From: a bacterium
GTDB taxonomy: Bacteria > Sysuimicrobiota > Sysuimicrobiia > Sysuimicrobiales > Kaftiobacteriaceae
Direction of reading: 5' to 3'
Length of the DNA stretch: 12,639 bases
Assembly: GCA_044868695.1 (NCBI GenBank)
Contig: JBIOWP010000109.1
Coordinates: 1 to 12,639, forward strand
A program made the position numbers and the translations under genes. Shown one piece after another: positions 1 through 12,639 of this stretch. Within the stretch, counting starts at the first letter, position 1, and every line of letters starts with the position of its first letter. The notes beneath the pieces are model-generated. The model searched no databases, was not told the origin of the DNA, and saw only the letters and a program-made list of their open reading frames with translations.

Positions 1-219
1 CGTTTCTTCATGAAAGGGTCGGCCCTCCAGGGCACGCTGCATGGCGGCGCCCTCGGTCTCGAAACGCACATCGAAGTTGAGGCCGACGAGCCGCCGGAGA
101 AGATCCGGCACCTGGTCAAAATGGGGGAGCAGATGTGCTTCACGCTCCAGTCGTTGATCAACCCGGTTCCCGTCACGACGACCGCGGCCCTCAACGGGGA
201 ACCCCTGGCCTTGGAGTAA
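1..219 (+). CDS. OsmC/Ohr-like protein, C-terminal part (5' truncated by window)
   Basis: Frame is open from base 1. The pattern 'IEVEADEPPEKIRHLVKMGEQMCFTLQSLINPVPV' resembles the OsmC C-terminal strand-helix with the conserved second Cys followed by 'SL..P'. Confidence 0.65.
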   Translation, partial: RFFMKGSALQGTLHGGALGLETHIEVEADEPPEKIRHLVKMGEQMCFTLQSLINPVPVTTTAALNGEPLALE

Positions 220-265
220 CGGGTCGCGCGGTGTGAGACGCGCATGAAAAGGACGGTGGGCACTA

Positions 266-790
266 ATGCTCGACACGTTCAAAACGTTGGTCAAGAACCA
301 GTTCGACGCAGCGCTCTGCACGCTCAACACCTGCATTGATCGATGTCCTGAGACCGTCTGGAACGCGCGCGTCGTGAACTACCTGTTTTGCCAGGTCGCA
401 TTCCACACGTTGTTTTACGCGGACTTCTATCTCGGGCAGAATGAGGAGCCGTTCCGTCGCCAACCATTTCATCTCGCCAACGAGCGTTTATTCGGCGACT
501 ACGAAGAATTCGAGGACCGCGCGCCGGTGTCGCGCTACGATAAGCCGTCAATCACAGCATACCTCGAACACTGCCGACGCAAGGCATCCGACGTGGTCGC
601 GGCGGAGACTGCGGAGACGCTCGCGGCGCGGGCCGGGTTCGAGCGGCGGGCGTTCTCCCGCGCCGAGCTGTACGTCTACAACATCCGGCACATCCAGCAC
701 CATACGTCGCATCTGAGCCTGCGGCTCAGGCTCGACGCCAACCAGGCGATCCCCTGGATTGGATCCGGGTGGCGCGAGGTTGGGAGCTAG
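266..790 (+). CDS. DinB/YfiT-like four-helix-bundle protein
   Basis: 174 aa ORF with 'CPETVW', 'QVAFHTLFYAD' and C-terminal 'YNIRHIQHH' giving the His metal triad typical of DinB. Confidence 0.8.
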   Translation: MLDTFKTLVKNQFDAALCTLNTCIDRCPETVWNARVVNYLFCQVAFHTLFYADFYLGQNEEPFRRQPFHLANERLFGDYEEFEDRAPVSRYDKPSITAYLEHCRRKASDVVAAETAETLAARAGFERRAFSRAELYVYNIRHIQHHTSHLSLRLRLDANQAIPWIGSGWREVGS

Positions 791-802
791 GGGAGGCGGT
801 CG

Positions 803-1225
803 ATGACGCACGTACCCAGCGGGGCATCGGGAGCGTCCCAAATCTCCATCACGCCGATGCTCTCGGTGAGAAACGGCGCGCGAGCCATCGCCTTCTACAA
901 GGAGGCGTTTGGAGCGACCGAGTTGACACGTTTCGCGCGCCCCGACGGGGGAGTGGTTGCCGAGCTAACGATTGAAGGCGCGAAGATCGGAGTCGCCGAC
1001 GAGTCGCCCGAAGCTTTCAACTTTAGCCCGGAGTCGCTCGGTGGCACATCGGTGCGAATCAACCTGGTCGTCGCAGATCCCGACGCCGTGGCCAGCCGCG
1101 CCGTGGCCGCCGGCGCGCGGCTGCTCTTTCCGGTGGCCGACCAGGCTTACGGTTGGCGGCAGGGACGCGTGGTGGATCCGTTCGGACACCACTGGCTGAT
1201 CGGCAGGCCCCTGGAAAAGAGGTGA
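803..1225 (+). CDS. VOC/glyoxalase family protein (PhnB-like)
   Basis: 'ITPMLSVRNGARAIAFYKEAFGA', 'GGTSVRINLVVADPDA', 'YGWRQGRVVDPFGHHW'. GGAGG SD just upstream. Confidence 0.9.
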   Translation: MTHVPSGASGASQISITPMLSVRNGARAIAFYKEAFGATELTRFARPDGGVVAELTIEGAKIGVADESPEAFNFSPESLGGTSVRINLVVADPDAVASRAVAAGARLLFPVADQAYGWRQGRVVDPFGHHWLIGRPLEKR

Positions 1226-1230
1226 AGGCT

Positions 1231-1638
1231 ATGAAGGCACAACGAGTCGTCATCCTGCTGACCGCGATCAACCTTGTGCTCTTGCTGCTAACCGTGATGC
1301 AGGCGAGGTCTATGGCAGCGCAGAGCGTCACTCCGATCCTGCGTGCTGGCGCGCTCGAGTTAGTGGACGAGCACGGTGTGGTTCGCGCGCGACTCAACGT
1401 GAAAGGCGGTTCAAGCGGTCCAATTGAACTCGATCTGTTCGACAAAGACGGGATCATCCGCGTGAAGCTTGGCGCGGGCGAGGACGGCTCAGGATTGGTG
1501 CTTTCTGAGGGAGGAACGGACGCCTCCCGCGGTTATGTACAAATCATTGCCAGGCAGACGGGTACTGCCGCGCAGCCGGCCACGACCGGCATCACATTGA
1601 GGGGTGCAGACGGCCGGCAGCGCGTGATCAGGCCCTGA
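1231..1638 (+). CDS. Hypothetical membrane-anchored/secreted beta-rich protein
   Basis: ATG at 1231 follows the VOC stop, with GAGGTG SD. Hydrophobic N-terminus, then repeated 'L.L.D..G..R..L' units (LELVDEHGVVRARL, LDLFDKDGIIRVKL, ITLRGADGRQRVI). Confidence 0.7.
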   Translation: MKAQRVVILLTAINLVLLLLTVMQARSMAAQSVTPILRAGALELVDEHGVVRARLNVKGGSSGPIELDLFDKDGIIRVKLGAGEDGSGLVLSEGGTDASRGYVQIIARQTGTAAQPATTGITLRGADGRQRVIRP

Positions 1639-1672
1639 CCCGTCCGGCATCTCACGATCGTCCCTCGGCATC

Positions 1673-1738
1673 CTTTATGGAATCTTCACAGGACGTTTAA
1701 AGGTTCATTATCCCTCCCCAACAATCGTCTGCTAGGTT
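1673..1738 (+). promoter_or_regulatory. Putative promoter with 11-bp-periodic direct repeats (OmpR/PhoB-type box) and extended -10
   Basis: CTTTAT(1673), CTTCAC(1684), GTTTAA(1695), CATTAT(1706) at exact 11-bp spacing, in an AT-rich intergenic region. TG-C-TAGGTT at 1730-1738. Confidence 0.4.
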
Positions 1739-1794
1739 CACTTCGGGATCCACAGGTGGGCCCGGCGGAGCGTGGGGTCACAAGGAGGGATACG

Positions 1795-2028
1795 ATGAGG
1801 GATCTCAGGGTGCTTGTGGGAGTTTCTTTGACCGTCGTTTTGCTGAGCGCAGTCGCCGCCCCTGCATTCGCCAGCAACGTCTGCCCAGTCATAGGGGGGC
1901 CAAACAACCCCGAAATCAAGTCCACTCCGGCAGAGGTACCTGACAAGGCAGGGAACCCTGCCCACGGGACTCAGGACGCCGATGGGACCCCGGTAAGTCC
2001 GCAGCCGGGCGACGCCTTCTGGAACTGA
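1795..2028 (+). CDS. Small secreted protein (77 aa, Sec signal peptide)
   Basis: Strong AGGAGG SD at 1783-1788. Signal peptide MRDLRVLVGVSLTVVLLSAVAAPAFA with an A-F-A cleavage motif. Followed by a terminator. Confidence 0.75.
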   Translation: MRDLRVLVGVSLTVVLLSAVAAPAFASNVCPVIGGPNNPEIKSTPAEVPDKAGNPAHGTQDADGTPVSPQPGDAFWN

Positions 2029-2065
2029 TTTACATCCCCACCGCGCCCGAGCTCATCTAGATCCC

Positions 2066-2105
2066 CCACAGCGCGGCCGGTCGGCTGCGCTGTGGCATTT
2101 TCATT
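2066..2105 (+). terminator. Intrinsic terminator
   Basis: CCACAGCGCGGCC / GGCTGCGCTGTGG 13-bp stem (one G-U) with a GGTC loop, followed by CATTTTCATT. Confidence 0.75.
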
Positions 2106-2231
2106 GACCCTTTGTGTCCGCGCGCCCGCGGCCATTTTCATGTGTGCGTGAGTGTTCGGTAGGATTGCGAGGTCCGCCGATGAAGAAACGAACTCGACGC
2201 AGTGTGAAGGCCTGACACTCTGGAGGCGTTA

Positions 2232-2816
2232 ATGCGACTGGCGGTACGGCCTCTGACGAGGGATCGGTGGGGGGATCTGGTCGACCTCTTCAGCCGGCCC
2301 GGAGGGTCAATCGTCCGGGGCTGCTGGTGTATGTACTACCGGAAGGTGGGGGCACGTGCCGATGGTCCTGCCGGCGAGGCCAACAAGCGGGCCATGAAGT
2401 CGCTCGTGGACCGCGGGACGGTGCCGGGGCTCATTGCCTACAGAGACCGACGGCCTGTCGGCTGGATCTCCCTGGGTCCCCGCGAGGACTACCCGCGGCT
2501 GGAGCGCTCCCGGGTAATGAAGCGCGTCGACGAGAAGCCGGTCTGGTCGATCGTGTGTTTCTTCGTCGATTCGCAAGAACGGGGTCAGGGCATCACGAGA
2601 GCGTTGCTGCGGGGGGCGATCGCCTACGCCCGGTCGAAGGGCGCCACGCTGCTCGAGGCGTATCCCATCGACAAGAAGGCGCGGAGCCACCCAGACTTCA
2701 TGTGGTTCGGAGCCAAGCACCTATTCGACCGGGCGGGCTTCAGGGAGGTCGCCCGCCGAAAGGAAACTCGGCCGGTCGTCCGCCGCGGCCTGCGCCCACA
2801 GAGGGCTCCCAGATAG
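2232..2816 (+). CDS. GNAT family N-acetyltransferase
   Basis: 'CWCMYYR', 'VWSIVCFFVDSQERGQGITRALLRGA' (motif A, R-x-x-G-x-T), 'LEAYP', 'FDRAGF'. GGAGG SD. Confidence 0.9.
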   Translation: MRLAVRPLTRDRWGDLVDLFSRPGGSIVRGCWCMYYRKVGARADGPAGEANKRAMKSLVDRGTVPGLIAYRDRRPVGWISLGPREDYPRLERSRVMKRVDEKPVWSIVCFFVDSQERGQGITRALLRGAIAYARSKGATLLEAYPIDKKARSHPDFMWFGAKHLFDRAGFREVARRKETRPVVRRGLRPQRAPR

Positions 2817-2818
2817 CG

Positions 2819-3289
2819 ATGCAGCTCCTGCTGAAGAATCTGGTCTTCACCTTGCTCATCCCGGGGTCGGTTGCCGTCTACCTCCCGCTGCTGATCGTGC
2901 GGCGCACCGCTGCGCTCTGGCGGATCGATATCGCCTCTGTGGTGGGGGTGCTGCTGGTCATGCTCGGGGCAGGCCTGTACCTGTGGTGTCTGCGGGAATT
3001 CACCGTCACGGGCCGCGGTACGCCGGCACCCATCGACGCGCCGACCCGGCTGGTCATGGGCGGACCCTATCAGTACGTGCGCAACCCGATGTACGTGGCG
3101 CTCCTGGTGATGGTCGTTGGTTGGAGCGTGGCGTTCCTCGTTCCGCTGCTCCTCGTCTACGCCGCCATGATTGCCGCGGCATTCCATCTCTTCGTGATCT
3201 TCTACGAGGAGCCGACCCTGCGCGGGCAGTTCGGCGAAGACTACGAGCAGTACACGAACCTGGTGAACCGATGGGTGCCCTGGCCGTGA
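2819..3289 (+). CDS. Isoprenylcysteine carboxylmethyltransferase (ICMT/Ste14/PEMT)-family membrane methyltransferase
   Basis: 'GRGTPAPIDAPTRLVMGGPYQYVRNPMY', 'YEEPTLRGQFGEDYEQY...VNRW'. ATG 2 nt after the GNAT stop. Confidence 0.88.
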   Translation: MQLLLKNLVFTLLIPGSVAVYLPLLIVRRTAALWRIDIASVVGVLLVMLGAGLYLWCLREFTVTGRGTPAPIDAPTRLVMGGPYQYVRNPMYVALLVMVVGWSVAFLVPLLLVYAAMIAAAFHLFVIFYEEPTLRGQFGEDYEQYTNLVNRWVPWP

Positions 3290-3753
3290 TGGCAGAGCAG
3301 CAACCACCTTCCCCGCGATTCTACCCGCCGATTCTCTTGTTGTTCTCGATCATCCTGATGGTTGGGCTGCACTATGCGGTTCCGGTCGCGCGATGGCTGT
3401 CATGGCCGTGGCGGGCGTCTGGTGCGGTGCCTGTGGCGGCAGGTCTGCTCCTGGGCCTGGCGGCAAGCAGGCACTTCACGCGACACGACACGACCATTGT
3501 CCCGTTTGAGCAATCGAGCGAACTGATCACCGAGGGGCCATACCGGTACACCAGGAATCCCCTCTATCTCTCGATGACCCTCATGCTGATCGGACTCTGG
3601 GTCTTCCTGGGAAGCCTGTCCCCGGCGGTGGTCGTCCCGCTGTTCGTGTGGTGGATCGCGACCCGGTTCGTCGCGAAAGAAGAGCGTCACCTCGAAGCCC
3701 AGTTTGGCCCGGCCTACCGAGCGTACAGAGCGAAGGTCCGCCGATGGTTCTAG
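3289..3753 (+). CDS. Second ICMT/Ste14/PEMT-family membrane methyltransferase
   Basis: 'LITEGPYRYTRNPLYL', 'EERHLEAQFGPAYRAYRAKVRRW'. TGATG stop/start overlap with the upstream paralog. Confidence 0.88.
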   Translation: MAEQQPPSPRFYPPILLLFSIILMVGLHYAVPVARWLSWPWRASGAVPVAAGLLLGLAASRHFTRHDTTIVPFEQSSELITEGPYRYTRNPLYLSMTLMLIGLWVFLGSLSPAVVVPLFVWWIATRFVAKEERHLEAQFGPAYRAYRAKVRRWF

Positions 3754-3799
3754 CCCCCGCCGTCAAGGTGTCCGTGACGGCGGATCGGAGGTGGTAGGA

Positions 3800-4192
3800 A
3801 TGATTCGCGGGGTCCACGCCATGTTCTATACACCCGCTGCCGAGGAGCTGCGGGCGTTTCTTCGTGACAAGCTGCGCTTTCCGTTCACCGACACGGGCGG
3901 AGGCTGGCTCATTTTCGACGCTCCGGCGGGGGAGGTCGGGGTCCATCCCCATGACCGGAAGGGTCACGGCATCTCGTTCTATTGTGACGACCTCCTCAAA
4001 ACCATGGAAGAGTTGAAGCGCCGCGGCGTGGAGTTCACCACGGGCATCATCGAGGAGGCTTGGGGATCGGTGGCCCGGTTCCGGATACCCGGCGGAGACG
4101 ATGTTGACCTCTATCAGCCCAAATACGTCAAACGACATTCTCGCGGCCGCCGGACGACCCGTCCTGCGGGCCGGAAGCGCACAAGGAGGTAA
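3800..4192 (+). CDS. VOC family (extradiol dioxygenase/bleomycin-resistance-like) protein with Arg-rich tail
   Basis: '[10 protein letters not shown]', 'DTGGGWLIF', '[20 protein letters not shown]', '[12 protein letters not shown]...LYQPKY'. Confidence 0.85.
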
Positions 4193-4194
4193 GG

Positions 4195-4842
4195 ATGAAG
4201 ATCGGAGTTTTGGGGACCGGCATGGTTGGCACCACTATCGGGACAAAGCTCGTGCAGCTAGGCCATGACGTCATGATGGGGTCTCGCTCGAAAACGAATG
4301 AGAAGGCCGCAGCGTGGGTGAAGGCGAGCGGTCCCAGGGCGTCACAAGGCACCTTTGCGGACGCGACCAGGTTTGGCGAGATTCTCTTCAACTGTACGCA
4401 CGGCATGGCCTCGCTGGAGGCTCTGAAGATGGCGGGCGCGGAGAATCTGAGAGGCAAGATCCTACTCGACCTCTCCAATCCCCTGGACTTCTCGAAGGGC
4501 ATGCCTCCGACCCTGTCGGTATGCAACACCGATTCACTCGCCGAACAGATCCAGCGCATGTTCCCCGACGCGAAGGTGGTCAAGACGCTCAATACGATGA
4601 ACTGCAAGCTGATGGTGAATCCCTCCCTGGTCCCTGGCGATCATGACGTCTTCGTGAGTGGAAATGACAAGACCGCCAAAGCGAAAGTCAGCGAGATCCT
4701 GAAGAGCTGGTTCGGCTGGAAGACGGTCATCGACCTGGGCGATATCTCGACAGCCCGAGGCGTGGAGCAGCTACTGCCACTCTGGCTGCGCCTGCTGGGC
4801 AATTTCGGGACGGCGAACTTCAATATCAAGATCGTGAAATGA
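4195..4842 (+). CDS. NADP oxidoreductase, F420H2:NADP+ oxidoreductase (FNO)-like family
   Basis: Rossmann '[12 protein letters not shown]', 'GSR' NADP motif, '[10 protein letters not shown]', 'SLAEQIQ...AKVVKTLN', 'IDLGDI..AR'. AGGAGGT SD. Confidence 0.85.
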
Positions 4843-5318
4843 GAGCGGCGACGGTCCTCTGGCGGCTGCACCGGTGGGCATACCGGATCAGCGCCGGACG
4901 AGTGGGCGGCCGGCTGCTGGGTGTGCCCGTGCTTTTGCTCACCACCACCGGCCGGCGCACCGGTCGGCTGCACACAACAGCGCTCACCCATCTCGTGGAA
5001 GGCCGGAACGTGGTCGTCATTGCCTCTAACGGCGGGGCGCCGAACCACCCGGCATGGCTGCTCAACCTGCGGGCGCGCCCAGAGGCAGAAATCCAGGTTG
5101 GAGGGCAACGCCGGCGCGTGCGTGCCCGAGAAGCCAACGGCGCCGAACGCGAGCGGTTCTGGACCCGCGTCGTCCAGGCCATGCCGCGATACGCCGACTA
5201 CAAAGCGCGTACGTCCCGCCGGATTCCTGTCGTGGTCCTCGAGCCCATCGACAGGCTGCCGGGAGAGACTCCTGACCACCGCGCGCACCCATCAGGTATC
5301 ATGAAGAGCAAGGAGTAG
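4839..5318 (+). CDS. Deazaflavin (F420)-dependent nitroreductase/oxidoreductase, Ddn/FDOR-A family
   Basis: '[13 protein letters not shown]', '[23 protein letters not shown]', '[19 protein letters not shown]'. ATGA overlap with the upstream gene. Confidence 0.92.
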
Positions 5319-5332
5319 AGGAGGAGGACCAC

Positions 5333-5875
5333 ATGCGCAAGGAAGTTGCGACCCTGGCCGGAGGGTGCTTCTGGTGCCTGGAAGCCGTGTTCGACGATCT
5401 GGAGGGTGTGGAAGACGTCGTCTCAGGATACTCCGGCGGCGACGTTCCCAACCCCAGCTATAAGCACGTCTGCACCGGGGAGACGGGCCATGCCGAGGTC
5501 GTGCAAGTCGCGTTCAACCCGGACGTGCTCTCCTACCAGGATCTGCTGAAGGTGTTCTTTGCCATTCACGACCCCACAACCCTCAACCGCCAGGGCGGTG
5601 ACGTGGGGACGCAGTACCGCTCGGCCATCTTCACGCACAGCGAAGAGCAGGAGAAAGTCGCGGAGCAGGTCATCACGGAGCTCAACGACGCCGGCATCTG
5701 GGATGAGCCGATCGTCACCGAGATCGTCCCGCTTGGGGCATTCTATCCGGCCGAGGACTACCATCAGGAGTACTTCCGGCGGAATCCCAATCAGGGATAC
5801 TGCCGCGTCGTCGTTGCGCCGAAGGTGGCCAAGTTCCGCAAGCAGTTTCTGGACCGGCTGAAGAAGGCCGGCTGA
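5333..5875 (+). CDS. msrA: Peptide-methionine (S)-S-oxide reductase
   Basis: Catalytic 'GGCFWC', '[14 protein letters not shown]', '[22 protein letters not shown]', '[11 protein letters not shown]', 'GYC'. GGAGGAGG SD. Confidence 0.98.
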
Positions 5876-5877
5876 GG

Positions 5878-6360
5878 GTGGCCGTGGAGCCGAAGGCCGT
5901 TCAGGATTTCTATCCCGAGGATTTGAACCGGTGTTACGGGTGCGGTCAGAAGAATGAGCACGGCCTGCGTCTGAGGACGCTGGTGGTCGGTGAGGAGACT
6001 GTGGCCACCTTCATGCCCCAGCCCTATCACACGGCGATTCAGGGGTACGTCTATGGAGGGCTGATCGCGTCGCTCATCGATTGCCACGGCACGGGAACGG
6101 CCGCCGCCGCGGCATACCGCGCCGCCGGTCGCGCGGTGGGGTCAGACCCGCCATTTCGCTTTGTGACTGCGTCGCTGCACGTCAATTACGAGAAACCCAC
6201 ACCGATCGCCGTTCCCCTGGAGCTCCGGGGTCGGGCGAAAGAGGTCAAAGGGCGGAAAGTGGTCGTGGAGGTCACGCTGTCCGCCCGCGGCCAGGTCTGC
6301 GCCCGGGGTGAGGTGGTGGCGGTGCAGCTCCCCGCAGAGATGGCGGGCCCCCGTGGATAG
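5878..6360 (+). CDS. PaaI/hotdog-fold thioesterase
   Basis: 'CYGCG..NEHGL', 'VYGGLIASLIDCH', 'VTASLHVNYEKPTP'. GTG start 2 nt after the msrA stop. Confidence 0.88.
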   Translation: MAVEPKAVQDFYPEDLNRCYGCGQKNEHGLRLRTLVVGEETVATFMPQPYHTAIQGYVYGGLIASLIDCHGTGTAAAAAYRAAGRAVGSDPPFRFVTASLHVNYEKPTPIAVPLELRGRAKEVKGRKVVVEVTLSARGQVCARGEVVAVQLPAEMAGPRG

Positions 6361-6416
6361 CCGGCGACTGATCCCCAATCGGCGCGGGTACGCTTCATCC
6401 AGGACTGACTCCTGGA

Positions 6417-8387
6417 GTGCTCATGAACGGCTCAACCGCGTCGGCCATCGGCCTCATCCTCGTCCCCGGGATTTTCGCATGGTGGAGCGGGTGGCGTCTT
6501 ACCCGCCTCGCTGAGCATCCTGCGCTCTCCGAGCGCCTCCAGGCGCGAAACCAGCAGGTCACGCAGCTCACGATCGGCGCGATCATTATCCTGCTGACCT
6601 TTGTCCGGCATCACGCGGGCTGGGCAGTGCCCGGGCTCTTCCTTGCCGTGACCATCGCCAGCTTTCCCGCGCGCCGGCGGCTGCTGGATGAACGCTGGAG
6701 TCTCGGGCAGTACCTGCTCTTCCACCTGCGGCTGTGGGCGGGATGGTTCGGCCTCTGGCTAGTGGTGATGATCGCCCCGTTCGTCGTGGGCGCCGGCGCC
6801 GCGGCGCGGTGGCAGATCGCGGCCGGACTCGCGGTGGTGCTGGTGGCGTGGAACTTCGCCTATTCGAGAGTGTTCGTGCGTCTGGTCGGCGCCCGCCCCC
6901 TCCCGCTGCCCCCGCGTTTTGCCGGGATCGCGGCACAGACAAAGATCCGGACGCCGCGTTTCTTCCGGTTCGGCTCGGACGACGGCCGGGTGGTCAATGC
7001 GTTCGCGCTGCCCTCCGTGCTCACGCCCGGGGTCGCGTTCACCGCGGCCCTGATGCAGGCGCTCGACGCCGACGAGCAGGCCGCCGTCTTCGCGCACGAG
7101 GTCGCCCATCTCGAGTACTTTAACCGCCGCCGGCTCATTGCCGGCAACATGGTTCTCTCGGTGTTCATCGTGCTGGCGACGGCGGGCGCCGCCGTGGTGC
7201 CGGAAGCGTATTGGGGGTTCCTCGCCGTATGGCCGGTCGTCATGATGATCGCGCTGACGTCCGCCCTGGCCCGCCGGAAGGTCCACGAAGAGGAGAGCGA
7301 CCGCCGCGCCGTGGCGCTGTGCGGCGATCCGGAGGCTCTGGTGCGCGCGCTCGTGAAGATTACGACCCTGGCGCGCATGCCGCGGCGGTGGGGTCTCGCC
7401 TTTGAGCGCGGCGCCACCCATCCCAGCTTGGCCCGCCGGATTCAGGTGATCCGCAGCTTCTCCGGGACCGCGACGGTCCGGCCGCTGTCACAAGTGGTCT
7501 CGACGAAGACGCCCGGGATGTACGTGATCCTGGAGGCAGACCACGCCGTCTGGCTGGAGGGGGTGCCTGACGGCACGCCGCCCGAGGCCGCGGCACTGCG
7601 CCGTGGGGCGGTCAGCTCCCGGTCCCTGCGCTACGATGGGCTGCTCGAGCTGCGGCTCCGGGCCGGGATGACCGGCACGCCGGTGCTCACGGCCACGGAC
7701 CTGGGCGGCAAATCCTGGTCCGTGCCGGTGCGGGAGGACGACGTCGCGGCCGTGCAGGCCGCCCTCGACGTCGTCGACATTCGGTTCGGCCGTCCGCCGG
7801 TGGCATCCACGACCTACGCGCTGCTCGGACGGATCCTGTCGGTTCTCCTCATGCTGCTGGATCTTGTGTCGGGCGCGCGGCTTACCCCTCTGGTGACGGG
7901 GGCACTGGGATTCTGGCGTCCCGGCCGGGCCACCCTGGCCGCATCTTCGGCAGCGGCTGTCGGCACCGTGGTCGCGGCGATCACCATGCTAGGCCCCGTG
8001 CTGGGGATGCCCGGTGCCACGGCCTGGAGCTGGCGCCATACGGGATTCAATGCCGGCCTGCTCGTGGTCGCAGGGATGAGCGCCTGGCTCGCATTCCGCC
8101 GCGCCCCAGGGCTCCCCGAACGCCGGATCGATATCTTCCTGCCTTCCGCCGTGCTGGCGGCGCTAACAGTGGGCATGTGGACCCTGCTGGCCGTGAACAT
8201 ATCCACACCCTATGGCCTTGCGCTCGTGACGAATATGGTGAAAGCGGCGGCCGACACATGGCTGGCGCCCCTCGCGCTCGCCGTCATACTGCTGACGGCG
8301 CGCCATCGCGTCGCCCGCCTGGGTGGTGTGGTGATGCTTGCGGTCAGCGTGCTGCTCTATGCGTTTGGGTGGGCCGGACTGCAGTAG
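6417..8387 (+). CDS. M48 (HtpX/Ste24-like) zinc metallopeptidase with extended multi-TM C-terminus
   Basis: 'VNAFA', 'AVFAHEVAH' (HExxH), 'EEESDRRA' (third-ligand E), 'ATHPSLARRI', many hydrophobic segments. The start could be GTG 6417 or ATG 6423; GGAG precedes the ATG. Confidence 0.85.
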   Translation: MLMNGSTASAIGLILVPGIFAWWSGWRLTRLAEHPALSERLQARNQQVTQLTIGAIIILLTFVRHHAGWAVPGLFLAVTIASFPARRRLLDERWSLGQYLLFHLRLWAGWFGLWLVVMIAPFVVGAGAAARWQIAAGLAVVLVAWNFAYSRVFVRLVGARPLPLPPRFAGIAAQTKIRTPRFFRFGSDDGRVVNAFALPSVLTPGVAFTAALMQALDADEQAAVFAHEVAHLEYFNRRRLIAGNMVLSVFIVLATAGAAVVPEAYWGFLAVWPVVMMIALTSALARRKVHEEESDRRAVALCGDPEALVRALVKITTLARMPRRWGLAFERGATHPSLARRIQVIRSFSGTATVRPLSQVVSTKTPGMYVILEADHAVWLEGVPDGTPPEAAALRRGAVSSRSLRYDGLLELRLRAGMTGTPVLTATDLGGKSWSVPVREDDVAAVQAALDVVDIRFGRPPVASTTYALLGRILSVLLMLLDLVSGARLTPLVTGALGFWRPGRATLAASSAAAVGTVVAAITMLGPVLGMPGATAWSWRHTGFNAGLLVVAGMSAWLAFRRAPGLPERRIDIFLPSAVLAALTVGMWTLLAVNISTPYGLALVTNMVKAAADTWLAPLALAVILLTARHRVARLGGVVMLAVSVLLYAFGWAGLQ

Positions 8388-8440
8388 TGGTTCAATTTAA
8401 GATACCCACTACCCTCTTCTAGGTAGTGGGTCGTCTGAAT
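8383..8440. repeat. Cluster of three alternating copies of a GTAGTGG-core motif
   Basis: AGTAGTGGTTCA (8383-8394, +), ATACCCACTACC (8402-8413, -), GGTAGTGGGTCGTCTGAA (8422-8439, +). 8404-8413 and 8422-8431 form a perfect 10-bp inverted repeat. Confidence 0.75.
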
Positions 8441-9000
8441 GGACGGGCGGCTGGCTGCTCGGGGGCGGTCCCTCGCGTCGAGTCGGGCGGCTTCCGATTG
8501 GATGTGCAGGCCTCACGCTCCCTGGTGCGCTCGCCTGCCAAGATGCGACGGAACACGACGGCCTCTGCTGCTTTCCCCGCGACATACTTCGGTCGATCCC
8601 TACCTCACGGCCTGCCAGTGGGTGGTTGCCGCCCTCCAATCTCCGCTCGGGGCCGCCCCACTCGCCCGCCGCCCGGCCCGCTGGGCCGTCCCGAGCGTCT
8701 GCGAGGCACCTCCCGTGGGGCGGGTGGAAGGCTGCGGAGCGACGTGGCGGCGAGCTGTCGCCGCCGTGCGCGAGGGCCGCGTCGCGCAGGGCGGGGCCCC
8801 GCACGCAGCGTCACGCAGGGAGCACGATGCAGGATGGAGCGCGCGGTAGTGCGGGGGGGCCGGAGCAGCGTGCCCGGCCGTCGTGCCGGCCGGGTGAGCC
8901 CAGCCGATCGTGGCGGGCGAGCCCGAGCGCTACGCCCGGCGGGTGAGCCGCCCCGAGAGCGGAGCGGCCTTCCACTAGCCCAACAGATGACGGATGACAG

Positions 9001-9019
9001 TCCAGACTGAACCACTACT
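9001..9019 (-). repeat. Fourth copy of the GTAGTGG-core motif (inverted)
   Basis: TCCAGACTGAACCACTACT. 9008-9019 is the exact reverse complement of 8383-8394 (12/12). The reverse complement GTAGTGGTTCAGTCTGGA also aligns to GTAGTGGGTC-GTCTGAA at 8423. Confidence 0.75.
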
Positions 9020-9033
9020 CGACTGCCGGGTCC

Positions 9034-9061
9034 TTGACAACACTCGGGTCGGGTTTATAAT
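9034..9061 (+). promoter_or_regulatory. Consensus sigma70/SigA promoter (rRNA-type)
   Basis: TTGACA (9034-9039) - 16 bp - TATAAT (9056-9061). Perfect hexamers with the 16-bp spacer typical of rrn promoters. Confidence 0.92.
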
Positions 9062-9146
9062 GAGTGATGGTCTGTTAGACACGGGAGGGAACACGGATCT
9101 TCGGTACCTCTAGCGGCTAACTGAATACGTAGTGAAGATGAGCACC

Positions 9147-9175
9147 GAGGGGATGGCTGCTCATCCCCTCTTTTT
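9147..9175 (+). terminator. Intrinsic terminator-like hairpin in the 23S leader
   Basis: GAGGGGATG (9147-9155) / CATCCCCTC (9162-9170) perfect 9-bp stem, 6-nt loop, followed by TTTTT. Confidence 0.7.
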
Positions 9176-9200
9176 GTGTCTTGCAGATCTTCCACTGAAC

Positions 9201-9239
9201 TGTCCGGATCCCCCGGACATGCACCTTGACAACCGCAGA
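9201..9239 (+). promoter_or_regulatory. boxB-like hairpin plus boxA-like / processing-stalk sequence
   Basis: TGTCCGG/CCGGACA hairpin (9201-9219) directly followed by TGCACCTTGACAAC, resembling rrn boxA (TGCTCTTTAACAA). Confidence 0.55.
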
Positions 9240-9365
9240 GAGCCGGATCTCCGACGCTCCCGAGGCGTCCGAGATCATACCCCATCGCCGGATGGGGCCC
9301 GTCGTGCCTGGGTGTGCAGGCAGGAGGGGGCAATGCAGGCTCTAGACAGCTACTCCTAAAGTGGG

Positions 9366-11447
<2,082 letters not shown>

Positions 11448-12151
11448 AAGGACACCTTGCCCGTCGCGGGAGCGATCCCGCGAGCAAACCCGGCTCATAT
11501 CGGTGGAGCCCCGATGACCCAAATGGGTCAGGGTAATACCGAGGGAAGCTGCGGTAGAATCCTACCGTTAGCCCCGTAACGACTTCGGGACGGCAGTCCC
11601 GGGGCGGTGCCTTCTGGTGGTGACACCAAATCTACGGGCACCGCAATACGCCGGTATCTCGACAGGGGGAGCCTTAGGATGGATCTCGGAGCGTACCTCT
11701 CAGGCTACGCTGACGGCGAAGGATGCTTTTGCGTAACGTTCAATCGAAGCGCGCGGCATGCCTTCGGCTGGGATGTTCGGCCCAGTTTCTCCGTCAGCCA
11801 GAATCGCGAGCGCGCGGAGATTCTTGAGTTGTTCCAGACGAGGTTTGGGTGCGGAACCATCCGCCCCGATCGTTCCGATCGGACACTCAAGTACGAAGTG
11901 CGCAGCGTGCCGGAGCTGGTGGAAAGAGTCATCCCGCACTTCCGGTGTTACCCGATGCTGTCCGCCAAGAGCCGTGATTTCGAAATCTTCGCAGGTATCT
12001 GCGAGGAGATAAATCGCGGCGAGCACCTGACGGACGCAGGATTCAACCGGATTGCCGCGATGGCGGCCGAGATCAATCCGACAGGCAAGAAAAAATACCC
12101 TCGAATCGAGATAAAGGTATAGTCTACGCCCCTGGCGACAGGGAGAGCGTG
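11448..12151 (+). mobile_element. Group I intron (IA-like) at 23S position L1951, carrying a homing endonuclease gene
   Basis: Exon junction GTCGGGT|AAGTTCCGACC is interrupted: 5' exon ends in U, intron ends in G. P1 CGGGU/GCCCG with U-G at the splice site; P2 TCGCGGGA-GCGA-TCCCGCGA; P3 CCGGC(11490)/GCCGG(11650); P4 TCGGT(11500)/ACCGA(11538); P7 GACT(11581)/AGTC(12121); P7.1 and P7.2 hairpins; P8 TATCTCGA/TCGAGATA; P9 CCCTG-GCGA-CAGGG. Confidence 0.95.
11679..12122 (+). CDS. Single-motif LAGLIDADG homing endonuclease (147 aa)
   Basis: 'YLSGYADGEGCF' LAGLIDADG helix, 'PSFSVSQ', 'FGCGTI', 'VIPHF..YPMLSAKSRDF'. ATG 11679 preceded by GGGGGAG. Lies in the P8 loop. Confidence 0.95.
   Translation: MDLGAYLSGYADGEGCFCVTFNRSARHAFGWDVRPSFSVSQNRERAEILELFQTRFGCGTIRPDRSDRTLKYEVRSVPELVERVIPHFRCYPMLSAKSRDFEIFAGICEEINRGEHLTDAGFNRIAAMAAEINPTGKKKYPRIEIKV

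Positions 12152-12639
<488 letters not shown>

Follow-up and report, generated by a model that had tools for sequence, protein, structure and literature searches.

Leader-peptide attenuators control amino-acid operons of bacteria, i.e. trp, his, leu, thr, pheA and ilv (Rfam RF00513, RF00514, RF00512 and RF00506). For Escherichia coli ampC, a growth-rate attenuator was reportedly proposed by Jaurin et al. in 1981, in which loading of a ribosome on a minimal open reading frame (ORF) leads to read-through. By analogy, the ampC attenuator would be the closest known system in idea to the element described below. How rRNA synthesis is matched to the need for ribosomes, and how the two subunits are kept in step when the genes for 16S and 23S rRNA lie apart, are long-standing questions; to our knowledge, a direct sensor for the "ribosome feedback" idea has never been found. 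Antitermination in rrn leaders, which involves boxB, boxA and boxC together with NusA, NusB, NusE, NusG, S4 and SuhB, is treated in PMC10250234, and the unlinked arrangement of rRNA genes is described by Brewer et al. (bioRxiv 10.1101/705046). In the literature that we searched, no account of a terminator, an attenuator or an upstream ORF in a 23S leader was found, and the main text of PMC11604079 contains none of the words 23S, unlinked, rRNA operon or riboswitch.

The window analyzed here is an entire 12.6-kb contig from a metagenome-assembled genome of 2.59 Mb in 162 contigs, with a completeness of 95%. Its positions 1-8400 carry protein genes, which encode a DinB-like protein, a glyoxalase, two PEMT-family methyltransferases, F420-dependent enzymes, MsrA, a thioesterase and an M48 peptidase. 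A 23S rRNA gene of the bacterial type (Rfam RF02541, 2130 bits, model positions 1-2466) lies on the forward strand at 9366..12639 and runs past the contig end. No tRNA or tmRNA was found in the window, and a 16S rRNA gene was not assembled anywhere in the window's genome. Judged from sequence comparison, the element upstream of the 23S gene is a conserved ~120-nt 5′ leader of an unlinked 23S rRNA gene. Rfam searches of the whole window at the gathering score returned the 23S gene only, and those of the leader at E ≤ 10 returned just two chance-level matches on the minus strand; the leader likewise had no covariance-model match to the Trp, His, Leu and Thr leader families. An initial annotation of this DNA had recognized no known riboswitch here and suggested such an Rfam search, which thus gave no matching family for the leader. 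Two RNA runs (6% of sampled words) mapped at 85% likeness covered only position 9362 onward, representing conserved 23S rRNA of other organisms, with zero coverage over 8900-9361, and have no bearing on termination.

BLAST of positions 9020-9366 against 60 relatives matched 17 of them. A covariance model, R1, was built from 17 leaders and searched in 94 Sysuimicrobiota genomes, of which 36 had matches: 10 of the 21 genomes of family f1 plus the window's own genome, and 25 of the 34 genomes of family f5. A metagenome pattern scan added 44 loci, giving 80 matches and 66 distinct sequences. As the leaders stem from two families and are related to each other, the counts below overstate independence.

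A sigma-70-type promoter was identified at 9034..9061 on the forward strand, comprising TTGACA (9034-9039), a 16-nt spacer and TATAAT (9056-9061), a 12/12 match to the consensus. The promoter matched the consensus at 12/12 positions in 59 of the 66 distinct leaders and at 11/12 in the other 7. A consensus scan of 8500-9500 detected this promoter-like site only, 0.1 being expected in shuffles, in agreement with the initial annotation, which had seen no convincing second promoter downstream. The conserved TTGACA at 9226-9231 was considered as a second promoter and rejected, as it has no -10 partner in any relative and lies within a boxA-like motif that also occurs in linked 16S-23S spacers. From the promoter spacing, transcription is predicted to start at ~9068-9069. 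Because no other promoter was seen, 23S transcription presumably must pass the terminator-like structure that follows.

This structure, hairpin T, occupies 9147..9170 on the forward strand (5′ arm 9147-9156, loop 9157-9160 and 3′ arm 9161-9170) and begins ~80 nt past the predicted transcript start. Directly 3′ of it lies a T-run at 9171..9175 (forward strand), with transcript release predicted at ~9175-9179. It was the only terminator-like site in 8500-9500, with a stem of 10 pairs (6 GC) spanning 9147-9170 and a loop of 4, followed by TTTTTGTGTC, whereas 0.4 such sites were expected in shuffles; this is exactly the hairpin and T-run for which a strong terminator had been noted at 9147-9175, downstream of the promoter and before the boxB/boxA-like site. 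Per-sequence folds gave 36/36 genome-derived leaders a hairpin with 6-10 bp at -9.2 to -19.4 kcal/mol, together with a T-run; counting in fixed alignment columns falls short, one clade being one register off. The T-run was T5-T7 in 60 of the 66 leaders and interrupted in five (TTTTCAT in three, TCTTTTT and TTTCTTT), and in leader L161 the T-run region reads CCTCCTTATTTG. Covariation is uninformative on T because its bases hardly vary. With a GC-rich hairpin directly before a U-run, T has the predicted structure of an intrinsic terminator. Use of hairpin-plus-U terminators in this phylum is indicated by their presence after the 16S genes of relatives.

Downstream of T, a boxB-like hairpin (GTCCGG-ATCCC-CCGGAC) was read from the sequence at 9202..9218 of the forward strand; only the closest relatives have one like it. 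It is followed on the same strand by a boxA-like motif, CCTTGACAACCGCA, at 9224..9237, which was conserved in 17/17 leaders compared; CTTGAHAA was located downstream of 56 of the 66 leaders. The names boxA and boxB at 9202-9237 are our presumption by resemblance. The boxA-like sequence CCTTGACAAC was also observed in the 16S-23S spacer of linked families and in 16S leaders of relatives. A boxA-like motif between a promoter and an rRNA gene is the arrangement of an rrn antitermination leader, and binding of Nus factors here is putative. The locus thus resembles the rrn system in being the leader of an rRNA transcription unit in which a boxA-like motif (9224-9237) follows, but differs from it in that the known system prevents termination after boxA, whereas here the terminator precedes boxA. 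A boxA-type system could not act on T, since it lies downstream of it; a Nus complex would act only on polymerases already past T.

The 3′ side of T is also complementary to sequences farther upstream. The 5′ strand of a helix named Pa, GATGAGCA (9137-9144, forward strand), is the exact complement of TGCTCATC (9158-9165), and Pa and T are mutually exclusive because both use 9161-9165. Across the 66 distinct sequences, 89% of cells were paired in Pa, compared with 15-46% when the partner was slid. Three of its eight pairs change on both sides: AU and GC are exchanged in 7 sequences, GC and CG in 2, and AU and CG in 1. One GC-to-CG change, in leader L015, falls in the T loop and therefore supports Pa specifically. 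The metagenome pattern had fixed GATG and CATC of Pa, leaving the covarying positions free. The exclusive pairing of 9137-9144 with 9158-9165, already proposed in the initial annotation, was therefore upheld by exact complementarity and by covariation in relatives.

A second helix, H2, has its 5′ strand GGGAGGG at 9083..9089 (forward strand), which is also a Shine-Dalgarno (SD) site with an invariant GGAG, and pairs with 9166-9172 (CCCUCUU). In H2, 98% of cells were paired and no pair showed a double-sided change; since the helix is essentially invariant, covariation neither supports nor contradicts it, and the match could have arisen merely because a GGAGG site faces a terminator arm of the CCUC type. 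Strand 9158-9172 on the 3′ side can thus pair either in Pa plus H2, which form one continuous stack in a three-way junction, or with T's own 5′ arm. An H-type pseudoknot of Pa with GAGGG:CCCUC was rejected by geometric reasoning, since its two 3′ strands abut and its 5′ strands are only 2 nt apart.

The leader is closed by P1, whose 5′ strands (9069..9082, forward strand; P1a 9069-9074 and P1b 9077-9082) begin at the predicted first transcribed bases. Its 3′ strands lie at 9176..9189 (forward strand; P1b partner 9176-9181 and P1a partner 9184-9189) and are contained in read-through transcripts only; P1 is thus a feature of the read-through RNA, as its 3′ strand lies past the release point. In the window, the pairs of P1 had probabilities of 0.88-1.0. 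The pairing energy of 5′ with 3′ flanks averaged -13.5 kcal/mol in cognate and -10.6 kcal/mol in non-cognate combinations (n = 65; 0/5000 permutations as low), a test inflated by the relatedness of the leaders. P1 strength was -13 to -23 kcal/mol in the window's family, and P1 was weak in part of f5. A pairing of 9077-9089 with 9169-9181 had been proposed earlier as a helix that buries the U-tract. Pairing across the far side of the T-run was retained, but in a better register, 9083-9089 with 9166-9172, 9077-9082 with 9176-9181 and 9069-9074 with 9184-9189; such a helix cannot gate termination by itself, since part of its 3′ strand follows the release point.

Forced folds of 9069-9189 had nearly equal energies, -48.4 kcal/mol for Pa plus H2 and -49.2 kcal/mol for T. 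In the ensemble for the same segment, Pa had a probability of 0.19 and T of 0.80, and P1 formed in both states. The energy difference between the two states averaged 1.2 kcal/mol in the nascent RNA of 64 leaders. By itself, the fold of 9068-9181 was unexceptional (z = -1.7; 14/200 shuffles folded as well), so the case for more than chance rests on conservation, i.e. on the recurrence of promoter, helices, hairpin and T-run in 66 distinct leaders. Folding and covariation across relatives, both named as checks in the initial annotation, thus yielded two exclusive folds and a covarying Pa.

Between the SD site and Pa, we found a mini-ORF, AUC UUC GGU ACC UCU AGC GGC UAA, at 9097..9120 on the forward strand, with 7 codons plus a stop and a non-canonical AUC start. 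It is enclosed in a hairpin domain at 9091..9133 (forward strand), in which constrained folds gave P2 (9091-9095:9128-9133) and an inner helix (9100-9105:9120-9125). The architecture of this hairpin varies among clades, with three alternative folds for the window's family, and a single consensus fold for the ORF-containing hairpin was rejected because the helices differ between clades. After one of the 66 distinct leaders was dropped because it contains N, an in-frame ORF was found in 65/65. All of them had GGAGG, 5-8 nt and then a start codon, which was GUG in 45, AUC in 17, CUG in 2 and AUG in 1; the AUC start was found in 17/17 leaders of the window's own family. The ORFs were all in frame at lengths of 5 (15 leaders), 6 (19), 7 (22), 9 (1), 10 (2) or 11 (6) codons. 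The stop codon was UAA in 60, UGA in 4 and UAG in 1, so all 5 variants remain stops, and lay 18-23 nt upstream of the Pa 5′ strand in the 63 leaders parsed. A strict ORF rule was satisfied by 64/65 leaders, the single miss being a mis-located anchor, versus 2.2% of dinucleotide shuffles. The encoded peptides, e.g. IFGTSSG, VYQSG, VQDSTG and VLRSPTG, have only S/T-G at the end in common, the last two codons, A[GC]C GGN, being their sole conserved part. In sum, the conserved middle domain is, as read from its sequence, an SD site plus a reading frame of 5-11 codons and is accounted for by SD, ORF and stop.

A short ORF with a ribosome-binding site that is conserved as a reading frame is what a leader peptide would show, and here it was present in 65/65 leaders, with AUC as the start in the window's family. 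As in the amino-acid attenuators, a promoter-proximal SD site and a very short ORF are followed by an overlapping antiterminator and intrinsic terminator, and the stop codon lies at a fixed distance from the switching strand. Unlike them, the 23S leader has no run of regulatory codons, none for an end product being found in the mini-ORF peptides of the leaders compared, and its target is an rRNA rather than a biosynthetic operon. Moreover, the 23S antiterminator pairs with the 3′ arm of T rather than with the 5′ arm, and includes the SD strand. With the E. coli ampC attenuator, the leader shares a terminator proposed to sense ribosome loading on a minimal ORF and not one amino acid; it differs in its rRNA target, in the 5-11-codon ORF with a conserved end, in the covarying antiterminator and in the closing helix.

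Taken together, we favor, at a probability of roughly 45%, that the leader is a leader-peptide-type, i.e. ribosome-mediated, transcription attenuator on the 23S rRNA gene, through which free ribosomes hold 23S synthesis down. On a nascent leader free of ribosomes, the first helices to form would be P2, the mini-ORF hairpin, and Pa. The latter would act as the antiterminator, its 3′ strand leaving the polymerase 3 nt ahead of that of T. P2 and Pa at the three-way junction would then bring GGGAGGG beside the emerging CCCUC, so that the junction zips up. RNA polymerase, thus antiterminated, would read through to boxA and 23S. After read-through, the 5′ end would pair with 9176-9189 in P1, and H2 and P1 together would hide the ribosome-binding site on the pre-rRNA. 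The full antiterminator, consisting of P2, Pa and H2, would need a ribosome-free SD and ORF strand because the SD strand pairs within the junction. With a ribosome loaded on the SD site or mini-ORF, P2 and H2 would be blocked and the more stable T would win; transcription would stop near 9175-9179, and free ribosomes would thus lower 23S synthesis. Slightly more tentative is the view that ribosomes on the 7-codon frame of the nascent 23S leader decide whether RNA polymerase terminates 80 nt later, and that this direct, physical ribosome feedback arose when 16S and 23S were split. If this holds, the 23S leader with its mini-ORF attenuator would provide a ribosome-feedback sensor made of textbook parts, and leader-peptide attenuation would reach beyond amino-acid and resistance genes to the RNA of the ribosome itself. 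The initial annotation had likewise proposed that 23S is gated by a two-state leader. The exclusive folds, the covarying Pa, and T with its T-run in 36/36 leaders bear out the two states, but the mini-ORF had been overlooked, and the SD site and ORF found in 65/65 leaders speak against a riboswitch-like, RNA-only middle domain.

Least certain in this mechanism is the direction in which control would run. A ribosome or 30S subunit on the leader might instead promote read-through, the direction reportedly also proposed for ampC, and so balance 23S against the unlinked 16S, with 23S synthesis rising when free 30S subunits are in excess; we regard this as unlikely but as a serious rival. It would be the correct response to a 16S/23S imbalance. 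It could work by two routes, either by keeping the mini-ORF strand off the Pa 5′ strand, or by letting the anti-SD of 16S bind the 5′ arm of T, which is SD-like (GAGGGG / GGAGGGG). Consistent with the first route, the minimum-energy T state of the window pairs 9097-9103, the start codon region, with 9133-9139, which overlap the Pa 5′ strand and would be freed by a ribosome; this pairing, however, was not conserved in other clades, as judged partly by eye. As for the second, both purine tracts are SD-like, and the common 3′ strand resembles an anti-SD. When a footprint at the stop codon was masked in nascent-RNA folds, 33 leaders shifted toward T and 30 toward Pa (mean +0.25 kcal/mol), a mean shift near zero that counts against the favored direction and the opposite one alike. 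The same mask changed the accessibility of the Pa 5′ strand from 0.51 to 0.55, raising it in 26 of 64 leaders, which favors read-through, and lowering it in 13. Deriving the control direction from thermodynamics was abandoned: neither folds with footprints masked at the start or the stop nor the accessibility of the Pa and T 5′ strands gave a consistent sign. By footprint geometry taken from model ribosomes, a ribosome at the stop codon would end ~5-10 nt before Pa and ~15 nt before T and block neither directly, which also argues against promotion of read-through.

About equally improbable, and likewise a serious rival, is that the mini-ORF is untranslated, at least in the family with AUC starts, and that the leader is an attenuator or tuner made of RNA only. 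The bistable RNA could shed a fixed or speed-dependent fraction of transcripts from a promoter of maximal strength, or a protein or small molecule could bind the conserved hairpin. AUC is a poor initiator in model bacteria. Translation is for this reason less certain in the window's family, in which all leaders start with AUC, than in the GUG/AUG family. The near-equal energies of the two states and the conserved AGCGGNUAA and CCG.AUACG, which lie in or beside small helices, would fit such a tuner as well; a hairpin loop contains both the stop codon and the variable third base of GGN, so that an RNA-only model accounts for part of the "coding" signal too. A tuner of 23S would make sense given the weaker consensus match of the 16S promoters in relatives. 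An untranslated leader, however, would hardly keep its reading frame over six ORF lengths, retain a stop in each of the five variants, hold the SD-to-start spacing at 5-8 nt in every one of the 65 leaders and maintain a constant distance from stop to Pa while the ORF length varies. Nor was a conserved aptamer core that is otherwise unexplained, as expected of a riboswitch, found in the middle domain, the helices of which vary from clade to clade; Rfam riboswitches and protein-binding leaders gave no match either, even at E ≤ 10. Attenuation through a translated mini-ORF thus remains our preferred reading.

It is quite improbable that T does not terminate and that the 120-nt domain serves the 5′ end of the pre-23S RNA as a structural or processing module, such as a 5′ protection, an RNase III substrate or a folding aid, in which the T-run merely pairs with the G-rich strand. 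Such a module would explain why P1, which needs sequence past the T-run, is under selection, and why both full-length folds place the T-run, paired or bulged, within a long stem. A run kept for pairing only, however, should vary or turn to C, whereas the T5-T7 run stands uninterrupted after a GC-rich hairpin in most leaders, as at the 16S terminators of relatives. Furthermore, the Pa plus H2 fold makes no use of the 5′ arm of T, which was nonetheless conserved and complementary in 36/36 genome-derived leaders.

The position of the element was then compared with gene order. The BLAST match lay just upstream of a 23S gene identified with Rfam in 15/17 loci, the other two being cut by contig ends, and a 23S 5′ motif followed within 330 nt in 59 of the 66 distinct leaders, with five of the rest running off the contig. 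R1 gave one match per genome, with two in G005. In the draft genomes of the remaining families, R1 matches were absent (f3, 0/23; f4, 0/12; f2, f6 and f7, 0/1 each), which is weak evidence of absence because rRNA regions are often unassembled in drafts. A linked operon, with the 16S 3′ end ~200-300 nt before 23S and no element, was observed in three genomes of f4, f3 and f7; two further genomes of element-lacking families gave no 23S match. In four element-bearing genomes of f1 and f5, the 16S gene lay on the same strand 1.5, 6.2, 7.1 and 18.4 kb upstream of the element. The relatives thus share the separate 16S and 23S genes treated by Brewer et al. (bioRxiv 10.1101/705046), here on the same strand and 1.5-18 kb apart. 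The tie between the leader and unlinked 16S and 23S genes, suggested at the outset, accordingly held in the genomes examined, the linked families being without the element. That the terminated ~108-nt product is itself a functional small RNA or a mini-mRNA for the 7-residue peptide, with 23S read-through secondary, is very improbable: a consensus promoter and a terminator do lie ~108 nt apart and the ORF is conserved, but the element stands immediately before 23S in every case and at no other genomic site, was not found where 16S and 23S are linked, encodes a peptide unconserved beyond its last two residues and has a P1 selected in the read-through RNA, with no other promoter found for 23S.

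In the same four genomes, the unlinked 16S gene had its own promoter with a non-consensus -10 and a short leader with boxA, and no terminator-like element was found before it. A canonical hairpin-plus-U terminator was located ~100 nt past its 3′ end. With its own promoter and terminator, 16S forms a transcription unit separate from that of 23S in f1 and f5. An origin of the element from the 16S 3′ end was considered, as AUCCCCUCUUU resembles AUCACCUCCUUU, and rejected, since local alignment to the last 150 nt and to the whole 16S of four relatives was no better than with dinucleotide shuffles (z 0.8-2.3).

The leader may serve as a marker element for unlinked 23S genes in the uncultured phylum Sysuimicrobiota. 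A pattern scan of the genomes of 185,579 species returned 107 loci. Promoter, boxA-like motif and 23S start were all present at 23 of them, and the remaining 84 resembled chance matches. These 23 true matches were filed, among other names, as Armatimonadota, "ANGP1", Candidatus Calidihabitans, Ca. Fervidifonticultor and Ca. Geohabitans, and two of these genera, Ca. Calidihabitans and Ca. Fervidifonticultor, are assigned by NCBI to Candidatus Sysuimicrobiota, previously called CSP1-3.

In the stand-alone 16S loci of four relatives (L165-L168, from genomes G010, G012, G045, and G039, respectively), the promoter carried TTGACA as the -35 element and a non-consensus -10 element, CCTTGAAAACTGCATAG was present in the short leader, and a canonical hairpin-plus-T terminator occurred approximately 100 nt downstream of the 16S 3′ end. 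The contrast between such a 16S unit and a 23S gene with a 12-of-12 promoter and a proposed attenuator may be meaningful in itself.

Both purine tracts of the switch, the 5′ arm of the terminator hairpin (9147-9156) and 9083-9089, were Shine-Dalgarno-like, and the pyrimidine strand common to both switch folds, AUCCCCUCUUU (9161-9172), resembled the 16S 3′ end of the relatives, AUCACCUCCUUU. Local alignment against the 16S of four relatives did not support homology to 16S. A candidate interaction would be one in which the 3′ end of 16S base-pairs directly with the terminator 5′ arm.

An intron bearing a homing-endonuclease gene likely interrupts the 23S gene, because a 171-aa LAGLIDADG homing endonuclease ORF (11607-12122, + strand; PF00961, E 3.9e-22) lies inside it, and because the gene spans 3274 nt for Rfam model positions 1-2466, approximately 800 nt beyond the model span. 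No intron family was reported by Rfam in this region. The 16S gene of G039 (L168) seems to carry an insertion near its 3′ end (G039:C2, ~64390-64670), as the Rfam 16S match ended approximately 275 nt before GGATCACCTCCTTTCT.

Directly 5′ of the 23S promoter, two long ORFs, 8426-9010 (+ strand) and 8605-9015 (− strand), neither with a Pfam match, were located in a stretch (8426-9030) whose G+C content was 75%, compared with 59-70% in the rest of the window.

Follow-up and report, generated by a model that had tools for sequence, protein, structure and literature searches.

Results

The interrupted 23S rRNA gene

The window, by which we mean the whole 12,639-nt stretch of DNA that was analysed, belongs to an uncultured soil bacterium whose genome is a MAG of 162 contigs. 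It carries a bacterial LSU rRNA gene at 9366-12639 (2130.6 bits, positions 1-2466 of 2925 of the Rfam model LSU_rRNA_bacteria), which the contig end cuts off at model position 2466. The gene is interrupted by 704 nt that are preceded by U, end in G and are flanked by GTCGGGT and AAGTTCC, the junctions reading ...CTTGTCGGGT / AAGGACACC ... GAGAGCGTG / AAGTTCCGACC. Because AAG is present at both ends of the insertion, the exact boundary is set solely by the group I rule, namely a U before the intron and a G as its last base. The features of the locus are collected in Table 1.

In the alignment of the 5' exon, the T of GTCGGGT falls on base 1953 of the E. coli rrl copy used, which has 2906 nt and begins at the canonical GGTTAAGCG. 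The two U's of CUAUAAC are bases 1917 and 1919 of that copy, and we take them to be psi1915 and psi1917 of the standard 2904-nt numbering; the offset is therefore 2 and the site is L1951 (E. coli 1951/1952), as the first-pass annotation of this DNA had placed it. The insertion point lies in a highly conserved stretch of 23S rRNA, where 118 nt of flanking exon match E. coli at 88% identity.

Table 1. Features of the interrupted 23S rRNA gene; fractions are paired cells among 45 homologous introns
Feature	Position	Strand	Basis
23S rRNA 5' exon, ends ...GTCGGGU (U1951, E. coli numbering)	9366..11447	+	Rfam, E. coli rrl alignment
Group I intron of 704 nt with IA-like architecture	11448..12151	+	Helices, covariation in 45 homologues, ORF-less homologue matching RF00028
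P1: exon CGGGU + intron AAG (11443-11450) / internal guide CUUGCCCG (11456-11463)	11443..11463	+	Written helix, covariation
P2 hairpin, GCGA loop	11465..11482	+	186/196, many pair types
P3 5' strand, partner 11650-11654	11490..11494	+	225/225; C-G/U-A and G-C/A-U swaps
P4	11500-11505/11537-11542	+	270/270
P5	11509-11511/11531-11533	+	134/135
P5a hairpin	11515-11530	+	Only 124/227
P6	11543-11545/11573-11575	+	135/135
P6a and P6b hairpin	within 11543..11575	+	P6a 131/135, P6b 182/216
P7 5' strand A[C]GACU, bulged C11580	11579..11584	+	225/225 with 12121-12125
P7.1 hairpin, between P7 and P3'	11586-11601	+	161/234
P7.2, between P7 and P3'	11604-11611/11637-11644	+	315/356, as many as 6 pair types at one position
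Inner hairpin of P7.2, GUGA loop	11615-11628	+	Written helix
P3 3' strand	11650..11654	+	Covariation
P8 5' strand UAUCUCGA, partner 12106-12113	11655..11662	+	251/336; C-G/U-A and U-A/C-G swaps
GGGGGAG, Shine-Dalgarno-like run, 7 nt before ATG	11665..11671	+	Read from sequence; putative function
Predicted gene for a homing endonuclease of 147 aa (+ stop) with one LAGLIDADG motif, LSGYADGEGCF	11679..12122	+	Pfam, PDB comparison, homologues
P8 3' strand 12106-12113, J8/7 AAGGUAU, P7 3' strand AGUCU 12121-12125	12106..12125	+	Written helices, covariation
P9.0: ACG 12126-12128 / CGU 12148-12150, encloses P9	12126..12150	+	130/135, multiple compensatory types
P9 hairpin, GCGA loop	12130-12143	+	220/225, multiple compensatory types
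Terminal G (omega G)	12151	+	Last base G in 45/46 extracted introns
23S rRNA 3' exon, ended by contig	12152..12639	+	Rfam

The ribozyme fold

All helices from P1 to P9, with P9.0 and P7.1/P7.2, can be written with standard pairs in the window intron, and they were scored in a plain MAFFT alignment of 45 homologous introns from the same site, a cell being one paired position in one sequence. Pairing was found in 87.3% of cells, and compensatory (double) changes in 68 of the 87 pairs. Controls with slid partners paired in 38-42% of cells, a comparison in which the structure has an advantage since it was drawn from the window sequence, while in 300 column shuffles the mean was 71.0% and the highest value 72.5%, a control that overstates significance owing to the relatedness of the 45 sequences. 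Chance pairing does not account for the fold. The pairs of the catalytic core are all kept, with every cell paired in P3, P4, P6 and P7 and 96-99% of cells in P5, P9 and P9.0. The peripheral helices P5a, P7.1 and P8 pair less well in this plain alignment, which may reflect misalignment or real variation, and P2 is gapped or absent in 17 of the 45 sequences.

Both splice sites are provided for in this structure. The 5' splice site is marked by the wobble U11447.G11459, which is U.G in 44 of 45 sequences, and the P1 pair 11450-11456 covaries between G-C and U-A. Within P7, the pair 11579-12125 is swapped from A-U to U-A in four of 45 sequences, and G11581-C12124, invariant in 45/45, is the predicted guanosine-binding pair. 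At the 3' end, P9.0 is formed by the three bases that precede the terminal G and the three that follow P7, which covary; the one extracted intron left out of the analysis (L050) has an unclear boundary. A longer P7, drawn as CGUA[AC]GACU/AGUCUACG, was dropped, given that CGUA is invariant and that the bases following AGUCU are the ones that covary in P9.0. The stretch GAGAUAAAGGUAUAGUCUACGCC is unchanged across four close copies. What defines the IA subgroup is an additional P7.1/P7.2 domain that separates P7 from P3'; the intron has one at 11586-11644 and is classed accordingly as IA-like. The earlier reading of the insertion as a 704-nt group I intron with P7.1/P7.2 is thus borne out by the written helices and by the covariation of its homologues.

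The covariance-model search suggested along with that reading, where the lack of a match was to count as refutation, formally went against it: Rfam Intron_gpI (RF00028) left the window's own intron unmatched at a threshold as loose as E<=10. The model does match, over its full length (1-253; 40.5 bits, E 4.5e-9), the ORF-less homologue in a genome of the same family (G009), a score below the gathering score of 50 bits. The search itself works, because two other introns in the 23S rRNA of a genome from the same order (G040) pass at 55.5 and 53.8 bits. The P8 loop, which with its ORF measures 443 nt, and the insertion of P7.1/P7.2 are the probable reasons why the window's copy is missed, and since the ORF-less homologue was matched, we do not count its absence against the fold.

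The endonuclease gene

The ORF in the P8 loop is intact and of full length, and its product matches Pfam LAGLIDADG_1 (PF00961) with 80 bits (E 2.7e-22, profile positions 1-101 of 102) at a curated cut-off of 23.1 bits, which upholds its first assignment to the LAGLIDADG enzymes. Enzymes of this type in the PDB also match the product, down to E 4.8e-37. Nearly all homologues retain GYADGEG and PSFSVSQN, and E14 of LSGYADGEGCF, itself kept nearly universally, lies opposite the E of ..AEG../..GEG.. in the motifs of solved enzymes; we take it to be the acidic metal-binding residue, after D20 of I-CreI. The last codons and the UAG stop run through the P8 3' strand and J8/7 up to the second base of the P7 3' strand, and in most homologues the stop codon lies 29-31 nt upstream of the 3' splice site.

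The copy in a second genome of the same family (G012) has an identical GGGGGAG run at identical spacing, and the comparison of its endonuclease with that of the window (dN/dS 0.13, dS 1.03) shows purifying selection on the gene. A truncated or frameshifted ORF is found in seven of the 45 copies analysed. A homodimeric enzyme would lead one to expect two-fold symmetry at the target site, but none of significance was found: at the best centre 7 of 11 pairs are symmetric, a value reached by 678 of 2000 shuffles, and the GTCGG/CCGAC repeat, whose centre lies 1.5 nt to the 3' side of the insertion point, has 6 of 11.

Proposed mechanism

The 704-nt insertion is, with high probability, a group I intron of IA-like fold at site L1951 of the 23S rRNA with an intact LAGLIDADG gene in P8, and is predicted to be self-splicing and homing. 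A guanosine-initiated two-step transesterification would remove it from the pre-23S rRNA, with P10 expected between the UU of the guide and the AA of the 3' exon. The ORF would be translated from GGGGGAG, and its product might act as a homodimer, making a double-strand break near 1951/1952 of an intron-less allele that would be repaired from an intron-bearing copy, so that the element would spread by homing. Splicing and DNA cleavage are both predicted here by analogy with group I introns and with single-domain I-CreI-type LAGLIDADG enzymes, and the protein may in addition serve as a folding helper (maturase).

Distribution and mobility

Among 40 relatives of the host, the intron is present in three and the site uninterrupted in eight, with 29 giving no call either way; the distribution in the host's own family is patchy. 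A genome-contig scan found the family in 44 species genomes labelled with many phyla, and the endonuclease family comprises 1744 protein clusters, so that the rarity initially ascribed to such introns does not hold for this one. Exon motifs stand on both sides of the insert in 42 of the 44 loci fetched from other species, 41 of which had clean boundaries and entered the analysis. Within this family, which occupies the same site in many bacterial phyla, the element of the window is unremarkable.

Four of the 44 loci are labelled as CPR: two as Saccharibacteria, one as Patescibacteria group and one as Paceibacterota. Host labels of MAGs may err where rRNA contigs are short; one 1564-nt contig labelled Paceibacterota holds an intron of 61% GC that groups with copies from Gaiellaceae/Thermoleophilia.

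The composition of the intron had been described as host-adapted. This is borne out in part: intron GC (0.59 in the window, 0.35-0.64 over 45 loci) tracks that of the flanking exon with a Spearman coefficient of 0.78, a value overstated by the relatedness of the loci; the GC3 of the ORF is 0.70, and that of six neighbouring ORFs 0.77-0.85.

The spread of the family bears on whether the element still moves. The ribozyme could be functional and the element immobile, its ORF a maturase or an undecayed relic inherited vertically in the host family. The endonucleases of the window and of G012 are indeed sisters (SH-aLRT 94) at orthologous, colinear loci, and the G009 copy, which is 78% identical to the window intron in the 5' ribozyme part and 91% in the 3' part, retains the ribozyme while its P8 stem closes a 100-nt loop free of any ORF; the damaged ORFs mentioned above would also suit such a history. 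We nevertheless consider it unlikely. The low dN/dS argues for selection on the protein, although a maturase is also compatible with it, and the metal-binding acidic residue E14 in GYADGEG is kept. Furthermore, phyla are intermixed in the endonuclease tree, and a copy labelled Actinomycetota (71% identity) is closer to that of the window than the same-order copy of G040 (63%). By sequence comparison, cross-phylum transfer of the L1951 intron is thereby suggested, not proven. The description 'active or recently active' in the first-pass annotation has indirect support from the intact ORF, the dN/dS, the preserved core pairs, the patchiness and the ORF-less relative.

RNA data and assembly

In four metatranscriptome runs of four studies, positions 11480-12117 remained uncovered. 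Joints leading from 11447 directly to 12152 do occur in the metatranscriptomes, with sides of only 27-28 nt, and stem from intron-less 23S rRNA of other organisms, because the identical joint is found in DNA runs. A real intron might stay unremoved, either remaining in the mature 23S rRNA or being excised without ligation to leave a fragmented rRNA. The runs yielded no RNA evidence of splicing, and a group I intron in the 23S rRNA of Simkania is reportedly unspliced. Fragmenting intervening sequences in bacterial rRNA are likewise described in PMC11270868. We regard either fate as quite improbable here, as the elements for both splicing steps are all kept and covarying, among them the U.G wobble marking the 5' splice site as well as P9.0, which serves solely to place the terminal G, and as the flanking exon is so highly conserved.

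The junctions themselves, proposed earlier as a check for chimerism, are supported by unitigs of 757-760 nt that span 11421 to 12177-12180 without differences in four runs of two studies, one of which may be the window's own source and hence not independent; these unitigs cross each junction by just 27-29 nt of universally conserved exon, the criterion being 31 nt. In run X4 the depth of the intron unitig is 18.2, and that of the adjoining zero-difference 23S pieces 14-24, depth per contig being a weak measure. The assembly holds one LSU locus and one LAGLIDADG gene. rRNA contigs are often mis-binned, and in a MAG of 162 contigs, with this contig terminating inside the 23S gene and the junctions so narrowly bridged, an intron-bearing 23S of another organism could have been joined within the conserved exon, yet such an artefact is very hard to reconcile with 9.3 kb of upstream genes colinear with those that precede the 23S in G012 and G009, which both have the same-site intron, with 23S exons 91-95% identical to those of both genomes on either side of it, and with the matching depth.

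Discussion

Annotation of this locus should treat the 23S gene as split and the LAGLIDADG ORF as something other than a cellular gene, and for these reasons rRNA-based tools may mis-handle it. The occurrence of one site-specific family of intron and endonuclease across many phyla tempers the textbook rarity of such elements outside CPR, and the 45 aligned natural variants are good material for studies of an IA ribozyme and of the 147-aa enzymes directed at this site. More tentatively, in what we judge a little less probable than its opposite, the L1951 intron and its 147-aa endonuclease might constitute a single pan-bacterial element still moving between phyla and far commoner outside CPR than the rare-intron picture of the literature, in which the stop codon inside the J8/7-P7 core would make translation and folding mutually exclusive for each molecule. 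In the little literature checked on CSP1-3 (Sysuimicrobiota), introns are unmentioned, and this appears to be the first record of an rRNA intron in that phylum.

Comparison with known introns

The introns of phage T4 td and of the Twort type, both IA, have P7.1/P7.2 between P7 and P3' as the window intron does, and the td-type core strings ..UAACGACU.. and ..AUAUAGUCU.. presumably resemble its core. They differ in residing in protein-coding genes with other endonuclease families; the td endonuclease is of the GIY-YIG family as given in Table 1 of PMC1995217. The same paper also describes the L2593 introns of cyanobacteria (Synechococcus), in which P5 and P2 are both short, the P7 region is extended by about 65 nt (P7.1/P7.2) and a single-motif LAGLIDADG ORF is present, such ORFs reaching out of a peripheral loop and into the core. 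This described architecture matches that of the window intron, while the insertion site differs from L1951.

The kind of element is already known at its own site, an established hotspot of insertion. Cbu.L1951 in the 23S rRNA of Coxiella burnetii has 720 nt and encodes a LAGLIDADG endonuclease of 157 aa (PMC1995217, Table 1), compared with 704 nt and 147 aa in the window, a likeness in site, size and endonuclease family that is drawn by description only. Coxiella is an intracellular pathogen and the host of the window a soil bacterium; no Coxiella name occurred among the 120 proteins listed, and none came from the genome-contig scan. In CPR bacteria, LAGLIDADG_1 insertions have been described at 23S position 1952 (PMC11270868, 2024), which share with the window the site, counted there as 1952, and the Pfam family. 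That survey, which describes endonucleases at one site as related across host lineages, covered CPR and RefSeq reference genomes, whereas the hosts found here are mostly of non-CPR uncultured phyla.

Insertion site and host

At site L1951 of its 23S rRNA gene the window carries a well-formed group I intron that encloses an intact homing-endonuclease gene and is predicted to splice and to home. The insertion of 704 nt lies in a part of 23S rRNA that ranks among its most conserved; the 5' exon ends in CCTTGTCGGGT, the intron opens with AAGGACACCTTGCCCG and closes with GGGAGAGCGTG, and the 3' exon resumes with AAGTTCCGACCTGCACGAA. Reading of the sequence and alignment to E. coli bore out the coordinates of the first-pass annotation, as well as its boundaries of a U before the intron and a G at its end. 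For site numbering, the 5' exon was aligned to E. coli (88% identity), and positions were taken from an annotated rrl copy of 2906 nt, which begins at the canonical GGTTAAGCG. In this copy the final T of GTCGGGT has number 1953, and the two U's of CUAUAAC, which we take to be psi1915 and psi1917 in standard numbering, are bases 1917 and 1919, so that the offset is 2 and the insertion site is L1951.

The window is the complete contig C109 of a MAG of 2.59 Mb (162 contigs, 95% complete), and the contig end cuts the 23S at Rfam model position 2466 of 2925. Among the fetched loci, the nearest named 23S was that of Candidatus Geohabitans tengchongensis (phylum Ca. Sysuimicrobiota, CSP1-3), with 85.5% identity across the final 1.5 kb of the 5' exon and 91.8% across the 3' exon, from which we infer CSP1-3 as the host phylum. 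Rfam found no 16S rRNA or tRNA in the 9.3-kb stretch that precedes the 23S (1-9365), and 5S follows 23S in relatives; thus, 16S is probably unlinked from the 23S-5S unit in this host.

It is very improbable that the intron-bearing 23S arose as an assembly or binning artefact, as the assembly contains a single LSU locus and a single LAGLIDADG gene, and the site occurs nowhere in it in uninterrupted form. Blocks of the upstream 9.3 kb are colinear with the DNA that precedes the 23S in two genomes of the same family, G012 and, in part, G009, both of which carry the intron. In addition, four DNA runs from two studies each yielded a unitig of 757-760 nt that spans 11421 to 12177-12180 with zero differences, its exon sides being only 27-29 nt, under the 31-nt criterion, and one study possibly being the window's own source.

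Features of the window and base-paired cells of each helix across the aligned introns (n = 45)
Feature	Position	Cells paired	Remark
Colinear upstream blocks	2232-2797, 4859-5246, 5332-5881, 5895-6334, 9057-9365
Bacterial LSU rRNA	9366-12639		2130.6 bits; sole gathering-level Rfam feature
Lineage-specific 23S insertions	9649-9665, 9697-9721, 9995-10011		~17-25 nt, domain I/II helices (Rfam alignment)
Intron	11448-12151
P1	11443-11450 / 11456-11463		U11447.G11459 at splice site
P2	11465-11482	186/196	absent in 17 sequences
P3	11490-11494 / 11650-11654	225/225
P4	11500-11505 / 11537-11542	270/270
P5	inside P4	134/135
P5a	inside P4	124/227
P6, P6a, P6b	11543-11575	135/135, 131/135, 182/216
P7	A11579[C]GACU11584 / AGUCU 12121-12125	225/225	bulged C11580; A-U to U-A swap across bulge in 4 sequences
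P7.1	11586-11601	161/234	between P7 and P3'
P7.2	11604-11644	315/356	between P7 and P3'
P8	11655-11662 / 12106-12113	251/336
Endonuclease ORF	11679-12122		147 aa
P9.0	12126-12128 / 12148-12150	130/135
P9	12130-12143	220/225	GCGA loop
Terminal G	12151

Ribozyme fold

A covariance-model search, named as a check in the first-pass annotation, came out negative on the window's own intron, to which Rfam Intron_gpI (RF00028) gave no match even at E<=10. The whole model (1-253) did align with a 350-nt ORF-less copy at the same 23S site in G009 (L004 1494-1843, G009:C123), with a score of 40.5 bits (E 4.5e-9) that falls short of the gathering score of 50. This copy is 78% identical over positions 7-214 of the window intron and 91% identical over 660-704, and the window helices were assigned from its alignment to the model together with reading of the sequence. 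In its P8 loop, a 100-nt GC-rich hairpin-like stretch takes the place of the endonuclease gene.

The placement of P7.1 and P7.2 marks subgroup IA. The layout matches that of cyanobacterial L2593 introns as PMC1995217 describes them, with a short P5, a short P2 and a P7 extension of ~65 nt. An extension of P7 by the bases after AGUCU was dropped; their putative partner CGUA is invariant, whereas they covary with the three bases that directly precede the terminal G, and they were therefore assigned to P9.0.

A search with the endonuclease, using one genome per species, gave 44 loci, in 42 of which 23S exon motifs flank an insert of ~660-840 nt at this position; of the other two, L043 is truncated by the end of its locus and L047 has no 3' motif. 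L050 was left out owing to an unclear boundary, and 41 loci were aligned in plain MAFFT with the introns of the window, G012, G009 and G040, a genome of the same order. Over all helices, 87.3% of cells were paired, with both-side changes in 68 of 87 pairs, as statistics of 45 related sequences, compared with 38-42% when the 3' partner was slid by 1-3 columns and 71.0% (sd 0.5, maximum 72.5) in 300 within-column shuffles, both controls applying to a structure derived from the window itself. The splice-site pair was U.G in 44 of the 45 introns, and the lower values of peripheral helices may reflect misalignment in plain MAFFT.

Endonuclease gene and composition

The ORF begins with ATG, preceded at 7 nt by a GGGGGAG run in both the window and G012; a longer form from a GTG at 11607 was without support from homologues. 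It matches Pfam LAGLIDADG_1 (E 2.7e-22), aligns with either half of double-motif PDB enzymes of the I-OnuI/I-SmaMI type (best E 4.8e-37) and with single-motif enzymes (5gkk, 2.9e-20; 3e54, 2.2e-10; I-CeuI, 1.8e-5), and its product carries a single motif, LSGYADGEGCF, in which E14 is the acidic residue. The gene sits in the P8 loop and its last codons (..ATC GAG ATA AAG GTA TAG) form the P8 3' strand and J8/7, the AG of the stop codon being where P7 begins; the majority of homologues have their stop codon at a distance of 29-31 nt from the 3' splice site, on its 5' side. Such overlap between ORF and core is known for introns of this type from the account in PMC1995217.

Comparison with the G012 copy gave a pS of 0.56, a pN of 0.13 and a dN/dS of 0.13, and therefore indicates purifying selection on the protein. 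Across the 45 copies the ORF was full-length in 37, truncated or frameshifted in 7 (L030, L041, L044, L045, L046, L048, L049) and missing in that of G009, a mix that fits the gain-decay-loss cycle of homing elements outlined in PMC1995217.

The host-adapted composition proposed in the first-pass annotation holds for the most part, as intron GC (0.59 in the window, 0.35-0.64 over 45 loci) tracks flanking exon GC with a Spearman coefficient of 0.78. The adaptation is not complete, however, with an ORF GC3 of 0.70 versus 0.77-0.85 for the six ORFs compared nearby.

Distribution and possible movement

In a set of 40 relatives, the intron was present in 3 (G012, G009 and G040) and the site uninterrupted in 8 (G004, G005 and G010 of the same family and five of the same order), while 29 showed neither state, most likely through an unassembled 23S. 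Host labels among the 44 loci include Actinomycetota, Chloroflexota classes, Omnitrophota, Bipolaricaulota, Fraserbacteria, Dormibacterota, Gemmatimonadota, Armatimonadota, Planctomycetales, Delta- and Gammaproteobacteria, Thermodesulfobacteriota and CPR groups. The window endonuclease shares 80% identity with the G012 protein, 71% with one from a MAG labelled Actinomycetota and 63% with the G040 protein, and 1744 protein clusters of 5.8 billion searched matched it at E<=1e-10, the 120 listed among these having 63-100% identity and mostly 147 aa.

A quick maximum-likelihood tree was built from 37 intact proteins, omitting 5 interrupted ORFs by name as well as L045 and L049 (below the 100-residue filter). 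In this tree the window and G012 proteins were sisters (SH-aLRT 94) and several well-supported clades combined phyla, which suggests transfer between phyla. Mis-binned rRNA contigs could also create such a cross-phylum pattern. The loci L040, L033 and L037 are short rRNA contigs whose host labels agree poorly with intron composition and place in the tree, one example being a 'Paceibacterota' contig of 1564 nt whose intron, at 61% GC, grouped with Gaiellaceae/Thermoleophilia copies, and these ill-fitting labels are probably binning errors.

Relation to known introns

The 23S of G040 (L003, G040:C114, minus strand) contains two further group I introns (2224-2494 and 634-890) that exceed the Rfam cut-off, at 55.5 and 53.8 bits, one of which ends ~35 nt upstream of the L1951 intron of that gene. 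Such spacing recalls the 23S of Coxiella, where two introns reportedly flank a 34-bp exon. In a 3' fragment of the G009 23S (L006, G009:C85, 39915-40001, minus strand), a second weak match, 74% identical over positions 20-101 of the intron, is situated ~700 nt downstream of L1951 and may represent another related intron further along the gene; Rfam reported no Intron_gpI there at E<=0.001.

In full-text searches, the word 'intron' was absent from the CSP1-3/Sysuimicrobiota papers PMC11604079 and PMC11962464, and a literature search for such introns in this phylum returned nothing, only CPR and method papers surfacing. The kind of element is already known, because Coxiella burnetii has an L1951 intron, listed in Table 1 of PMC1995217 with 720 nt and a 157-aa LAGLIDADG ORF and reported in PMC4990558 to be spliced from the precursor, and because LAGLIDADG_1 insertions at 23S position 1952 are, according to PMC11270868, frequent in CPR bacteria. 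Compared with the Coxiella intron by description only (site, size and LAGLIDADG ORF), the window intron adds another member to this already described kind of L1951 element.
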